From: Candidatus Bathyarchaeia archaeon
GTDB lineage: Archaea > Thermoproteota > Bathyarchaeia > Bathyarchaeales > Bathycorpusculaceae
Length of the DNA stretch: 64,000 bases
NCBI GenBank assembly: GCA_049969855.1
Contig: JBMFOB010000001.1
Span: forward strand, 69,906 to 133,905
Direction: 5' to 3'
The position numbers and the translations under genes are program-made. The notes under the pieces were generated by a model. That model did not search any database. It was not told the origin of the DNA and was given only the letters and a program-made list of their open reading frames with translations. This document shows, one piece after another, positions 1 through 64,000 of this stretch; positions within the stretch are counted from its first letter, which is position 1; each line of letters starts with the position of its first letter.

Positions 1-303
1 AATCATTTCTGGTTTTATTTCCACAGCAACAAATTCTTTGCCATTGTGAACAAATATTGTGACGCCAACCATTTCAGGCAAAATAATCATGTCCCGCACA
101 TGAGTCTTAACTTTTACACTGCTCCCTTTCCTAAGGGCTTCTTTTGCTTCTCTTATTTTTTCAAGCAGTATCCTCTGCTCCTGTGTTAAGCCACGTTGGA
201 AACTTCTTCTTTGTCTTGAAGGAAGCAGATTAATGAATTCGTCCATGGACAGATTTTGCAGTTGGTTAAGGGTGTATCCGCGATAGGTAAATTCTTTAGG
301 CAT
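1..303 (-). CDS. rps19p: 30S ribosomal protein S19 (uS19), runs off window
   Basis: Not in ORF track. Manual translation from ATG 303 gives [23 protein letters not shown]...[15 protein letters not shown]; follows rpl2. Confidence 0.95.
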
Positions 304-330
304 TCTTCAACCCATCACATTGCAGTTACA

Positions 331-1080
331 TTAAACGCTATAAACCTTCCTTTTCTTCTTTTGCCCAGCACCTCTGGCTGCAATCAACCCAACCTTTTGC
401 CCAGGTGGAGCACCATGGGAGGTTGTGGTTCCTTTTCTAGCACTTCTTTTGCTGCTACCATAAGGATGCACAGCAGCAACCATCGCCCTACCACGAGTTC
501 TCGGATACTTACGCCCCCTAGCCCTCATTAAATGAAATTTCATGCCAGCCTTCAAGAAAGGTTTCTCTGTCCTGCCAGCCCCCGAAACAACACCAACAGT
601 TGCCCTACAACGGTCATCTATATACCGCGTCTTTCCAGATGGAAGCTTGATTATGGTTCCCTGAGCCGTATGCGTCACAACCATCGCATAGGCTCCAGAG
701 GATTTTGCAATTTTGCCACCGTCACCTGGACGAAGCTCTATGTTGCACACCATTGTGCCTTCCGGAATCCTTCCTATGGGAAGAATGTTGCCCACATCAA
801 CAGCGGCTTTTCCTCCCATTTGGATTTGCTGTCCTATAGAAAGTCCTTCTGGAATTACAGTGTAACATGTTTCGCCATTTTCGAATCTTATTAAGGCTAA
901 GGGTGTCCCGCGTCCTGGGTCGTGGACAAATTCTTCAATAACTCCTTTTATTGCCTTTTCAAAGTATTCTTCTGCAGTCACGGTTGTGGGATACTGTGAT
1001 GGAGCCACTCTTTTGTGGGTTGCCGCTTTAAATGTGGGAGCACCACGTCCACGCCTTTGAACCCGAATTCTCTTTCCCAT
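331..1080 (-). CDS. rpl2: 50S ribosomal protein L2
   Basis: MGKRIRVQRRGRG N-terminus, HDPGRG motif, operon order. Confidence 0.97.
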   Translation of the reverse strand: MGKRIRVQRRGRGAPTFKAATHKRVAPSQYPTTVTAEEYFEKAIKGVIEEFVHDPGRGTPLALIRFENGETCYTVIPEGLSIGQQIQMGGKAAVDVGNILPIGRIPEGTMVCNIELRPGDGGKIAKSSGAYAMVVTHTAQGTIIKLPSGKTRYIDDRCRATVGVVSGAGRTEKPFLKAGMKFHLMRARGRKYPRTRGRAMVAAVHPYGSSKRSARKGTTTSHGAPPGQKVGLIAARGAGQKKKRKVYSV

Positions 1081-1102
1081 AACTTATTCCTTCCAAATGT
1101 GT

Positions 1103-1363
1103 TTATAATATTCCAAGTTTGATTGCGACATCCGTCGCCTTATAGTCTGGATGAAGCTTAACAAAGGCTTTCTTCTCCCCTTGCGGTGTAATTTGAAGAT
1201 TCACTTTCTCAACTTCAACTTCATAAAGCTCCTCAACAGCCCTCTTCACGTCAGTTTTTGTTGCCTTAAGATCAACTATGAAGACAAGCTTGTTTTCTTT
1301 TTCAACCATTAAACTTGCAGCTTCAGTCATTAAAGGATAAAGTATAACCTCATTAGGGTCCAT
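1103..1363 (-). CDS. rpl23: 50S ribosomal protein L23
   Basis: ENKLVFIV and KKAFVKL motifs; between L4 and L2. Confidence 0.96.
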   Translation of the reverse strand: MDPNEVILYPLMTEAASLMVEKENKLVFIVDLKATKTDVKRAVEELYEVEVEKVNLQITPQGEKKAFVKLHPDYKATDVAIKLGIL

Positions 1364-2148
1364 TAGGCTTCCTCTCCATAAAGTTCATTCAATCTTTCAA
1401 TTGTGCCACGCGTCCAGATTGTGAGCCTTCCAGGATGCGTTCCAGGAGCAAGTATTTCAGCGTTTAAATTATTAACAGTAACAACATCCAAGCCTGGAAT
1501 GTTTCTTGCAGCTTCCATTATTCCCTTATTTTCATTCACAACTATAAGCGGACCTACAGCCTGTTTTATTTTTCTTCCTCTACGTTTACCTTTTCCAGCC
1601 CGAATGTTCCTGCTTTCTTTGACTCTGTAAATGTCTGAAAACACGCCCAATTGCACGAGAACTTCTTCAACATCTTTCGTTCTCTTCAGCTTCTCAAGGT
1701 TATCTGTAACGATTAGGGGGATTTGGGGAACATCCTCGATTGCATGGTTCCGAGAAGCTACCACTTCTTTATGGGCTGTTGCAGCTATCGCTGAAAGTAA
1801 CGCAAGCCTCTTCTCCTTCTTTGGAATTCGTTTAACAATTTTTTTATTTGAGGTCGGTGGATGCGCTGCCCTTCCGCCCACTGTTCCCGGGGCAAAGGCG
1901 CCTCTACCCGCTGGTCCCTTAGTTCGAGGTATCCTTGATATGCCAAGGTCTACGCCTCTGGATTCTGCTGATGTTCTTTTTCCAGCCATCGGATCTCTGC
2001 CTTGAGGTTGGATTCTGCTTGATTGTATTGCCAAGACAGCTCGTCTTATAACGTCAGGTCTTAATGGAGTTTCAAAGACTGATGGAAGGTTTATTTTTCC
2101 AACAGGCTTTCCTTGAAGATCGAAGACGTTCATTGTCTTTTTAGCCAT
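1363..2148 (-). CDS. rpl4: 50S ribosomal protein L4
   Basis: QPQGRDPMAGKRTSAES, RAGKGKRRGR, LAPGTHPGRLT. Confidence 0.97.
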   Translation of the reverse strand: MAKKTMNVFDLQGKPVGKINLPSVFETPLRPDVIRRAVLAIQSSRIQPQGRDPMAGKRTSAESRGVDLGISRIPRTKGPAGRGAFAPGTVGGRAAHPPTSNKKIVKRIPKKEKRLALLSAIAATAHKEVVASRNHAIEDVPQIPLIVTDNLEKLKRTKDVEEVLVQLGVFSDIYRVKESRNIRAGKGKRRGRKIKQAVGPLIVVNENKGIMEAARNIPGLDVVTVNNLNAEILAPGTHPGRLTIWTRGTIERLNELYGEEA

Positions 2149-2161
2149 TTACGTTCACCGT

Positions 2162-3175
2162 TTACTTTCCTTGCGGAGACTCAAGAGATATATGGGTGAT
2201 TTGTGGCAACTCCTCAGCGGCTTGTTTTGGTGGACGAGCCGGATAGCGCAATTTTATTGCACGTTTCTCTGGTCCCGGCACGCTTCCATCAAGCAAAATG
2301 TAAGGTCCATGAACTATGCCATATCTTATGAAACCGCCTTTCGGCGTTACTTCTTTTCCGTCCTTTCCAATTTTGAGAATGCGCTTGTTGTATTCTGTTC
2401 TTTGGTGGAAACCCATTTGCCCAGCTCTTGGAACGCTGTACATTACGTGGTGGGGGTTCCATGGACCTAGGGTGGCTATGCCCCTTTTTGTCTTTCTTCC
2501 CTTATGCTGCAGAACTGTTACACCCCAACGTTTTACTGGTCCTTGAAAACCTTTTCCGGTCGAAACGGCGATAACGTCTAGGTATTGCCCTTCTTTAAAA
2601 ATTTCAGCGGGGTTCACAGTTTTTCCTAAAAGGTTTTTTGCATATTCAAACTGTTGTTGAATGGTTCCTCCGCCTATTTCGATTTCTGCAATGTCTGGTT
2701 TTTTCTTTGGCACACCAGTTTGTTTCGGTTGAGTTATGGCTATAACTCGGATTTTTGTCGCTTTTTCCAAGTTTTCTTCAATTTTTTTGAGGTTTTCTTC
2801 GGTATTGAAGTTCTCTGGAAGAGTGAAAACTCTTTCAAGTTCTTCTGGAGGGTCTTTCATCCATGCTTCTGTAACGGTTTGCAAACCATAGGCGTTTTTT
2901 GTGTAGGCTCTAACAGCGCACACAAGTATGGGCGGCGTTTCTATAATGGTTGCTGGGCGCATTACTTCTTTGCCATAATTTGGTGAACGCTTCCTATCCT
3001 CTATTGCGAAGACATAGGTCATACCAGCCTTATAACCCATAAAACCCAAAAGCCTAGGCGTTTCAGCCATTATTTTTGGCCAATACCGAATTCTAGCCAA
3101 CAATCTTTTAGCACGTTTCCTAGGCAAATAAGCAAGTGAACCATGTTTTGGCGCATGAGTTTTTCTATGACCCAT
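2162..3175 (-). CDS. rpl3: 50S ribosomal protein L3
   Basis: HGSLAYLPRKRA, GYKAGMT, GKGFQGPVKRWG, RAGQMGFHQRTE. Confidence 0.97.
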   Translation of the reverse strand: MGHRKTHAPKHGSLAYLPRKRAKRLLARIRYWPKIMAETPRLLGFMGYKAGMTYVFAIEDRKRSPNYGKEVMRPATIIETPPILVCAVRAYTKNAYGLQTVTEAWMKDPPEELERVFTLPENFNTEENLKKIEENLEKATKIRVIAITQPKQTGVPKKKPDIAEIEIGGGTIQQQFEYAKNLLGKTVNPAEIFKEGQYLDVIAVSTGKGFQGPVKRWGVTVLQHKGRKTKRGIATLGPWNPHHVMYSVPRAGQMGFHQRTEYNKRILKIGKDGKEVTPKGGFIRYGIVHGPYILLDGSVPGPEKRAIKLRYPARPPKQAAEELPQITHISLESPQGK

Positions 3176-3339
3176 TGTTTCTCGCTTCGCGTCTTTTAGG
3201 AATGAGAATAAGGAGTTATAAACGTTACCGTTAAAGGCTAATTTTTGGAGCGAAAATTATCCAATACGGATAGGCCTCTCTAGGTTTTTGTTTTAGTAAA
3301 TGTTATAAAGTGAACGATAGAATTTTTTAGGGGTTTAGC

Positions 3340-3993
3340 GTGTCAGATATTGTGTCTAAAGTTGCTTATGCCCTTTACAATTCTGGATGTTTAAAATTCG
3401 GCACTTTCAAGATTAAATCCGGAGCCTTAAGCCCCTACTACATCGACCTTGCCTCCTTACTCTCCTCGCCAAAAGATCTATCCACCATTGTCGATATAGC
3501 AGCAGAAAAAATCAATGAAATTAGGAAAACCGAAAAAATAGACCAGTTAGCCTCCATCGAGCTAAAAGGTGCGCTCATACTGCCAAGCATAGCGTGCAGA
3601 GTAAAATTGCCATGCACCATAGTCAGAAAAGAAGATAAGACCTATGGGGTCACTGGAAGAATTGCGGGAGCCAATGTTGCCAAGGACGAAAACATACTAT
3701 TTTTTGATGACGTTATCACTGAAGGATTGTCCAAGCTTGAGGGAATAAAATCATTAGAAATGCATGGAGCTAATGTCAAAAATGTGATGGTAGTCGTGGA
3801 CAGAGAGGAAGGCGGCAAAGAAAACCTTGATAAATTAGGGTATAAAGTTCATGCCCTTGCAAAAGTTTCCGAACTTGTTGACTTCCTCTTCCAAACAGAA
3901 CAAATCTCAAAAGAACAAAGAGATGCTGTCATGAACTATGCTAAAAAGGACAAAAATGCTTTAGCGACTGAAATTAAAGGTGGGCAAAATTAA
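3340..3993 (+). CDS. pyrE: Orotate phosphoribosyltransferase
   Basis: FGTFKIKSGALSPYYIDL; PRPP-binding FFDDVITEG; VVVDRE. Confidence 0.88.
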   Translation: MSDIVSKVAYALYNSGCLKFGTFKIKSGALSPYYIDLASLLSSPKDLSTIVDIAAEKINEIRKTEKIDQLASIELKGALILPSIACRVKLPCTIVRKEDKTYGVTGRIAGANVAKDENILFFDDVITEGLSKLEGIKSLEMHGANVKNVMVVVDREEGGKENLDKLGYKVHALAKVSELVDFLFQTEQISKEQRDAVMNYAKKDKNALATEIKGGQN

Positions 3994-4538
3994 ACCTTTG
4001 CAATTATCGCGTTTAGTATTTTTTGAGCGCATTCTTCTGGCTTAAATTTAGTAGTATCAACTGTTATTTCTGGATTTAGTGGCTCCTCATATGGTTGTCC
4101 AAAACCGGGAACGGTTGGCGCTTTTCCTTGGAGGGCTTTGGCGTAGATTTGTTTTGGTGCATGGTAAGTTTTTCCTCTTTTGGCTTCACGTTCCATACAA
4201 ACCTCTAAAGGACATTTCAAATAGGCTTCGATAAAACGTGAGATTTGTTTTCTGGCATTTTCCCGGTAACGTCTCAAGTTGCCAGTGGCATCGATCACAA
4301 CGTTTACGCCATTTTGTGTTAAAAGTTTGGCAATGTAGACAAGAGTTGAATAAACTATGTCACGCTCTTCCAGCGTGTAGGTTGGTTTGGGAGTTAAGAC
4401 CTTACGTAAAGCGTCAGAAGCTAGTAGCTGCGCTTGAATGTTCTTTTGCGTAAGAAGTTTAAGCAAGGCTTCGGAGACAACAGACTTGCCGCTGCCAGGC
4501 AAACCAGTAATCCAAACACACCAGCCCTCTTTAACCAT
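3990..4538 (-). CDS. Adenylyl-sulfate kinase-like P-loop kinase
   Basis: WITGLPGSGKS Walker A, YLKCPLEVC, PYEEP (APS-kinase family); start moved to MVKEG. Substrate uncertain. Confidence 0.75.
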   Translation of the reverse strand: MVKEGWCVWITGLPGSGKSVVSEALLKLLTQKNIQAQLLASDALRKVLTPKPTYTLEERDIVYSTLVYIAKLLTQNGVNVVIDATGNLRRYRENARKQISRFIEAYLKCPLEVCMEREAKRGKTYHAPKQIYAKALQGKAPTVPGFGQPYEEPLNPEITVDTTKFKPEECAQKILNAIIAKV

Positions 4539-4560
4539 TAATCTCTCTCCACGGAACAGA

Positions 4561-4959
4561 TTATAATTGCAGCTCATGCATAAATCCTCTCAAAAATTGA
4601 TAATCTTCTACCTTAAACAAGTGGCTTATGCACCTACAATCCGAAGAACCAAAACCTCGCATGGGAACGCCTTTCTCACTTATGATGTTTGCCACTTCGC
4701 ACTCTTCAAAAGGTCCTTGAACCGCAAAAACCTTCAAAACATTCACACTCTCATCACTAAGCAAATAGTCTATGTGCCAAAATTTTGTCTTATTCTTCCT
4801 CAAATGGCGTTCAATTCTTTTCCTTAAGCCTTTTTTGGCTGAACCTACATAGATGTAGATTCCTTTTTCAAAATTTAAGTTTCCCAAGGCGCCCACATTA
4901 ACGTTAACGTTTTTGCCAACTTCGATGACTAAAACATACACGTCGTTCACTATGCTCAT
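4561..4959 (-). CDS. GIY-YIG (DUF123/Uri) endonuclease family protein
   Basis: GIYIYVGSA, RIERH, WHIDYL, GFGSSDCRC-SHL. Confidence 0.88.
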   Translation of the reverse strand: MSIVNDVYVLVIEVGKNVNVNVGALGNLNFEKGIYIYVGSAKKGLRKRIERHLRKNKTKFWHIDYLLSDESVNVLKVFAVQGPFEECEVANIISEKGVPMRGFGSSDCRCISHLFKVEDYQFLRGFMHELQL

Positions 4960-4963
4960 CCAT

Positions 4964-5083
4964 TTAAGAATTGTTAGGACTGTACCATTTCAAAATTTCA
5001 GCAATAACCTCCTCAGAATAACCCATCTCTTTAAGCTGCCTCTTCAAATCATCAATGAGCTCATCATCCAAATTAGCCGCCAC
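4964..5083 (-). CDS. Small hypothetical protein, 39 aa
   Basis: Below track cutoff: GTG-started MAANLDDELIDDLKRQLKEMGYSEEVIAEILKWYSPNNS; stop is 4 nt before the GIY-YIG start. Confidence 0.55.
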   Translation of the reverse strand: MAANLDDELIDDLKRQLKEMGYSEEVIAEILKWYSPNNS

Positions 5084-5137
5084 AAAAAGCAAAATTAAAT
5101 CCAAAACTATTTATCCTTTACCGTCAACGTTTAAGCC

Positions 5138-5505
5138 ATGCCAAACCAAAAAACACTACACAATGTAACCTACTGCGGTTTATACTGCAAACTATGCGCA
5201 CAACAAAGCCGCATACCAAAACAAGCATCCCAACTGAAACAAAGTCTCCACGAAGAAGGATTTGACGACTTTTACCAATACGTGCCAGAAATGAAAGAAA
5301 CCTTTCCGCAGTTCTGGCAGTTTGTCCACAATGCAAAGAATACCCATGCAAGCTTATACAATCATTGGCAGAGCATTACCCAACCCTAATCCAAGATGGA
5401 AAACGCCTGCAAAAAATTGGCATAGAAGAATGGGTTAAAGAACAAGAGGAAAGGGCTAAACGTGGAGTAGTGTACGCAGATATACGTTACAGAACTGAAA
5501 ACTAA
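5138..5505 (+). pseudogene. DUF3795 Cys-rich protein with internal deletion/frameshift
   Basis: N-part YCGLYCKLC...FWQ; a second frame resumes VCPQCKEYPC...KIGIEEWVKEQEER to TAA 5505. The central CxxC..C.IR.C block of the paralog at 55646 is missing. Confidence 0.75.
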
Positions 5506-6626
5506 ACTTCACTAATATAGGAATTTACACGTTTTAAATCGAATTTTTCAAACTGTAAAACGTTTCTCACAAAGTTTAGAAGTTTTATGCGAACATCCCT
5601 GTTTAAGTTGGGATACCATATTGGCGAGGCAACGACCAACCCGCGCCATGCATAGAAGGGTTGAACAACCTCAAGAATTTCCCAATCATCTGTCTTCTCT
5701 AAATAATTTTTCCAGAATAGATGGAACAAATGCTCAAAAACTCCAGACAACTCGCCATATTTTTGCAGAGAATAAAAGATGTAATTGATTGTCATGGCAG
5801 TAACATCATCTGCAGGTTCACCCCACTCGCCCCTGCTACGGTCCAAAACCGTAAAGTCTGTGCCCTCACGAAACAGGACATTCCATGGATGAAAATCCCC
5901 ATGCACTTGACTAAGTCTATGGGCTTTACGTTTAAGTCTCCAACGCCAAATGACACAGTCCCTTTCAATATCAATCAGATCTGACTCGCTAACAAAATCA
6001 AGTTCGCGCGGATAACTATCCAACAAACCCATGATGCATTCGCCATGTCCAACAAGTTCACGGGCACGCCTAACATAAAGCCAGGGAGCATCTCGCTTAA
6101 CTTTATGAATTTCAACAAGATAATCCGACAAGGCTAAACAGCGCTTCTCATCCAATTCATTTAACTGTCCGCTTTCTTTGAGAATGTCCAAATCAAAATG
6201 GTATAGTTTACCGTCCACAAGTTCTGTTAAAATGAAAAATTCACCGCAATCACCCAAGGACTTCAAACCGTCGCCCTTTACAGTAAAAGCACCAACATCT
6301 AACGAACGCACATGACGAGGCAGCTTGTTAAATGTTGAATGCTGCCAAAGCAAGACTTGAGCCCTATCAGAAACATAATCATGCCCAAACCCTTCAGAAC
6401 GCATTGTCTCCAAAACAACCCGTTTAGTTACGCCATTAACCATAAACTCAATAACATAGGGAACACCATAACCAAAACCCTTCAAATCCCTTGAAACCTC
6501 AGACTTTTCAGCTCCAAGCCTCCAAACTCCACAAATTTTAACATCAGCATCATACAAGGAAGATAAATACTCTCGCAGAACATTTTCAGAAACTCTTAGT
6601 TGCTGATCGCTTCTTTTCGTCACCAT
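5502..6626 (-). CDS. Aminoglycoside phosphotransferase/choline kinase-like family protein
   Basis: Brenner motif HGDFHPWN, LDRSRGEWGEPADD; GGTGA RBS before MVTKRS. Confidence 0.8.
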   Translation of the reverse strand: MVTKRSDQQLRVSENVLREYLSSLYDADVKICGVWRLGAEKSEVSRDLKGFGYGVPYVIEFMVNGVTKRVVLETMRSEGFGHDYVSDRAQVLLWQHSTFNKLPRHVRSLDVGAFTVKGDGLKSLGDCGEFFILTELVDGKLYHFDLDILKESGQLNELDEKRCLALSDYLVEIHKVKRDAPWLYVRRARELVGHGECIMGLLDSYPRELDFVSESDLIDIERDCVIWRWRLKRKAHRLSQVHGDFHPWNVLFREGTDFTVLDRSRGEWGEPADDVTAMTINYIFYSLQKYGELSGVFEHLFHLFWKNYLEKTDDWEILEVVQPFYAWRGLVVASPIWYPNLNRDVRIKLLNFVRNVLQFEKFDLKRVNSYISEV

Positions 6627-6744
6627 CCGCCTTTCACCACATAATAGCATCTCGCCACAAACAGAGGGTTAAGGTGAAGGCTGTACTTAAATATATAAAT
6701 AAATTACACCCTTGACTTTCATTAAAAGCTTCATGGCGATTAAA

Positions 6745-8100
6745 ATGAACATACTCATCCACAGCGGAACAATCCTAACAATGCATAATGGAAAAGTTAT
6801 TCGCAAAGGCGCCATCGCAATAGAAGAAGAAACAATAGTTGATGTTGGAAAAACCCAAGAATTAAAAAGAAAATACGGAAGAGGCTACGAAAAGATAGAT
6901 GCAAAAGGCAAGATTGTCCTGCCAAGCCTCATCAACACTCACCAGCATGCCGCCATGAGCTTACTGCGAGGATACGCTGATGATTTACCACTTCAAGAGT
7001 GGTTGGAAAAATGGATATGGCCAATAGAAAAACACATGACGCCCAACGACATTTACGTTGGAGCCTTATTAACAGCAATAGAATCAATAATGGGCGGAAC
7101 AACAACAGTCAACACAATGTACCATTACACGCCAGAAGAAAACGAAGCAAAAGCCTTCGCAGACGCAGGCTTAAGGGGAGTAATCGGTCATGTTTGCTTT
7201 TCATGGAGGAAGAAAGAGGATAAAAAAGCATTATTAGGTTTGGCCAAAAAATGGCACACAAAAGAAAAAGGGCTAATTCGCGTCAGTGTAGACCCTCATG
7301 CACCATACACTGTTGACCCGGAATATATGAAAGAACTAAAAACCATAAGAGAGGAATTAACAGAAAAGTTTGGCTCAGAAAATGCGCCGATAATTTGGCA
7401 TACACATATTGCTGAAACAAGTGATGAAAAAGAAAAAATCCGAAAAGCCTTCAACGTCCAAATTAAAAGTGGAGTTATGGTATACTTAGATTCATTAGGA
7501 GTTTTAAATGACAAAGTGGTTGCAGCTCACTGCGTAGCCTTAAGGGATGAAGATGTTAAAATCATGAAAAAGAGAGATGTTAAAGTTTCACACAATCCCA
7601 TCTCAAACCTTAAACTTGCTTCTGGCGTAAGCCGCATCCCAAAAATGTTGAAAGAAGACGTAACAGTTTCCCTAGGCACTGACAGCCCATGCTCAAACAA
7701 CACGGCAGACATGTTTGAAACAATGAAAACAACAGCCATCTTACACAAAGGAATAAACAAAAACCCGACATTACTGCCTGCGGAAAAAATTTTGGAGATG
7801 GCAACAATAGAAGGTGCAAAGGCATTGTGTTGGGATAACGAAATAGGTTCAATAGTTGCAGGCAAAAGGGCAGATTTAACAATCATAAACATGAATAAAC
7901 CGCATCTTTGCCCATTATACAATGAAGCAAGCCACTTGGTTTACGCCGCAAAGGCGTCAGATGTTGAAACCGTAATAATAAATGGCAAATTAATTATGGA
8001 AAATAGAACGCTTAACACATTAAATGTTGAAAAAGTCATGGCGCTTGCAGAAAAAGCAAAAGAAAACCTTCTTAGAAAATTAAGCGCCAACATTAAATAG
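6745..8100 (+). CDS. mtaD: 5'-deoxyadenosine/MTA/SAH deaminase (amidohydrolase)
   Basis: NTHQH, PHAPYT, HIAET, HNPISNLKLASG, LGTDS; upstream of ahcY. Confidence 0.85.
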   Translation: MNILIHSGTILTMHNGKVIRKGAIAIEEETIVDVGKTQELKRKYGRGYEKIDAKGKIVLPSLINTHQHAAMSLLRGYADDLPLQEWLEKWIWPIEKHMTPNDIYVGALLTAIESIMGGTTTVNTMYHYTPEENEAKAFADAGLRGVIGHVCFSWRKKEDKKALLGLAKKWHTKEKGLIRVSVDPHAPYTVDPEYMKELKTIREELTEKFGSENAPIIWHTHIAETSDEKEKIRKAFNVQIKSGVMVYLDSLGVLNDKVVAAHCVALRDEDVKIMKKRDVKVSHNPISNLKLASGVSRIPKMLKEDVTVSLGTDSPCSNNTADMFETMKTTAILHKGINKNPTLLPAEKILEMATIEGAKALCWDNEIGSIVAGKRADLTIINMNKPHLCPLYNEASHLVYAAKASDVETVIINGKLIMENRTLNTLNVEKVMALAEKAKENLLRKLSANIK

Positions 8101-8133
8101 TTAGTTTGATGAGCATAAGGAGAAGGAGTCAAA

Positions 8134-9390
8134 ATGAAAGACTTCAAAGTCAAAGACATAACTCTCGCTTCAAAAGGTTATCTACAAATAGAATGGGCTT
8201 CAAAACACATGCCAGTCCTAAACCAGATAAAAGAAAGATTCCAAAAAGAAAAACCCCTAAAAAACTTGACATTGGGCGCATGCCTCCATGTAACAAAAGA
8301 AACAGCCGTCCTCGTCGACACTTTTCTCGCTGGAGGAGCAAAAGTTGCATTATGCGGTTCCAACCCACTTTCCACACAAGACGATGTGGCAGCTGCTCTC
8401 GCAGAAAAAGGCGTAAACGTTTTCGCATGGAGAGCACAAACAACAGATGAATATTACTGGTGCATTGAAAGCGTGGTGGACCGCAAGCCGGTAATAACGC
8501 TTGATGATGGAGCAGACCTTGTAGGAACAATACACAACAAAAGAACTGAAGCATTAAACAACATTAAAGGAGGCACAGAAGAAACCACAACAGGCGTCTT
8601 ACGCCTAAGAGCCATGGAAAAAACTGGCGCACTCAAATATGCGATAATAGCCGTAAATGACGCTTACACAAAATACTTGTTTGACAACAGATACGGAACA
8701 GGACAAAGCACAATAGACGGAATCCTAAGGGCCACAAACATTCTTTTAGCAGGCAAAAACTTTGTCGTCTGCGGTTACGGATGGTGCGGAAGAGGAATAG
8801 CCATGAGAGCGCAAGGAATGGGAGCCAACGTAATAATCACAGAAGCGAATCCGTTAAGGGCTCTTGAAGCTGCAATGAACGGTTTTCGCATAATGCCAAT
8901 TGCCGAGGCAGCAAAGGTAGGCGACATATTCGTAACAGCAACAGGCGATATAAGCGTCATAAGAAAAGAACACATGCAAAAAATGAAGGACGGCGCAATA
9001 CTAGCCAACAGCGGTCACTTCAACGTTGAAATAAACATAAAGGACTTAGAAGAATTAGCAGCTTCAAAACGAACAATAAGGGCAAACCTTGAAGAGTACA
9101 CATTAAAAGATGGAAGAAAACTGTATCTTTTGGCGGAAGGAAGACTTGTGAATCTTGCATCAGCGGAAGGGCATCCTTCAGAGGTTATGGACATGTCCTT
9201 TGCAAACCAAGCCCTCTGCGTTGAATATTTAGCAAAAAATGTAAAGATGGCGCCAAAAGTTTACGAAGTTCCAAAAGAAGTGGATGAAACCGTGGCTAGG
9301 TTAAAGCTTAATGCAATGAAAATAAAAATAGACAAACTAACTAGTGAACAGAAGAAGTATTTAGCGACATGGGAAATGGGAACCATATAA
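8134..9390 (+). CDS. ahcY: Adenosylhomocysteinase (SAH/SIH hydrolase)
   Basis: [42 protein letters not shown]. Confidence 0.97.
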
Positions 9391-9466
9391 AGTTGAAACC
9401 GAAAGCTATGGTAAACTTTTTAAAGCTTAAGCGGATAAACATGGGTTACATAGGGTGATGTAATAA

Positions 9467-9799
9467 ATGGTTAGTAAAGATCAAGCAATTGGCGGAATAA
9501 TATTTGTAGTATGTTTAATAGTAGGCATATTATACACTGTCGGGTTGTTCTACTTTGGAAACCCGCTTGGAGGTTGGGCAATAGAATTTTGGCTCATTGC
9601 AATTCCAGTGTTTCTCGCATTCATTGCCATAATGGGCATAGGTGCATGGATAGGTTGGACAATGGCTACAACGCCACCACCGAAACCAATAGAAGAGATA
9701 ACAAGCGAGGTTGAAGAGAAAAAGGAAGAAGAGAAAGCGGTAGAAGAAGCAACGGAAACCGAAGAAGAGAAAAAGCCTGAAAGAAAAAAGAAAAGCTAA
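9467..9799 (+). CDS. Conserved archaeal two-TM membrane protein with acidic tail
   Basis: Two hydrophobic helices, WIGWTMATTPPPKPIEEI, GGTGA RBS. Confidence 0.75.
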   Translation: MVSKDQAIGGIIFVVCLIVGILYTVGLFYFGNPLGGWAIEFWLIAIPVFLAFIAIMGIGAWIGWTMATTPPPKPIEEITSEVEEKKEEEKAVEEATETEEEKKPERKKKS

Positions 9800-9903
9800 A
9801 AGTGTCACATTTTCCAAAAAGTTTCATGTCAAGAAAACTGTTTCATCCATATTTTATGTTGCCGACTAACTAACAATTATTCTACTGTATAAAACATGCT
9901 CCT

Positions 9904-10278
9904 TTACAACCCAAGAAGCCTAAAAGCAAAATACAAAGCCACATAAACCACTGCGGAAAACCCAAAAATCATTGCGATTATTTTTGGAGAAACGGAAATA
10001 AAAGGAGTCTCTTCGCCTTTAGGCTGTATCTCATACTCCTTAATTCCATGCGTTTCAGAGTCAACCTTAACCAAAGCTATAAACTTTTTCAATTCAACCT
10101 CAACAGTGTATATTCCCTCTTCCAATGAAACCCTCTTGGGCTTTAGGCTTCCCTTATTTCCAATCCTTTTTAGAAACCCAGTAGCAATGGTTGTCACAGT
10201 TTCAGCGTTTAACTCTCTTGTCTGAGGCGTGGCTGATGTAAGAGCGCCTAGCGCTTTTCTCTGAAGAGATGCCGACAA
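9904..10278 (-). CDS. Hypothetical protein with C-terminal TM anchor (PepSY-like alpha/beta domain possible)
   Basis: Helix plus beta-strand pattern (YTVEVE, VKVDSETHGIKEY), C-terminal hydrophobic helix; fold is inferred. Confidence 0.6.
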   Translation of the reverse strand: MSASLQRKALGALTSATPQTRELNAETVTTIATGFLKRIGNKGSLKPKRVSLEEGIYTVEVELKKFIALVKVDSETHGIKEYEIQPKGEETPFISVSPKIIAMIFGFSAVVYVALYFAFRLLGL

Positions 10279-10355
10279 TCATGTTGTCTCCTATATCAGT
10301 TTATACGAAGTTATTGGGTGTTTAAAAGGGAATGTGTGTATCATGGTTAACCAAC

Positions 10356-10754
10356 CTAACCAGTTACGTTCTTGAGCATGCATTGGACTATGTTTTCGCA
10401 CATCATACATTCTTCAGGGATTTTCTCCTTCGTTTTACGTTGGCTGAGATATCCAAAATGGTGGGGGCATCCTTGTTTCTTCGGCACTTGTAATGTTTCT
10501 TTTCCTTTTTGAACATTTACCTCTTGAACTTTAACGTCTACTTCAACCTCTGGCTTAGGATTTGTTTCAGTTATGGCAGCTTTTTCCTCCACTGCGATTT
10601 CGGTTAAGCAGTAGGGGCATGCATCATAAATTCTTGCATGTCTTGCGTTTAAATTTTCAACCTTGATTGGCGCCGTGAACACTTTTCCGCATGATGGATT
10701 TGGGCAAGTATAGCTTTGATTCTTCATTGTCGCATCTTTATTTTTTGTGATCAT
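10356..10754 (-). CDS. Double Zn-finger hypothetical protein
   Basis: N-terminal CPNPSC...CPYC and C-terminal CPHHFGYL...CMMC...C joined by a low-complexity linker; start may be the later MKNQ. Confidence 0.75.
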   Translation of the reverse strand: MITKNKDATMKNQSYTCPNPSCGKVFTAPIKVENLNARHARIYDACPYCLTEIAVEEKAAITETNPKPEVEVDVKVQEVNVQKGKETLQVPKKQGCPHHFGYLSQRKTKEKIPEECMMCENIVQCMLKNVTG

Positions 10755-11012
10755 TTTGTGATCATTGACCCTCCTTTAAAATAGAATCGGATTCCGAGTT
10801 TATAGTGTTAATGAATCCAGAATTAATATCATGGATATCTGCCAACAATTAAATTGAAACTCATGGAGAAGCACCTCTTACGTTTGACCTTTAAACCCTA
10901 AACAACGGCATTATAATGTTTAATAGGTTTCCAACAAAGCTTACAGAAAATTCAGATTTTAAATTCATAACTGTTTTTAATTTTTCAAATTCTAACATTC
11001 GCCATACTAAAG

Positions 11013-11210
11013 GTGAAGAATGTGTATATAGTATGGATAAAAATTGATGAAACCTTGCCAAAGATTGAGTTAAAAGGAGAATACCAAACAAGAAGCGAAG
11101 CAAAAAAGGCAGCACAACAAATCTTAAGCGACATAAAAGTTGAAATTGTAAACGCTTCAGAAAAGCGAGGCTCCATAAAAGCATTGGCAACAGCAAAGGC
11201 TATGCAATAA
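11013..11210 (+). CDS. Small hypothetical protein
   Basis: 65-aa ORF with protein-like composition filling the intergenic gap. Confidence 0.5.
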   Translation: MKNVYIVWIKIDETLPKIELKGEYQTRSEAKKAAQQILSDIKVEIVNASEKRGSIKALATAKAMQ

Positions 11211-11263
11211 TTGCCAATTTTCAGCTAATTTTTGCCAAGCCTGCTTTGTTACGTACTCTTTCA

Positions 11264-13942
11264 TTAGTTTTTCTTATTTAATTGCCCCTTAGCGCTAATC
11301 TTTCTAGGTGGCATTAGAACTTGTTCTAGGCGGTAGCCGTACCTTTTGTAAAACCAACTTTTAACGATTTCAGCTAAAGCTAGGTAGGCGCTGAGTATAG
11401 CCGCTAATGCAATGAAGAAGGTTTGCGGAGCCTTTACGAATTCAAAAATTGTTCCTAGTGGCGTATATGGCAATATTAATGCGAAGATTATTATCGCTAT
11501 ACTGCTTAGAACTAAGAGTCTGCTTGGTTTGCTTTTCCAGAAGGGTGACTTTTTGGTTCTAATAACAAAAATTACCAACGTTTGGGAAGCTAAGGATTCA
11601 AGGAACCAAGCAGTTTGGAACAACGGTTCAGTGGCGTTAAAAATGAAAAGCATTATAAAGAATGTTAAGAAATCGAAAAGGGAGCTTACAGGTCCCAAGC
11701 ATACCATAAACAGTCTGATGAAATGCATGTCCCACCTCTTCGGCTTCTCAATATATTCTTGGTCAACTTCATCCATAGGTATTGTTGACTGAGACAAGTC
11801 GTAGAGGAGGTTGTTGAGCAATACCTGTGTCGGACGCATAGGCAGAAACGGCAAGAATAGGGATGCTCCAGCCATGCTGAACATATTTCCAAAGTTTGAA
11901 CTCACACCCATCATAATATACTTCATAGTGTTGCCGAAGGTTTTTCTACCCTCCAAAACTCCGTCATGAAGCACTGTCAAATCAGTTCGCAAGAGTATAA
12001 TGTCAGCTGACTCCTTTGCAACATCAACCGCATTATCCACCGATATGCCGACATCTGCGCTTCTCATCGGTGGTGCATCGTTTATTCCATCTCCTAAAAA
12101 CCCTACTACATGGCCGTTATTCTTTAAAGCATTTATTATGCGGTCTTTTTGGGCTGGAGTGACTCTGCAGAAGACATTAGCCTCTTCAACAACCCTTGCA
12201 AGGGCATCATCGCCTGCTTGAGCGATTTCATTCCCAGTGACTATCCCTTTAATCTCAAAGCCTAAATATTCGCAAACTTTTCGGGTTACCAGTTCATTGT
12301 CGCCCGTGAGGATTTTCAGCTCGACGCCTTCGTTTTTCAAGAGTTGCAGAGAATCCTTAGCTGTTTCTTTTGGAGGGTCCAAGAAGGCGATAAAGCCTAA
12401 AAACACCATGTCAAATTCGTCGTTGACAGAATAAACAGCCTTTTCTTCTCTTAGACGCTTGTAAGCAACACTTAAAACTCTAAAGCCTTCAGCGCTTAAC
12501 TCAATGTATTTCTGCTCAATTTTTCTGCGCACTTCCTCTGTTATGTCGGCAATAACATTCTCAACTTCGTAATAAGAGCAGATTTTAGCGATTTCTTCTG
12601 GGGCGCCTTTAGTAATCATAAATCGCTGATTTTGATATTCAATTACTATGGAGAGGCGTTTTCGTACGAAATCAAATGGCACCTCATCAATTTTTATGTA
12701 TTCCTTCACGTCTATGTCTCTAAACTTTAGCACTGCCTCGTCAAGGGGACTCCTCAATCCTGTTTGAAAATGACTGTTTAGATACGAGTAGAGTATCACT
12801 TTCTCGCTTTCATCTCCATTGATATCCACATGAAGGACAAGCTTTATTCTGTTCTCGGTCAATGTTCCAGTTTTATCTGTGCATAAGACATCCATGCTGC
12901 CAAAATTCTGTATAGAGACTAAACGCTTTACAATGACACCTTTCTTAGACATTGCAATGGCTCCTTTAGAAAGATTAACCGATATTATCATCGGCAAAAG
13001 TTCAGGTGTTAAGCCTACAGCCAAAGCCACTGCAAAAAGAAGCGAGTCAAGCACACTGCGCATGTAAAGGGCATTTATGAAAAAAACAAACAGAACAAGC
13101 AAAAATGTAACTTGCATTATCATATAACCAAAACTTCTAATTCCCCTCTGAAATTCTGTTTCTGGCTCCCTTGATACAAGCCTCTTCGCAATTTTCCCAA
13201 ACTCTGTAAGGCTTCCAGTTTTCACCACAACGGCAGTTGCGGTTCCGCTTACAACAGATGTCCCCATGAAAAGATAGTTATTCCACTCCGTGATTGCAGA
13301 CACGTATGATTTCAATGGAACAGCTGTCTTTTCAACAGGAAACGATTCGCCAGTCAACACAGACTGGTTCACGAACAAATCCTTTGCACTAATTACCCTA
13401 GCATCCGCTGGCACTATGTCGCCTGCTGAAAGGTATATTATGTCGCCCGGAACTATCTCGGAAAGCTTAACCTCACGTTTAACGCCGTCCCTCACCGTAG
13501 TTGCTGTGGTTGCCACCCTCTGTTTCAACATTTCAGCAGCACTTTCAGCCCTAAACTCTTGATAAAAATCTAAAATAACACTTAACATTACTATTGCGAA
13601 TATTATAATAGTGTTGATGACCTCTCCAAAAAAGCCTGAAATCAGCCCAGCAACTAAAAGGATAATTATTAAAGGACTCTTAAAATGAGAAAGAAAATCA
13701 ACGACAACTATCCTTTTCTTTTTCTTAACAATTTCATTGTAACCATATACTCTTATGCGTTCCTCAGCTTCTTCGGAAGAGAGCCCTAACAAAGAAGTGT
13801 TTAAACGAGTAAAAAGCTCTTGAACTGGTAGAGTTAGAAGCTCTTCTGTACTCGGCAGAACCCGGCTTACAATCTCGTTCCCATCTAGTTTCTCTTGGTT
13901 TTGTAGCTTCATCGTTTTCACCGCCCATTTCTCTTGAACCAT
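11264..13942 (-). CDS. mgtA: Magnesium-translocating P-type ATPase
   Basis: LTGES, VGLTPE, DKTGTLT, KGAPEE, TGD, GDGIND, SSNFGNMFS, NNLLYD. Confidence 0.93.
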   Translation of the reverse strand: MVQEKWAVKTMKLQNQEKLDGNEIVSRVLPSTEELLTLPVQELFTRLNTSLLGLSSEEAEERIRVYGYNEIVKKKKRIVVVDFLSHFKSPLIIILLVAGLISGFFGEVINTIIIFAIVMLSVILDFYQEFRAESAAEMLKQRVATTATTVRDGVKREVKLSEIVPGDIIYLSAGDIVPADARVISAKDLFVNQSVLTGESFPVEKTAVPLKSYVSAITEWNNYLFMGTSVVSGTATAVVVKTGSLTEFGKIAKRLVSREPETEFQRGIRSFGYMIMQVTFLLVLFVFFINALYMRSVLDSLLFAVALAVGLTPELLPMIISVNLSKGAIAMSKKGVIVKRLVSIQNFGSMDVLCTDKTGTLTENRIKLVLHVDINGDESEKVILYSYLNSHFQTGLRSPLDEAVLKFRDIDVKEYIKIDEVPFDFVRKRLSIVIEYQNQRFMITKGAPEEIAKICSYYEVENVIADITEEVRRKIEQKYIELSAEGFRVLSVAYKRLREEKAVYSVNDEFDMVFLGFIAFLDPPKETAKDSLQLLKNEGVELKILTGDNELVTRKVCEYLGFEIKGIVTGNEIAQAGDDALARVVEEANVFCRVTPAQKDRIINALKNNGHVVGFLGDGINDAPPMRSADVGISVDNAVDVAKESADIILLRTDLTVLHDGVLEGRKTFGNTMKYIMMGVSSNFGNMFSMAGASLFLPFLPMRPTQVLLNNLLYDLSQSTIPMDEVDQEYIEKPKRWDMHFIRLFMVCLGPVSSLFDFLTFFIMLFIFNATEPLFQTAWFLESLASQTLVIFVIRTKKSPFWKSKPSRLLVLSSIAIIIFALILPYTPLGTIFEFVKAPQTFFIALAAILSAYLALAEIVKSWFYKRYGYRLEQVLMPPRKISAKGQLNKKN

Positions 13943-14088
13943 CCCTTATAGATGAACCAGTATACCTACACCTCTCTGCGTTCTTAAAATTGTTTCTATA
14001 AATCATTTAGCGGTAAATCTTGCATATCATTTTTAATTGAAAAACCGGAAAGAGAAACTGAAAATTTAACATCAACAGTAAACACAAG

Positions 14089-14109
14089 CGCCGGAGAAGG
14101 GATTTCAAC
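14089..14109 (-). repeat. Degenerate copy of tRNA-Ser 3' end (att-like)
   Basis: cgccggagaagggatttcaac vs cgccggggaagggattcgaac at 16110-16130: 18/21 identical, same orientation. Confidence 0.65.
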
Positions 14110-14490
14110 ACCAATTTATCAGTAAAGAGTTCGACACCCTCCCGAGCTACCACAAAAACATTGCTTTTAACGTTATTCGCTGAATTGGCTTGCGAGAAAT
14201 GGTTTATCAATTGTTTAAGCGCCGTTCCTAGATATTATATGACATTTCTTTTGTTTTTCATTTGGCAAAAATTCAGTCTTTGAACCCTAGGGAAAGGGGA
14301 TAATTGCTGAAGCTAAGATTCCCTTGCTGCAATCATGGAGAAGTAACCGTTAGCAAAATGTTTAACTCTTAAAAAGGCGAAGTTTAATGGTTAAGCAACT
14401 GACTGTGTTGGAGGCGCGTCACCATTTATGGATAAAGAAATCCCAGAAAGAGAATATAGCGCGAAAGGGAAAGTATCTAGGTTTGAGTAG

Positions 14491-15078
14491 GTGTTAAAAG
14501 TGGATGATAAAATCGGTCTCGGTAGCATGGTTGGAATAGGAATGATGTGCGTGATGCTTGGATTTCTAGGTTGGCTACATGCTAACTTCTTGTTCGAAAG
14601 ATTAAGTTACGTGTTTGGATTTGTGGGAATAGACACCAGCCATTATATATCCGCCGACCTTGGTGAAATAATGCGGATTTATGTGGGCTTTATTATAACT
14701 GGGTGTGTGTTTCTATTCTTTGGTTCTTTAGGAATAAAAAAGAAATTGAAGAACAACACAATCAATCTAGGAATTACACTGGTTCTTGGTCCGACCCTTG
14801 CGTTTCTAGGCGTAATCAATTGGGTTGATTTGAGCTTCTATATGCTGGGTTTAATGTTCGTGCTTATGAGCGTTTCATTCACAAAATACAGGGCATATGC
14901 CAAATACTATGTTCCCGCGATCCTGATTTGCGGAGTCATAATTACAATGTTGGGGTACCATCTTTTACACGCCATACACTGCGGGCTTGTCTATGCGACA
15001 GGTATAAGCGTGCTTGCTAGTGGAGTGATTAACCTTATCTTAGTCGAGAAAACTAGAGAGAAAGGTCTTTTCAGCTAA
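14491..15078 (+). CDS. Hypothetical polytopic membrane protein
   Basis: About six hydrophobic segments; no recognised family. Confidence 0.65.
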   Translation: MLKVDDKIGLGSMVGIGMMCVMLGFLGWLHANFLFERLSYVFGFVGIDTSHYISADLGEIMRIYVGFIITGCVFLFFGSLGIKKKLKNNTINLGITLVLGPTLAFLGVINWVDLSFYMLGLMFVLMSVSFTKYRAYAKYYVPAILICGVIITMLGYHLLHAIHCGLVYATGISVLASGVINLILVEKTREKGLFS

Positions 15079-15142
15079 AAATGGGAAAGAATGCAACCAC
15101 AACCGTAATAAGCTGACCAGTAGAACTCAATAAGAGGGTTGC

Positions 15143-15415
15143 ATGAAATATACAAAACACGCAAAAGCCAGAGCAGCTGAAAGGGGTATAACTGAGGACA
15201 TGATTTTGGAAGCGATATTGCAACCCTCCCAGACATATTATGACTTAAGCACTGGAACAACAATCGTCTTCAAGAAGCTTAATGGGAAGTATCTTTTAGT
15301 AGCATACTCTAAAGAGAATAAGGAAATCAAAATTGTAACAACGTTTATAACATCAAACGCCCAAGAAATAATTAGCAGAAAACTGGAAAGCAGAACATGG
15401 GTGAGGATTAAGTGA
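15143..15415 (+). CDS. DUF4258 family putative toxin (RelE/BrnT-like RNase fold)
   Basis: YTKHAKARAAERGIT...IVTTF pattern; GTGA overlap with the next gene. Confidence 0.8.
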   Translation: MKYTKHAKARAAERGITEDMILEAILQPSQTYYDLSTGTTIVFKKLNGKYLLVAYSKENKEIKIVTTFITSNAQEIISRKLESRTWVRIK

Positions 15416-15633
15416 AAGTGGAATATGACAGAGAATCCGACATATTATACATAAAGTTTAAAGAGTCAGAAATAGCAGATACTAAAATATTAGGTGAAGA
15501 CGCCTACATAGACTTAGACAAAGACGGAAACCTAGTTGGCATAGAAATATGGAAAGCCTCCCAAAACGCCATACTCCCAATATCAAAAGACATAGCCGAA
15601 AAACTAAAACTAATTTTAGAAAACCCCGCCTAA
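15412..15633 (+). CDS. DUF2283 family putative antitoxin
   Basis: YDRESDILYI...DLDKDGNLVGIEI signature. Confidence 0.85.
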   Translation: MKVEYDRESDILYIKFKESEIADTKILGEDAYIDLDKDGNLVGIEIWKASQNAILPISKDIAEKLKLILENPA

Positions 15634-16109
15634 AGCAAAATAAAAGCCTTCCAACAAAATCTAAATTAATTCTCAACCGCTAAACGCTAACTTCTAGATT
15701 TTTGATTTCTGTTAGCGTCTCCTAACAGAAAATGCTTAAATAAAAGTGGAGTGAGTTGTGCAAAAAGGTTTGTTATTACATATTGAGGTTGACTTTGTCT
15801 ACCCTTAAGGATTTATCGATAATAGTGATATTTTCTTGGAAGCCTAGTTCAAGTCCACATAGGCTCTTGTTTCTTAAACATAGCGATGTCTGGAGTGGCG
15901 GAATCTTTCTGTTAGTCGCTGTTAAGGGAATTTAAAACCATGAGAAAGTCTTCTGTAAGGGTTAAATGCTATTGGGGAAGTTGTTGTAAGAACTTACAGC
16001 AAGCCACAACCAGATTCAAGTTTACTATTTCAATAAATCTCATTATACGCTCTAAAAAAAGGCTATTTATCAAAACAAAGCGCAAAATTAACCCAAAACG
16101 TTAAAATGA

Positions 16110-16229
16110 CGCCGGGGAAGGGATTCGAACCCTTGCGAGCCCGAAGGCCCACTGGCTTACCTGTTCTCATCTAGCCCTTCTTTCAATTTGATCTCGAGGC
16201 CAGCGCGTTAACCGCTCCGCCACCCCGGC
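16110..16229 (-). tRNA. tRNA-Ser(CGA) with 35-nt intron at 37/38 (16158-16192)
   Basis: GCCGGGG/CCCCGGC acceptor stem, CTGGC-CT-CGA-GA-GCCAG anticodon arm after intron removal, long variable arm, AAGGG-TTCGAAT-CCCTT T arm; CCA not encoded. Confidence 0.93.
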
Positions 16230-16265
16230 GAAAGGAATTAGTTGTTTGTCTTCTAAAAAGGGTTT

Positions 16266-17090
16266 TCATCGGGTTAATAGTGAAGGGAAAAGCCACTGTT
16301 TCTTCTTTTCGTGTTTTTTCTTGTCCCATTCATAAAGGATTTTTGTTGCTTCGTTTGCAATTTTTATGGCGTTCTCTTCGCCTGCTCCGGGCTTAAATTT
16401 GTTTGTGCATCTGTTAGCGTAAACAGCACATATGGAGCCTGCTCTTAATCCGTAAAGATTTGCTAGAGTGAACAGTGTGGCTGTTTCCATTTCAAAGTTT
16501 AAAACTTTCGCCTTCTGCAAAGTTGAAAGCAAATCTTCCATGTGCTGTGGATAATTCTTTATTGTTGGGCGCCTTTGTCCGGCGTAAAAATCTGCTGTTG
16601 TCGCAGTCACGCCTACATGATAATTGCTTATGCCAAGGCTTTCAGCAGCCTCAATCAAAGCCAACAAAACTTCATAGTTCGCCACAGCAGGATACTCGGG
16701 CATGATGTAACAGTTACTCGTGTAATCCAAGCGTACAGCAGCCGAAGAAATAATCACGTCACCACAGTTTATGTCTTCCTGTATAGCGCCAGTACTACCC
16801 ACACGAATAAAAGTATGCACACCAATACGCGAAGCCTCATTGACAACAATAGCCATACAAGCGGGACCAATACCACTTGAAAGAGCAGAAAGCGGAACGC
16901 CTTTATATTTGCCTGTGAAACTTCGAAACTCACGGTGACAAGAAACTTCCTTGGCAGAATCCCAAAAAGAGGCAATTTTTGGAACTCGTTCCGGGTCGCC
17001 GGGCACAAGCAAATACTCGGCTAAGTCGCCTCTTTCACATGCAATATGATATTGCTTGCTAGGAAACATTGAGTGCATCATATTCACCAT
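16266..17090 (-). CDS. udp: Uridine/nucleoside phosphorylase
   Basis: LVPGDPERV, SGIG, IRVGSTG, FYAGQ, NFEMET. Confidence 0.88.
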   Translation of the reverse strand: MVNMMHSMFPSKQYHIACERGDLAEYLLVPGDPERVPKIASFWDSAKEVSCHREFRSFTGKYKGVPLSALSSGIGPACMAIVVNEASRIGVHTFIRVGSTGAIQEDINCGDVIISSAAVRLDYTSNCYIMPEYPAVANYEVLLALIEAAESLGISNYHVGVTATTADFYAGQRRPTIKNYPQHMEDLLSTLQKAKVLNFEMETATLFTLANLYGLRAGSICAVYANRCTNKFKPGAGEENAIKIANEATKILYEWDKKKHEKKKQWLFPSLLTR

Positions 17091-17098
17091 GATGGAAA

Positions 17099-18082
17099 TT
17101 AATCCTTTTTTGGCATCGCCAAATCCGCTATGTCCACACTGTGTTCATAGATTTGTCTTAACATTGACGCTGCAGCAAGGATATTAGGCATAATATCCAA
17201 GGGTTGTTCTTTTGCAACCTTTTCTATGCTGGCAAATATTTTTTCAACCTTCTCCCTAACACCACGCACGTTTTCAGCTAAACCCACATCGCCTGTCAGA
17301 AAAGCCTTCAAAGCATCCTCATGAGCTTGGAAACAAGCAAGGTGAAGCTCAACGAAAGTTTTCTTAAAGTTTTCAGCTAACGTTTTTCCTTTTAACTCGT
17401 TTGTTTTTAACGCCATCCGAACACATTCATCACCGATGGCTTCAACCAAACTTGCTACAAGGCGATAGTCTAAGCATTCAATTGGGCGAACTCCAAGTTT
17501 CTCGCTGAGGCTTGGGTTTTGAATTATTGTGCGAAGAATACGAACCAAAAGGAAATATAGCCTGTTAACCTCGTCGTCGCGGGCTATAACACCCTTTGCC
17601 AAATGCAAGTCTCCATCAACCAAGGCGTTAACAACATCACGGTGCATGCCAGCAGCAATAGTATAACCTCTTCGAAGAATTTTTTCAGGCGGAAAACCAG
17701 AGGGCTCCAGCAAGCATTGCAAAACTATTCGTGAATAATCTTCCTCCACAATTTCTAATCCAATAAGTCGACTAACAGCATTCTTAACTATATCACGAAC
17801 CTCAAAACTAATACGCTCTTTAGTCTCAATAGTAATAATATCGAACCCCAACAGGTACTTAGCTATGATTTCACGATTCAAATAAGGGCTAGGCCCCAAA
17901 GTAACCGTGCGCGGAGAAAACTCAGTCCCATATTCGGGATCTATCAGAAGTTTGCCTTCGCTGGTTTCACTGACAGCAACCACAGAGCCTGGTTTAAAGC
18001 CGTGGCGTTCAGCCCAACGTTTGGGTAAACAAACGAAAAATGTGCCGCTTGGAGTGCGTTGAACTTTGCGTAACTCACTCAT
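17099..18082 (-). CDS. AbrB-domain PhoU-family phosphate uptake regulator
   Basis: RKVQRTPSGTFFVCLPKRW AbrB N-terminus plus PhoU repeats (RDDEVNRLY); start moved to MSELRKVQ. Confidence 0.85.
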   Translation of the reverse strand: MSELRKVQRTPSGTFFVCLPKRWAERHGFKPGSVVAVSETSEGKLLIDPEYGTEFSPRTVTLGPSPYLNREIIAKYLLGFDIITIETKERISFEVRDIVKNAVSRLIGLEIVEEDYSRIVLQCLLEPSGFPPEKILRRGYTIAAGMHRDVVNALVDGDLHLAKGVIARDDEVNRLYFLLVRILRTIIQNPSLSEKLGVRPIECLDYRLVASLVEAIGDECVRMALKTNELKGKTLAENFKKTFVELHLACFQAHEDALKAFLTGDVGLAENVRGVREKVEKIFASIEKVAKEQPLDIMPNILAAASMLRQIYEHSVDIADLAMPKKD

Positions 18083-18166
18083 CCTAACCACCAACGGTAA
18101 AGTTGCTTCGCAAGCCATAATATAAACGCATCTAAATAAAAACCTAAAGTACAAATGTAAATGTGA

Positions 18167-18763
18167 GTGTTAGAATTGAAAATGCTAATTATAATAGGTA
18201 TAGACCTAGCCGGAAGCTCAAAAAATCCAACAGGATGGGCTTTATGGAAAAATAAAACAGTAAAGACAAAATTAGTTTATACAAACAAGGAAATCATAGA
18301 GAGCGTTGTAACCGATAAGCCCTCTATAATTGCAATAGATGCCCCCTTAAGGCTTCCAAAAAAGGGGATTTTAAGAAGCGTCGATAAAGAAATGATAAAG
18401 AGGGGGTATAGAGTTTTTCCGCCAACTCTTCCAGCAATGAAAAAGCTGACATTACGGGCTATAAGAATAAACAAGTTAATAGTGGAGAAGGGATACAAGA
18501 CAATAGAAGTGCATCCGACATCAACGCGGAAAGCCTTGGACATGCCATTAAAAGATTGGGGAAAAATTCAAACACTCTTAAAGGATATAGGATTGAAAGG
18601 AGACATTGAAACACCCCATTTAACGCCTCACGAAATAGACGCCGTAACCGCGGCTCTAACTGCATACCTTCAAATACAAAATCAAACAGAATCCATTGGT
18701 GATGAGGAAGAAGGCTACATAATCGTCCCTAAAAGGTTGAATTGGAGAACCCTCAAAATATGA
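18167..18763 (+). CDS. DUF429 family predicted RNase H-fold nuclease
   Basis: GIDLAG, AIDAPL, EVHP, HEIDAVTAA; ATGA overlap with DP1; start may be 18182. Confidence 0.85.
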   Translation: MLELKMLIIIGIDLAGSSKNPTGWALWKNKTVKTKLVYTNKEIIESVVTDKPSIIAIDAPLRLPKKGILRSVDKEMIKRGYRVFPPTLPAMKKLTLRAIRINKLIVEKGYKTIEVHPTSTRKALDMPLKDWGKIQTLLKDIGLKGDIETPHLTPHEIDAVTAALTAYLQIQNQTESIGDEEEGYIIVPKRLNWRTLKI

Positions 18764-20313
18764 GCCAAAATGACAAGTTGCATAAAGCTGTGGAATTAAC
18801 GATTGAGGCAGGCTACCAACTCGACAAGGAAGCCTTCGAATTCCTAAGCACTGTAGCAGAAACAGAAGACCCAACAGAAATCATAAACAAAGCTATACGA
18901 AAAATAGAGACTCTAAGGGAGAAACCATTATTCATCGACAAAAACCTTCTGGAACAACTGATAAAGGAACAGAAGCCGCCAGAAGAAACCTTTCCACAGC
19001 AATTAGAACCATCGCAAACATTACCAGAAAACCTGCCAATTCTTGGGAAAGGAAAATTCCACTCTTTCGCAAAAGACATTGAGGCACGTATCAAGGTTAT
19101 TGACAATCCAGCGGAAAGACTAAGCTCAGGTGGAACAATTGAGGACTATCTGGAATATTTCCGGGACAGATTTAAGCGTATAGAAAAATTGTTAAGACAG
19201 CGAATGGATGTTAAAAGCGCCGCTTCCATTATAGACGCATTAAAATCTCCTGCAAACACACGTTTGAAAGTAATTGGCATGATAACGGAAAAGAGGGAAG
19301 CAAAACAAAAAATCCTGTTAACAGTGGAAGATTTAAGTGCAAACGTTACAATGTTAGTGCCTCAAAACGCATCAGAAGAAGTTCTAAAGAAGGCACGATG
19401 CCTCCTCCTTGACCAAGTTGTCTGCTTAAGCGTTGTAAAGACAAGAAGCAACCTTTTAGTTGTTGAAGATATAATCTTACCCGACATAGCGCAAAGAACT
19501 CCTCATAAAGCGCCGATTCCAGTTTACGCTGTGCTTACATCTGACATGCATGTGGGCAGCACAAAATTCCAAAGAGAAGCGTTTAACCGTTTCTTGTTAT
19601 GGCTTAACGGCAAATATGGAAACGAAAAAATGAGGGAAATAGCGAGTCATGTCAAATATGTTTTAGTGGCAGGTGACATTGTAGACGGCATAGGAATTTA
19701 TCCAAACCAGGTGAAAGAGCTAGCAATAAAAGATGTTAATGAACAGTATAGGCTTGCTGGGAAATATTTTGAACAAATTCCAGACTATATAGAAGTGGCA
19801 ATCATTCCAGGAAATCATGATGCACCCAGAAAAGCCTTGCCCCAACCACCCATATCAAACACTTTTTTAGAAAAGCTGCAAGAAACACGAAGGTTCTATT
19901 CCCTTGGAAACCCATGTTTTCTCAGCCTTCACGATGTGGAAGTGTTACTATATCACGGGCGCAGTTTAGATGACATAATTCCCACAGTTCCCGACATGAA
20001 TTCTAATCAACCGGAAAAAGCAATGAAGCTAATGCTGCAAAGTCGCCACTTAGCACCAGTATACGGCGGAAAAACGCCGTTATCTCCTGAAAACAGAGAC
20101 TGCTTAGTTATAGAACGTGTTCCCGACATCTTTCATGCTGGTCACATACATGCATTAGGATATACAAATTATCGCGGAGTTTTAGTTGTAAACTCGGGCG
20201 GATGGCAAGAACAAACAGAATATATGAAAAGAATGGGATTTGTCCCAACACCGGGGAAAGTTCCAGTTGTAAACCTTCAAACATTAGAAGTTAACATCCT
20301 CTCCTTCTGTTAA
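18760..20313 (+). CDS. polB: DNA polymerase D small subunit DP1
   Basis: OB fold plus phosphoesterase motifs SDMHVGS, GDIVDG, PGNHD, YHG, HAGHIH. Confidence 0.95.
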   Translation: MSQNDKLHKAVELTIEAGYQLDKEAFEFLSTVAETEDPTEIINKAIRKIETLREKPLFIDKNLLEQLIKEQKPPEETFPQQLEPSQTLPENLPILGKGKFHSFAKDIEARIKVIDNPAERLSSGGTIEDYLEYFRDRFKRIEKLLRQRMDVKSAASIIDALKSPANTRLKVIGMITEKREAKQKILLTVEDLSANVTMLVPQNASEEVLKKARCLLLDQVVCLSVVKTRSNLLVVEDIILPDIAQRTPHKAPIPVYAVLTSDMHVGSTKFQREAFNRFLLWLNGKYGNEKMREIASHVKYVLVAGDIVDGIGIYPNQVKELAIKDVNEQYRLAGKYFEQIPDYIEVAIIPGNHDAPRKALPQPPISNTFLEKLQETRRFYSLGNPCFLSLHDVEVLLYHGRSLDDIIPTVPDMNSNQPEKAMKLMLQSRHLAPVYGGKTPLSPENRDCLVIERVPDIFHAGHIHALGYTNYRGVLVVNSGGWQEQTEYMKRMGFVPTPGKVPVVNLQTLEVNILSFC

Positions 20314-20867
20314 GATAAACCACGTGCAATCAATCGCGCAGCCCGAATGGGTTCTGGAACTCTGCCACAAAAACACAAAGCCTGAATCATATTAGAAGCC
20401 CATTTAACGCTTGCACCCACTATTTCTACATATAATGGTGGTTCGCCGCTTCGAGTAATAATTTTGTGAATTGGGCCTAACTTTTGAAACACTTCCCAGC
20501 GCATTTCCCAGTCTTCAAAATGTTTTTTGAGGGCTTGCTTCACCGTTCGGTTATCAGGTTTTGTTCGGGATATTATGATAACTGGCTTTTTGAATTTTTC
20601 ATAAATTATTGTTGGATTGATGAGGTTAAAACCCGCAAAGGATACTCCAGCAAGCATAATAGCAGTAAACTCCCATGCTTTTAGGACCTCGGCGAGTTTT
20701 TCCGTCGCATCTAACCCATCAACAGTTATTTTTACGACTTTCACGTTTTCAATGCTGGCTTCTCTGAACAAAACTGCGGCAAGAAGTGCCTCTCGCGTTA
20801 TGCCTTTCTGGAAACTTCCATCTTCAACTCCTACTGTTAGCATGCTTTGAAAGGCTTTTTGCTTCAT
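20310..20867 (-). CDS. DUF99 family (endonuclease V-like) protein
   Basis: GVEDGSF, ITVDGLDAT, GVSFAGFN, VPEPIRAARLIA; overlaps the cdc6 3' end; start uncertain (20843-20897). Confidence 0.85.
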   Translation of the reverse strand: MKQKAFQSMLTVGVEDGSFQKGITREALLAAVLFREASIENVKVVKITVDGLDATEKLAEVLKAWEFTAIMLAGVSFAGFNLINPTIIYEKFKKPVIIISRTKPDNRTVKQALKKHFEDWEMRWEVFQKLGPIHKIITRSGEPPLYVEIVGASVKWASNMIQALCFCGRVPEPIRAARLIARGLS

Positions 20868-22068
20868 ATTCCACCAGACGCCCAAGCCTATTGTCACTAG
20901 CGAAGACGTCTCTAATAAGAGTGCGAGCTATTTCCAGCCTAATTTTTTTCGTTCTTCCATATCTTCCCATGCTTATAACCTTAGCATTTAACAATCCCAT
21001 CGAATCCAGCTCATTCACCAATGTGCTTAACCGACGCTGCGTTAAAGGTGTAACACTTAACTCCCCGCAAAGTTCAGCATAAACGTCATATATGTCGCCT
21101 GTGATGGCACTGTGAACATTCGCCCTATTCAAGTGATACACACTTAAAATCACAAGTTTTGAATGCAAGGTTAAATTTCTAAGAGCCTCAACAACACGGT
21201 TGTGTTCAATGTGTTTTTCAGCCTCTCGGACATGTTCTTCAGTCACAACACTTGCATCATTGCGCTCTGCAACCTCGCCAGCAACACGCAACAAATCCAA
21301 AGCCCGTCTTGCATCTCCATGTTCTGCAGCCGCCAAAGCAGCGCATAAACCCAAAGCAGCTTCAGACAAAGCCCCATCACAAAATGCCAATCGCGCCCGT
21401 TCCAACAGTATGTTGCCCAATTCACTTGCGTCGTAAGGCCTAAAAACAATTTCTTCCTCGCTGAGGGAGCTGAAAACACGTGGGTCAAGAAATTCCTTCA
21501 GCCGCAGGTCATTTGATATGCCCACTAGGGATACTTTGCTTTTGCATAAATTCTCATTTATTCTTGTCAATTCGTAAAGAAGCCGGTCTCCACGCGCTTT
21601 AACTAACGCGTCAATTTCATCTAAAACAACAATAAAAACAATTTTTAAAACATCCAAACCTGTTCTGAATCTATCAAAAACTTCGCCAACAGATAGCCCT
21701 GTGAAGGGAACATATACGCCTATGTTCTGGCATAAATTTGAAAAAACGCGATATTCAGACCCCGCCATGCGACAGTTCACATAGCAAAATCTTACAGGTG
21801 CATTAAACTCCTTTGCTTTGGCCTCAAGATGGCTTAAAACATATTTTGTCACTGCTGTTTTGCCTGTTCCAGTTTTTCCATATATAAAAACGTTAGAGCC
21901 TCTAGAACCTTTCAAAGCTGGGGCTACTGTCTCCCCTAGTTGTCTAATCTGTTCTTCTCGATGGGGCAGCTTCTCAGGTAAATAATCATGTCGTAATACT
22001 TCCCTATCTTTGAAGATTTTATTATTGTAAACGAATTTCTTGAATACTTCGTCAAGGATGTGGTTCAC
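20824..22068 (-). CDS. cdc6: Orc1/Cdc6 replication initiator
   Basis: YLPEKLPHRE, GKTGTGKT, VLDEID, HGDAR, C-terminal wHTH with GRYGRT. Confidence 0.96.
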   Translation of the reverse strand: MNHILDEVFKKFVYNNKIFKDREVLRHDYLPEKLPHREEQIRQLGETVAPALKGSRGSNVFIYGKTGTGKTAVTKYVLSHLEAKAKEFNAPVRFCYVNCRMAGSEYRVFSNLCQNIGVYVPFTGLSVGEVFDRFRTGLDVLKIVFIVVLDEIDALVKARGDRLLYELTRINENLCKSKVSLVGISNDLRLKEFLDPRVFSSLSEEEIVFRPYDASELGNILLERARLAFCDGALSEAALGLCAALAAAEHGDARRALDLLRVAGEVAERNDASVVTEEHVREAEKHIEHNRVVEALRNLTLHSKLVILSVYHLNRANVHSAITGDIYDVYAELCGELSVTPLTQRRLSTLVNELDSMGLLNAKVISMGRYGRTKKIRLEIARTLIRDVFASDNRLGRLVEYEAKSLSKHANSRS

Positions 22069-22098
22069 GTTAATTCCTCAGCAATTTTTAGTGGTAAC

Positions 22099-22118
22099 AC
22101 CCCATTTTCTAGTAGAGA
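22099..22118 (-). promoter_or_regulatory. ORB1 (degenerate), next to cdc6 start
   Basis: Minus strand TCTCTACTAGAAAATGGGGT. Confidence 0.65.
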
Positions 22119-22214
22119 AATAAGCTCTGTCATACAAAAAACTAAAGGCATAACATAAAAATCCTAAAAGAAGAAGAATTTGCATCACTTATTATTCTAT
22201 TGAATGTGAGACGC

Positions 22215-22236
22215 ACCCCACAATTTCTTTTGGAAC
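22215..22236 (-). promoter_or_regulatory. ORB2
   Basis: Minus strand GTTCCAAAAGAAATTGTGGGGT, matching TTCCAnnGGAAA..GGGG. Confidence 0.8.
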
Positions 22237-22392
22237 TCTGCAAGGTAATAACAAATCCTTTCTGATTTCTGCTTTACAGAAATATACTCTGAAAGGTTAA
22301 AACCACCAAAGCTACTTTAATGTTTACTGTAAAAGATTTTTGACAATTAACTAAAAAATATGCAAAAGTAAAGTGTTTGAGATGAGCAGAAT

Positions 22393-22414
22393 CTTCCAAA
22401 GGAAATGAAGGGGT
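22393..22414 (+). promoter_or_regulatory. ORB3
   Basis: CTTCCAAAGGAAATGAAGGGGT. Confidence 0.85.
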
Positions 22415-22645
22415 GCCGCTACATGATAACTTTGATATAAACGGTAGCAATTGATTTTTCTTTTTATTTTTATTTTCTACCTGACCAATGTAGAAGTTCT
22501 AAATAGTTCTCCAATAAACAATTTGCTTCCTTCATTTTTGTTCACAATTTGTAAACACCTTGTGAAATTGACTTAACAAAGCCTCTTTTCCAACTCCGCT
22601 TTCCCTAATATTGACTTTTTCTTGTCTCTTTTCTGTAAAATAGCC

Positions 22646-22667
22646 ACCCCTTCTCTTCTACTGGAAA
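22646..22667 (-). promoter_or_regulatory. ORB4
   Basis: Minus strand TTTCCAGTAGAAGAGAAGGGGT; inverted relative to ORB3. Confidence 0.8.
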
Positions 22668-22866
22668 TAAGCATTGCTTTAGTTCTCGTTTTCCTTTTTC
22701 TTTTTAGAAGAAGTGTGAAGTCTGTAAAAACAAAAGCTTTAAAAATTCTCCTTATTTTCCTTTTTTCTACCCTTAATGCCAATTTTCTTTCCAGCATTTT
22801 TACCATAACAGCTATAACTTGTGAACTGTAAAATTGTGAAATACCTTAAGCAGGTGTACACCGCAG

Positions 22867-23298
22867 ATGCCCGCTAAAAAGATGCGTGTTGAACTGTTCG
22901 ATAGTGAAGGCAATAAATATACTGTGTCCTTTGAAGGGCAAATAACCAGAGAAAAAGCTCTTCGCTTATTGGACATGGTGGAACTTTTAGGCGGAGTATC
23001 TGCGGGTGAGGGAAATCCAGAAAGTAATAACCCAGCTGTCGCAAATCAACTTGATAAGTACAGCAAGGTTCGAATGATAATTCAGAAACATTTTCCGTTG
23101 GTTTGGTTTTCTTCACGGGATGTCCAACTGGTTTATGAGCAAGAGCTAAAGGAACCAATAAGCCTAAGCACTGTGGCAACATACCTTTACAGAATGGCGA
23201 GTAAGGGTATGCTTTCTAAAGCGGGGAATTCCAATCGTTTGAAATATAGATTTGCGCCAAGTTATCCGCAATTAGCACCTAAACAACAAATGCCATGA
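22867..23298 (+). CDS. Origin-adjacent hypothetical protein with C-terminal winged helix
   Basis: Small N-terminal alpha/beta domain, linker, then WFSSRDVQ...ISLSTVATYLYRMASKGML...KYRF wHTH pattern. Confidence 0.8.
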   Translation: MPAKKMRVELFDSEGNKYTVSFEGQITREKALRLLDMVELLGGVSAGEGNPESNNPAVANQLDKYSKVRMIIQKHFPLVWFSSRDVQLVYEQELKEPISLSTVATYLYRMASKGMLSKAGNSNRLKYRFAPSYPQLAPKQQMP

Positions 23299-23327
23299 TA
23301 AAATCTTAAACGCCATTTTTGCATGAT

Positions 23328-24047
23328 TTATAGGGCTTCGCTTTCCTTCTTTTTCAAAAGATTTTCCATTTCCTTCTTCACATTATACTTAAAAGGAATT
23401 TTGCTCGTATCCCTCTCCAAGTAACCCCCCTCATAAAGCTTCTTCATCAAACGAGCCGTATGTTCCCGGCTGAGTTTAATGCGATCTTTTATCTCAGGCG
23501 CAGTTTTAGGACCTTCTGAAGCCAACATTTCCAAGACGGACAATTCGGTTTCTGTGAGTGGGGCTAAGGCTTTCTCTCTTTTTATGGGTATTACCGCTTC
23601 GATTTTTGCCTCTGGAACCATGGAGAATTGACGTGTTTGTTCTTCCATTTCGGAAACTTTTGAAGCTAACTTTTCATGCGCTGTGGAAAGGGCACTTACT
23701 TTCTCGTCCACTTCACCAAGTTTTGCTGATATCCTCTCTCTATGCTCCAAAACTTCAGTAAGCTTTCCCTCTAAAGAATGCACTATTTTATGGGTTTCTT
23801 CCGCTTTGTCCAGAGCCTTTTCACTTTTTGAAGAAATTGCCTCGACTTTATAAGCAATTAACTCCGTCCTTTCCGCCTCCTGCCTTAACTGTCTATTAAA
23901 ACTCAAAACAATGTCACCGATTATTTCCTTACTCTTCTCGTATTCCCTTCTAACTTTTTGCAGTTGCCTATAATACTCAAAAGCGGCACAAGCGGTTACG
24001 ACAAGTAAACTCCCAGCAATAATCAAAACTTCATCCAAATGAAACAC
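23328..24047 (-). CDS. Membrane-anchored coiled-coil winged-helix protein
   Basis: N-terminal hydrophobic helix, ~110-aa heptad-rich region, C-terminal LTETELSVLEML...TAPEIK..LSREHTARLMKKLYEGGYLER wHTH. Confidence 0.82.
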   Translation of the reverse strand: MFHLDEVLIIAGSLLVVTACAAFEYYRQLQKVRREYEKSKEIIGDIVLSFNRQLRQEAERTELIAYKVEAISSKSEKALDKAEETHKIVHSLEGKLTEVLEHRERISAKLGEVDEKVSALSTAHEKLASKVSEMEEQTRQFSMVPEAKIEAVIPIKREKALAPLTETELSVLEMLASEGPKTAPEIKDRIKLSREHTARLMKKLYEGGYLERDTSKIPFKYNVKKEMENLLKKKESEAL

Positions 24048-24050
24048 CTC

Positions 24051-24323
24051 TGTGATTCACCTGTGATTACGTTTACTTTAAACACGTTACATCACACATC
24101 ACAATTCTAACATAGAAGATTTAAAGATTACGGTAAAAGCATGGCTTCTAAGGAACAATGACGTCACACGTCACAGCCACAAATATGCTTACGCTCAAAC
24201 TAGCAACATTGCCTGAAAAAGGTTACTTTTGAACTATTTTTGACTTTTCGCCTTATTTTTGCTCCAGATAGATAATGCATTTAATGCTTTTATTTAGGGT
24301 ATGATGTGATTTGTGACGTCACA
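24051..24323. repeat. TGTGA/TCACA repeat array
   Basis: Nine copies, at 24051, 24062, 24092, 24099, 24164, 24171, 24305, 24312 and 24319; includes the perfect palindrome TGTGACGTCACA (24312-24323). Confidence 0.8.
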
Positions 24324-24798
24324 CGATGCCTTCTGATGGGTTTGAAAGCTTTTTCAAGCTGTTTTCCAGCTCCTCTCTAACCATTTTTATAAGTTTTAGG
24401 TGTTCACCGAGGTCTTCGCTTTTGTTTGGTATGTTTTTGTATGCCTCCATAAAGTCGTGCAATTTGTTGGCTATTTCTAGGTACGGGTCAAGTGTCGTGT
24501 CTTCGAACACTCCTAAGTATCCTAAAAGCAGTATAGTGTATATTGATTTTATGACGTTTTCTTTTGCTTGTTTTAATGTTCTGTTAAAGGCTCCGCGGCT
24601 TATTTTTGCCTTTGATAACCGTAATCTGGCTTTTTCATCGTATTTTAGCGGTTTACCCGAAATATTTTCAGCCAATATGTCAATAAGCAATGTTTCAAGC
24701 TGAGTTTTTGTTAATTGACTATTTTTAGTAAGCATTTTTACAATAGGGTCATTTAATGAGCTTGTTAACCACACTTGGACGTTTTCTTTAAGCTTCAA
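24319..24798 (-). CDS. Hypothetical protein with Tfx/sigma-region-4-like HTH
   Basis: SQLTKTQLETL...ISRGAFNRTLKQAKENVIKSIYT resembles the Tfx HTH (by eye); TTG start after GGAG. Confidence 0.7.
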   Translation of the reverse strand: MKLKENVQVWLTSSLNDPIVKMLTKNSQLTKTQLETLLIDILAENISGKPLKYDEKARLRLSKAKISRGAFNRTLKQAKENVIKSIYTILLLGYLGVFEDTTLDPYLEIANKLHDFMEAYKNIPNKSEDLGEHLKLIKMVREELENSLKKLSNPSEGIV

Positions 24799-24935
24799 AC
24801 TTTTCTCTCCACGCAGCTTCTTAAATGTATACACTTTTGTATACGGGTCTCCTTTTAAAACTATCGAATATCATGACAAAAATCACGTTTTACCAACACA
24901 AACATTTTATGCTAAAGAGAACAGTGTAGGATGAG

Positions 24936-26117
24936 GTGCCTCCTTTGGTTTTAAACTTTAGACCCGCAGATCGCCTGAAAAACCTAAAGTATTCTGGAAT
25001 ACGCCGATTTTTCGATATAGCCCAGAAAAAATCGAACGTTATCAATTTGAGCGTTGGAGAACCCGATTTTATACCTCCAAAACACGCATTAGATGCTGGT
25101 TGGCAAGCCATGAAGGAGGGTAAGACACATTATACGCCAACTAATGGAATTCCTGAACTTCGAGAAGCTTTGGCGCAGAAGGCGTATCATGACTATGGGC
25201 TTAATTATGATCCAAACACTGAAATATTGGTCACTGCTGGTGGAACAGAAGCTATTTTCTTGGCGGTTGCTGGGTTGGTGAATCCTGGCGATGAGGTGCT
25301 TATTCCAAACCCTGGATTTGTTTGTTATGAACCGAGTGTCCTTTTGGCGGGTGGTGTTCCTGTCTCTGTTCCTTTGAGGGAGGAGAATTCTTTTAAGCCG
25401 TCCATTGAGGATGTGATTTCATGTATCACGAAGAAGTCACGTGTGATGATACTGAATTACCCAAACAATCCTACAGGTGCCGTTCTTTCCCATGATGAGG
25501 CGGCTTCTCTTGCGAAAATTGCTGTTGAACATGATCTGATTGTGATTTCAGATGAGGTTTACGAGAAAATAGTTTATGATGACGTTAAGCATAGTTGTTT
25601 TGCAGCTTTTCCTGGAATGCGAGAGCGCACCCTTGTCGTTAATTCCTTCTCTAAAACCTATGCAATGACTGGTTTGCGTGTTGGATACATTTATGGGCCA
25701 AAGGAGATTATTTCTTTCCTCTGGCTTGTTCACCAGTACACTGTTGCTTGTGTAGACACTCTAGCGCAGTATATTGCATTAGCAGCATTGAAAGGATCAC
25801 AAGACTTTGTTAAGAATATGGTGCAAGAATTTGACAGGCGAAGACGATTGATCCATAAAAGGCTCATGGAGATTGACGGTTTTAATTGTAGCCTTCCAAA
25901 AGGAGCGTTTTACGTTTTTCCAAGCGTAAAGAATTTTGGCATGAGTTCAGAAGAATTTGCTGAGTTTCTTGTGAATGAGGCTAGTGTTGTGGCTGTTCCA
26001 GGGTCTGCTTTTGGCGTTCACGGTGAGGGTTACATAAGAATTTCTTATGCTGCTGCATACGAGAAGTTGGAAGAGGCGCTAAATCGCATAGAAAGGGCTG
26101 TTACGAAGATTAAATAG
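24936..26117 (+). CDS. Class I/II PLP aminotransferase (aspartate/aromatic)
   Basis: GEPDF, NYPNNPTG, SDEVY, SFSKTYAMTGLRVG. Confidence 0.92.
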   Translation: MPPLVLNFRPADRLKNLKYSGIRRFFDIAQKKSNVINLSVGEPDFIPPKHALDAGWQAMKEGKTHYTPTNGIPELREALAQKAYHDYGLNYDPNTEILVTAGGTEAIFLAVAGLVNPGDEVLIPNPGFVCYEPSVLLAGGVPVSVPLREENSFKPSIEDVISCITKKSRVMILNYPNNPTGAVLSHDEAASLAKIAVEHDLIVISDEVYEKIVYDDVKHSCFAAFPGMRERTLVVNSFSKTYAMTGLRVGYIYGPKEIISFLWLVHQYTVACVDTLAQYIALAALKGSQDFVKNMVQEFDRRRRLIHKRLMEIDGFNCSLPKGAFYVFPSVKNFGMSSEEFAEFLVNEASVVAVPGSAFGVHGEGYIRISYAAAYEKLEEALNRIERAVTKIK

Positions 26118-26123
26118 GCTATT

Positions 26124-26972
26124 TTACAAGTTTTCTGCGTGTTTTTTTAGTTCATCGAAAAGTTCTGGGCGCAAATCCCTAAGTGTGGGAACAAAAGTTT
26201 CTATGGGTTTTATGTCCGCATAATCTACATCACACATCACAATGTGCTCCTCATCATATTTTGCTTGAGCTAAAACTTTTCCATTAGGTCCCACAAGTCT
26301 GCTTCCTCCCCAAAACTGTAACCCATCTTCTATGCCGACAAGGTTAACATAAGCCAAGAAAGCCGTGTTTTCTATAGCCCTTGCCACTGTTAACACTTCA
26401 AAAAATGCCTTTCTGACCGCTGGAGACGCAGAGATGCAAACTATCAATTGGGCCCCTTTTAATCGTGTCAGTCGGCTTACTTCTGGGAAAAATATATCAT
26501 AGCATATGATTAAGCCTATTTTTCCAATTTTTGTTTCAAATGCTGTTGCGTGATATCCTGCACGGAAATATCTCTTCTCTTCAAAGACGCTGTGAGTTGG
26601 AAGATACATCTTTCTATATTTCCCTATGAAACCCTCGGGACCTACGAGAACTGCTGTGTTATAAAGTGTAGCTTTGGTCTTTTCGCTCAATTCTGGCATG
26701 CCGAAAATGATGTAGGTGTTTGTTTTTCTGGCTATGTCTTCCATGGCTTTTACTGAAGGTCCAGGCATTGTCTCTGCTAACTCGTATATTTGATCTCTAA
26801 CTACATAGCCTGTCAGTGAAAGTTCTGGAAAAATTACAAGGTCTGCGCCTTGTTTTTTAGCTTTATTTGTGATTTTTTCCATTTTCTTTATGTTTTCTTT
26901 TTTGTCTCCGCGTTTGCAGCTGATCTGTGCTAGGGCAAGTTTAATTTTGTCTTTCATTTTTGCTGCTTCCAT
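26124..26972 (-). CDS. Carbon-nitrogen hydrolase (nitrilase superfamily)
   Basis: Catalytic E (FPEL), K (YRKMYL), C (ICYD). Confidence 0.9.
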   Translation of the reverse strand: MEAAKMKDKIKLALAQISCKRGDKKENIKKMEKITNKAKKQGADLVIFPELSLTGYVVRDQIYELAETMPGPSVKAMEDIARKTNTYIIFGMPELSEKTKATLYNTAVLVGPEGFIGKYRKMYLPTHSVFEEKRYFRAGYHATAFETKIGKIGLIICYDIFFPEVSRLTRLKGAQLIVCISASPAVRKAFFEVLTVARAIENTAFLAYVNLVGIEDGLQFWGGSRLVGPNGKVLAQAKYDEEHIVMCDVDYADIKPIETFVPTLRDLRPELFDELKKHAENL

Positions 26973-26979
26973 TAAAGGG

Positions 26980-27837
26980 TTAATGGAAATTGCGTGGGAG
27001 TCTGAAATCCGCTCCCACCGTTCTATACTCCAGCTTAGGCGTTAATAACATTCTCCTTTTATGTTCCATGGAAAGCCACCGTCTTTTGATACTTTCCACA
27101 AGCTCCTTTTCTATATCTAATTGTTTGGCAATTTCCTTTGTTTCCATAAAATGTTCAAGTCCATAAAGAATGAGGTCAAGGGTTTCATATTTTATGCCAA
27201 GTTCTGTTTCCGCCAGTTGCCCAGGCCATAGGGCAGGGGATGAGGGTTTTGTCAAGATTTCTTTTGGAATGCCTATGTGCTGGGCAAGTTTTTGCACTTG
27301 TGTTTTATATAAGTCCATTATTGGTGATATGTCGGCTGCCACATCTCCCCATTTTGTGAAGTAACCTATCATGGTTTCTGATTTGTCTGAGCTTCCACAT
27401 ACGAGCATGTTTAGCCTGTTAGCAAAATAATAAATGTAAATCATTCGAGTTCTTGCCTTTATATTTCCTTTGCACACTTTGTCAGTTGGGTCAAACTCTG
27501 GTATGGATTTGTAGAATGCTTCCAAAGTTGAGGTTATGTCTATTGTTTTTGTTTTGAAGCCGAACTTTTTGGCTACAAGCTTCGCGTGTTTAACGTCTTT
27601 GGCGTTATATGTTTCTTTTTCAGGCAGTATAAGTCCCAGAACTTTGTCGTCGCCTATGGCTAAGGCAGAAAGAGCGGCAGTGGTGGAGCTGTCGATGCCG
27701 CCGGATAACCCCAAAACTATGCCTTTAACTTTCGATTTTTCCACGTAATCTTTTATGAAACGTTTTATCTTTACCTCAACTTCCTGAAAATCCAAGTTTA
27801 GAACTGAAGGTTTCAATTCCAAATGGTGCATCCTCAT
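26980..27837 (-). CDS. nadE: NAD+ synthetase (single synthetase domain)
   Basis: GLSGGIDSS, NIKARTRM, GYFTKWGD, PSSPALW, HKR. Confidence 0.95.
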   Translation of the reverse strand: MRMHHLELKPSVLNLDFQEVEVKIKRFIKDYVEKSKVKGIVLGLSGGIDSSTTAALSALAIGDDKVLGLILPEKETYNAKDVKHAKLVAKKFGFKTKTIDITSTLEAFYKSIPEFDPTDKVCKGNIKARTRMIYIYYFANRLNMLVCGSSDKSETMIGYFTKWGDVAADISPIMDLYKTQVQKLAQHIGIPKEILTKPSSPALWPGQLAETELGIKYETLDLILYGLEHFMETKEIAKQLDIEKELVESIKRRWLSMEHKRRMLLTPKLEYRTVGADFRLPRNFH

Positions 27838-27921
27838 TACTTTTTATGGTTATAAGTGTATTTAAGGACAAAAATAAAATACTGGGGTGATGTAAGGTTT
27901 ACGGTATAGAAGGATTTGAAA

Positions 27922-28188
27922 ATGGGGCGAAGAAGGAGAAAAGTTGTTCGCATTCCTAAGAGACGATTACCTAAATTCTTCTCTTGTCCAAAATGTGGAA
28001 AAGAAGCGGTAAGAGTTGAAATTCTCCGCGAAGAAGGTCGCGCCATCGTGGGATGTGGCAGCTGCGGGTTAAAGGAAGAATTTAATGTTAAGCCAGCACA
28101 AAGCGAGATTGATGTTTACTGTTTGTTTACTGACAAACTTTATGGAGGTTCCAAAAAAGACGCAACGCCCAAAGTGCAAGAGTCTTAG
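27922..28188 (+). CDS. elf1: Transcription elongation factor Elf1
   Basis: MGRRRRK...[10 protein letters not shown]...CGSC...IDVY. Confidence 0.9.
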
Positions 28189-28194
28189 AATTGG

Positions 28195-28956
28195 GTGGTC
28201 TTTATGGTAGGGCATGTTGAGAAATACTTGCTTGAAAAAATCGAGTCTGAGGGCGCAATTCACATAACCCTCATAGATCCTGAAAAGGTTACACCGCCTC
28301 AGGCTTCTAGAATTGTTACTAAAGCGACTTTGAGTGGGACTTCAGCTATAATGATTGGCGGTTCCACATTTGTTTCCACAGCACATTTGGACGGTGTTGT
28401 TAAGGCGGTTAAGCGCACTGTGAAAGTTCCAGTAATTCTTTTCCCAAACAACATCACTGGTATAAGTCGCCATGCAGATGCTATATGGTTCATGTCTCTG
28501 TTAAACTCTGTTGACCCCTATTTCTTAATGGGCGCTCAAGTTTTAGGAGCTCCCCTTGTCAAGAAGTATCATTTAGAGCCCATACCAATGGGGTACATTA
28601 TCATTGGCGATGGTGGCACTGCAAGCATTGTTGGAAAAGCGGTTCCAGTTCCATACAATAAACCCAAGGTTGCTGCTGCCCACGCTTTAGCCGGACAATA
28701 TTTAGGCATGCGCTTCATCTATTTAGAGGCGGGTTCTGGCGCTAAAAAGCCCGTTCCTCCTGAAATGATCCGCATTGTTAAAAGTTACATTGATGTTCCC
28801 TTGGTTGTTGGAGGAGGCATAAAAACCAGAGGGCAAGCTTTGGCGGCGGCATCTGCAGGGGCAAACATTATAGTGACTGGCAACATTGTTGAGAACGCTG
28901 AAGTTAGGGAGAAGGTTTCTGAAATTATTGAAGGTATAAAGGGTCGTAGGTCGTAA
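28195..28956 (+). CDS. Geranylgeranylglyceryl phosphate synthase (group II)
   Basis: TLIDPEK, IMIGGS, YLEAGSGA, VGGGIK, VTGN. Confidence 0.93.
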   Translation: MVFMVGHVEKYLLEKIESEGAIHITLIDPEKVTPPQASRIVTKATLSGTSAIMIGGSTFVSTAHLDGVVKAVKRTVKVPVILFPNNITGISRHADAIWFMSLLNSVDPYFLMGAQVLGAPLVKKYHLEPIPMGYIIIGDGGTASIVGKAVPVPYNKPKVAAAHALAGQYLGMRFIYLEAGSGAKKPVPPEMIRIVKSYIDVPLVVGGGIKTRGQALAAASAGANIIVTGNIVENAEVREKVSEIIEGIKGRRS

Positions 28957-28963
28957 AGGTCTT

Positions 28964-29275
28964 TTGACGTCTTTTGAAAACTATTTTAATGCTTTAAAGA
29001 AGATTTTGGGAAGTGAGGATGCCTATGAAATATGGCCTAATTTTGAGCCGCAATATGATGAACATGAATATGCATGGACCACGCTGAGGGGTTTAGGCGA
29101 AGTTTTACTGTTAAATTGTGGCGTGTGCGATGGGCCATCCGATTTGCGTCACATAAACTGTAAAAAATGTGTTGAACGACGAAGCAAAATTGCAAAAGAG
29201 GCTTATGAAAAGGCCACTGGGCGTTCTAAGGAAAAATGGTCCACTATATTTTTGTGTAGAATTCACACGGAATAA
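28964..29275 (+). CDS. Cys-rich hypothetical protein
   Basis: CGVC-x9-CKKC plus a C-terminal Cys; in line between GGGPS and DP2. Confidence 0.65.
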   Translation: MTSFENYFNALKKILGSEDAYEIWPNFEPQYDEHEYAWTTLRGLGEVLLLNCGVCDGPSDLRHINCKKCVERRSKIAKEAYEKATGRSKEKWSTIFLCRIHTE

Positions 29276-29308
29276 GAACGTTCTGTCACAGTCCTTTTTG
29301 ATTTTTCT

Positions 29309-32300
29309 ATGTCACAAAACCAAAATAAACCATTAAGACACAAAAAAGGTGCGGGACATAGCATGAATAGTCAAATGAGCGAAACTTATAGGCGGTACTT
29401 AGAAAATTTAGAAGCTCAGCTTGAACAGTTGTATACTTTAAGTCAAAAAGCAAGAGAAGAGGGATTTGACCCAGCGCTGAAGCCTGAGTGCAAAATCGCC
29501 AAGGACTTAGCTGATCTTGTAGAAGGTCTTGTTGGACCAAAGGGCGTTGCTGAAAGCATCAGAGATTTGAGTACAAAGCTTTCGAGGGAAGAATTAGCCT
29601 TTAAAATTGCTGAAGAAATTGTTTACGGCAAATTTGGACATATGGAAGCAGAAGCAGCGGCTGAACAAGCAGTGCGCACTGCCCTTGCAATTTTAACGGA
29701 AGGGCTTACTGCAGCGCCTTTACAAGGAGTAGCGAAGGTGAAAATTAAAACAAATTATGATAGGACACGTTACCTTGCAGTTTATTTTGCCGGTCCAATA
29801 CGCTCTGCCGGCGGAACAGATCAAGCTTTAACATTAGTTGTAGCAGATTTTGTTCGCCGCTTGCTTGGGCTTGATCGTTATAAACCTACAGAAGATGAAA
29901 TTTCACGTTTCATTGAGGAGATGAGACTTTATGAACGTTCTGTAAGCCGCTTCCAATATCACGTTTCAGATGATGAGCTCAGAAAGGCGCTTCAATGGCT
30001 TCCTGTGGAGGTAACTGGTACAGAATCTGACCCTGTTGAAGTTTCTTCTTTTCGCAATCTTCCCCGAATTGAGACTAACCGTGTGAGAGGTGGGGCGCTT
30101 AGGGTTGTGAATGATGGAGTTGTGGGGCGCTCCTCTAAAGTTTTGGCTATAGTTGAGAAACTTGGGATTTCAGGGTGGGATTGGCTTAGGGATTTTCGGA
30201 AAAAGTCTGAGAAAAAGTCTGCTGGGTTCATGGATGAGGTGATTGCTGGGCGCCCGATTTTTTCATTTCCATCAACTCGTGGTGGCTTCCGTTTAAGATA
30301 TGGGCGGGCGCGGAATACCGGTTTGGCTGCTGTCGGCATTCATCCAGCAACTATGCTTGTGCTTCAAGGTTTTCTGGCGGCTGGCACCCAATTGCGTTTA
30401 GAGCTTCCAGGGAAAGGCGGTGTTGTGGTTCCTGTGGATGCTATAGAGCCGTCGGTTGTTCTGTTAAGGGACGGTTCTGTTATCCGTGCGTCTGTGGAGA
30501 ATTTTACTCATGTAAAAGATGAAATTTCCAAGATTCTTTTTTTGGGCGACATTTTGATTAGTTTTGGGGATTTCTTGTATAATAGTAAACCTCTTGCGCC
30601 TTCTGGTTATGTTGAGGAATGGTGGGCTGAAGACTTACAGAGGGTTGTTACGGAAAAGTTTAATGGAAGCGTCCAAAGTCTATCAGAGGTCACTAAAATT
30701 TCATCTGAGAGGCTAAAGGCTTTTTTGGAAGATCCGTTTGCCAATAAGCCAACAGTTAAAGAGGCTATAACCTTATCGTTAACGTTGCGTGTGCCTCTCC
30801 ATCCTTCTTTTACATTTTTCTGGTCGAATCTTCGCTCATTTGAAGAGCTTGAGCAGCTGCGAAGTTGGCTTCTTAACTCAAAAATGCAGAAGGAGGATGA
30901 TTTGGTTTGTGAAATTGTTGGAGAGATGCAACCAAATGTGAAGCAAGCTTTGGAGGCGCTATGTTTACCACATAAAGTTTCAGAAGGAAAAATACTTATT
31001 ACTGGAGCGGATGCACATGCATTTGCCTTCTGCCTTGGTTATAATTCTATGAACGTTGAGGATTTATCTTCCGCCAAATCTCTCACAGAAGCAGTCAGCA
31101 GACTTGCTGGTGTAGAAATTAGGGAAAAAGCAGTGACGTTCGTTGGGGCACGTATGGGGAGACCTGAAAAAGCAAAAAGGCGTGAGATGAAGCCTCTTGT
31201 TCACATTCTTTTTCCAGTTGGTTTGGCTGGTGGGGCTCAAAGAGACATTGTGGAAGCAGCCAAGAAGGAGCGGGTTTTTGTTGAAGTTGTTAAACGTAAA
31301 TGTCGAGTTTGCAATACTTATACTTTCAGGGTTAAATGTCCAACTTGTGGTTCTGAAACGTTTTATGAGAAAATTTGCCCTCGGTGTGGCAGAGTTTTAA
31401 ACGGCGATGAGTGTCCAACGTGTAAGGTGCGCACTAATCCCTACCAAAAACAAAGTGTCAATTTTAAGGAGTTGCTCGAAAATGCTTGCGAGCATTTAGG
31501 AGTGTCTATTCCGAAAGTTTTGAAAGGTGTTAAGGGATTATCGAACGAGAGCAAAACTCCTGAAATTATAGAGAAGGGTATTCTTCGGGCTAAGTATGAT
31601 TTGTCGGTTTACAAGGATGGAACGGTGCGTTTTGATGCCACAAATGCTCCATTAACCCATTTTAAACCGTCCGAAATTGGAGTTTCTGTGGAGAAGCTTA
31701 AGCAACTCGGTTATAATTACGATGTGTATGGCGCACCCTTGGCAGATGTAAACCAATTATGTGAACTGAAAATTCAAGATGTCATAATTCCAGTAAAATG
31801 TGCGGAATATTTTGTTCACATTGCAAACTTTTTAGATGAACTTCTAACGAAGGTTTACAAGCTTTCGCCCTACTACAATGTTAAACGAATGGAAGACCTT
31901 GTTGGGCATCTTGTTGTTGGTTTGGCTCCGCACACTTCTGTTGGCATTCTGGGGCGCATAATTGGCTTTACAAATTTAAACGTCTGTTATGCACATCCAA
32001 TTTGGCATTCAGCCAAACGCAGAGATTGTGACGGCGACGAAGATGCTCTGATGCTTGCTCTGGATACCTTGCTTAACTTTTCTCGTGAGTATTTGCCAGC
32101 TCAAATTGGCGGAATAATGGATGCCCCCTTACTTCTTATCCCACTTGTTAATCCACAGGAGGTGCAAAGACAAGCACATGATTTTGATGTCGCTTACACG
32201 TACCCAGTAGAATTTTACATGAAAACATTGGAAAACGTAGAAGCAAAACAAGTCAGTCGCATCATAGACCTCATTGAGCATCGGTTAGGGACAGAAGCGC

Positions 32301-32779
32301 AGTTTGAAGGTTTCAAGTTTACAACTCCCATTTCAAACATTAACATGGGCGTTTCTGAAAGTTCGTATAAACGGTTTAAAACAATGATTGAGAAGTTGAC
32401 ATGCCAACTTGATTTGGCTGAGAAAATAGAGGCTGTGGATGCAAGGAAAGTGGCTTTGAAAGTTTTGACAAAACATTTTATTCGAGACATTGCTGGGAAT
32501 CTGCGAGCCTTTTCGATGCAAGGTTTCAGGTGTAAATCATGCAGCAAACGTTTTCGGCGTTTACCCCTTCGCGGCAAATGCCCCATATGTGGTGGAGAAT
32601 TAACCCTAACCGTTTACCGTGGCGGTATTGAAAAGTATCTGGAGGCGGCACAGCATTTGGTTGAAAAGTATAGGTTGCCACGGTATTATGCCCAGAGAAT
32701 TTTGCTTACGAAAGAAGAGATTAATTCATTGTTTGAGGGAAAAAAGCCAAAACAAATTAGCCTGACGGATTTTGCTTGA
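29309..32779 (+). CDS. polC: DNA polymerase D large subunit DP2
   Basis: YFAGPIRSAGGT, GFRLRYGR, RMGRPEK, catalytic RRDCDGDED, Zn fingers, C-terminal PIP box QISLTDF; true start probably 29363/29375. Confidence 0.97.
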   Translation: MSQNQNKPLRHKKGAGHSMNSQMSETYRRYLENLEAQLEQLYTLSQKAREEGFDPALKPECKIAKDLADLVEGLVGPKGVAESIRDLSTKLSREELAFKIAEEIVYGKFGHMEAEAAAEQAVRTALAILTEGLTAAPLQGVAKVKIKTNYDRTRYLAVYFAGPIRSAGGTDQALTLVVADFVRRLLGLDRYKPTEDEISRFIEEMRLYERSVSRFQYHVSDDELRKALQWLPVEVTGTESDPVEVSSFRNLPRIETNRVRGGALRVVNDGVVGRSSKVLAIVEKLGISGWDWLRDFRKKSEKKSAGFMDEVIAGRPIFSFPSTRGGFRLRYGRARNTGLAAVGIHPATMLVLQGFLAAGTQLRLELPGKGGVVVPVDAIEPSVVLLRDGSVIRASVENFTHVKDEISKILFLGDILISFGDFLYNSKPLAPSGYVEEWWAEDLQRVVTEKFNGSVQSLSEVTKISSERLKAFLEDPFANKPTVKEAITLSLTLRVPLHPSFTFFWSNLRSFEELEQLRSWLLNSKMQKEDDLVCEIVGEMQPNVKQALEALCLPHKVSEGKILITGADAHAFAFCLGYNSMNVEDLSSAKSLTEAVSRLAGVEIREKAVTFVGARMGRPEKAKRREMKPLVHILFPVGLAGGAQRDIVEAAKKERVFVEVVKRKCRVCNTYTFRVKCPTCGSETFYEKICPRCGRVLNGDECPTCKVRTNPYQKQSVNFKELLENACEHLGVSIPKVLKGVKGLSNESKTPEIIEKGILRAKYDLSVYKDGTVRFDATNAPLTHFKPSEIGVSVEKLKQLGYNYDVYGAPLADVNQLCELKIQDVIIPVKCAEYFVHIANFLDELLTKVYKLSPYYNVKRMEDLVGHLVVGLAPHTSVGILGRIIGFTNLNVCYAHPIWHSAKRRDCDGDEDALMLALDTLLNFSREYLPAQIGGIMDAPLLLIPLVNPQEVQRQAHDFDVAYTYPVEFYMKTLENVEAKQVSRIIDLIEHRLGTEAQFEGFKFTTPISNINMGVSESSYKRFKTMIEKLTCQLDLAEKIEAVDARKVALKVLTKHFIRDIAGNLRAFSMQGFRCKSCSKRFRRLPLRGKCPICGGELTLTVYRGGIEKYLEAAQHLVEKYRLPRYYAQRILLTKEEINSLFEGKKPKQISLTDFA

Positions 32780-32807
32780 GAAAACTTTTCTACGTCAAAA
32801 GCAATAA

Positions 32808-33095
32808 TTGTTTTCGGTGAGCATGTTAAAAGAGGCTTATCATCCTAATGCTTACTTGTCAAATATAAAAAATATTAAACTCGGTCTTCGGGCGCGAACC
32901 AAAATATTAAGTGTTTTGGATAAGGGTTCAACCGACGCAAAAACCATCGCCAAAGAAACTGGAATGCGTTACGGCGTTGCTATGCATCATCTAAGACTTT
33001 TGGAGGCAGAGGGGATTGTGGAGCGTAAAGGCAGCAAACCGCATGTTTGGGCGGTCACTGGTTTGGGGCAGAAGCGGTTAGTGAATTTGGGCTAG
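32808..33095 (+). CDS. ArsR-like winged-helix protein
   Basis: ARTKILSVL...IAKETG...MHHLRLLEAEGIV. Confidence 0.8.
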   Translation: MFSVSMLKEAYHPNAYLSNIKNIKLGLRARTKILSVLDKGSTDAKTIAKETGMRYGVAMHHLRLLEAEGIVERKGSKPHVWAVTGLGQKRLVNLG

Positions 33096-33379
33096 AAAGG
33101 GCATTGACATGGTGAACTCTTGCATTTTGGACATTTATCTTCATATTTGTTAAGGGCTGCTTTTTCAAGGTTTACATTTGTGACGTTTGCAAGCGAAGCC
33201 AACCATGCAATGACATCAGCAAACTCATCTTCTAAAGCCTTCTTGTCGTCTGTCTTTAATGCTTCTCCTAACTCTTCTACCTCGTCTACAAGCCAATTGT
33301 ATGTTCCGAGGGCTCCGCGTCTGGAGTCCTTGTGAAAATATAGGCGATACATCATTTTTTGAAACTCGTTTATGTGCAA
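33092..33379 (-). CDS. MazG-like nucleotide pyrophosphohydrolase
   Basis: DEVEEL...DEFADV; C-terminal CPKC-x3-CQC. Confidence 0.88.
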   Translation of the reverse strand: MHINEFQKMMYRLYFHKDSRRGALGTYNWLVDEVEELGEALKTDDKKALEDEFADVIAWLASLANVTNVNLEKAALNKYEDKCPKCKSSPCQCPF

Positions 33380-33432
33380 CTAATCTCACCCACCTTATCT
33401 GAGAAACGAGCAGTTTTAAGATAAAAAGGCAT

Positions 33433-33879
33433 CTAAGCTTTCTGTTTGGTTAGGGACAATGTTTTTTGTCCCTTCTCAATTATGTGTTGGATTTTGATGC
33501 CTTTTCTTTCTAAATGTGCTGAGATAAACCGTCTATGACAATATTTTGGGTTCACTTCCATACACATGATGCATGCACGCTTGTTTTGTGCAATTTCTAA
33601 AAGCCTTCTTATTCCTTCTCTGAAAGTTTTTGTTCGCATGTGTTTTTTGTATCCGCCTCGCCTGTAGCCTCCAAGTTCTTTTCCAAGCCAAACATATTCT
33701 ATGCCATGTTGAGGAAGCCAATTTTCCATTTGTTCCTTCTTAAAGTGTTCAATTTTCGATGTTGGAAAACTGCGAACATCTACAACAACTTGAATTTTAT
33801 GCTCCTTTAACAGTTCTATAAAAGCATCTATTGTACGATTGCTATGCCCAATTGTCCATATCGTCGGCATCTCTTTCAT
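33433..33879 (-). CDS. DUF488 family protein
   Basis: TIGHS, VDVRSFP, ELGG, CME...CHR. Confidence 0.9.
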   Translation of the reverse strand: MKEMPTIWTIGHSNRTIDAFIELLKEHKIQVVVDVRSFPTSKIEHFKKEQMENWLPQHGIEYVWLGKELGGYRRGGYKKHMRTKTFREGIRRLLEIAQNKRACIMCMEVNPKYCHRRFISAHLERKGIKIQHIIEKGQKTLSLTKQKA

Positions 33880-33900
33880 TTTTATCTAAATGAAGAAAAA

Positions 33901-35226
33901 TTAACGGATTTTTATGTATTTGTAGGCTTCTGTTGAGTTTTCAAAGCAGTAATGCACTTTTTGATAGCCTTTTCGGAACTCTGCCACATCTGCCCTTACC
34001 TTTTCCAGTGGTTCCTTATCTATTATTACTCGTTTGATGAATTCTGCTATTTCAACCATCTCTGACTCTTTCATTCCAAGCCTTGTGACTTCTGAAACTC
34101 CAAGTCTTATTCCGCCTGGGTGCTGGAAATGTCTTCCTTCCTTAATGTCCCATGGCAGCAAGTTTCTGTTTATTATTATGTTTGCTTTTTCCAAAGTTTC
34201 CTCAAGTGTGCCGCCGTCTCCATATTTTGTAATGTCCACTATCATTACATGCGATTCTGTGAAACCCTTATGTTCTGCTAAAACGTTAAATCCTCTTTCA
34301 TAAAGGGCTTGGGCTAATGCCTTTGCATTCTTCACTATTTGGCTTGCATATTCCCTTCCAAACTCGAGCATTTCCGCACATGCAATAGTGACGCCTGCAA
34401 CAGCGTGCAAATGGTGATTGCTCACCATTCCAGGGAAGGTTGCCCGTTTTATTTTTTCAGCATGCTTTTCCCAAGATAGGACTCCGCCATGTTGGGGTCC
34501 AAAGAAGGTCTTGTGTGTGCTTAGGCTGACAACGTCTGCTCCTTCTCTAAGTGGGTCTTGGAATTGTCCTCCAGCAATTAAGCCAGCCACATGAGCGGCA
34601 TCATATCCCACGGTTCCTCCTACGGAATGAATGGTATCTGCAAGTTCTTTAATTGGATGGGGGAATGGGAAAACGCTTGCGCCAAACATGACAAGCTTCG
34701 GCGCTTTTCCCTCTGCCGCAAACTTTTCAATTCTCTGCTTTGCCTTATCCACATCTATGTTTAATTCCTTATAATCTAAAGGCAAGTATTCAACAATTAA
34801 ACCGTGAACTGCGCCTGCTGTTCCACCCAACTCTTTTTTGCCCATTGTTATGTGTCCGCCGCATGGGATGGATAATGCCATCATGGTGTCGCCTGGTTCT
34901 GTGAAAGCTGTGTAAACAACCAAGTTTGCCACAACCCCTGAAATTGGTCTGACATCCACAAACTCTGCCCTGAAAAGTCTTTTCATGAGTTCGATGCATT
35001 TGTTCTCCACTTGGTCTATAAAGCGGCAGCCAGCGTAGACACGTTCTCCTGGCCATCCTTCAGCATAACGGTTTCCAAAATCTGTTGTGAGGGCCTCGCG
35101 GACGGCTGGGCTTGGGATGTTTTCGCTTGCTATAAGTGGAATGTTTTCCTGAAACCATTTGTGGTGTTGTTCGAGGAGACTAAGCACATAATTATATTCG
35201 TTTCGCGAATTTGGCATCGCAAACAC
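33901..35226 (-). CDS. glyA: Serine hydroxymethyltransferase
   Basis: LIASEN, RYAEG, DAAHVAG, STHKTFFGPQ, GIRLG. Confidence 0.95.
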   Translation of the reverse strand: MFAMPNSRNEYNYVLSLLEQHHKWFQENIPLIASENIPSPAVREALTTDFGNRYAEGWPGERVYAGCRFIDQVENKCIELMKRLFRAEFVDVRPISGVVANLVVYTAFTEPGDTMMALSIPCGGHITMGKKELGGTAGAVHGLIVEYLPLDYKELNIDVDKAKQRIEKFAAEGKAPKLVMFGASVFPFPHPIKELADTIHSVGGTVGYDAAHVAGLIAGGQFQDPLREGADVVSLSTHKTFFGPQHGGVLSWEKHAEKIKRATFPGMVSNHHLHAVAGVTIACAEMLEFGREYASQIVKNAKALAQALYERGFNVLAEHKGFTESHVMIVDITKYGDGGTLEETLEKANIIINRNLLPWDIKEGRHFQHPGGIRLGVSEVTRLGMKESEMVEIAEFIKRVIIDKEPLEKVRADVAEFRKGYQKVHYCFENSTEAYKYIKIR

Positions 35227-35327
35227 CTTTGCATCAAACTATCATGTATCCCGCAAATAAAAACTCTTTCGAGGTGACGCAACATTAATAATGGAGATAA
35301 TCTCTCATACTTAACTGAGGGTTTCGG

Positions 35328-35495
35328 GTGAGCAAGAAAAAGAAAGAGAAATCAGCACCCATGCCTGCTGCAAGCGCCGGACTCCTAAGATTCTTTGAAG
35401 AGGAGACAGAAGGAATAAAGGTTCGTCCGGAGATTCTTGTGGGTTTGGCAATAGCATTAATAGTTGTAGTTGTTTTAGCACGGGTTTTCCTTTAG
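35328..35495 (+). CDS. Preprotein translocase subunit Sec61beta
   Basis: Not in track. MSKKKKEKSAPMPAASAGLLRFFEEETEGIKVRPE plus one TM helix, 55 aa. Confidence 0.92.
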   Translation: MSKKKKEKSAPMPAASAGLLRFFEEETEGIKVRPEILVGLAIALIVVVVLARVFL

Positions 35496-35506
35496 AATGA
35501 ATATTT

Positions 35507-35794
35507 TTAGCGACGAGAAGGCGCATGCAAAACTTCTATTCGCTGCACAGAGTTTAAGTGAATAAATATTTCGCTCCTTTCTTCTCTCCCCGCAACTTGT
35601 GGTATTGGTTGGGCAATGGTTGCACGCATTATAATAGCCTCAGCTTCAGAAAGCCAAATTCCCGCTGGTTCTCGGGTCACAGCCGCCAAGGTTCCCTCAA
35701 AACCATAAGAAGGGTCTAAAATTACACGTAGCTTCTTACCTAAATTTTTTTCCAGCATGTGAAATATTGTTGGGGGGATAGGCTGGTCTGTCAT
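35507..35794 (-). CDS. Divergent Sm/Lsm-like protein
   Basis: LEKNLGKKLRVIL...FEGTL (Sm1-like) and EIFIHLNSVQRIE (Sm2-like). Confidence 0.6.
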   Translation of the reverse strand: MTDQPIPPTIFHMLEKNLGKKLRVILDPSYGFEGTLAAVTREPAGIWLSEAEAIIMRATIAQPIPQVAGREERSEIFIHLNSVQRIEVLHAPSRR

Positions 35795-36014
35795 AGGGTT
35801 CGCAAAGTGTATAATCGGCAGTTTACAAATAAAACAGTTATCCTTCTGAAACATTGTAAGGTTAATGTTACCATGATACTTATGTTCTTTCCTTTAGTGT
35901 TGCTTTTTTCAGTATTCATGTTAAAACTGACTTATTATGCTATGAAACAATTATGTAAATAATGTCTCAACTCCTCATAGTAGTGCCTTATGAACACAAG
36001 ACACTTTAATATGT

Positions 36015-37865
36015 TTGATGCACTTTCATAGAAAATTCGCCGAGAGGATGGGTTTGACGACTGAAAGTTCACTAAGTCATTCTATGGACGAAGCTGTTAA
36101 GCACTATTCCTCACTGTTTAAACTCCCATCCTACAAAAAAGCAGTTCCATTTTTGGCGCTGGTTTGCATAATTGGAGCCATTGCTTTTGCGGTAAGGCTT
36201 TTTCAAGTAGTAGAATGGTTCATTAGCGGTTTATTTCTGGGCGTTTCCGTGTTTTTGATAAATGTAGTTGTTGACTATTTTGCAAGCAGTGTTCTCTTGA
36301 GGCGTGATCCGATTTATGATTTGAGAAGAACTGTGGCGCTTTCCCTTTACTGCTGGATTTTATGGTTCTTTTTTATTTTTGCAGGAGCTGCTGTTGGTAG
36401 TTCATGGTTGGTTAGGTTTTTGCTTTTGGGCTTTTCCGCAGTTGTGATACTTCGTTTAATAGTTTTGAATTCAACGTCCTTCGCCAGTTATAAACGACTT
36501 CTCTTGGCTTCTGTTCTTCAACCATTTTCTTGCATTATCCCATTCATGTTTATCCTTATAGAAGCTGGTTATTCCATCGAGTTTTATAGTATCCCTCTTT
36601 TCTTTGTTTTCTCAGTAATTATAAGCGTAGGCTCGAGCTTCGTCTTCCTTTTCTCATTAAACAGTGTTGGTAAGCGCATGCTGGGTTTTCCTTCCATGGC
36701 CCTCTTTAAGGCTTTTCTGCTTAACTGGATAGCTAACTTAAATGCTCCCTTTGAGGAGTTTCTTGAAAAGTTAGGTGAAAAGCAGATTGTGGAAGTTTCC
36801 TTAATAAAGTTCAACTCTTCTAAACCTAAGGCGTTTATCGTTACGCCTTCAATTCATCCTGGACCTTTCAAAAATATTGGTAGCAGTCTTCTTCCTTCCC
36901 AACTTAAAACTGCGCTTGAGAAGAAATTGAACTGTGTCGTGTGTGTTCCTCATGGATTGTTTGGTCACGAGTTTGATTTGGCTTCGCAAATTCAAAGCCA
37001 AAAAATAGTCGGCAGTGTTGTTGAGAATGCTGATTTTGTGGTTCATGAAGCAAGGGCAACGCCTTTTGTCAAAGTTAACAATGGTTTAGCTACGGTATGT
37101 TGTCAAATATTCGGTCATTGTGCTTTTCTCTCATTTACTCTGGCGCCTAAAACAACTGAAGATTTTCCGCCAGAACTAGGAATGTTTATCCGGCGAGAAG
37201 CCGAAAAGTATGGGATAGACTGTTGTGTTATTGTTAATGCGCATAACAGTATCAATGGTGCAGTGAATATAAAAGAAGCTTTAGACGCCCTAAAAACTGT
37301 TGCAGCCACCTGCCTAGAGAAGACGGTTTCTCAAGAGAGGTTGCCTTTTGAAGTTGGCGCCGCAACTGTCATTCCTAAAGAGTTCAGTCTTAAAGATGGT
37401 ATGGGACCCGGCGGCATCACAGTTGTCGTTGTTAATGTTGGCGCTCAGAAAACTGCTTATGTTGTCATTGACGGAAATAATATGGTTGCTGGATTGCGTG
37501 AAAAAATCCTTTCAGCCCTTCAGTCATTAGGAATTAATGACGGGGAAGTTTTTACAACGGATACGCATTCGGTGAACGCTGTAGTATTAAATAAACGTGG
37601 TTATCACCCCATTGGCGAAGTCATTGACCATGAAAATTTAATTGGTTACATCAAAGAAGCTGCAGTTGCTGCTATGTCTGATCTGGAAAAAGTTAAGGCT
37701 GCATGCCGTCGAATAACAGTTTCTGATGTCACGGTGATAGGAGGAAATTTGCTTGAAAAATTATGTGTTCTAATAGGTAGGACCATTCAAAGGGCAAAGA
37801 AAGTTGTTATTCCAATATTCGCAACCAGCGGGCTTCTTTTGATGTTGTTTTTGCTGTATGTGTGA
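36015..37865 (+). CDS. DUF2070 family membrane protein
   Basis: N-terminal TM bundle, IHPGPF, NAHNS, DGNN, TTDTH. Confidence 0.88.
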   Translation: MMHFHRKFAERMGLTTESSLSHSMDEAVKHYSSLFKLPSYKKAVPFLALVCIIGAIAFAVRLFQVVEWFISGLFLGVSVFLINVVVDYFASSVLLRRDPIYDLRRTVALSLYCWILWFFFIFAGAAVGSSWLVRFLLLGFSAVVILRLIVLNSTSFASYKRLLLASVLQPFSCIIPFMFILIEAGYSIEFYSIPLFFVFSVIISVGSSFVFLFSLNSVGKRMLGFPSMALFKAFLLNWIANLNAPFEEFLEKLGEKQIVEVSLIKFNSSKPKAFIVTPSIHPGPFKNIGSSLLPSQLKTALEKKLNCVVCVPHGLFGHEFDLASQIQSQKIVGSVVENADFVVHEARATPFVKVNNGLATVCCQIFGHCAFLSFTLAPKTTEDFPPELGMFIRREAEKYGIDCCVIVNAHNSINGAVNIKEALDALKTVAATCLEKTVSQERLPFEVGAATVIPKEFSLKDGMGPGGITVVVVNVGAQKTAYVVIDGNNMVAGLREKILSALQSLGINDGEVFTTDTHSVNAVVLNKRGYHPIGEVIDHENLIGYIKEAAVAAMSDLEKVKAACRRITVSDVTVIGGNLLEKLCVLIGRTIQRAKKVVIPIFATSGLLLMLFLLYV

Positions 37866-37922
37866 GCTAACACTAATAAGGATGAACCATTCACCTTTCA
37901 ATTCTAACGGAAGGGAAAATTA

Positions 37923-38480
37923 TTGCTCAAAGAAATTAGGATTCACGGTCGTGGCGGACAAGGCGGTGTCACAGCCGCTGAACTTTTGGCTCACGCAGCT
38001 TTCCTTGAAGGCAAATGGGTTCAAGCTATCCCATATTTTGGGGCAGAACGCCGAGGCGCTCCAGTCAAAGCCTTTGCGAGGATAAGCGATGAACCCATCC
38101 TTGCGCACAGCCAAATTTACAACCCTGACTATGTAATAGTGCTTGACCCAGCAATTTACAAGTTTGTGGACGTAACTGAAGGTTTAAAGAAAAACGGTGT
38201 TATCATCATGAATACAACCAAGAAGCCTGAAGAAACAGGGTTGGAAGGTTGGCGTATTGCCACTGTTGATGCAACTGGAATTGCGCTTGAACTCAACCTG
38301 CTAGTTGCAGGGTTGCCAGTTGTAAACACCGCCATCGTAGGCGCCTTTGCCAAAGCAACTGGTGAAGTCGAATTAGCAAGCGTTTTAAAAGCCATAAAAG
38401 GAACATGGTTAGGTGTTGCCGGCGAGAAAAATGCACGGGCAGCGGAACTAGCCTATGAGCGTTTAATAAAAAGATGGTGA
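37923..38480 (+). CDS. porG: Pyruvate/2-oxoacid:ferredoxin oxidoreductase gamma subunit
   Basis: [17 protein letters not shown]. Confidence 0.9.
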
Positions 38481-38487
38481 GAATCAT

Positions 38488-38772
38488 ATGAAAAGTGTAC
38501 CTAAAACTCGTAAGGAAATGCCTCCTACAGCCTTGTCTTATCCAACAGTTGGCAGCATGGGGAAAACTGGGTCTTGGAGAACGTTTCGTCCAGAAATTGA
38601 CTATTCAAAATGCACGCGATGCACTATTTGCTGGGTTTACTGTCCGGATGCTGCTATAACACGGCAGGAAGATGATTCTCCAAAAATAGACTATGAATAC
38701 TGCAAGGGGTGTGGAATATGCGCTAACGAGTGTCCCGTTAAGGCGATAACAATGCGTAGGGAGGAAGAATAA
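38488..38772 (+). CDS. porD: 2-oxoacid:ferredoxin oxidoreductase delta subunit
   Basis: TGSWR plus two CxxCxxC...CP [4Fe-4S] motifs. Confidence 0.9.
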   Translation: MKSVPKTRKEMPPTALSYPTVGSMGKTGSWRTFRPEIDYSKCTRCTICWVYCPDAAITRQEDDSPKIDYEYCKGCGICANECPVKAITMRREEE

Positions 38773-39951
38773 ATGGCGCAAACGATAATTGATACGGCAA
38801 ATCACATTGCTGGTTACGCTGCCAAGGCAGCTAGAGTAAAGGTTGTTGCCGCCTATCCCATAACTCCTCAAACAACAATTGTTGAAAAGATAGCAGAGTT
38901 TGTTGACCAAGGAGAGATGGACAGCGAATACATTCGTGTAGAATCTGAACATAGCGCCATGGTGGCATGCATCGCCGCAGCCGCAACCGGCGTCAGAACC
39001 TTTACGGCAACATCTGCTCATGGTCTAGCCCTCATGCACGAAGCCTTACATTGGGCTTCTGGTTCACGTTTACCTATCGTAATGGCGGTTGTTAACCGTG
39101 CCATGGGAGCGCCGTGGAGTATATGGCCAGACTTCAGTGATTCTCTTTCTCAGAGGGATACTGGGTGGATTCAGTTTTATTGTGCTGACAACCAAGAAGT
39201 CTTTGACACCATAATTCAGGCTTACAAACTCTGCGAGGATGAAAGAGTCTTCTTGCCGGCCATGATTTGCCTTGAAGGCTTCATCTTATCCCATACATAC
39301 ATGCCGGTGAAAATTCCAGATCAAAAAGGAATCGATGAATTTCTGCCATCATACAAGGCTGGATGGGCGTTAGATGTTAATAATCCCTTTTCTCATGCAA
39401 ATCTTGTTTCGCCAGATTGGTATATGGAGTTTCGTTACATGATTCAAGAAGCCATGGAAAACGCTAAGCGGTTAATTCCGCAAATTGATAAGGAATATGG
39501 AAAACGCTTCGGCTTTGAATACGGCGGGCTTGTTGAAAAATACAAGTGCGAAGACGCAGACCTAATACTGTTGACGATGGGGACAATGGGTAGTGACGCT
39601 AAAATAGCGGTAAACAACTTGCGAAAAAACGGAGTAAAAGTAGGGTCGGCAAGAGTTAGAGTTTACCGTCCATTTCCAGTTGAAGAAATAAGAAAACTTG
39701 CCGCTCAAGCAAAAATGCTTGCAACGATAGATCGCCACATATCTTTTGGAATGGAAGGTTTTCTAGCCACAGACGTTAAGGCTTCTCTTGCTTGTGAAAA
39801 AGAACATCCTTTGGTTGCCGGGTTTATTGCGGGTTTAGGAGGGAGAGATGTGTCAGCTGGAACTATTGAGAAAATTGCTAAAAAATCGTTAAAGTGGATG
39901 CAGATTGGTAGGGTTGAAAAGGAAACAGAATGGGTTGATTTGAGGGAGTGA
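38773..39951 (+). CDS. porA: 2-oxoacid:ferredoxin oxidoreductase alpha subunit
   Basis: YPITPQT, ESEHSA, RPFP, GLGGRD. Confidence 0.92.
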   Translation: MAQTIIDTANHIAGYAAKAARVKVVAAYPITPQTTIVEKIAEFVDQGEMDSEYIRVESEHSAMVACIAAAATGVRTFTATSAHGLALMHEALHWASGSRLPIVMAVVNRAMGAPWSIWPDFSDSLSQRDTGWIQFYCADNQEVFDTIIQAYKLCEDERVFLPAMICLEGFILSHTYMPVKIPDQKGIDEFLPSYKAGWALDVNNPFSHANLVSPDWYMEFRYMIQEAMENAKRLIPQIDKEYGKRFGFEYGGLVEKYKCEDADLILLTMGTMGSDAKIAVNNLRKNGVKVGSARVRVYRPFPVEEIRKLAAQAKMLATIDRHISFGMEGFLATDVKASLACEKEHPLVAGFIAGLGGRDVSAGTIEKIAKKSLKWMQIGRVEKETEWVDLRE

Positions 39952-39958
39952 AAAAGGA

Positions 39959-40885
39959 ATGGTAACAATAAAAGAACTTCCGAAAGAAGAATATTTGCTT
40001 AAAGGTCATGCTGCCTGTGCTGGTTGCGGTTCCTCTATTGCTTTGCGGTTGCTTTTTAAAGCCTTAGGAAACAAAGTAATCCTAATTGTTCCAGCATGCT
40101 GCACCACCGTTATTCAGGGACCGTACCCGTACACTTCTTCTGCTGTTCCGCTTCTGAATATACTGTTTGAATCTACCGCTGCGGCAGCTTCTGGGATAGT
40201 TGCTGCTTTGCGCCAAAGAAAAATAGAAGATATAACTGTTGTTGGTTGGGCTGGTGACGGTGGAACTGTTGACATAGGAATTCAAGCTTTATCCGGAGCC
40301 GCGGAAAGAGAAACCAACTTCATCTATATTTGCTATGACAATGAAGCCTATGGCAATACTGGAATGCAGCGGAGCGGAGCAACCCCCTACGGCGCATGGA
40401 CCACCACCACACCATCTGGAAAGAAAGAGCGAAAGAAGGATATGCCTCTAATCATGGCTGCCCATCGAATACCTTACGTTGCAACAGCCTGTCCATCATA
40501 TCCCATAGACCTAATAACCAAGCTTAGAAAGGCTAAGGAAATCAAAGGCACAAAATACATTCACATTTTAGCGCCATGCCCAACTGGATGGCGTTATGAC
40601 AATAGCAAAACTGTTGAGTTGGGGCGGCTGGCGGTGCAGACTGGTTTGTGGGCACTTTATGAAATTGAGTATGGAAAGTTTAAACTTAATCCTCCATGCG
40701 ACCGCCTGATTGAGAAGGCTAAGCGTAAACCTATCAAGGAATATTTTGCTTTGCAGGGTAGATTCCGCAGTTTAACCGACGAAGACATTGAAAGAATCCA
40801 GAGATGGGTGGATGAAGATTGGGAGCAGTACAGCAAACTAGCTTCAGATTGTGTGTCTGGGGCTTTACTGCACGGAAAAATATAA
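39959..40885 (+). CDS. porB: 2-oxoacid:ferredoxin oxidoreductase beta subunit
   Basis: ACAGCG, GDG...YDNEAYGNTG TPP motif, PCPTGW; POR vs VOR specificity not resolved. Confidence 0.9.
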   Translation: MVTIKELPKEEYLLKGHAACAGCGSSIALRLLFKALGNKVILIVPACCTTVIQGPYPYTSSAVPLLNILFESTAAAASGIVAALRQRKIEDITVVGWAGDGGTVDIGIQALSGAAERETNFIYICYDNEAYGNTGMQRSGATPYGAWTTTTPSGKKERKKDMPLIMAAHRIPYVATACPSYPIDLITKLRKAKEIKGTKYIHILAPCPTGWRYDNSKTVELGRLAVQTGLWALYEIEYGKFKLNPPCDRLIEKAKRKPIKEYFALQGRFRSLTDEDIERIQRWVDEDWEQYSKLASDCVSGALLHGKI

Positions 40886-40954
40886 GAAGCTCAAAGTTAA
40901 TGATATAGTCTGCTTGCTACCGTTTCACAACAACAATAAGAAGGAGGCAATGTA

Positions 40955-41311
40955 TTGGCGGAAGAGAAACAGAAAAAGGAAAGCGCAGAGAAACCAGCGA
41001 AAGCTGCACGAACTCCAAGAACCACACAGACCGCACAAAGCAACGAAAACATCGTGTTGATAGGCAAAAAACCAGTGATGAATTACGTAGTTGCCTGCCT
41101 CACATTCTTTAATTCTGGTTCAAAGAAAGTTGTTGTCAAAGCCAGAGGGCGGGCAATCAGCAGAGCCGTTGACACTGTTGAATTGTTAAGGCGGGCTTTC
41201 TTAAAAGATGTACAATTGCAAGGCATCAATATCAGCACAGAGGAAGTTACTAGAAGCGAAGGACAAAAAGCAAATGTTTCAGCTGTCGAAATTACATTAG
41301 CTAGGCCATAG
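40955..41311 (+). CDS. albA: Chromatin protein Alba with N-terminal extension
   Basis: IGKKPVMNYV, KARGRAISRAVD; GGAGG RBS 7 nt before TTG. Confidence 0.93.
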   Translation: MAEEKQKKESAEKPAKAARTPRTTQTAQSNENIVLIGKKPVMNYVVACLTFFNSGSKKVVVKARGRAISRAVDTVELLRRAFLKDVQLQGINISTEEVTRSEGQKANVSAVEITLARP

Positions 41312-41456
41312 TGCGCTTTTAAAAGCTTTACAGCCAAAGTTGCAGACAACACGTTACTGTAGATTATTAATTTTTTCCATGAAATTTTGTAGCGGAGCAT
41401 CGGTAATTATATAAAACTGTCTTTCAAAATCCTTAATCCTAAGTAGGTGATATGCT

Positions 41457-42794
41457 ATGAGCATTTATCCAAAAATCGTTGTTACTCCACCTGGACCAAA
41501 AGCAAGAGAACTAGTTAAAAAAGATGAAAGCCTAATATCCCCATCTTATGTGCGATTTTATCCGCTTGTGATTGAGTCTGGAAAAGGGTGTATAATAAGG
41601 GATATAGATGGGAACGAATACATAGATTTTAACTCGGGTTTGGTATGCTTAAACGTTGGCCACAACCATCCTAAGGTTATTGCAGCAATAAAGAATCAGT
41701 GCGACCGATTCTTGCATTATTCTAACACGGACTTTTACTATCGTGAGGTTGTTGACCTTGCCGAAAGGCTTTCGGGGATTGCGCCTGGAAATTTTGATAA
41801 GAAGATATACTTTGGTAATAGTGGGACTGAAGCTATTGAGGCAGCAATTAAACTTGCAAAGTGGCACACGCGCAAACAACTGTTTATTGGTTTTATTGGT
41901 GCTTTTCATGGGCGTACGATAGGGGCTTTATCTTTTACGGCTAGTAAACCCACCCAGAGGCGTTTCTTCTCTCCGTTAATGCCAGGTGTCACGCATGTTC
42001 CATATCCATACTGTTACCGTTGTCCCTTCAAACTGAATTATCCCGAATGTCATTACTGGTGTGTGGATTTCATTGATGAGTTGGTTCTACAGAAGTATAT
42101 GCCTTCGGAGGATGTTGCTGCCATACTTTTTGAACCAATTCAAGGAGAGGGCGGGTATGTTGTTGCTCCGCCTGAATATTTCCAACGTTTAAAGAAACTT
42201 GCTGACAAATATGGCATATTGCTTATAGACGATGAGGTTCAGTCTGGCATTGGCAGAACTGGAAAATGGTTCGCCATCGAACATTGGAACGTTGAACCCG
42301 ACATAATATGCAGCGCAAAGGCATTGGCTTCTGGGCTACCATTAGGAGCAACTATTGCAAAAGCAAAAATTATGGACTGGGTTGGCGGTTCGCACGCAAG
42401 CACTTTTGGTGGTAACCCACTTTCATGTGTCGCAGCGAATGCAGTGATTGACGTTATTAAAGAGGAGAGGCTTCTGGAAAATGCAAACAAGCAAGGCGCT
42501 TACATATTGAAGAGGGCTGAGGAAATGAAAGAGCAAAGTCGAATAGTTGGCGATGTGAGGGGCAAGGGCTTGATGATAGGAATGGAAATTGTTGAGGATA
42601 AGGAAAGCAAAAAGCCTGCACCTGCAAAAGCGACAGAGATTATGATGCGTTCTTGGAAACGCGGAGTTGCCGTTATCACTTGCGGAGTTTCAACCATCAG
42701 GATTGCGCCGCCCCTTAACATCACAAGAGACCTTGTAGACGCTGCAATGGAAATAATTGAAGATGTTGCCAGAGAAGTTGAAAAGGAAGCCTAA
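41457..42794 (+). CDS. Class III PLP aminotransferase (ornithine/GABA-type)
   Basis: SGTEA, FHGRT, EPIQGEGG, DEVQSGIGRTG, AKAL. Confidence 0.9.
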   Translation: MSIYPKIVVTPPGPKARELVKKDESLISPSYVRFYPLVIESGKGCIIRDIDGNEYIDFNSGLVCLNVGHNHPKVIAAIKNQCDRFLHYSNTDFYYREVVDLAERLSGIAPGNFDKKIYFGNSGTEAIEAAIKLAKWHTRKQLFIGFIGAFHGRTIGALSFTASKPTQRRFFSPLMPGVTHVPYPYCYRCPFKLNYPECHYWCVDFIDELVLQKYMPSEDVAAILFEPIQGEGGYVVAPPEYFQRLKKLADKYGILLIDDEVQSGIGRTGKWFAIEHWNVEPDIICSAKALASGLPLGATIAKAKIMDWVGGSHASTFGGNPLSCVAANAVIDVIKEERLLENANKQGAYILKRAEEMKEQSRIVGDVRGKGLMIGMEIVEDKESKKPAPAKATEIMMRSWKRGVAVITCGVSTIRIAPPLNITRDLVDAAMEIIEDVAREVEKEA

Positions 42795-42812
42795 ACATCA
42801 GCGCGTGTTTGT

Positions 42813-43241
42813 ATGGAGATTCGCAACCTAAGGATAAAAGATTACGAAGACATGGTTAAACTCTGGTCTAGGGCAAAACTACCCTTCAAACCCAATGGAA
42901 GAGACAGCAAAGAAGCAATCGAGGCACAAATGAAGGAAAATCCAGAATTTTTTCTCGGAGCTTTTGAAGGTAGCCGTCTTATCGGCGTTGTTATTATAAG
43001 TTGTGACATGCGGAAGGGTTGGATAAACCGTTTAGCCGTTGACCCAGAATATAGGCTTCGCGGCGTTGCCCAAGCCTTGATTGCCGAATCTGAGAAAATA
43101 CTAAGAAAACACGGAATCAAAATTTTCTGCGCTTTAATCGAAGATTATAATGTTGCGTCAAAGAAGCTCTTTAAGAAACTTGGCTATGTGGAACACCGTG
43201 ACATAATATACTTTAGTAAAAGAGAAAACGAAGAGGTCTAA
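42813..43241 (+). CDS. GNAT N-acetyltransferase
   Basis: LAVDPEYRLRGVA, N..S..LFKKLGY. Confidence 0.9.
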   Translation: MEIRNLRIKDYEDMVKLWSRAKLPFKPNGRDSKEAIEAQMKENPEFFLGAFEGSRLIGVVIISCDMRKGWINRLAVDPEYRLRGVAQALIAESEKILRKHGIKIFCALIEDYNVASKKLFKKLGYVEHRDIIYFSKRENEEV

Positions 43242-43256
43242 ACGTATTTTCCAAAG

Positions 43257-44555
43257 TTAAGCCGCTCTTTCTTCTGGTTTAGGTTCATGCACGCCAAATA
43301 TAATCAACGCTGCAGATGGGATGGCGAGGATTGCCATGAGGATGAATGGGAGCATTGGAGACACCGAATCATATAACACTCCGCCCATTGCTCCGCCAAC
43401 CGCCATGAATATGTAAGCGAAAAAGTTTATTGAACCAGTGACTTTTCCGCGCAGGTTCTGTGGTACAAAGTCAGCGAACATTGCTTGGTAAGATGAAAAA
43501 CCGAGAAGCATTGAGAATCCGATTAGAGGCATTGTTATGAAGAGGGTTAAGTAGTTTCCGAAAATGAAAAGTAAGACAGCGGGAATCGTCAAAAAGCTGG
43601 AAATAATTAAAGGAATTTTTCTGCCAACTTTATCGATGAGTTTTCCGACTGGGAAGGATAAAATTATGTTGCAGATGAATAGTGCAATCATGACGTATCC
43701 CCACATGATGCGTGCTTGTTGAAGGGCAGGGTCATTTTCTGGGCGGTAGATGTTTGGGTTTGGTGTTCCTCCTATTTTGAGCACGTAAAAAGCGTAGACT
43801 AAGAAAAGAACTTGAGACATGGCGAATGAAAAGCGCGTAATCAGTTCTGAAAGAAACACAAAAAACATGGACCGCGGCACAGCTTTCCATACAGTTATTC
43901 CTTCTTTCAAAGCTTTAGGATAAGCACGAAGGGCTTCTTTGAAGTTTATCTTTTCAGGGTTTGCAATGCTTTCTTTAAGCTTTAAACGAACAATTGCCGC
44001 CACAAAATAAAATGTTACAACGATAGCGTAGGCTATTCTCATACCCATTATAGAGCCGTAGGTGGCTACAAGAAAAAGAGCTATTGCTGGCCCAGGCGTT
44101 GTGGATACGCTCATTATCAAGTTAAGTATGGAGAATCCCATTCCTCGCTTTTCAGGGGGCACAGAATCAGCCATCATAGCATTTAATGCTGGTTGATAAA
44201 GCAAGCAAAGATTTTGTATTGCTGCTCCAATCAAAATGAACTCCCAACTTGGAGCCACCATATAGAAGATAAAGGAAAGCGCCACTCCGAAGGTTAAACT
44301 TGAAACAAGCCATCGTCTTCCATACTTATCCGCCAAATACCCTCCCAAAAATTGAACCGAAGCTAAGGCGAGAAGCGAAATCAGCATAATAATGCCTAAG
44401 ATTGTTGCGTTTCCGCCGAGTTGTATAACATAGTCTGAATAGTATGTTCCTGGTATTTCATTCACAAAATCCATAAGAATCCAACTTATGATAAGTATAA
44501 GATAGTTTCCACTAAAGAACGAGAACTCTCTCTTCAGCCTTTCAATAAATTCCAA
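43257..44555 (-). CDS. MFS transporter
   Basis: GYLADKYGRR and GKLIDKVGRK motifs; ~12 TM. Confidence 0.92.
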   Translation of the reverse strand: MEFIERLKREFSFFSGNYLILIISWILMDFVNEIPGTYYSDYVIQLGGNATILGIIMLISLLALASVQFLGGYLADKYGRRWLVSSLTFGVALSFIFYMVAPSWEFILIGAAIQNLCLLYQPALNAMMADSVPPEKRGMGFSILNLIMSVSTTPGPAIALFLVATYGSIMGMRIAYAIVVTFYFVAAIVRLKLKESIANPEKINFKEALRAYPKALKEGITVWKAVPRSMFFVFLSELITRFSFAMSQVLFLVYAFYVLKIGGTPNPNIYRPENDPALQQARIMWGYVMIALFICNIILSFPVGKLIDKVGRKIPLIISSFLTIPAVLLFIFGNYLTLFITMPLIGFSMLLGFSSYQAMFADFVPQNLRGKVTGSINFFAYIFMAVGGAMGGVLYDSVSPMLPFILMAILAIPSAALIIFGVHEPKPEERAA

Positions 44556-44643
44556 CGGTTTTAACTCATCCTTTTAGAATGGTTTTTCTTTTAAACAGCA
44601 TTTAATAAACATTGTTAAAATAACTTCTCTTTTCAGCTAATTG

Positions 44644-45218
44644 TTAGAAACCATGAGGCTTTGCTATAATTTCTTTTATCTTTAAATCAAAGAATCTTGC
44701 AGCATTTGCTGGCTGTATTCTGAGCGCTGTATCTGCACCGCTTCCTGTTCCGGCAATGGCAACAACATCCTTATCAACTGGAATTAGACCTGCGTCTGCC
44801 GCCATTATGGTGATTTCTACGCACACTTTTGTTCCTTCTCCCATTAGCCTAAGCACATTGGCTATAAGCTCTAAAGGTTGAATTGTTCCAAAGTCTTTGC
44901 GGATTGCCCGTTCAGCACTACTTAATGCGTGGGTTCCCGTGAAAATTTTCGCTCGATTTTTCAAAATCTCTTTTCTATACTCTTCTTGTAATTCGGTTTT
45001 TCCCGTTTCTTTAAAACCGAAGCAGTGTGTAACTACAACTACGTTGTAGCCTTTGAAGGTTTTAGAGGCTTTCGCTCCAGTTTTCCGGTGGTTGAAGCAA
45101 CCACTATGTCTTTTATTTCCTCTTTCTTTGCATATTTTTTAACAAATTCTAATAGTTTGTCAGTATTCTGTGCGCCTGGTTTGCTGAAATAAAGTGTTTT
45201 CTTTTCAGTCGCATTCAT
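44644..45218 (-). pseudogene. Pyruvate kinase C-terminal-like (MTH1675-type) protein, -1 nt frameshift near 45081-45084
   Basis: YFSKPGAQNT...IVVASTTG, then a shifted frame gives TGAKA...VVTHCFGF...EITIMAADAG. May be a sequencing error. Confidence 0.75.
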
Positions 45219-45314
45219 GGGCTATGCCTCGCATCGCATATATTGTGAGTAATTAACTTTTATTAATTGTTATTAACAAACTTGCATAACACACAAAAGA
45301 AAGAGGATAATTTT

Positions 45315-45871
45315 ATGAATGAAACCATAAAGATAATAAAAAGCAGAAGAAGCATAAGACTGTTCAAAGCAGAACAAATACGTGATTCAGAACTGCAAGA
45401 AATTTTGGAATGTGCTTTGCTTGCGCCTAACGCTCGGAATCAGCAGAAATGGCATTTCACCGTGATCCAAAATAGAGATGTGCTTAATAGGATGGTTAAC
45501 CTTTTGAAGGAGAACATGATAAATTCTGGAATAGAATTTTTGGCGGAGAGAGCAAAAACTTCAGATTTTAATCCATTTGGAAATGCTCCAACCGTCATTT
45601 TGGTTACGGCGGATAAAACAGCCCGTTTTGTTGAAATTGATGCGCTTTAGCCGCAGAAAACATCTTAATAGCAGCCGAATCGTTAGGCATAGGTTCGCAC
45701 ATGATGACCTCCACGGAACTGCTCTTCACATCAGAAGAAGGCATGGAACTGAAAAAGGAGTTAGGAGTTCCAGAAGGATACGAACACGTTTGCACAATAG
45801 CATTAGGATACAAAGACGAAAGCCCACCCGCAAAACCAAGAAGAAAAGATGTGGTAAATTACGTAAAATAA
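45315..45871 (+). pseudogene. Nitroreductase family protein, -1 nt frameshift near 45641
   Basis: RRSIR, APNARNQQKW; one extra T restores EID-C-ALAAENILIAAESLGIG...ALGY. May be a sequencing error. Confidence 0.78.
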
Positions 45872-45877
45872 GTTTAT

Positions 45878-46620
45878 TTAAAATAATATTTCGTGCGGAA
45901 TTTTTTCTTTTGTGAGAGCTTCAGAAATTTCTATTTTCTTCTGTTTAAAGAATTCATCCTTTATGGCATATTCTAACCCGTACTTTTTGTATACCCAATC
46001 TGCGTAGTTGTAATTCATCCTGTCGACTAGCACATAATCCGTTTTTCCAACAATTTCTTTAACCAAGCCTTCAGCCTTTGGCAATAAAGGAGCAATCATC
46101 ACGCTGGTTTTTATGCCAGCAGAATGCAGCTTCTCTAGAGTTTCTACACGTTCTTTAACTGATGGTGCTTTTGGTTCGAAAATTTGCTTAATCTTCTCGT
46201 CAGCGGTGGTGATGGTGAACGTTACTTCATGTTTCTGTGATTCTGTAAAAACTCTACATCTCGCAATATGAGGGTGGATTTGGTTTGTATGGTTACAGGC
46301 CAGTTCTTTTTTAGCAGAATTTCAAGGCAGCTTCTAGTTATTTCATATTTTCTTTCTAATGGTTGGTAAGGGTCGCATAATCCGCTAATCCAGACTCTTC
46401 CAACTTTTTTCTTGTTCACTTCGCGCTGGAGTAAGGTTGGAGCATTAAGTTTTACGTCAACGAATTCTCCCCATTTTTCCTTGTGGTGAGTGAACCTTTT
46501 AATGAAGCGGGCATAGCAGTAAGTGCAACCGTGCTCACAACCAACATAAGGATTAATTGTATAATCAAGAACTTTTGATTCTGATAAGATGCTTTTCGCA
46601 TAAATCTCTTTAATAATCAT
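45878..46620 (-). pseudogene. SPL-like radical SAM protein, -1 nt frameshift near 46240
   Basis: NPYVGCEHGCTYCYA, DPYQPLE, TKS; a shifted frame continues TITTADE...FEPKAPSVKER into ORF 45878..46102. Confidence 0.78.
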
Positions 46621-46646
46621 AAGTTTCCTTTTGCGTATGATTTGTT

Positions 46647-47183
46647 TTAACTTATGTGACTCTTGTTTAGCGGTTTCCTTTTCAATTCTGTGCCGCATAT
46701 TTTGCATTTTTTTGATTTATAGTCTGCTGGGTATTTTCTGTGACATGCTGGGCAATATCTAACCCATTTTAATTGGAAGCGGATGCCGAAAGTGGCTAGA
46801 GATGTGAATTCTATGCCCATTAGGTTTGCGATGTTTTGTATTGAGTAGTCATCTGTCGCTATTAATGGAGAGTAACCGTTCATTTTGAGCTGTAGGGCTA
46901 ATGCCAAGACTTGAATGTCGGTTTCTGATAAGACGTAAGTTTCCCCGGCGGTTGTCGCTGTTGCCTTAACCCTTTCGAGGAATGTTACATCTGGTTTTCT
47001 GATTTTTAGCTTTCCACTTTCTATGGCTGTTTTGAATCTAACCCAAGGCATGGTTCCCTCTATTATTTCCTCTTTAACCATTGGAACAGTGTACTGAGTT
47101 TCGCTTATGAAAGATGGGTCTAATCCAACTACGAAGGCTGACGTGTCTAATAATATGACTCTTCTGCCTGTTTTATTCGTTAG
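46647..47183 (-). CDS. nob1: Nob1 PIN-domain rRNA maturation endonuclease
   Basis: Open frame extends upstream of the track ORF to RVILLDTSAF; LSETD, TDDYSIQN, CPAC...CKICG; no canonical start codon. Confidence 0.88.
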   Translation of the reverse strand, partial: LTNKTGRRVILLDTSAFVVGLDPSFISETQYTVPMVKEEIIEGTMPWVRFKTAIESGKLKIRKPDVTFLERVKATATTAGETYVLSETDIQVLALALQLKMNGYSPLIATDDYSIQNIANLMGIEFTSLATFGIRFQLKWVRYCPACHRKYPADYKSKKCKICGTELKRKPLNKSHIS

Positions 47184-48037
47184 ACTTTGCCTCCGAGTCC
47201 TTTGAAAATGAGTCTGTTTCTTAAGCGGTTGTAGAAGTTTTCTCTAAAGCGTATGAAAGATGTCTCATACTTTGAGCGTGTTATGGTTAAGGTTGGAAGT
47301 TTAGACTTTAAAAGTTGACGATATTGCCCATCAATTAACACAAGCACTTTTCGCGGTCTCATAACTTCAACTGTTAGGTTTGAGTTTGCAGGAAAAACGA
47401 TTGAACGGAAAACACTTAAAGAACATATAGGCGTTAGAACAAACGCTTCCACATTTGGGTCTAAAACTGGTCCTCCAGCGGAAAGCGAATATCCTGTTGA
47501 ACCTGTTTGTGTGGACACCATTAAACCGTCTGATTGGCAGTTTAGAATTGGTTCCTCGTCTTTGAATATTCGTGTGTATATTATTTTTGCCGGCTCGTCA
47601 GCCAATACCAATACTTCATTCAAGGCGTCTGGAAACTTTGCGCCGTTGACTTTTGTTGAAAGTTTCATGCACTTTTCAATAGTGAATTCCCCTTTCAAGC
47701 ATTTATCCACTGCAGTTAGCGCATCTTTCGGCTCCACCTCTGTTAGGAATCCTCTGACACCCATGTTTATTGTGAGTATTGGCGGTTCTGGTTTCGGAAT
47801 GGAGACGCATGTTCTTAAGAGGGTTCCATCCCCGCCGATTGTTATTATGACGTCTGTTTTCATTTTCTCTAAGGGAATGCTCTTTGCTTCTGTCTTCATT
47901 TTCTCCGCTAAAGTGTCTTCAACGTATACTTCTAATCCCTTTGCCCGCAAATATTCTGTCAAATCTTCTGCAAGTTTTATGGCTTTTCTTTTGTCAAAGC
48001 GGGCGACGAGACCGACGCTTTTAAACACTTTCTTCAC
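47180..48037 (-). CDS. nadK: NAD kinase
   Basis: GGDGT, GFLT, LNE, DG..VST.TGSTGYSLSAGG. Confidence 0.94.
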   Translation of the reverse strand: MKKVFKSVGLVARFDKRKAIKLAEDLTEYLRAKGLEVYVEDTLAEKMKTEAKSIPLEKMKTDVIITIGGDGTLLRTCVSIPKPEPPILTINMGVRGFLTEVEPKDALTAVDKCLKGEFTIEKCMKLSTKVNGAKFPDALNEVLVLADEPAKIIYTRIFKDEEPILNCQSDGLMVSTQTGSTGYSLSAGGPVLDPNVEAFVLTPICSLSVFRSIVFPANSNLTVEVMRPRKVLVLIDGQYRQLLKSKLPTLTITRSKYETSFIRFRENFYNRLRNRLIFKGLGGKV

Positions 48038-48123
48038 CTTTTTAGTATTAGCGACACCTTAATCTATATATTAGTGTTGTTTAAAATTGCTGTGGATAAA
48101 AAAGCGTGATAAGTGGTGGGTGA

Positions 48124-48516
48124 ATGAGCAAACCCGTTGATGTTGGAAGCCTCCGAGTGGGCGGCTACATTATTGTTGATGGTGAACCATGCCACATAGT
48201 TGATATAACAAAATCAAAACCTGGAAAGCACGGTTCAGCAAAAGCAAGAATTGTAGCGGTAGGTATTTTCGACGGCGCAAAAAGAAGTCTCGTTAAACCA
48301 GTGGATGCCACCGCTGATGTGCCAATAATCGAGAAGAGAAGTGGTCAAATATTTGCTGTAACGCCTTCAAGTCTCCAAATAATGGATTTAGAAACTTACG
48401 AATATTTGGATGCTCCTTACCCAGAAGAGGAAGATTTGAAAGCAAAGCTTAGTCCAGGCGTTGAAGTTGAGTATTGGAGGATTCTGGGCAAAGTAAAGAT
48501 TGTCAGAACAAAATAG
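48124..48516 (+). CDS. eif5a: Translation factor aIF5A
   Basis: Hypusine motif SKPGKHGSAK. Confidence 0.96.
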   Translation: MSKPVDVGSLRVGGYIIVDGEPCHIVDITKSKPGKHGSAKARIVAVGIFDGAKRSLVKPVDATADVPIIEKRSGQIFAVTPSSLQIMDLETYEYLDAPYPEEEDLKAKLSPGVEVEYWRILGKVKIVRTK

Positions 48517-48524
48517 GGGCTATG

Positions 48525-48725
48525 CTAACTCCACCAGTCCCAGTTGAGCTTTTTGAAGCCTATGTAAAGGATTAGGAGGATTACCCCCCAGCTTAATGCG
48601 ATGCCAGCAATCTCCAATATTAATTCTTCACGAAGATAAGTGTAGCTTGACCATGCGCTTATTCCGCATAAACCAACTAATAGAAGAAGAAACATTGCGA
48701 AGTGAATTGCCTTTTCCGTCGTCAT
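48525..48725 (-). CDS. Small two-TM hypothetical protein
   Basis: Two hydrophobic helices; GAGGTG RBS upstream. Confidence 0.6.
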   Translation of the reverse strand: MTTEKAIHFAMFLLLLVGLCGISAWSSYTYLREELILEIAGIALSWGVILLILYIGFKKLNWDWWS

Positions 48726-48819
48726 CCATCCACCTCATCAAGTTGTTCTGGACTTTAGGTATTTTACTGTTAAAATAATTTTCCGTCAAAGCTTTATTTC
48801 CGGTTTCAGTAATATATGA

Positions 48820-48890
48820 TTGGAGCCGATGATGCAAGAAGAGCCGTCGGATTTGTGACGACGCTTGTAAACCCAGCGCTGAGGCTTCAA
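48820..48890 (+). ncRNA. Box C/D methylation guide sRNA
   Basis: Terminal stem TTGGAGCC/GGCTTCAA; C ATGATGC 48829, D' CGGA 48848, C' GTGACGA 48855, D CTGA 48879; guides complementary to conserved 23S sequences; TATA-like TTTATT ~25 nt upstream. Confidence 0.88.
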
Positions 48891-48892
48891 GG

Positions 48893-49342
48893 CTATTCTA
48901 CTGGAATGGGATATCCACGTTTTCGTGGCAAGCGAACTTCCAATATTCCTTTCTTGAAGCGGACCTCCATCTTATCCATGTCAACTGATACTGGAATGCG
49001 AGTGCTGCAGTGGAATGTTTGGAATTCGCCTTTGTAGTGTGTTATGCCAAAATCATCAAAACGTATTTTCCTTTTCAGTTTTGCTGTTATTTCTATGGTG
49101 TTTTTGTCTAATGGTTTAACTTTTATTGTGCTTTCCTCTGTGTAGGGCAAATCCACGGTCACTATCACTTCTGTTGGCGTTATCATTATATCTCGGAGCG
49201 GTTCCATAGTGCAAGTTTTTTGGTTCCAACTTGGTCTCTCAAGCAATCTTTCTCCCAATTCTTCAGTCCATTCTTCCAGATTTTCGAAGTATTCATCGAT
49301 TATGTCGAAGAATGAACGTTTCCTTTTCGTTGCCATAGCCAT
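48893..49342 (-). CDS. Small heat shock protein Hsp20
   Basis: Alpha-crystallin domain (VDLP, FKKGILEVRLP) and C-terminal IPV motif. Confidence 0.88.
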   Translation of the reverse strand: MAMATKRKRSFFDIIDEYFENLEEWTEELGERLLERPSWNQKTCTMEPLRDIMITPTEVIVTVDLPYTEESTIKVKPLDKNTIEITAKLKRKIRFDDFGITHYKGEFQTFHCSTRIPVSVDMDKMEVRFKKGILEVRLPRKRGYPIPVE

Positions 49343-49349
49343 TTCCTCC

Positions 49350-50096
49350 TTAAGATATGTATAGTGGAATGTCGTATTCCTGTGTTTTCTTCATTTTTGA
49401 CATCTCCTGTTGAGTTCGCCTCATAACATCCCTAGCCCTTAAGCGGATCTCCTCGCCCTTCTCTAACAGTTTTGAAACATCCACTTTTATTCCCGTTATG
49501 CTTGCTAATCCCTTTAGCACTTCTGCGGCAGCCTCTGGGTCTGGATAGTTTAGGAAGCATTGTGCAAGCAATGTTATGGCTGGTAAACCCATGTTGGCGC
49601 AGCGTTGAAGCATAATTGCTTGTGGGCCAACCATGTATCCTTCTTGCAGTATTTCTATTTCTTTCTCTTGAAGCATTTTCAGCATTTCTGGGCTCGAAGC
49701 GGCAGCAAAAACCTTCAATTCTTTTAAGTCTTGTCTTTCTTGTATGGGGATGCCGCTTAATGAAATCATCATTTTAACGTTTTTGCTTTTTCCCCAATCA
49801 ATTAAAGCATCCATTATTGGATAAATCACGTCTGCGGGTATGGCTGTTTCTGAAACGGCTAAAAGAATGTTGCGGTTTCCGAAAATTCTTATTGGCGAAT
49901 GCGGCAGTCCTTCATGCAAAACAATTAGGGGTGGCAACAGTTTCGAATCCATGTAAGCTACTTCTTCTATGTTTTCAAGCTCCGATATTAAATGTGAGGC
50001 AGCTATAACGCCGACTAATCCCACGTCTGGAAAACCAAAAAGCATAACAGCGCCTGATGGAATTTCCTTCTTTTCTATAATCTTAACTTCGCTCAA
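49350..50096 (-). CDS. PAC2 family proteasome assembly chaperone
   Basis: GFPDVGLVG, PDPEAA, acidic aromatic C-terminus. Confidence 0.88.
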   Translation of the reverse strand: MSEVKIIEKKEIPSGAVMLFGFPDVGLVGVIAASHLISELENIEEVAYMDSKLLPPLIVLHEGLPHSPIRIFGNRNILLAVSETAIPADVIYPIMDALIDWGKSKNVKMMISLSGIPIQERQDLKELKVFAAASSPEMLKMLQEKEIEILQEGYMVGPQAIMLQRCANMGLPAITLLAQCFLNYPDPEAAAEVLKGLASITGIKVDVSKLLEKGEEIRLRARDVMRRTQQEMSKMKKTQEYDIPLYIS

Positions 50097-50209
50097 ACTT
50101 ATCCCTACAACACTTCATTGAGGGGGCAGTGTAAAAAGTTTATGGAATCTAACCGTAAAGAAACGGAATATCTATTTAAGGATGTAGTCTGTTCTTAATT
50201 TGGAGAAAC

Positions 50210-51544
50210 ATGGCCTTAGAACGTCTAGGCTCTACACTTTACGAAGCTTTAAGAAAGATTTTCAGAGCATCCGTTGTAGACGAGGCTGCTGTTAAAGAGT
50301 TAGTTCGTGATGTGCAGCGGGCTTTGCTTCAAGCAGACGTTAATGTTCAACTTGTCCTTGACATATCAAAGCGAATAGAAGAAAGAGCCTTAAAAGAGCA
50401 GCTTCCTCCGGGCATCTCAAGACGGGAGCATGTGATAAAGGTTGTTTATGAAGAGCTAACCCGTTTCTTAGGAGAAAAACCAGTTCCAATAAAAGTGGAG
50501 CCTAAAAAGAAGTATACGATAATGCTTGTTGGCATTCAAGGCTCTGGCAAAACAACAGCCGCAGCAAAACTTGCCAGATACTTCCAAAAGAGAGGACTGA
50601 AACCAGCCTTAATATGTGCAGACACTTACCGCCCAGGAGCTTATGCGCAGCTTCAACAGTTAGCCAACAAAATAAACGTGCCATTATATGGCGAATCAAA
50701 CGCCAAAGACCCCGTCAAAATAGTCCTTCAAGGAATAAAACAATTTAATGATAAAGAAGTGATAATTATTGACACTGCTGGGCGTCACAAAGAAGAACAA
50801 GAACTTATCAAAGAAATGAAAATGCTTGAGAGAAGCATAAAGCCAGACGAAGTTATGTTGGTAATTGATGGAACAATAGGTCAACAAGCCATGGTTCAAG
50901 CAAAAGCCTTCAACGAAGCCACACCAATAGGCTCAATAATTGTAACAAAACTTGATGGTTCAGCCAGAGGCGGAGGCGCCCTTTCAGCCGTTGCAGCCAC
51001 TGGCGCACCAATAAAATTCATCAGTACAGGCGAAAAGATGGAGGACATGGAGCCTTTTGTGCCATCACGTTTTGTTGGCAGACTTTTAGGCATGGGCGAT
51101 TTGGAAACGCTTCTTGAAAAAGTGCGTGAAGCTGAGATAAAGGTTCCAGAAAAGAAGGCTAAGGCAATTTTAAGCGGCAAATTCACTTTAACGGATATGT
51201 ATGAACAGTTTGAAGCAATGAAAGGCATGGGTCCATTCAGAAAACTTTTGAAGATGCTTCCAGGCATGTCCTACGATATTCCCGAAGACGCCTTAAACAT
51301 GGCTGAAGACCGATTGGAAAAATGGCGAGTAATGATTCAATCGATGACACCTGAAGAAAGGGATGACCCCAAAAAATTCAATGCCTCAAGGGTGAGGCGA
51401 GTGGCAAGAGGCTCTGGAACAAGCGAAAAGGAAGTGAAAGAGCTCATAAAACAGTATTTTTTGATGCGCCGCATGTTGAAGAGTTTGCGTAGGAAAAAGA
51501 AGTTGCCGTTTTTTGGGAAAAAGTTGCCCTTAGATGTAGCTTAA
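50210..51544 (+). CDS. srp54: Signal recognition particle protein SRP54
   Basis: GIQGSGKTT, DTAGRH, TKLD, M domain with RVARGSG. Confidence 0.97.
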   Translation: MALERLGSTLYEALRKIFRASVVDEAAVKELVRDVQRALLQADVNVQLVLDISKRIEERALKEQLPPGISRREHVIKVVYEELTRFLGEKPVPIKVEPKKKYTIMLVGIQGSGKTTAAAKLARYFQKRGLKPALICADTYRPGAYAQLQQLANKINVPLYGESNAKDPVKIVLQGIKQFNDKEVIIIDTAGRHKEEQELIKEMKMLERSIKPDEVMLVIDGTIGQQAMVQAKAFNEATPIGSIIVTKLDGSARGGGALSAVAATGAPIKFISTGEKMEDMEPFVPSRFVGRLLGMGDLETLLEKVREAEIKVPEKKAKAILSGKFTLTDMYEQFEAMKGMGPFRKLLKMLPGMSYDIPEDALNMAEDRLEKWRVMIQSMTPEERDDPKKFNASRVRRVARGSGTSEKEVKELIKQYFLMRRMLKSLRRKKKLPFFGKKLPLDVA

Positions 51545-51572
51545 ACTTGGCGAGTATCCGAAGGATTGAATT

Positions 51573-52907
51573 ATGGACATTTTGGAAAAAGCGTTAGAAA
51601 TGCTTGAGAAACATCCTTTATGTGACCACTGTTTAGGGAGACAATTTGCCCTTCTTGGACACAATATTGAGAATGATGAGCGGGGAAGGGCGCTAAAACT
51701 AACCTTAACCCTTAAGGCGCATATGGCGTTTCTCTCAAAGGAAAAGAACGGCATAAAAATTCTGAAAATTCTTGCAACAAATGGATTCTCCAAGACGGCG
51801 GCGGAACTGCTGCAAAAAATGAAAAAGCGTATTCCAAGCAAAAGCATCCCGAAAATGTGCTTTTTATGCGAAGACAAATTCAAAAATCTTGATGAAATAG
51901 CGGAAAAAGCTCTCAAAGAGCTTAGTGGTTATGAATATAGTAGTTTTTTGGTGGGGATAGAATTGCCCGTTGCCGTGGAAGAGAGAGAAGACGAGTTTAG
52001 GGCTGAGTTCAATGTTTGTTATGGCGAAAACATGCGGAACGAGTTTGGAAGATTAATAGGGAAAAAAATTGCTGAGAGCATCGGAAAAACCGCTGATTAT
52101 AGGAAACCCGACATAGTCTTGCTCATTAACCCATTCACTGAAAAGGTGAGGCTTCAACCAAATCCTCTATACATTGCTGGTCGGTACAAAAAACTTGTTA
52201 GGGGAATACCTCAATCAAAATGGTTCTGTTCAAACTGTCATGGAAAGGGATGTGAAAAATGCAATTGGACTGGAAAAATGTACCCTGAATCGGTAGAAGA
52301 AATAATTGCAAAACCCTTCCTTGACGCCACCGACGGCGTTAAAGCATCATTTCATGCCTCTGGAAGAGAAGACATTGACGCTCGCATGCTCGGTAAAGGC
52401 AGACCCTTCATAATCCAAATTGCAAAGCCCAAAAAACGTTTTCTAGACCTTAAGAAAATGGAAGACATTGTTAACGCCTATGCAAAAGATAAGGTTGAAG
52501 TTTTCCATCTGCGTTTTGCGGACAAAGCTGCTGTTAGAAGGTTGAAAAAGGCGGAGTCTTCGCAAAAGGAATATCGCGTACTGGTTGAATTCGAAAGCAA
52601 GGTTTCATCTGAGGATTTGCGTTTTCTTGAAGAGAAATTGACAAATGTTATAGTTAGACAAAGAACGCCGCTGCGTGTTTTGCATAGGCGGGCGGATTTA
52701 ACACGGGAAAAGTACATATACGAGGTTAAAGTAAAGAAGTTGTCGCCTAAGAAGGTTGAAATGAAGATACGTTGCCAAGGAGGGCTGTACGTTAAAGAAT
52801 TGGTGACTGGAGATGATGGAAGGACAACACCCAACGTTTCAGAAATTCTCAAAAATAAAGCGAAGCCCATAAAGCTTGATGTTTTAGATGTAATTATGGA
52901 AGATTAG
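51573..52907 (+). CDS. pus10: tRNA pseudouridine(54/55) synthase Pus10
   Basis: CDHCLGR, SGREDIDARMLG, QRTP.RV, GGLYVKE. Confidence 0.95.
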   Translation: MDILEKALEMLEKHPLCDHCLGRQFALLGHNIENDERGRALKLTLTLKAHMAFLSKEKNGIKILKILATNGFSKTAAELLQKMKKRIPSKSIPKMCFLCEDKFKNLDEIAEKALKELSGYEYSSFLVGIELPVAVEEREDEFRAEFNVCYGENMRNEFGRLIGKKIAESIGKTADYRKPDIVLLINPFTEKVRLQPNPLYIAGRYKKLVRGIPQSKWFCSNCHGKGCEKCNWTGKMYPESVEEIIAKPFLDATDGVKASFHASGREDIDARMLGKGRPFIIQIAKPKKRFLDLKKMEDIVNAYAKDKVEVFHLRFADKAAVRRLKKAESSQKEYRVLVEFESKVSSEDLRFLEEKLTNVIVRQRTPLRVLHRRADLTREKYIYEVKVKKLSPKKVEMKIRCQGGLYVKELVTGDDGRTTPNVSEILKNKAKPIKLDVLDVIMED

Positions 52908-52918
52908 ATGGTGAGAAG

Positions 52919-53215
52919 ATGAAGAAGTCAAAGGGATATCGCACGAGAACACGGCGCCTTTTAAAAAAGGAACCCAGAGAGCGGGGCAAAATAAGGATAA
53001 GTAAGCTTCTGCATGAATATGCGCCCGGCAGCTCAGTTGTCATCAAAATAGACCCTAGCACACATAAGGGGATGCCTCACAAACGGTATCATGGGAAAAT
53101 TGGCAAAGTAATCGACAAGCGAGGGCGAAGCTACGTTGTAAGCGTTACTCAAGGAGATGCAGTTAAGGAAATTATAGTCAGACCCGAACATTTAGAACCC
53201 TATAAAAGTGATTGA
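52919..53215 (+). CDS. rpl21e: 50S ribosomal protein L21e
   Basis: KGMPHKRYHGK, RPEHL. Confidence 0.96.
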   Translation: MKKSKGYRTRTRRLLKKEPRERGKIRISKLLHEYAPGSSVVIKIDPSTHKGMPHKRYHGKIGKVIDKRGRSYVVSVTQGDAVKEIIVRPEHLEPYKSD

Positions 53216-53216
53216 A

Positions 53217-53555
53217 ATGTCAAAAAAGGATGCAGCAGAAAAGAAATTGACCCTTCCAGAAGTCAAAAAACTATTAGAATCTATAGGTGAAGAAAATTTA
53301 GACCAGTTCCAACGCCGCACATTTGATTATGTTTCCAAATTTTCTAAAGTGGATGCTGAAGCAGCTGAGCAACTCGTGGAAAAGCTTGTATCGGAATTTG
53401 GTTTAGATGAGGAAGAAGCTGTTTCAGTAGTTAACTGCATGCCAAAAAGCGTTGACGAATTAAGAGTTTTTCTTGCTGGTGGTCGTAAGATTATTGAAAC
53501 CTCCAAGTTAGAAGCCATAGTTAACCTTTTAAATGAACAGCGGAAATTGAAATAG
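53217..53555 (+). CDS. rpoF: RNA polymerase subunit F (Rpo4)
   Basis: HRDC-like NCMPKSVDELR; conserved synteny. Confidence 0.9.
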   Translation: MSKKDAAEKKLTLPEVKKLLESIGEENLDQFQRRTFDYVSKFSKVDAEAAEQLVEKLVSEFGLDEEEAVSVVNCMPKSVDELRVFLAGGRKIIETSKLEAIVNLLNEQRKLK

Positions 53556-53603
53556 CGTTTAACCACAATTTTTAAGCCGCCAAGAATAAAAATAAAGGCG
53601 AGT

Positions 53604-54173
53604 ATGATGGAGAAACGGTACGAGGAGTACGCCTACGTTCTAGATTTCCTTCCTCACGGCAGACCAGGAGTGAGAGTCTCTGGGAGGGCTGGTTATCGAG
53701 CGGGAGCCTTGGTTCAGTTGGTTGGTGAGGAGTTTTTCACCCTTTTGGAGGCGCTTGTAAAGGAGGGTGTGACGCTTAAGCCTTATGACCGCGTTTATGT
53801 TGGAAAGGATGCCCGCGAAGAAATCACGTACATTATTGGGCGAGTTAGCTATGAAGAGTTGACTGCAGCGGCGAGGATGGAGCTTCCTTCAGTGATTAGC
53901 CGAATAGTGTTGAATCGTGAACAGTGGTTTATCAACTTCTTTAACACTGCACGGGCTGTAACGCCGCGAATGCACGCTTTAGAACTGATTCCTGGAATTG
54001 GCAAGAAATACATGTGGCAAGTTATAAACGAACGTGAGAAAAAACCCTTTGAAAGTTTCGAAGATCTGCAAAAGCGAACCGAGCTACCAAACCCGGTTAA
54101 GTTGATCACTAAAAGGATTTTGGAAGAGTTGGCTGGCGAAAGCAAGTACAGGCTTTTTACGAGGGCACAATAG
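53604..54173 (+). CDS. DUF655 putative RNA-binding protein
   Basis: EEYAYVLDF, HALELIPGIGKK HhH motif. Confidence 0.92.
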   Translation: MMEKRYEEYAYVLDFLPHGRPGVRVSGRAGYRAGALVQLVGEEFFTLLEALVKEGVTLKPYDRVYVGKDAREEITYIIGRVSYEELTAAARMELPSVISRIVLNREQWFINFFNTARAVTPRMHALELIPGIGKKYMWQVINEREKKPFESFEDLQKRTELPNPVKLITKRILEELAGESKYRLFTRAQ

Positions 54174-54200
54174 TATAAGTGAGCGTTTTAACGGGATAAA

Positions 54201-55025
54201 ATGAGTCTTTTAGAAAGAACGAAGTTTCTGCTTCGAAAGCATCGAATATATCCGAAGAAAAGCTTGGGACAAAACTTTTTGGTTGACTCTTCAATTTTTC
54301 AGCTTTTAGCCCATCATTGTTCAATAAATGCTAAGGATGTTGTATTAGATATTGGTGCGGGACTTGGTTTTCTAACTCGCTTCTTAGCTGACGTATGTGA
54401 TAAGGTGGTGGCTGTGGAATCTGATAGGAAACTTGCGGAGGTTTTGCAAGGGCAACTTAGGGATTTGTCTAATGTGAAAATAATTTGGGGTGATGTGCTG
54501 AAAGTGGAGCTTCCACGTTTTAATAAAATTGTTTCAATTCCCCCCTACCATATTTCCTCGCCTTTGCTTTTGTGGCTTTTTGGCAAAGATTTTGATTGTG
54601 CAGTTTTTATTTTCCAAAAAGAGTTCGCTCAGCGTCTTTCTGCTTCTGTTGGAAGCGAAGATTATGGATGGTTGGCAGTTGTCGCATATTACTATGTGGA
54701 AGTTGAAATTTTAGATATCATACCGAAATGGATGTTTTATCCGCAGCCTGAAGTTGATTCTGTTGTTGTTCGCTTAAAACCGAAAAGGCCAAAACCTTTC
54801 ACCTTAAAAAACGAAACTTTTTTCAGGCAACTGGCGCAATCGCTTTTTACCCATCGCAATAAAAAAGTCAAAAATGCTGTTTCATCCTTCATAAAGGGGA
54901 CACGCGACACGACATCGGCGGAGGATGCGATTAAAATCGTTGAGGCTCTTCATTTCAATGATAAACGGGTATGGGAATTAGCCCCTGAAGATTTTGGAGC
55001 GTTAGCAAATGCCTTCGTTGGATAA
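54201..55025 (+). CDS. rsmA: 16S rRNA dimethyladenosine transferase
   Basis: LGQNFL, DIGAGLG, PPYHISS, QKEFA, P.PEVDS. Confidence 0.93.
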   Translation: MSLLERTKFLLRKHRIYPKKSLGQNFLVDSSIFQLLAHHCSINAKDVVLDIGAGLGFLTRFLADVCDKVVAVESDRKLAEVLQGQLRDLSNVKIIWGDVLKVELPRFNKIVSIPPYHISSPLLLWLFGKDFDCAVFIFQKEFAQRLSASVGSEDYGWLAVVAYYYVEVEILDIIPKWMFYPQPEVDSVVVRLKPKRPKPFTLKNETFFRQLAQSLFTHRNKKVKNAVSSFIKGTRDTTSAEDAIKIVEALHFNDKRVWELAPEDFGALANAFVG

Positions 55026-55623
55026 GAAGGTGTTTTTTGCAGATTATGTTTTTTATGTTTCTGAAAATGTTTACGAGCCAGCTGAGGATTCTTTCCTTTT
55101 TGCTGAGAATCTAATGGTTAGGGCTGGTGATTTTGTTCTCGACATGGGTACTGGTTGTGGTATATTGGGCATAGTTGCTGCAGAGAAAGCGTCTTATGTG
55201 GTTGCAGTTGACATAAACCCTTACGCTGTGTGCTGCGCTAAGGAAAACGCAAAACTGAACCATGTTATGGATAAAATGTTCTTTATAAGGGGAGACTTAT
55301 TTGCTTCGTTTAGAATTGGAGAAAAGTTTGATTTAATCCTCTTTAATGCGCCTTACTTACCTACAAAATATGGAAAAGCCGATTTCTGGATTGAAAGGGC
55401 TTGGGCTGGCGGATTTGGCGGAAGAGAAGTTATTGACCGTTTTATAAGTGAAGCACCGCGACATCTTAAACATAATGGGCGTATCCTTTTGATGCAATCA
55501 ACGCTCTGTAATGTTAATGAAACCTTGAAAAAGTTTGAAAGGAACGGACTAAAGGCAAGCGTTGTCGCGGAAAGGGCTTTGCCATTTTTTGAGACATTAT
55601 TTCTTTTGAAGGCGGAGCGTTAA
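55009..55623 (+). CDS. HemK2/MTQ2-family protein glutamine methyltransferase
   Basis: VYEPAEDS, DMGTGCG, FNAPYLP, GG..GR. Confidence 0.9.
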   Translation: MPSLDKKVFFADYVFYVSENVYEPAEDSFLFAENLMVRAGDFVLDMGTGCGILGIVAAEKASYVVAVDINPYAVCCAKENAKLNHVMDKMFFIRGDLFASFRIGEKFDLILFNAPYLPTKYGKADFWIERAWAGGFGGREVIDRFISEAPRHLKHNGRILLMQSTLCNVNETLKKFERNGLKASVVAERALPFFETLFLLKAER

Positions 55624-55645
55624 ATTAATCTGCTTATGTTCTCTA

Positions 55646-56020
55646 ATGTTGCTTGAGGAGAATTTGTTGAGTAGGCTTGTCGGTTATTGTGGAATAGTTT
55701 GTTCTGATTGTCCTGTTTTGATTGCCACGCAGAGAAATGATGATGCTGAAAGAAGACGGGTGGCTGAGCTTTTTACTAGGCAATATGGTAGGGAATACAA
55801 GCCGGAAGATATTAACTGTGATGGTTGTTTAAGCGGCAGTCCACGCATTTTCCATTACTGTAATGTTTGTGAAATAAGAAAGTGCGGAATGGAGAAGAAA
55901 GTTGAAAATTGTGGTTTCTGCGCAATTTATCCATGTGAGAAGCTTTCTAAGTTGTTTGCTGAATATTCTAAAGCAAAGGAAACCTTAGATGCGATAAGGC
56001 GTGAGTGTGGTATTTTTTAA
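55646..56020 (+). CDS. DUF3795 Cys-rich protein
   Basis: YCGIVCSDC, CDGC, CEIRKC, CGFC..YPC. Confidence 0.88.
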   Translation: MLLEENLLSRLVGYCGIVCSDCPVLIATQRNDDAERRRVAELFTRQYGREYKPEDINCDGCLSGSPRIFHYCNVCEIRKCGMEKKVENCGFCAIYPCEKLSKLFAEYSKAKETLDAIRRECGIF

Positions 56021-56197
56021 TTAGACGCTTTTCTGCAATTTTCATGTTGGTTTGGAGTTTTTCTTTTGCAATAGGGACCTAGCCCCTCTAGGTTTTTGTG
56101 CTGAGCTTTTGTTAATAATTGAATTATGCCTTTTACAGCAGACAAAATTGTGTTAAAAAGCTATATAACGAGAAAGTTTCAGTATTGCTAGAAAAGT

Positions 56198-56737
56198 TTG
56201 GGGTGTTCAGTGGCGATGTGCGTTTTAGGTAAGGATAGGCTTAAGGAGCTTATTGAGAAGTATAAGTGCATATACCCATATGATTATAACTTGCTTGATG
56301 GAGACAGCTACGTCCTAACAGTGAAGGAGGAGACAACTCTTCATTATTTGGAACATAAGAACCTAATAACCTACGAAATTGTTTTCATTCCACCGGATTA
56401 TGTGGCACATTTGACGGCTAAAAGCAAATATGGAAGAATGGGCTTGTCCTTTTTGAATGCTGCAAAGGTTCACAGCGGATTTGTTGGAAGACTTGCCTTA
56501 GAACTTGTAAACTTGAGTAATGACCGCTGTCCAATAACGATTAAGCGTGGAGACCCTTTCATGCATATAGAATTTGTAACCCGTGAGGGTTCGCCGTCTC
56601 CATATGCTGGCGAATATCAATTTCAGTATTTGACTGATGAGGAAATGCAGATGTATATTCCAATTTTGAAGGGCGTTTTCAAAAATTATGATGAACTTGC
56701 CAAGGCATGGTTCAAAAACAAGCGGCTACAACCATAA
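56198..56737 (+). CDS. dCTP deaminase/dUTPase-like protein
   Basis: KSKYGRMGL, GFVGRLALELVN, PY.GEYQFQ; divergent. Confidence 0.75.
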   Translation: MGCSVAMCVLGKDRLKELIEKYKCIYPYDYNLLDGDSYVLTVKEETTLHYLEHKNLITYEIVFIPPDYVAHLTAKSKYGRMGLSFLNAAKVHSGFVGRLALELVNLSNDRCPITIKRGDPFMHIEFVTREGSPSPYAGEYQFQYLTDEEMQMYIPILKGVFKNYDELAKAWFKNKRLQP

Positions 56738-56862
56738 ATCGAAATTTTAGAGTGTTTTCTGATTTTTAAAATTGATTTTGAATTCATAACTTTAATCAAA
56801 AAGTGCGGTCAACAAATCGTTTAAATATAACGGTTATGGTATGCAGAAGGAGAGGATTTAAA

Positions 56863-57381
56863 ATGCGTGCACGCAACTACAGAGCCTCTAAAGGGCAACC
56901 CTACACTAGAAAAGAGTTCGTGAAGGGGTTTCCGGCGCCGAAAATAACCAAGTTCACTATGGGAGATACTAAAGCAAAATTTGAGTATGAAGCCAAACTT
57001 ATAGCCTTAGAAAAGGCTCAAATCCGCCACAACGCCTTAGAAGCAGCACGTGTGGCAATTAACCGCGTTTTAATGGAGAAACTCACAAACAATTATCGAT
57101 TGCATATTCATCCTTATCCCCACGTTATTCTTAGGGAAAATAAAATGATTTTTGGCGCTCATGCAGACCGCCTTCAAGACGGCATGCGAAGGTCTTTTGG
57201 AAAACCGATTGGAACTGCAGCACGAATAGAACCCAACCAAACAATTGTTACAGTAAACGTGAATGCCGATGGCGTTGATGCTGCTAAAGAAGCCTTAAAG
57301 CGTGGAAGCGCCAAACTTCCAATTACCTGTAGAATAGTAATTGAAAAATTGCCAGTGGAAGAGGTGAAAACAGTTGAGTGA
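56863..57381 (+). CDS. rpl10e: 50S ribosomal protein L16/L10e
   Basis: LEAAR, RENK, ADRLQDGMRRSFGKP. Confidence 0.96.
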   Translation: MRARNYRASKGQPYTRKEFVKGFPAPKITKFTMGDTKAKFEYEAKLIALEKAQIRHNALEAARVAINRVLMEKLTNNYRLHIHPYPHVILRENKMIFGAHADRLQDGMRRSFGKPIGTAARIEPNQTIVTVNVNADGVDAAKEALKRGSAKLPITCRIVIEKLPVEEVKTVE

Positions 57382-59848
57382 ATTGAAAAAAGATTTGGTT
57401 ATTTGGTTTGAAAATCTGAGGAGAACCGATATTCCCATTGTTGGCGGCAAAAATGCAAACTTGGGCGAAATGACAAGCGCTGGCATACCTGTTCCGCCGG
57501 GTTTTGCCATAACTGCCTATTCCTACAAAAAATTCATTGAAGAAACTGGGATAGCCTCTAAAATTTACGAGATTATAGGGAAAACTGTAACGAACCCAAG
57601 TGACCCGGCGCAGTATGAGATAGCTTCTAAAAAGATTCGTGAACTTATAGAAGCAACACCAATGCCTAAAGATATTGAGAATGCCATAAAATCCGCCTAT
57701 GAAGAATTGTGTAAGAAACTTGGAGTAAAAGAGGTTTTTGTGGCTGTGCGTTCGAGCGCCACTGCTGAAGACCTTCCAGATGCTTCTTTTGCTGGGCAGC
57801 AAGAGACGTACTTGAACGTTAAAGGCGTAGATGAAGTTCTTGAAAGCACTGTTAAGTGTTGGTCAAGTCTATTCACGCCGCGTGCAATCTTTTACCGAAC
57901 TGAAAAAGGATTTGCCCACGAAAAAGTCCTCATCAGCGTTGGCGTCCAGAAAATGGTTAATTCTCGGGCTGCAGGCGTTATGTTCACGATAAATCCAGTT
58001 ACTGGCGATCCGAATCACATAGTTATCGAAGGCAATTATGGTTTGGGAGAGGCTGTGGTTTCTGGAGCTGTGACTCCTGACGATTTTGTTGTTGATAAGA
58101 ATTCTATGAGAATAATTGAGAAGCGCATATCAAAGAAAAAAGTGCAATATGTCCGTGACCCAAAAACTGGCAAAACAATTCACACAGAGGTGCCTCTGGA
58201 AAAGCAGGAGCAACCATGTTTAACGGATGAGGAAATTCTCAAGCTTGCTGAATTGGCGAAGCGTATTGAACAGCATTATGGAAAACCTCAAGATATCGAA
58301 TGGGCAATTGACAATGATTTACCCTTCCCAAACAATGTTTTCATAGTGCAGTCAAGACCCGAAACGGTTTGGAGCCTAAAATTGGCGGAAGCCCAGAAAA
58401 TTGAAGTCGCAGCTATGAAGCCCACTGGAGAGTTAAAGGTGGTTGTTAAAGGGATTGCGGCTGGCAAAAGAGGCTTCGGCTTAGGCAAGGCTAAAGTTGT
58501 TTCGAATCCGCAAGAAGCTGCAAAAGTCATGCAGAAAGGCGACATCCTTGTTACAGATATGACTAATCCTGATTATGTTCCTTTCATGAAACTTGCAAGC
58601 GCCATAGTCACCGACAAGGGTGGAGTAACATGTCACGCAGCCATTGTAAGTCGTGAACTTGGCATACCATGCGTTGTTGGAACCGAAAATGCTACAAAGC
58701 TTATGGTTAGCGATAAAGAATACACTGTGGATTCTAAGAGTGGCGTTGTTTATGAAGGAATAATTCCATCGTTGACAGAGCAGCTTCCATCTGCATCTGG
58801 AGCTTCATCTCCATCACAAGTTATTACGGCTGGAAGTTTCCAGTCTGTGCCTGTGACGGCGACGAAAATTTACATGAACTTGGGCGTGCCAGAAAAAATT
58901 GAAGAATACAAGGACTTGCCTTTTGAGGGAATAGGGCTTATGCGTATTGAATTTATTTTAGCCAGTTACATAGGCGAACATCCGCTTTACCTTATTGAAA
59001 CTGGTCAATCCCAGAAGTTTGTGGACAAACTTGCAGAGGGAATAGCAACTGTTGCAAGAGCCATCCAACCACGCCCAGTTGTTGTGCGCTTCAGTGACTT
59101 TAAAACAAATGAGTATAGGGAACTGAAAGGCGGCGAGAAATACGAAATTGTTGAAGCAAACCCCATGCTTGGTTGGAGAGGATGCAGCCGCTACATAAGT
59201 TCATGGTATGAAAAAGCTTTTAGACTTGAATGTCAAGCAATAGTGAAATGCCGCAAAGAATGGGGACTCAAAAACGTCTGGGTCATGCTTCCAGTCGTGC
59301 GCACAGTTTGGGAAGCCAAAAAAGTCTTGGAGATTATGCGAGAAGAAGGCTTAGAAAGGTCGAAGGACTTCAAAGTGTGGTTTATGGCTGAAACTCCCTC
59401 AATAGCCATACTTGCAGACGAGTTTTCAAAACTCTGCGACGGCTTCTCCATAGGCTCAAACGACATGACCCAAGGAATCCTAATGATTGATAGGGACTCT
59501 GAACGCCTCGGGCAAATGGGATACTTCGACGAAAGAGACCCCGCAGTAAAAAGGATAATTGCCCACCTAATCAAAGTGGCTCATGAGAATGGCGCCACAG
59601 TTTCCATATGCGGAGAAGGACCATCAAACCTTCCCGACTTTGCAGAATTTCTTGTAAGGGCTGGAATTGATAGCATATCCGTGAACAACGACGCCGTGGT
59701 TGCAACGAAAAAGCTTGTTGCAAGCATAGAACAGAAGATGATTTTAGAACAGCTTGCTGAACAAAAGAGAAGGTTCCATGGGCATTCTGTTCGAAAACCA
59801 AAAGAAGATTGGGAATGGACGCCTCAGTGGGACGAATCAGAAGAGTAA
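57374..59848 (+). CDS. ppsA: Phosphoenolpyruvate synthase
   Basis: GGKNANLGE, RSSATAED, GGVTCHAAIVSRE, SIGSND. Confidence 0.95.
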   Translation: MSELKKDLVIWFENLRRTDIPIVGGKNANLGEMTSAGIPVPPGFAITAYSYKKFIEETGIASKIYEIIGKTVTNPSDPAQYEIASKKIRELIEATPMPKDIENAIKSAYEELCKKLGVKEVFVAVRSSATAEDLPDASFAGQQETYLNVKGVDEVLESTVKCWSSLFTPRAIFYRTEKGFAHEKVLISVGVQKMVNSRAAGVMFTINPVTGDPNHIVIEGNYGLGEAVVSGAVTPDDFVVDKNSMRIIEKRISKKKVQYVRDPKTGKTIHTEVPLEKQEQPCLTDEEILKLAELAKRIEQHYGKPQDIEWAIDNDLPFPNNVFIVQSRPETVWSLKLAEAQKIEVAAMKPTGELKVVVKGIAAGKRGFGLGKAKVVSNPQEAAKVMQKGDILVTDMTNPDYVPFMKLASAIVTDKGGVTCHAAIVSRELGIPCVVGTENATKLMVSDKEYTVDSKSGVVYEGIIPSLTEQLPSASGASSPSQVITAGSFQSVPVTATKIYMNLGVPEKIEEYKDLPFEGIGLMRIEFILASYIGEHPLYLIETGQSQKFVDKLAEGIATVARAIQPRPVVVRFSDFKTNEYRELKGGEKYEIVEANPMLGWRGCSRYISSWYEKAFRLECQAIVKCRKEWGLKNVWVMLPVVRTVWEAKKVLEIMREEGLERSKDFKVWFMAETPSIAILADEFSKLCDGFSIGSNDMTQGILMIDRDSERLGQMGYFDERDPAVKRIIAHLIKVAHENGATVSICGEGPSNLPDFAEFLVRAGIDSISVNNDAVVATKKLVASIEQKMILEQLAEQKRRFHGHSVRKPKEDWEWTPQWDESEE

Positions 59849-59907
59849 CCTTTCAATTCCTGCATTCTTTAATGCTTCAAATTTTGCTGGCTTTTGGGCG
59901 TGTGTAA

Positions 59908-60909
59908 ATGAAGCAGTTTGATTTAGAAGAAGAAAGAATTAAACAGGAAATACTCAAGCTCGGAGCCAAACGAGTTCTAATCCAACTACCAGAAGGCTTG
60001 AAACCAGAAGCGCCATACCTATCCAAAATTGTCGAAAAAACTGGTGCACTATCAATAGTTTCCGCGGATCCTTGTTACGGCGCATGTGACTTGGCAGCGG
60101 CAGATGCTGAAGCCTTAGGCGTTGACTTAATAATTCATTATGGTCATTCAAAAATGTTGAAGTATGAAAGGGTTCCCACAATTTATGTTGAGGCAAGAGC
60201 TGCCTTAAATGTTGAGGGTGTTGTTGAAGAAGCCTTACCAATGTTAGAAAAATGGCGTAAAATAGGTTTAACCACAACGGTTCAGCATGTGCAAACTCTT
60301 GACATCGTTAGAGAACTCCTGCTTCGGGCTGGAAAAATCGTCGCCATAGGTGATGCTGGACGCTTAAATTATGCGGGGCAAGTGATTGGTTGCAATTACA
60401 GTAATGCCAAATCAATAGCAGACGGTGTTGAAGTCTTTCTTTTCATTGGAGGCGGACGGTTCCACGCCTTGGGCGTTGCGCTTTCAACTTCAAAACCAAC
60501 AATAGCCGCCGACCCTTATGAACAGAGAGTTTTTTCCGTCAATGAAGAGGCAGAAAAAATAGTTAAGCAGCGTTGGGCAAGCATACAAGAGGCTGGAAAA
60601 GCGAAAAACTTTGCAGTTTTGGTTGGATTAAAACCTGGACAAAAAAGAATTGAAGAAGCTTTAATGATTAAACGGAAGCTTGAAGAAAAAGGAAAAGCAG
60701 TTTGCCTTCTGTCAGCTAAGGAAATCTCTCCAGAAACACTCATGGAATTTCCTTCGGTTGATGCCTTCGTAAACACTGCATGCCCAAGAGTTTCAATTGA
60801 TGACTCTTCAAGATTTAAAAAACCATTGTTAACAACTAATGAAGCCTTGGTGGTTGTTGGAGAATTGTCATGGGAAGAACTATGCAGAAAAGGTTGGTTC
60901 GAAAACTAG
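59908..60909 (+). CDS. dph2: Diphthamide biosynthesis Dph2
   Basis: QLPEGL, CYGACD, GQVIGC, TACPR. Confidence 0.94.
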   Translation: MKQFDLEEERIKQEILKLGAKRVLIQLPEGLKPEAPYLSKIVEKTGALSIVSADPCYGACDLAAADAEALGVDLIIHYGHSKMLKYERVPTIYVEARAALNVEGVVEEALPMLEKWRKIGLTTTVQHVQTLDIVRELLLRAGKIVAIGDAGRLNYAGQVIGCNYSNAKSIADGVEVFLFIGGGRFHALGVALSTSKPTIAADPYEQRVFSVNEEAEKIVKQRWASIQEAGKAKNFAVLVGLKPGQKRIEEALMIKRKLEEKGKAVCLLSAKEISPETLMEFPSVDAFVNTACPRVSIDDSSRFKKPLLTTNEALVVVGELSWEELCRKGWFEN

Positions 60910-61565
60910 AATTAGAACTGTTTCTTTCACAAATTGAGCCGCCCTTAACCCCAAAACCAAGCCTTGAACAATACACAATTCCAACCGATGTTGCAGCAAC
61001 AATGCTTTACATGGCAACCTACACCTACAACGATATCTTTAACAAAACAGTTTTAGATTTAGGATGCGGCACCGGAAGACTCGCCCTTGGCGCTGCTTTT
61101 CTTGGTGCAAAACATGTGATAGGCGTAGACATAGACAAAAACGCGGTGAAGATGGCTTTTGAAAACTCCGTAAAAGCAAACTTGAAAGAAAAGGTGGATT
61201 GGATTGTTGCAGACATAGACGCTATTCATGGAAACTTTGACACTGTCCTGCAAAACCCGCCTTTTGGTGTGCAAACGCCAAAGGTTGACCGAAAATTTCT
61301 CCAAAAAGCTCTAGAAAATGGCAAAGTTGTTTATTCACTTCACAAAAGCCCACGCAAGGATAAAACATTCGTGAAAAAATTAAGAGCGAGAAAACCCAGT
61401 GTTATACCAATAGCGCCTTCTCCCTTCTTTAAAAAATTCATAAATGCGCATGGCGGGAAAATTAGGGCTGTTTACGCCACAGTTATGACGATTCCGCATA
61501 TGTTTTCTTTTCATACAAAAAAGAAACACGAGTTTGTGGCTGAATTATATGTTATAGAAAGTTAG
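60882..61565 (+). CDS. METTL5-family RNA methyltransferase
   Basis: LEQY, DLGCGTG, NPPFG, YSLHK, FH. Confidence 0.9.
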   Translation: MQKRLVRKLELELFLSQIEPPLTPKPSLEQYTIPTDVAATMLYMATYTYNDIFNKTVLDLGCGTGRLALGAAFLGAKHVIGVDIDKNAVKMAFENSVKANLKEKVDWIVADIDAIHGNFDTVLQNPPFGVQTPKVDRKFLQKALENGKVVYSLHKSPRKDKTFVKKLRARKPSVIPIAPSPFFKKFINAHGGKIRAVYATVMTIPHMFSFHTKKKHEFVAELYVIES

Positions 61566-61620
61566 GGAATCAAAAGGTTTATTGAGGTGGCGTAGACAAG
61601 TAGAGAGGTGCTGGTTTAAC

Positions 61621-62202
61621 ATGAACGCATTATCATCTGAAAGGGAAAGCGGAAAATTTGTGTTGCCCGGTGAGCCTTTAGGTGTTATTGAAGAGTTTAT
61701 TCCAGACGCTGGAACCTATGTTAAAGATGGAGTTATCTACTCCAAAACTGTCGGAAGAGCCTTACTTGACTTTTTGAATAAGCGTGTTTCCGTTTATCCC
61801 CTAATTCGAGCGGCAAGAATTCCAAAAGTCGGCAGCATAGTGCTTGGGCAAGTTTCAAATGTTCAAACTGAAAATGCTAGCGTGCGAATCTTCAAAATTG
61901 GCGATAAACCCCTTTCAGGCTTTTTCTCCGGCATCCTTCATGTTTCAGACGTGCAGCAAACCTATGTTAAGTCAATGTTTGACGTGTGCAAACCCGGCGA
62001 CATCATTAGGGCTAAAGTCATCAGCGAAAAAAACCGAGTTTACCATTTATCCACTAAAGACAAGGAGTTAGGCGTTGTTTACGCCTTCTGTTCCCAATGT
62101 GGCTTCATGTTGGAGCTTAAACGCCATATTATGCGTTGTGCTAGGTGCGGAAAAATTGAAAAGCGTAAAATTGCTTTAGATTACGGAAAAGGAATGTTAT
62201 AA
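61621..62202 (+). CDS. csl4: Exosome RNA-binding subunit Csl4
   Basis: VLPGE.LG..EE, S1 domain, C-terminal Zn ribbon, E.RK. Confidence 0.93.
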   Translation: MNALSSERESGKFVLPGEPLGVIEEFIPDAGTYVKDGVIYSKTVGRALLDFLNKRVSVYPLIRAARIPKVGSIVLGQVSNVQTENASVRIFKIGDKPLSGFFSGILHVSDVQQTYVKSMFDVCKPGDIIRAKVISEKNRVYHLSTKDKELGVVYAFCSQCGFMLELKRHIMRCARCGKIEKRKIALDYGKGML

Positions 62203-62222
62203 AGCAAAGGGAGAATGTAGAA

Positions 62223-62507
62223 TTGAAAATAAAAACTTTGAAGAAAACCTCAAACGAACTAAAAATAGAAGTTGAAGGTGTAGGACACACTCTTTGCAAT
62301 TTGCTGCAGAAGAGACTTTTAGAAGATGAAAATGTGGATTTAGCTGGTTATGACATACCGCACCCCTTAGCCTCAAACTCTGTGATTTATGTTCGAACTA
62401 AAGGCGATGTGAAACCTGAAGAAGCCCTACTAAGGGCTGTGGAAAAAACCCGTGAAATGAACGAAAAATTCAGGAAGGAAATTGAAAAGGCTCTTAAGAA
62501 AACTTGA
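62223..62507 (+). CDS. rpoL: RNA polymerase subunit L (Rpo11)
   Basis: GHTLCNLL, AGYDIPHPL. Confidence 0.94.
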   Translation: MKIKTLKKTSNELKIEVEGVGHTLCNLLQKRLLEDENVDLAGYDIPHPLASNSVIYVRTKGDVKPEEALLRAVEKTREMNEKFRKEIEKALKKT

Positions 62508-62898
62508 TTCTCTCTTTTATCGTTATTAGCAGCTGAGTTAATGCATCAACAATGTCAACGCTCTTTTCTAAAATTGCAACGGTTTCTTCTAATGTAATAT
62601 AATTGCAGAGCCAAGCATAAACTATTAGCGCTTCTGCCGCATCCGCTAACACATGACTAGTCATTCTTGAAGGTAAATACTTTCTTAATCCAGCCTTTCT
62701 AAGTGCTTCTGCAAGCGCAGCTCCCTTAACCTTCGTTCCTGAAGGTTTTTCCCTTCTGTTTGATAAGGCTAATGAGTAAACAAAGTTTATGTATGCGTCT
62801 CCAAGTGATGCCAAGCCATGGTCCATAAGTACTTCCCTTAAGCTTCCATAAGTTTTCATGAATGAAAATGTTCTTTCACTTTTACTCAAACTTAACAC
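62494..62898 (-). CDS. Archaeal RNase III-like domain protein
   Basis: LASLGDAYINF, ADAAEAL. Confidence 0.8.
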   Translation of the reverse strand: MLSLSKSERTFSFMKTYGSLREVLMDHGLASLGDAYINFVYSLALSNRREKPSGTKVKGAALAEALRKAGLRKYLPSRMTSHVLADAAEALIVYAWLCNYITLEETVAILEKSVDIVDALTQLLITIKERIKFS

Positions 62899-63111
62899 AT
62901 CTAATGCCTTTATTCTTGTTATAAAAGGCAGCTTCTCCTTTTGAGTTTTTCACCAAAACCAGCAAAATGAAAAGAAAATATCAAGCCGAAGTGAGATTAA
63001 GCCTAAAATTTGCACGTAAAGATTGCACGGAAATTTAAAAATGAAATCAATTTTCACTAAACTTATAATGCTTCTTTTCCTATAATTTGAGCGACGCTAT
63101 GAGGGGTAGTT

Positions 63112-63699
63112 TTGTCTATCCAAAAATTTCGTGTAATTAAGCCTGAAATCCGTGTTTTGGGAGTGGATGATGGAATATTCATTCCTCGCTCAAAAGGTCT
63201 TGTGCCAATTGTCGGAGTTGTTTTTAGGGGTGGATATTGGCTTGATGGAGTAATGCGTACCAACGTAAAAATAGACGGGTTAGACGCCACAAAAAAATTA
63301 ACATCCATGATAATTAACTCACCGCATTACAAGCAATTACGGGTTATAATGCTTAATGGAATAACTTTTGCGGGCTTTAACGTTGTAGACATAAAAGAGC
63401 TCAACGCCAAAACAAAACTTCCAGTCATAGCTGTAACCAGAGAAAATCCAAACTTCGCAGAAATCCGCGAAGCCCTAAAAAATCTGCCAAAAAATGAAGA
63501 ACGTTGGAAAGCTGTAAAAGATGCTGGAAGAGTGTTTGAAGTGTCCACTAGAAACGAAGGCGAGAAAGTCTATATGCAAATTTCTGGAATACTTGAGGAA
63601 GATGCCAAAAAAATTTTGCAGCTAACTTCTACAAGAAGCAACATTCCGGAAGCCTTACGTGTAGCTCACCTCATCGCTTCTGGCATTAGCGCCATTTAG
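63112..63699 (+). CDS. DUF99 family (endonuclease V-like) protein, second paralog
   Basis: GVDDG, DGLDAT, GITFAGFNVVD, PEALRVAH. Confidence 0.9.
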   Translation: MSIQKFRVIKPEIRVLGVDDGIFIPRSKGLVPIVGVVFRGGYWLDGVMRTNVKIDGLDATKKLTSMIINSPHYKQLRVIMLNGITFAGFNVVDIKELNAKTKLPVIAVTRENPNFAEIREALKNLPKNEERWKAVKDAGRVFEVSTRNEGEKVYMQISGILEEDAKKILQLTSTRSNIPEALRVAHLIASGISAI

Positions 63700-63780
63700 C
63701 TCCAATCCTTATTTGAATAAGAAAAGGTTTAAAAGGGACAATGTTAAGGGAAAACAAACGGACAACGGAGTTAAAAAGTC

Positions 63781-64000
63781 ATGGAATTTTGTCCAAAATG
63801 CGGGTCGCGTTTAGTGCCTAAAAAGAAGAAAACAAACAAAGGGTCATCCATTGCGCTGGTTTGTCCCAAATGTGGTTATAGAAAGAGAGAATCCGGCGGA
63901 AAGGTTGAACCTAAAATTGCGAAAGTTATACAGCACAAGCCGCAAGAACTTGTGGCGGTAATAAGTAAGGAAGAGCAGAAACTTAGGACACTGCCAACAG
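63781..64000 (+). CDS. tfs: Transcription factor S (TFS/RpoM), runs off window
   Basis: Not in track. MEFCPKCGSRL...CPKCGY...LRTLPT. Confidence 0.9.
   Translation, partial: MEFCPKCGSRLVPKKKKTNKGSSIALVCPKCGYRKRESGGKVEPKIAKVIQHKPQELVAVISKEEQKLRTLPT

Follow-up and report, generated by a model that had tools for sequence, protein, structure and literature searches.

Three putative DNA-binding genes and two genome-unique site clusters around a predicted replication origin in Bathyarchaeia

Genes and predicted origin at the locus

The locus lies in a 64,000-nucleotide stretch of contig JBMFOB010000001.1 (positions 69,906 to 133,905, forward strand; hereafter the window, with positions counted from its first letter) in a 1.28 Mb assembly (GCA_049969855.1; 93% complete) of a Bathyarchaeia archaeon. 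The layout runs from a Cdc6 gene through an ORB-bearing gap to three genes designated g1, g2 and g3:

20824-22068, minus strand: Orc1/Cdc6 initiator gene (Pfam Cdc6_C 92.7 bits, Cdc6_lid 86.4 bits, AAA_22)
22069-22866, no strand assigned: predicted oriC, three ORB-type elements around an AT-rich stretch; GC 0.335; inverted repeats I2 and I4
22214-22235, 22394-22415 (inverted) and 22645-22666: the ORB-type elements within the predicted oriC
22867-23298, plus strand: g1, 143 aa; N-terminal beta-hairpin/helix domain, linker and C-terminal wHTH (predicted model)
23328-24047, minus strand: g2, 239 aa; N-terminal membrane anchor, coiled coil and MarR/TrmB-type wHTH (predicted)
24319-24798, minus strand: g3, 159-aa helical protein; putative divergent sigma-70 region 4/Tfx-type HTH followed by a helical hairpin

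The ORB pattern CACCCC-N5-TTC-N4-GGAA was found in three copies in the whole assembly, all at 22214-22666. The oriC blocks are conserved in 10 relatives, and the minimum of the cumulative GC skew falls at 24-25 kb. Several ORBs, their inverted orientation, the AT-rich stretch and the adjoining cdc6 are together characteristic of an Orc1/Cdc6-dependent oriC, and the origin is predicted on these grounds. An earlier note on this DNA had placed three putative DNA-binding genes directly against an origin; open reading frames were found for all three, with Cdc6 and three ORBs adjoining. The note had also reported no ParA/SegA ATPase, ParB or SMC gene in the window, and this held, AAA_31, SMC_N and ParB_N having matches on other contigs alone.

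g2 is a single-copy gene, present in 35/41 relatives. Residues 164-223 of the protein matched MarR (30.2 bits, cut-off 24.6) and TrmB (28.1 bits, cut-off 25.6), and g2 also matched HTH_27 (26.1 bits, cut-off 22.2), consistent with a MarR/TrmB-type wHTH. The N-terminal 19-residue hydropathy was 2.04 (range 1.85-2.75 across 22/22 aligned relatives) and residues 45-145 matched coiled coils, in agreement with the transmembrane, coiled-coil and wHTH architecture proposed in the note. A DNA-binding domain and a membrane-binding element are thereby predicted in one protein, as in tether-type proteins. Read from the sequence, the true start of g2 is probably the TTG at 24038, which follows a Shine-Dalgarno sequence, GAGGTG. 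Foldseek searches with g1 returned exclusively wHTH regulators, headed by RosR (E 5.6e-3), with nothing at E 1e-3 or better; the closest solved relative was 2k4b (E 0.018). Against Pfam Penicillinase_R, g1 scored 19 bits, below the 22.6 cut-off for the BlaI/MecI/CopY group, and a weak match to this model was obtained in 22/24 relatives.

The description of g3 as Tfx-like fared less well. g3 itself had zero Pfam or NCBIfam matches, the Tfx model TIGR00721 had no match at E <= 1 anywhere in the assembly (G000), and hhalign, run between the g3 alignment and a true Tfx protein, gave a probability of 0.24%. What stood was a path through a single g3 homologue (from genome G155), which aligned to the g3 family at 98.2% probability and matched the Tfx model over positions 3-59 (E 1.8e-6, 27.4 bits, below the 60.25 cut-off) and Sigma70_r4 (E 4e-5, 23.5 bits, below the 24.1 cut-off). 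Any Tfx-like identity would be transitive, via one bridging homologue only; g3 matches neither model and instead carries an insertion in the HTH and the C-terminal helical hairpin. Foldseek searches of g3 against the PDB gave nothing at E <= 0.001, and wide VIA-align searches gave Z <= 7.2, confined to the hairpin (residues 100-159) and at the level of generic coiled coils. In the ESM Atlas, g3 led to unnamed Bathyarchaeota clusters and, at 0.79, to one Hadarchaeota cluster, 14% of whose members carry Sigma70_r4. Invariant R, N, T and Q residues abound in the predicted recognition helix of g3.

Site clusters on the g2 promoter and around ORB3

Nine TGTGA/TCACA sites had been noted between g2 and g3, and these were confirmed (24051, 24062, 24092, 24099, 24164, 24171, 24305, 24312 and 24319). 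They form the densest cluster in the genome (9 in 273 bp, 24051-24323; next best 5; ~0.41 expected), and across the whole window the word shows no enrichment (132 copies, 123.6 expected; 132 reached in 19/100 shuffles). The sites were grouped into four elements around the g2 promoter:

24051-24066, plus strand: O3, a pair of TGTGA sites (11 bp apart) within the g2 leader, adjoining the Shine-Dalgarno sequence
24092-24103, minus strand: O2, TGTGAtgTGTGA, covering the expected transcription start, 17 bp 3' of the g2 TATA box
24120-24133, minus strand: putative g2 promoter, TATA box TTTAAA (24120-24125) and conserved upstream block CCGTAATC
24159-24175, minus strand: O1, TGTGAcgTGTGAcgTCA, upstream of the g2 TATA box; inverted repeat I9
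24305-24323, plus strand: O4, TGTGAttTGTGAcgTCACA, with a palindrome over the final sense codon and stop codon of g3

The word TGTGAnnTGTGA has four copies in the assembly, three of them within the array, and TGTGAnnTCACA has a single copy, within the array; the 12-mer palindrome of O4 is unique in the genome. With the densest cluster here, the 7-bp-spaced dimer nearly confined to it and the 12-mer palindrome fully so, the rest of the 93%-complete assembly thus holds no regulon. The fourth copy of TGTGAnnTGTGA, at 26230 in a nitrilase-like gene, was read as a coding by-product; some relatives have it and the closest (L013) does not. O4 was also considered as an RNA hairpin and this was rejected from the sequence, the 12-mer palindrome permitting merely a 4-bp stem and copies being found in both orientations at untranscribed positions. 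The nine sites lie upstream of the gene of a putative DNA-binding protein, as repeated sites do in ParABS and SegAB systems, with binding here predicted. ~0 TGTGA sites occur on the promoter of g3.

A second cluster occupies the right half of oriC and the g1 promoter:

22541-22840, no strand assigned: box-B cluster, TGTGAA/TTCACA at 22542, 22561, 22714, 22820 and 22835, with TGTAAA variants
22812-22817: g1 TATA box CTATAA, on the g1 promoter

The box-B sites are interleaved with ORB3 and also flank the g1 TATA box. The cluster is the genome maximum both for TGTGAA (5, next best 4) and for TGT[GA]AA (9, next best 5; 0.49 expected).

Conservation in Bathyarchaeia and Nitrosopumilaceae

Cdc6, g1, g2 and g3 were found together in 29/33 order-level loci, the remaining 4 being interrupted by contig ends, so that the synteny with cdc6 suggested as a check was passed. 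At class level, Cdc6 lay within the fetched stretch (20 kb or less) in 28/40 loci, and g2-g3 without Cdc6 or g1 was found in 8 loci from 4 families. The trio and both arrays are conserved across Bathyarchaeia. g2 was not found or was represented by weak matches alone in families f14, f20, f25, f26 and f27, g1 was not found or had one weak match in f18, f21, f24, f30 and f33, and the g2 relatives in L090, L098 and L104 have no hydrophobic anchor. Among Nitrosopumilaceae, which are ammonia-oxidising archaea, a g2 homologue was present in 27/27 genomes, including Nitrosarchaeum koreense, and the trio layout with the TGTGA array in 3/3 loci examined. Homologues are numerous, with 3339 retrieved for g3 and 3685 for the g2 homologue of locus L091. 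Given the synteny and this recurrence, the module is therefore taken to be real, origin-linked and uncharacterised. As a separate observation, the relatives carry a 351-aa neighbour of a HerA-like gene that had no match in Pfam, NCBIfam, PADLOC or PDB sequences.

In the g2-g3 gap, 4-12 TGTGA sites were found in 33/33 order-level relatives; the order O3, O2, TATA box, O1, O4 holds in most of them, and most of the 33 also share the promoter block atttaaagattaYggt. The palindrome on the g3 stop codon is present in 60/74 Bathyarchaeia loci and tracks g2, occurring in 59/62 loci with g2 versus 1/12 without (the genomes are related rather than independent, and those without g2 span about five families). 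The exceptions are L039, L052 and L069, where g2 is present and the palindrome absent, and L072, which has the palindrome and, within the fetched stretch, no g2. Of 17 g2-bearing loci outside Bathyarchaeia, 1 has the strict palindrome on the g3 stop codon. A HypF-like gene (named from reading only) separates g3 and g2 in L054, L055, L060 and L061; O4 remains on the g3 stop there and is therefore not only a part of the promoter. In 6/7 f21/f24 loci the g2-proximal 200 bp contain zero sites; the TGTGA clusters of these families were rejected as an array, since they belong to a HypF-like coding motif or to the remains of one.

Bathyarchaeia and Nitrosopumilaceae share the g2 recognition helix SREHT[AS]RL[ML]KKL; Nitrosopumilaceae also retain the TGTGA array, and their g3 helix diverges. 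Seven loci with a diverged EH[VIL]SR helix in g2 have <=3 sites after g3; L099 has a diverged helix yet 7 sites, and L086 and L087 a near-canonical helix yet 2-3 sites. The box-B boxes are likewise conserved in relatives and persist in genomes without g2. In Nitrosopumilaceae oriC, TGTTAAC boxes take the place of the TGTGAA/TGTAAA boxes, and in a 19.9 kb locus 4/4 GTTAAC sites are found among the ORBs, between g1 and Cdc6.

Interpretation and comparison with known systems

The nine sites are best explained as private operators of g2, with g2 the likeliest binder, repressing itself and holding DNA at the envelope, and with g1 using a box set of its own; we give this explanation an even chance. 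O1, O2 and O3, which flank the g2 TATA box, the expected transcription start and the leader, would be operators of g2, and O4 may be a fourth, palindromic operator element. g2 would act as a membrane-anchored dimer formed through its coiled coil, and its binding would repress its own promoter; because g2 is predicted to sit in the membrane, that binding would also hold origin-proximal DNA at the cell envelope. The co-occurrence of palindrome and g2, the joint conservation of g2 helix and array, and the few sites seen with the EH[VIL]SR helix all point to g2, as does the possession by g1 of conserved boxes that remain in genomes without g2. The co-occurrence would fit equally well with g2 as a mere regulated target of g3 or another factor, however, and palindromes are the usual targets of dimeric wHTH proteins, which leaves the 7-bp direct repeats unexplained by g2 binding. 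The exceptional loci (L099, L086 and L087; L039, L052, L069 and L072) and the rarity of the palindrome outside Bathyarchaeia also count against it.

In parC/ParR of plasmid R1 and in SegAB of Sulfolobus, the repeats flank a promoter whose operon includes the gene of their DNA-binding protein, so one array could be both operator and anchor point; these systems differ in having an NTPase partner, none of which was found within the window or next to the trio in the assembly. RacA-ram of Bacillus joins sequence-specific DNA binding to a membrane-binding element, with sites near the origin. RicO of Staphylococcus aureus has origin-proximal sites, a DNA-binding domain and a C-terminal amphipathic helix (bioRxiv 10.64898/2026.03.06.710092), in place of which g2 has a predicted N-terminal transmembrane segment and coiled coil. 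Both systems are bacterial; the candidate sites of g2 are gathered in a single cluster, on the promoter of g2 itself, and the likeness is one of predicted architecture.

That tethering or segregation of the origin is the primary function, with g2 anchoring origin-proximal DNA through the array and autoregulation a by-product, appears unlikely. The predicted anchor in 22/22 aligned relatives, a single genome-unique cluster of candidate sites about 1.4-1.7 kb from ORB3, an oriC link maintained in two classes and the RicO precedent for such a tether in bacteria would all be accounted for; a regulator with strong sites solely at its own gene, moreover, has no evident output. Yet the locus holds no motor or partition ATPase, g2-g3 occurs without Cdc6 in the 8 class-level loci, and in the families and loci named above g2 gave weak matches or was not found, or its anchor was missing. 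The earlier note had envisaged a centromere-like site; a free-standing centromere does not agree with the operator geometry of sites around the g2 TATA box, start region and leader, and a partition ATPase is lacking. The interpretation of an origin-linked segregation/tethering module given in that note is partly supported. It is also improbable that the array is bound by g3, which would control g2, and that g2 uses its own DNA-binding domain elsewhere. In most loci across the phylum g3 immediately precedes g2 on the same strand, O4 covers the g3 stop codon, and the R/N/T/Q-rich invariant helix of g3 and the sigma-70 region 4-type HTH of the G155 homologue are suggestive; but of the 12 fetched Bathyarchaeia loci with g3 in which no g2 was found, 11 lack the palindrome on the g3 stop, the array remains in Nitrosopumilaceae where the g3 helix diverges, and g3 has almost no sites on its own promoter.

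Box-B directs attention to g1: separate boxes (TGTGAA/TGTAAA), distinct from the TGTGA array, lie on the g1 promoter and between the ORBs, which makes g1 the stronger candidate for an accessory origin-binding factor. Replication control, in which g1, alone or with others, would bind the inter-ORB boxes and modulate Orc1/Cdc6 binding or helicase loading, is rather unlikely. The genome-maximal cluster interleaved with ORB3, the GTTAAC sites among the Nitrosopumilaceae ORBs and the position of g1 beside Cdc6 in most loci having both agree with it. A precedent is the ucm motif at Sulfolobus origins, bound by UBP, which binds hundreds of sites genome-wide (PMC12141716). Like ucm, box-B beside ORB3 may be a site for a non-initiator protein within an archaeal origin; it differs in being a single cluster, and g1 and UBP are compared by description. 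Against replication control, the g1 TATA box is flanked by the boxes closest to g1, which autoregulation could explain by itself, and the families in which g1 was not found or matched weakly indicate that it is not essential to origin function across the class. A broader proposal, that the trio is an ancestral origin-management system spanning Bathyarchaeia and Nitrososphaeria, in which g2 would pin DNA via the TGTGA array, g1 would gate Orc1/Cdc6 or helicase loading from between the ORBs and g3 would couple the two, is decidedly unlikely; if true, it would represent a replication-segregation link needing no ParA- or SegA-type motor.

OapABC/ArvABC of haloarchaea likewise form a conserved set beside an origin. 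Suspected of a replication role, they proved to drive vesicle formation (PMC10927574), and comprise GTPase and Zn-ribbon proteins, unrelated in kind to the trio. The case cautions against reading function from position, and bears on the tether in particular, since origin-adjacent genes may serve unrelated roles.

No description of the trio genes or their motifs was found in the published literature searched. To our knowledge, archaeal origin regulation and chromosome positioning are largely unknown beyond Sulfolobus and haloarchaea. The locus is compact and deeply conserved, with three putative DNA-binding genes and two genome-unique site arrays around a single predicted origin, and Nitrosarchaeum koreense is in culture, so the role of the trio is experimentally testable. 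Should an origin role prove false, the OapA lesson would be repeated, that position beside an origin is not origin function; should it prove true, the trio would constitute a new class of archaeal origin-associated factor.

Gene order and the predicted origin

The genes around the predicted origin are arranged as follows (window coordinates).

18742-20313, PolD small subunit
20310-20897, Endonuclease dU
20824-22068, minus strand, Orc1/Cdc6
798 bp, AT-rich gap between Orc1/Cdc6 and g1
22542-22566, TTCACA-N13-TGTGAA of box B; further boxes at 22714, 22820 and 22835
22867-23298, plus strand, g1, a small winged helix-turn-helix (wHTH) gene
23328-24047, minus strand, g2, a gene for a membrane anchor, coiled coil and wHTH
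271 bp, gap between g2 and g3
24319-24798, minus strand, g3, a gene for a 159-aa helical protein
Beyond g3: metabolic genes, an Elf1-like gene and the PolD large subunit (from 29309)

Three ORB-type elements in inverted orientation lie in the Cdc6-g1 gap. Three matches to CACCCC-N5-TTC-N4-GGAA are found in the 1.28 Mb assembly, all within this gap, and the cumulative GC skew has its minimum at 24-25 kb, so that a single predicted origin at the Cdc6-g1 gap is well supported. The Elf1-like Zn-ribbon gene (27916-28188; Pfam, 64.3 bits) precedes a putative GGGPS gene, a label assigned from reading only, and PolD-large, and is kept together with both in most loci. Bathyarchaeia and Bathycorpusculaceae are among the names that NCBI gives for near homologues of g3.

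TGTGAA/TGTAAA boxes, here called box B, stand in the right half of oriC and on the promoter of g1. A 310-bp stretch of these is the genome maximum for TGTGAA (5, next best 4), and box B is likewise the maximum for TGT[GA]AA (9, next best 5, expected 0.49). In an alignment with 10 relatives the boxes form conserved blocks beside ORB3; they are kept in genomes without g2, and the g1 TATA box of relatives is flanked by TTCACC-N15-TTGTGAA. In Nitrosopumilaceae the g1 boxes become TGTTAAC, and the g1 helix reads LSIISTYL instead of LSTVSTYL. The placement of box B among ORBs recalls UBP/ucm of Sulfolobus (PMC12141716). The predicted g1 model (pLDDT 74.5) retrieved only wHTH regulators with Foldseek, with RosR best (E 5.6e-3), Fur, MecI, PadR and the Cdc6 winged helix ranked lower, and no match at E 1e-3. 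Penicillinase_R matched 22 of 24 g1 relatives weakly, with g1 of the window below the cut-off.

The TGTGA array and its flanking genes

All nine TGTGA/TCACA sites that the earlier note placed between g2 and g3 are present. Across the window as a whole TGTGA shows no enrichment (132 vs 123.6 expected), and no other stretch of the genome is as rich in it as the 273-bp cluster (9 sites, next best 5, expected 0.41). Three of the four genome copies of a 7-bp-spaced dimer, TGTGAnnTGTGA, and the one genome copy of the palindrome TGTGAnnTCACA lie in this array, which is laid out as follows.

O1, TGTGAcgTGTGAcgTCA, first element, read in g2 direction
putative g2 promoter block, CCGTAATC-TTTAAA, conserved, after O1
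O2, TGTGAtgTGTGA, 17 bp past the TATA block, over the expected start site
O3, in the g2 leader, adjoining the Shine-Dalgarno sequence
O4, TGTGAttTGTGAcgTCACA, about 130 bp upstream of O1, spanning the last codon and stop of g3

We read the CCGTAATC-TTTAAA block as a putative BRE and TATA box. The geometry is that of candidate operators around an archaeal promoter, as opposed to a free-standing repeat block, and the centromere-like repeat array proposed earlier gives way to sites arranged around the putative g2 promoter. The sole TGTGAnnTGTGA outside the array lies at 26227-26243, where 17 nt within a nitrilase-like gene repeat the O2 core exactly (ACATCACACATCACAAT); this copy is found in some relatives and is probably a by-product of coding, because it is missing in the closest one.

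The g2 protein begins with a hydrophobic segment (19-residue hydropathy of 1.85-2.75 in 22/22 relatives), gives coiled-coil matches in its middle region and ends in a MarR/TrmB-type wHTH above Pfam cut-offs. Its homologues are named at NCBI only 'winged helix DNA-binding protein' or 'MarR family transcriptional regulator' (e.g. in Nitrosarchaeum koreense). The g3 protein, described earlier as Tfx-like, had no match in Pfam or NCBIfam and was rejected as a Tfx family member: the Tfx model found nothing in the whole genome even at E 1, and hhalign of g3 against a true Tfx protein gave 0.24% probability. The link is made only through the homologue in one relative (G155), which aligns with the family of g3 at 98.2% probability, is without the insertion of g3, and matches the Tfx N-terminal HTH (E 1.8e-6, 27.4 bits) and Sigma70_r4 (E 4e-5, 23.5 bits; cut-off 24.1), both below cut-off. 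We read g3 as a divergent HTH of the sigma-70 region 4/Tfx type that contains an insertion and whose C-terminal domain, a helical hairpin, is a different one.

Conservation of the module

Within the order, Cdc6, g1, g2 and g3 stand together in 29/33 loci, the remaining four being interrupted by contig ends, which bears out the proposed synteny at this level; this says little, because collinearity in the order extends over the full 20 kb. The g2 gene is single-copy in 35/41 close genomes, and the g2-g3 gap holds 4-12 TGTGA sites in 33/33 order-level loci, with element order retained in most. Fourteen of these loci carry two further genes on the g1 strand in the g1-g2 interval (e.g. L016:7554-10137), one for a protein of 351 aa that matched no family and one for a HerA-like ATPase of 519 aa, and L017 has decayed remnants of them; in the genome of the window, tblastn gave no match to the pair at E <= 1e-3, and it is missing at 23299-23327.

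At class level g3 was found in 93, g2 in 89 (weak coiled-coil matches included) and g1 in 74 of 121 genomes. Cdc6 lay inside the fetched 20 kb or less in 28/40 loci; g2-g3 stood beside PolD-small without Cdc6 or g1 in eight (L052, L054, L055, L058-L061 and L074; families f18, f21, f24 and f33), and g1 and g3 occurred without g2 in ten (families f14, f23, f25, f26 and f27). In four loci of f21 and f24 (L054, L055, L060 and L061) a 2.4-kb putative HypF gene, labelled by eye from acylphosphatase, Zn-finger and YrdC-like stretches, lies between g3 and g2, convergent with g3, and its stop codon overlaps O4. The TGTGA cluster within it was rejected as a false array produced by a conserved coding motif, of which L058 and L059 hold a decayed remnant.

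At phylum level the trio and Cdc6 are kept in 10/20 loci, three of them from family f38, where the order is PolD-large, GGGPS, g3, a TGTGA cluster (7-10 sites), g2, g1, oriC with ORBs, Cdc6 and PolD-small. Loci related to these bear Nitrosopumilaceae names, and a g2 homologue occurs in 27/27 f38 genomes and 62/81 genomes of its class. In one Nitrosopumilaceae locus a small putative AbrB/SpoVT-like gene, seen from translation only, lies between g2 and g1 (L091:11065-11235). In families f46 and f51 (L086-L088, L100 and L105) a short protein of 143-163 aa, which has a membrane anchor and wHTH and is without the long coiled coil, directly follows g3, often overlapping it, and neither Cdc6 nor g1 is close by. 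Of the module, then, the g3-g2 pair is the core found most widely.

Candidate binders and function

In Bathyarchaeia, the g3 stop carries GTGAnnTCAC in 59/62 loci with g2 vs 1/12 without it; all of these loci have g3, and many of either kind have g1. O4 stays on the g3 stop even where the putative HypF gene parts g3 from g2, and in f21 and f24 the g2-proximal 200 bp are without TGTGA in 6/7 loci. Nitrosopumilaceae retain both the array and the g2 helix SREHT[AS]RL[ML]KKL, and their g3 helix reads GAYYRQVGQSRDK in place of GAFNRTLKQAKEN. A diverged g2 helix, EH[VIL]SR, accompanies three sites or fewer in seven loci; the exceptions are L099, with seven sites despite a diverged helix, and L086 and L087, with only 2-3 sites and a near-canonical one. 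The pattern, which is correlative and drawn from related genomes, favours g2 as candidate binder of the array and g1 as candidate binder of box B. It fits equally well with g2 being no more than the regulated target.

A dedicated segregation role is argued against: no motor gene was found in the window, g2 was not found or gave only weak matches in five families, and g2-g3 lie apart from Cdc6 in four. The case of haloarchaeal OapA (PMC10927574) cautions against deducing function from a place beside the origin. A literature search found no description of the trio genes or motifs. From the positions of the sites, we argue first for transcriptional autoregulation as the probable role. In favour of tethering, the g2 protein is also predicted to be membrane-anchored, and its only strong candidate sites are at its own gene, ~1.4-1.7 kb from the ORBs, so that its binding would keep origin-proximal DNA at the membrane, as RicO does in S. 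aureus (bioRxiv 10.64898/2026.03.06.710092).

Follow-up and report, generated by a model that had tools for sequence, protein, structure and literature searches.

A putative membrane-anchored DNA-binding protein with a private box array beside a replication origin of Bathyarchaeia

The positioning and separation of chromosomes in archaea other than Sulfolobus is an open question; where a 2024 review takes up archaeal chromosome segregation it names only SegA/SegB and calls the mechanism not understood (PMC7617429). RicO of Staphylococcus aureus is described as a protein whose DNA-binding domain is joined to a coiled coil and a membrane-binding helix, and whose specific sites lie near the origin (bioRxiv 10.64898/2026.03.06.710092). 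Among archaea, ArnR and ArnR1 of Sulfolobus acidocaldarius are given as membrane-bound one-component DNA-binding proteins, ArnR with an N-terminal HTH, a HAMP-like and a sensing domain and two C-terminal membrane helices, regulating archaellum and pilus genes (PMC6396743). We have analyzed a stretch of 64,000 nucleotides from a Bathyarchaeia genome (hereafter the window) that encodes, next to a replication origin, a protein bearing on this question, which we call the anchor protein.

The anchor protein gene (23328..24047, minus strand) is an ORF of 239 aa counted from GTG. The TTG three codons past it is the start used by gene callers elsewhere (236 aa), and a Shine-Dalgarno-like AGAGGTG overlaps the GTG and is placed 6 nt before the TTG, so that the true start is probably the TTG at 24038 and the tip outside the membrane only about 3 residues long. 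On the 3' side lies the gene of p143 (22867..23298, plus strand), a convergent conserved neighbor with a small N-terminal domain and a BlaI/Penicillinase_R-type wHTH, whose profile had no match below E 0.07 among PDB sequences. Then come the replication-origin region (22069..22866), with four ORB-like elements (22098-22110, 22214-22228, 22401-22415 and 22645-22659), five TGTGAA boxes (22542, 22561, 22714, 22820 and 22835) and the cumulative GC-skew minimum, and the Orc1/Cdc6 initiator gene (20824..22068, minus strand), identified by Pfam search. ORB elements are the sites of Orc1/Cdc6. The initial annotation had placed the anchor protein gene less than 1 kb from ORB4, which is right for its stop codon, 669 bp from the element at 22645-22659, but not for the GTG, at 1388 bp, and the p143 gene lies between. 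On the 5' side is p171 (24319..24834, minus strand), a conserved upstream partner of no recognizable family that forms an operon-like pair with the anchor protein gene in some lineages; its profile gave nothing below E 0.07 against PDB sequences. We also compared the anchor protein family with p143 as possible paralogues, and at an hhalign probability of 0.9% this was not demonstrable.

Profiles, the alignment of homologues and an AlphaFold2 model agree with the initial annotation in giving the protein a membrane helix, a long coiled coil and a C-terminal wHTH, and we regard this anatomy, with the topology described below, as highly probable. The single membrane helix (residues 7-26; 23970..24029, minus strand) is helical in the model, and all 81 aligned homologues have a Kyte-Doolittle 19-residue window of at least 1.6 and more K+R after than before it (mean net charge -1.0 before and +2.2 after). 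With a median N-flank of 4 aa, only about 3-6 residues would lie outside, in line with the nearly absent external domain noted before. The predicted orientation is N-out/C-in, and the segment reads as an anchor and not as a cleaved signal, a check that the annotation had called for, because the n-region is acidic, the hydrophobic run extends over 20 aa, and neither the signal-peptidase-like A-C-A nor the lipobox-like V-T-A-C with its Cys, both dropped as candidates, is conserved among homologues. The coiled-coil helix (residues 27-141; 23625..23969, minus strand) runs on from the membrane helix, and periodicity, conservation and the model all point to it. Over residues 27-150 the 3.5-residue hydrophobic periodicity had a power of 2.73, against 0.23 +/- 0.23 in shuffled sequences (none of 2000 as high), and a single heptad register is kept from about residue 34 to 117. 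The model (mean pLDDT 91.1) has one unbroken helix from residue 3 to 141 and a winged helix at 158-238, with the long rod that separates the membrane from the wHTH; a flexible linker (residues 142-157; 23577..23624, minus strand) shows pLDDT below 50 over 142-156. Searched against PDB sequences, the whole-protein profile found only coiled-coil look-alikes (MCP, myosin, tropomyosin), which were set aside. By parts, identity is 61% in the wHTH, 39% in the juxtamembrane stretch, which is the second-best conserved and includes the motif YY..(7)..EY..AK..V.DI..SF at the start of the coiled-coil helix, and 21% in the rod. The spacer between membrane and wHTH measures 119-151 aa in Bathyarchaeia, 90-96 aa in Nitrosopumilaceae and almost nothing in one family, so that a rigid stalk does not hold up as a conserved feature. 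This variable rod length counts against a tether.

The MarR/TrmB-type winged helix (residues 158-238; 23334..23576, minus strand) was identified by Pfam, conservation, the model and Foldseek. Pfam MarR (PF01047) scored 30.2 bits against a cut-off of 24.6, with residues 164-215 on profile positions 1-52 of 59, and TrmB (PF01978) 28.1 bits against 25.6 over residues 164-223. Foldseek matched the model to MarR/ArsR-type structures at E 2e-4 to 2e-3, the RMSD to full MarR chains being 15-17 A outside the wHTH, and among PDB sequences a profile restricted to the wHTH matched MarR and ST1889 weakly. The recognition helix (residues 194-206) is nearly invariant, with R194, H196 and R199 invariant, as are R212, P218 and Y221 in the wing. 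MarR proteins are soluble dimers of about 140-150 aa, their wHTH lying between N- and C-terminal helices that make up the dimer interface. Here, a membrane helix and a 115-residue rod precede the wHTH and one short helix follows it in the model; with regard to TrmB, the wHTH is C-terminal and there is no effector domain in the Pfam matches or the model. The protein does fall under the broad definition of a transmembrane transcription regulator as given in one census, which requires that a DNA-binding domain and one or more membrane helices be predicted (PMC10269533).

Upstream of the gene we found an array of about nine TGTGAY/ATCAC-type boxes in 270 bp (24051-24323), 1.4-1.7 kb from ORB4. Set D (24051..24067, minus strand) has two ATCACA boxes 11 bp apart on the gene strand, directly before the ribosome-binding site. 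Set C, TGTGATGTGTGAT (24091..24103, minus strand), lies over the expected transcription start, 20-21 bp downstream of a conserved element (CTTTAAAT on the gene strand; 24120..24127, minus strand) whose sequence suggests a TATA function. Set B, TGTGACGTGTGACGTCAT (24158..24175, minus strand), is about 48 bp upstream of this element, and set A, TGTGATTTGTGACGTCACA (24305..24323, plus strand), is inverted with respect to B and C and overlaps the p171 stop codon. The distance from B to C is 66-73 bp in 53 of 54 loci, and that from TTAAR to C 20-21 bp in 42 of 54. The direct repeats are 7 bp apart, an unusual geometry for a wHTH dimer, which counts against the best explanation given below. A sigma-70 promoter and terminator scan was discarded as not meaningful for an archaeon.

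The double box TGTGAYNTGTGAY has four matches in the genome of 1,283,867 bp, three of them within 270 bp upstream of the anchor protein gene. The fourth, in a nitrilase gene (~26241), recurs there in just 4 of 71 loci, and we took it as coding-sequence chance. The hit at window position 10762 was dropped as a small tandem duplication located at a start codon. Over 71 related loci (1.30 Mb) there were 193 double-box matches; 179 fell in the 400 bp preceding the orthologue, and the origin side had none. The genomes of five other Bathyarchaeia (1.5-2.9 Mb) had 16 matches, 15 of them at most 400 bp upstream of the orthologue, and a control pattern gave 0-1 matches per genome. Further away, TGTGAT/ATCAC boxes precede the orthologue in 30 of 30 loci from Nitrosopumilaceae, at a density of 37.9 per kb versus 5.0 per kb, and in locus L117 they are upstream of the p171-anchor operon.

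Such positions, over the start and upstream of the TATA-like element, are classic for operators, and the anchor protein might be an ordinary transmembrane one-component regulator that controls itself and perhaps a few weak-box genes, sensing a cue in the bilayer or through the well conserved juxtamembrane segment, with tethering as a by-product. Proteins of this kind are common: the same census counts 1,384 membrane-helix DNA-binding proteins in 367 of 404 archaeal species, and of such regulators in bacteria and archaea taken together 56% are single-pass (PMC10269533). GGGPS, a conserved neighbor that directly adjoins p171 in Nitrosopumilaceae, would also suit a regulator of this type. The enzyme catalyzes the first committed step of archaeal lipid synthesis. 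However, a regulator with itself as its only strong target has no output. The double boxes are nearly confined to the own locus in the six Bathyarchaeia genomes searched, and the four further ATCAC-N5-ATCAC matches inspected in Nitrosopumilus genomes for a regulon are all inside coding sequences, with no intergenic second site among them. The protein lacks a sensor domain, and a search for longer, fused relatives gave none at E 1e-10 or better, although this last evidence is weak. We consider the explanation rather unlikely.

The boxes might also serve another factor, or act in an RNA leader where set C pairs with set D and hides the ribosome-binding site. TGTGAT and ATCACA are indeed complementary, and the leaders of 30 loci fold at a mean z of -1.96 relative to mononucleotide shuffles. 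Sets A and B, upstream of the TATA-like element, would nevertheless be outside the transcript, and the spacing of the boxes, 10-11 nt in set D and 7 nt in set C, makes no simple stem and fits one face of the DNA helix. RNAalifold gave no structure (the alignment is poor), nor is covariation readable, the boxes being invariant. Both versions seem highly improbable to us.

The initial annotation had the wHTH bind the ORB/origin array itself and tether the origin directly. The gene is origin-adjacent in both Bathyarchaeia and Nitrosopumilaceae, and TGTGA-core boxes reach 8.4 per kb in the origin region versus 2.4 per kb overall; this five-base core is common to the own-promoter boxes, and cross-binding is conceivable. 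The sixth base tells the two apart, however, being A (TGTGAA) in 90% of 445 origin boxes, and C or T in 95% and A in 2% of the own-promoter boxes. TGTGAY is absent from the origin in the window and has a density of 0.56 per kb over the origins of 65 loci, versus 27 per kb upstream of the anchor protein gene. In Nitrosopumilaceae the origin motif shifts from TGTGAA to GTTAAC (0.1 TGTGAY and 9.6 GTTAAC per kb), alongside a much more divergent p143, while the own-promoter TGTGAY boxes stay and the recognition helix of the anchor protein is unchanged. Nothing connects the protein with the ORB elements themselves, and direct binding there looks very unlikely. Since the boxes accompany a protein with a near-invariant recognition helix while the origin motif changes, we infer that its likely DNA target is its own TGTGAY double-box array and not the ORB array; on the same comparisons, it is fairly probable that the anchor protein binds these boxes, although p171 or an unlinked protein could be their reader, and the origin TGTGAA boxes are probably read by p143. 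There is a precedent for the half-site in TrmB-family wHTH proteins, reported to recognize TATCAC-N5-GTGATA (PMC4158304).

The gene order Cdc6-origin-p143-anchor gene-p171 is common to Bathyarchaeia and Nitrosopumilaceae, in the same orientation and with the boxes. Nitrosopumilaceae include cultured ammonia oxidizers. The 71 Bathyarchaeia loci have Cdc6 in 66 cases, p143 in 69 and p171 in 70; in Nitrosopumilaceae the trio is complete in 30 of 30 loci and Cdc6 present in 26, the remaining four being cut at contig ends. In Bathyarchaeia this synteny is in large part general collinearity, NadE, GGGPS and other neighbors being kept in 65-66 of the 71 loci. An insertion of about 2.6 kb parts p143 from the anchor protein gene in 19 of 69 loci, and that of L007 encodes a HerA-domain protein (PF01935, E 6.8e-13), with a weak, sub-threshold NurA match. 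Both the collinearity and the insertion weigh against the best explanation given below. Full-length matches to the anchor protein were found in 25 of 25 genomes sampled from the family to which the window belongs, and the protein in 55 of 55 sampled Nitrosopumilaceae genomes; tblastn found no match of the family on plasmids or phages. The anchor, whose absence from orthologues would in the earlier view refute a tether, is kept in two sets of close and mid-distance homologues (81 of 81 and 120 of 120) and missing in 5 of 17 distant loci (L077, L118, L119, L121 and L123). As a Cdc6 gene is also within about 4 kb in only 1 of the 8 loci L116-L123, neither the anchor nor the origin neighborhood is universal across the wider family, which also counts against a tether.

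The association with p171 could mean that the anchor protein is a parking place or release switch, which would keep p171 (or p143) on the membrane or would be set free by intramembrane proteolysis, on the model of an anti-sigma or SREBP-type circuit. p171 is directly upstream in 70 of 71 Bathyarchaeia loci, the two genes lie 1 bp apart or overlap in L117 and L122, and in L116 p143, the anchor protein gene and p171 form a tight co-directional block. Its profile also matches in families with the anchored form (f1 6/6, f15 20/20, f23 7/7, f28 7/7) and in none of those without anchor (f21 0/15, f36 0/2). Against this, the phyletic match is weak, related genomes not being independent samples, p171 has no recognizable family or fold, and the wHTH of the anchor protein has lost none of the hallmarks of a DNA reader and comes with a box array of its own. 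We regard a parking or release function as improbable.

The best explanation, to which we give a probability of roughly 0.45, is that the protein regulates itself and, as a DNA-binding protein anchored in the membrane, keeps the DNA flanking the origin there. The anchor protein would sit in the cytoplasmic membrane with a coiled-coil rod of about 17 nm, presumably a parallel dimer, reaching into the cytoplasm, and the winged helix at the rod end, on its short flexible linker, would read GTGAT/ATCAC-type boxes. The only strong cluster of these in the genome is the A-D array, bracketing the TATA element and the start of the protein's own gene. As box C lies over the expected transcription start, the protein would set its own level, and since the anchor would confine the protein to the membrane, the locus that it binds, at 1.4-1.7 kb from the ORB cluster, would be kept there too. 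By its anatomy the protein must join this specific origin-flanking site to the membrane if it binds the site at all. With the sites beside the gene, the C-terminal wHTH could catch the boxes in cis when the N-terminal anchor is already inserted co-translationally, which may answer how a membrane-bound DNA-binding protein finds its site. The DNA-to-membrane tether of the initial annotation is in this form a plausible link and fits the anatomy; its target has changed from the ORB array, which fails, to the protein's own TGTGAY array.

Pinning of origin-flanking DNA would be the selected function, with p143, probably on the TGTGAA boxes among the ORBs, and p171 as partners. We propose this selected role tentatively, and plain autoregulation explains boxes over the promoter without tethering. 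Among archaeal regulators, multiple boxes at the promoter of the regulator's own gene are frequent. It is a more doubtful proposal that the trio is an archaeal origin-anchoring device predating the split between Bathyarchaeia and ammonia-oxidizing Nitrososphaeria, which would fix each newly replicated origin region to the membrane: the anchor protein would capture its private centromere-like array in cis, p143 would bind the origin TGTGAA or GTTAAC, and p171 would assist. If true, this would be a physical form of the replicon-attachment idea of Jacob, Brenner and Cuzin. If tethering is wrong, the locus still cleanly exemplifies a regulator that is deeply conserved and whose operator set is private.

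Regulators of the ToxR/CadC type have an N-terminal OmpR-type wHTH, then the membrane helix and then a periplasmic sensor. The anchor protein has the opposite order and a MarR/TrmB-type wHTH, 3-6 residues are predicted outside with no periplasmic sensor, and Trans_reg_C is not among the best 25 of its 34 Pfam matches; the poor fit to ToxR/CadC already noted in the initial annotation is confirmed. The two nevertheless share a single-pass layout and a cytoplasmic winged helix that must find its DNA from the membrane, as the census describes it (PMC10269533). A literature search found no description of the anchor protein family, although the supplements of this census may list members. ArnR and ArnR1 are likewise archaeal and act on DNA from the membrane; the anchor protein has a single N-terminal helix, a C-terminal wHTH and, by Pfam and the model, no HAMP or sensor domain, and no target besides its own gene was found. 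In ParR/parC and AspA of pNOB8 a repeat array overlaps the promoter of its binder's gene and doubles as DNA handle, and these systems work with a partition ATPase or filament. The trio has no gene for either, and the anchor family was not found on plasmids or phages. The TrmB-family proteins TrmBL1/Tgr share a coiled-coil helix beside the wHTH for dimerization, a TATCAC/GTGATA half-site resembling ATCAC/GTGAT, sites upstream of BRE/TATA or at +1 and, as reported, autoregulation; they are soluble, with an N-terminal wHTH followed by the coiled-coil helix and mostly a C-terminal sugar-binding domain, which the membrane-anchored protein lacks (PMC4158304). UBP, with its ucm motif at Sulfolobales origins, is another non-initiator DNA-binding protein of archaeal origins, described as soluble and nucleoid-associated, with hundreds of sites and a contact with MCM (PMC12141716); it bears more on p143 and the TGTGAA boxes than on the anchor protein.

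RicO, as described, is bacterial, unrelated in sequence and peripheral, with an N-terminal DNA-binding domain and a C-terminal amphipathic helix, whereas the anchor protein would be integral and has the reverse order. It was tested in vivo, and the role of the anchor protein is a prediction from sequence and model. RicO has nine sites over 700 kb and the genome described here one private cluster of 270 bp at the own promoter, 1.4-1.7 kb from ORB4, a difference that counts against a tether; the binder of this cluster is the one proposed above, and origin adjacency is lost in 7 of 8 loci of other families. Both nevertheless unite, in the anchor protein by prediction, a membrane element, a coiled coil and a sequence-specific DNA-binding domain in one protein, and each is proposed to keep origin DNA at the membrane (bioRxiv 10.64898/2026.03.06.710092).

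The open reading frame at 23328-24047 on the reverse strand of the window, which was assigned to a Bathyarchaeia genome (the name carried by the closest proteins and by 71 related loci), is real. Translation likely starts at the TTG at 24038, since the GTG further upstream is overlapped by an AGAGGTG run and the product is 236 aa long in other gene calls. The anatomy described in the initial annotation, i.e., an open reading frame coding for a membrane helix, a heptad pattern and a C-terminal winged helix (wHTH), was borne out by Pfam, by an alignment of 81 homologues with identities down to 24%, and by an AlphaFold2 model run on that alignment (mean pLDDT 91.1). A hydrophobic 19-mer is found at the N-terminus of all 81 sequences, always with more K+R after it than before it, indicating that the N-terminus is an anchor and not a cleaved signal; a median of only four residues is left outside the membrane. 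Over residues 27-150 hydrophobic positions recur strongly, in a single register, with a period of 3.5 residues, a signal that none of 2000 shuffles reached. In the model the helix runs unbroken from 3 to 141 and is followed by a linker modelled with low confidence (142-156) and the compactly folded winged helix (158-238), so that the cytoplasmic rod would have about 115 residues and, if straight, about 17 nm. The MarR/TrmB-type winged helix (residues 164-223) exceeded both curated Pfam cut-offs, and Foldseek matched this last domain to MarR/ArsR-type repressors, some of them with structures solved on DNA. It is also the best conserved part of the protein (61% identity versus 21% for the rod), with invariant residues in the recognition helix (R194, H196 and R199) and in the wing (R212, P218 and Y221).

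The gene is located next to a replication initiator gene. After the genes for the PolD small subunit, an Endo_dU family endonuclease and Orc1/Cdc6 (20824-22068) there is an AT-rich spacer of 800 bp that holds four ORB-like origin elements, the last at 22645-22659, and the minimum of the cumulative GC skew. Then come p143 (22867-23298, forward strand), with a BlaI-type wHTH in 24 of the 26 members scanned, the anchored gene, and p171 (24319-24834, reverse strand), for which Pfam and other comparisons gave no recognisable family. Two GTATAC palindromes 12 bp apart are found at the start of p171 (24827-24844). Within 200 bp upstream of p171, GTATACAA appears in 62 of 70 loci, so this gene has its own private motif. 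Elsewhere in the window, ATGATCACAAA is tandemly duplicated (10740-10765) where a small ORF (10356-10754, reverse strand) has its start codon.

Few non-coding stretches in the 71 loci are as well conserved as the 270 bp that separate the start of the anchored gene from the p171 stop. Four sets of boxes with the pattern TGTGA(T/C) are found there: set A (24305-24323), in inverted orientation and overlapping the p171 stop, set B (24158-24175), set C (24091-24103) and set D (24051-24067), the last just before the ribosome-binding site. A TATA-like element, CTTTAAAT, lies at 24120-24127. In 53 of 54 loci B and C are separated by 66-73 bp, and in 42 of 54 set C comes 20-21 bp after the TATA-like element. 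From this fixed spacing and what is generally known of archaeal promoters, set C would lie over the expected transcript start, and set B in the position of upstream sites for activation or cooperative binding. Hardly any copies of the double box TGTGAYNTGTGAY occur outside this locus, which holds three of the four in the 1.28 Mb assembly. Over 1.30 Mb of related loci we counted 193 copies, of which 179 fell in the 400 bp preceding the orthologue, the origin side having none, and in five further genomes (1.5-2.9 Mb) 15 of 16 copies were within the same 400 bp, the control pattern giving 0-1 matches per genome. A 17-nt copy of set C (ATTGTGATGTGTGATGTA) is present inside a nitrilase-family gene (about 26229-26245); it is probably a chance occurrence in coding sequence, since just 4 of 71 loci have a double box at this position. 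If it binds the boxes, the protein would control the promoter of its own gene, and boxes arranged in this way are expected of plain autoregulation in which the membrane tie is not the function; that there is one cluster of boxes and not many also counts against a tether. On the other side, there is no other strong box site in six Bathyarchaeia genomes, and a protein with a solely regulatory role would therefore be left without an output, which favours tethering.

Among the 71 Bathyarchaeia loci p171 was found in 70, p143 in 69 and Cdc6 in 66, the absences being mostly at contig ends. By itself this is collinearity, because NadE, GGGPS and others are equally kept. The recurrence in Nitrosopumilaceae and several other families goes beyond that. 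In Nitrosopumilaceae the locus is arranged as in Bathyarchaeia, with GGGPS, p171, the anchored gene, p143, a spacer bearing ORBs and Cdc6 in the same order and orientations; p143, the anchored gene and p171 (the trio) were present there in 30/30 loci and Cdc6 in 26, and contig ends truncate the remaining four. This arrangement also recurs in L076, L078, L080 and L120. In 19 of 69 Bathyarchaeia loci, though not in the window, an insertion of about 2.6 kb lies between p143 and the anchored gene, which stays with p171 and the boxes; in L007 (5691-8259) the insertion codes for a HerA-domain ATPase (PF01935, E 6.8e-13) and a weakly NurA-like protein (E 5e-4, below the cut-off). GGGPS, which acts in the synthesis of the archaeal lipid backbone, is the immediate, divergent neighbour of p171 in Nitrosopumilaceae (L073-L076, L082-L111) and lies 4-5 kb off in Bathyarchaeia. 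A link of the trio to membrane lipid synthesis is possible.

The simplest reading is that the anchored protein would bind the TGTGAY boxes and p143 the origin boxes, judging from the conservation of the wHTH and from the fact that the TGTGAY boxes follow the anchored protein while the origin motif does not. The Nitrosopumilaceae orthologue has the anchor in 120/120 sequences and the recognition helix SREHTSRLMKKL, and all 30 loci have TGTGAT repeats at the p171 stop, more TGTGA boxes, and ATCAC-N5-ATCAC before the orthologue start. In L117 (family f23) TGTGAT/ATCAC-like boxes precede an operon of p171 and the anchored gene. In Bathyarchaeia 95% of the own-promoter boxes are TGTGAY, and 90% of the 445 TGTGA boxes in 66 origins are TGTGAA; in Nitrosopumilaceae the origins carry GTTAAC in their place (they hold 120 of the 122 copies in those loci) and virtually lack TGTGAY, and p143 identity between both groups is just 27-37%. 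Across the class the density of TGTGA boxes in origin regions is 8.4 per kb; most are no more than 400 bp away from where p143 starts, and they are probably sites for p143 dispersed among those of the initiator. In the window five TGTGAA/TTCACA boxes are found between ORB3/ORB4 and the p143 start (22542-22839). The TrmB family, to whose Pfam model the wHTH has a match, reads TATCAC-N5-GTGATA (PMC4158304), a fitting precedent that nevertheless proves nothing.

The anchor and the rod are not universal. Five of 17 distant loci (L077, L118, L119, L121 and L123) code for a wHTH protein with an N-terminal coiled coil, the same AREH.AR..KKL recognition helix and no anchor. L116 (f28) has an anchor with almost no rod, and its trio is tightly packed with all three genes pointing the same way. 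L117 and L122 (f23) have only a short spacer between anchor and wHTH, and p171 in these two loci directly abuts or overlaps the anchored gene. In L078 (2247-2354) and L079 (ahead of the called start) the anchor helix keeps the reading frame, but no ATG, GTG or TTG precedes it, which suggests unusual start codons or sequencing errors. Cdc6 was within about 4 kb in one of the eight loci L116-L123. A search with the anchored protein gave no match in Sulfolobus-like and several other families of the phylum (f16 0/16, f24 0/23, f25 0/12, f30 0/15). The p171 profile had matches in families with anchored forms and none in two sampled anchor-less ones (f21 0/15, f36 0/2; f44, f48 and f49 were not itemised), a co-occurrence that we treat as a lead because related genomes are not independent samples. 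These variants indicate that the old core is the wHTH with its partners, and that anchor, rod and origin position characterise a large subset, this genome among them. Both the varying rod length and the anchor-less relatives count against the tether reading.

An anchored protein sitting on the boxes would physically tie the locus to the membrane, because it is integral. Our best explanation in full, with a probability of roughly 0.45, is a self-regulating membrane-anchored protein that holds origin-flanking DNA at the membrane. The DNA-to-membrane tether of the initial annotation is partly supported: the architecture stands, and tethering as the function of the protein is more tentative than the full explanation. 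It is favoured by the retention of the anchor in all 81 and 120 homologues of two large groups, by the box site kept beside the origin in Bathyarchaeia and Nitrosopumilaceae, and by the bacterial protein RicO of S. aureus (bioRxiv 10.64898/2026.03.06.710092), which has the same three functional parts and was recently shown to anchor origins. We speculate that, with its sites beside the gene, a membrane-bound reader might capture them in cis while transcription, translation and insertion proceed in a coupled manner, which would solve its search problem.

Transmembrane DNA-binding regulators are a broad class already known (PMC10269533), and the anchored protein is one of them. It fails the defining architecture of MarR, TrmB, ToxR/CadC and ArnR alike. 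Literature searches found no published description of the family, whose members carry generic database names such as 'MarR family' or 'winged helix DNA-binding protein'. In its working it would also resemble the centromere-binding autoregulators, to which it is unrelated. The closest in working is RicO, a likeness of function though the two proteins are unrelated.
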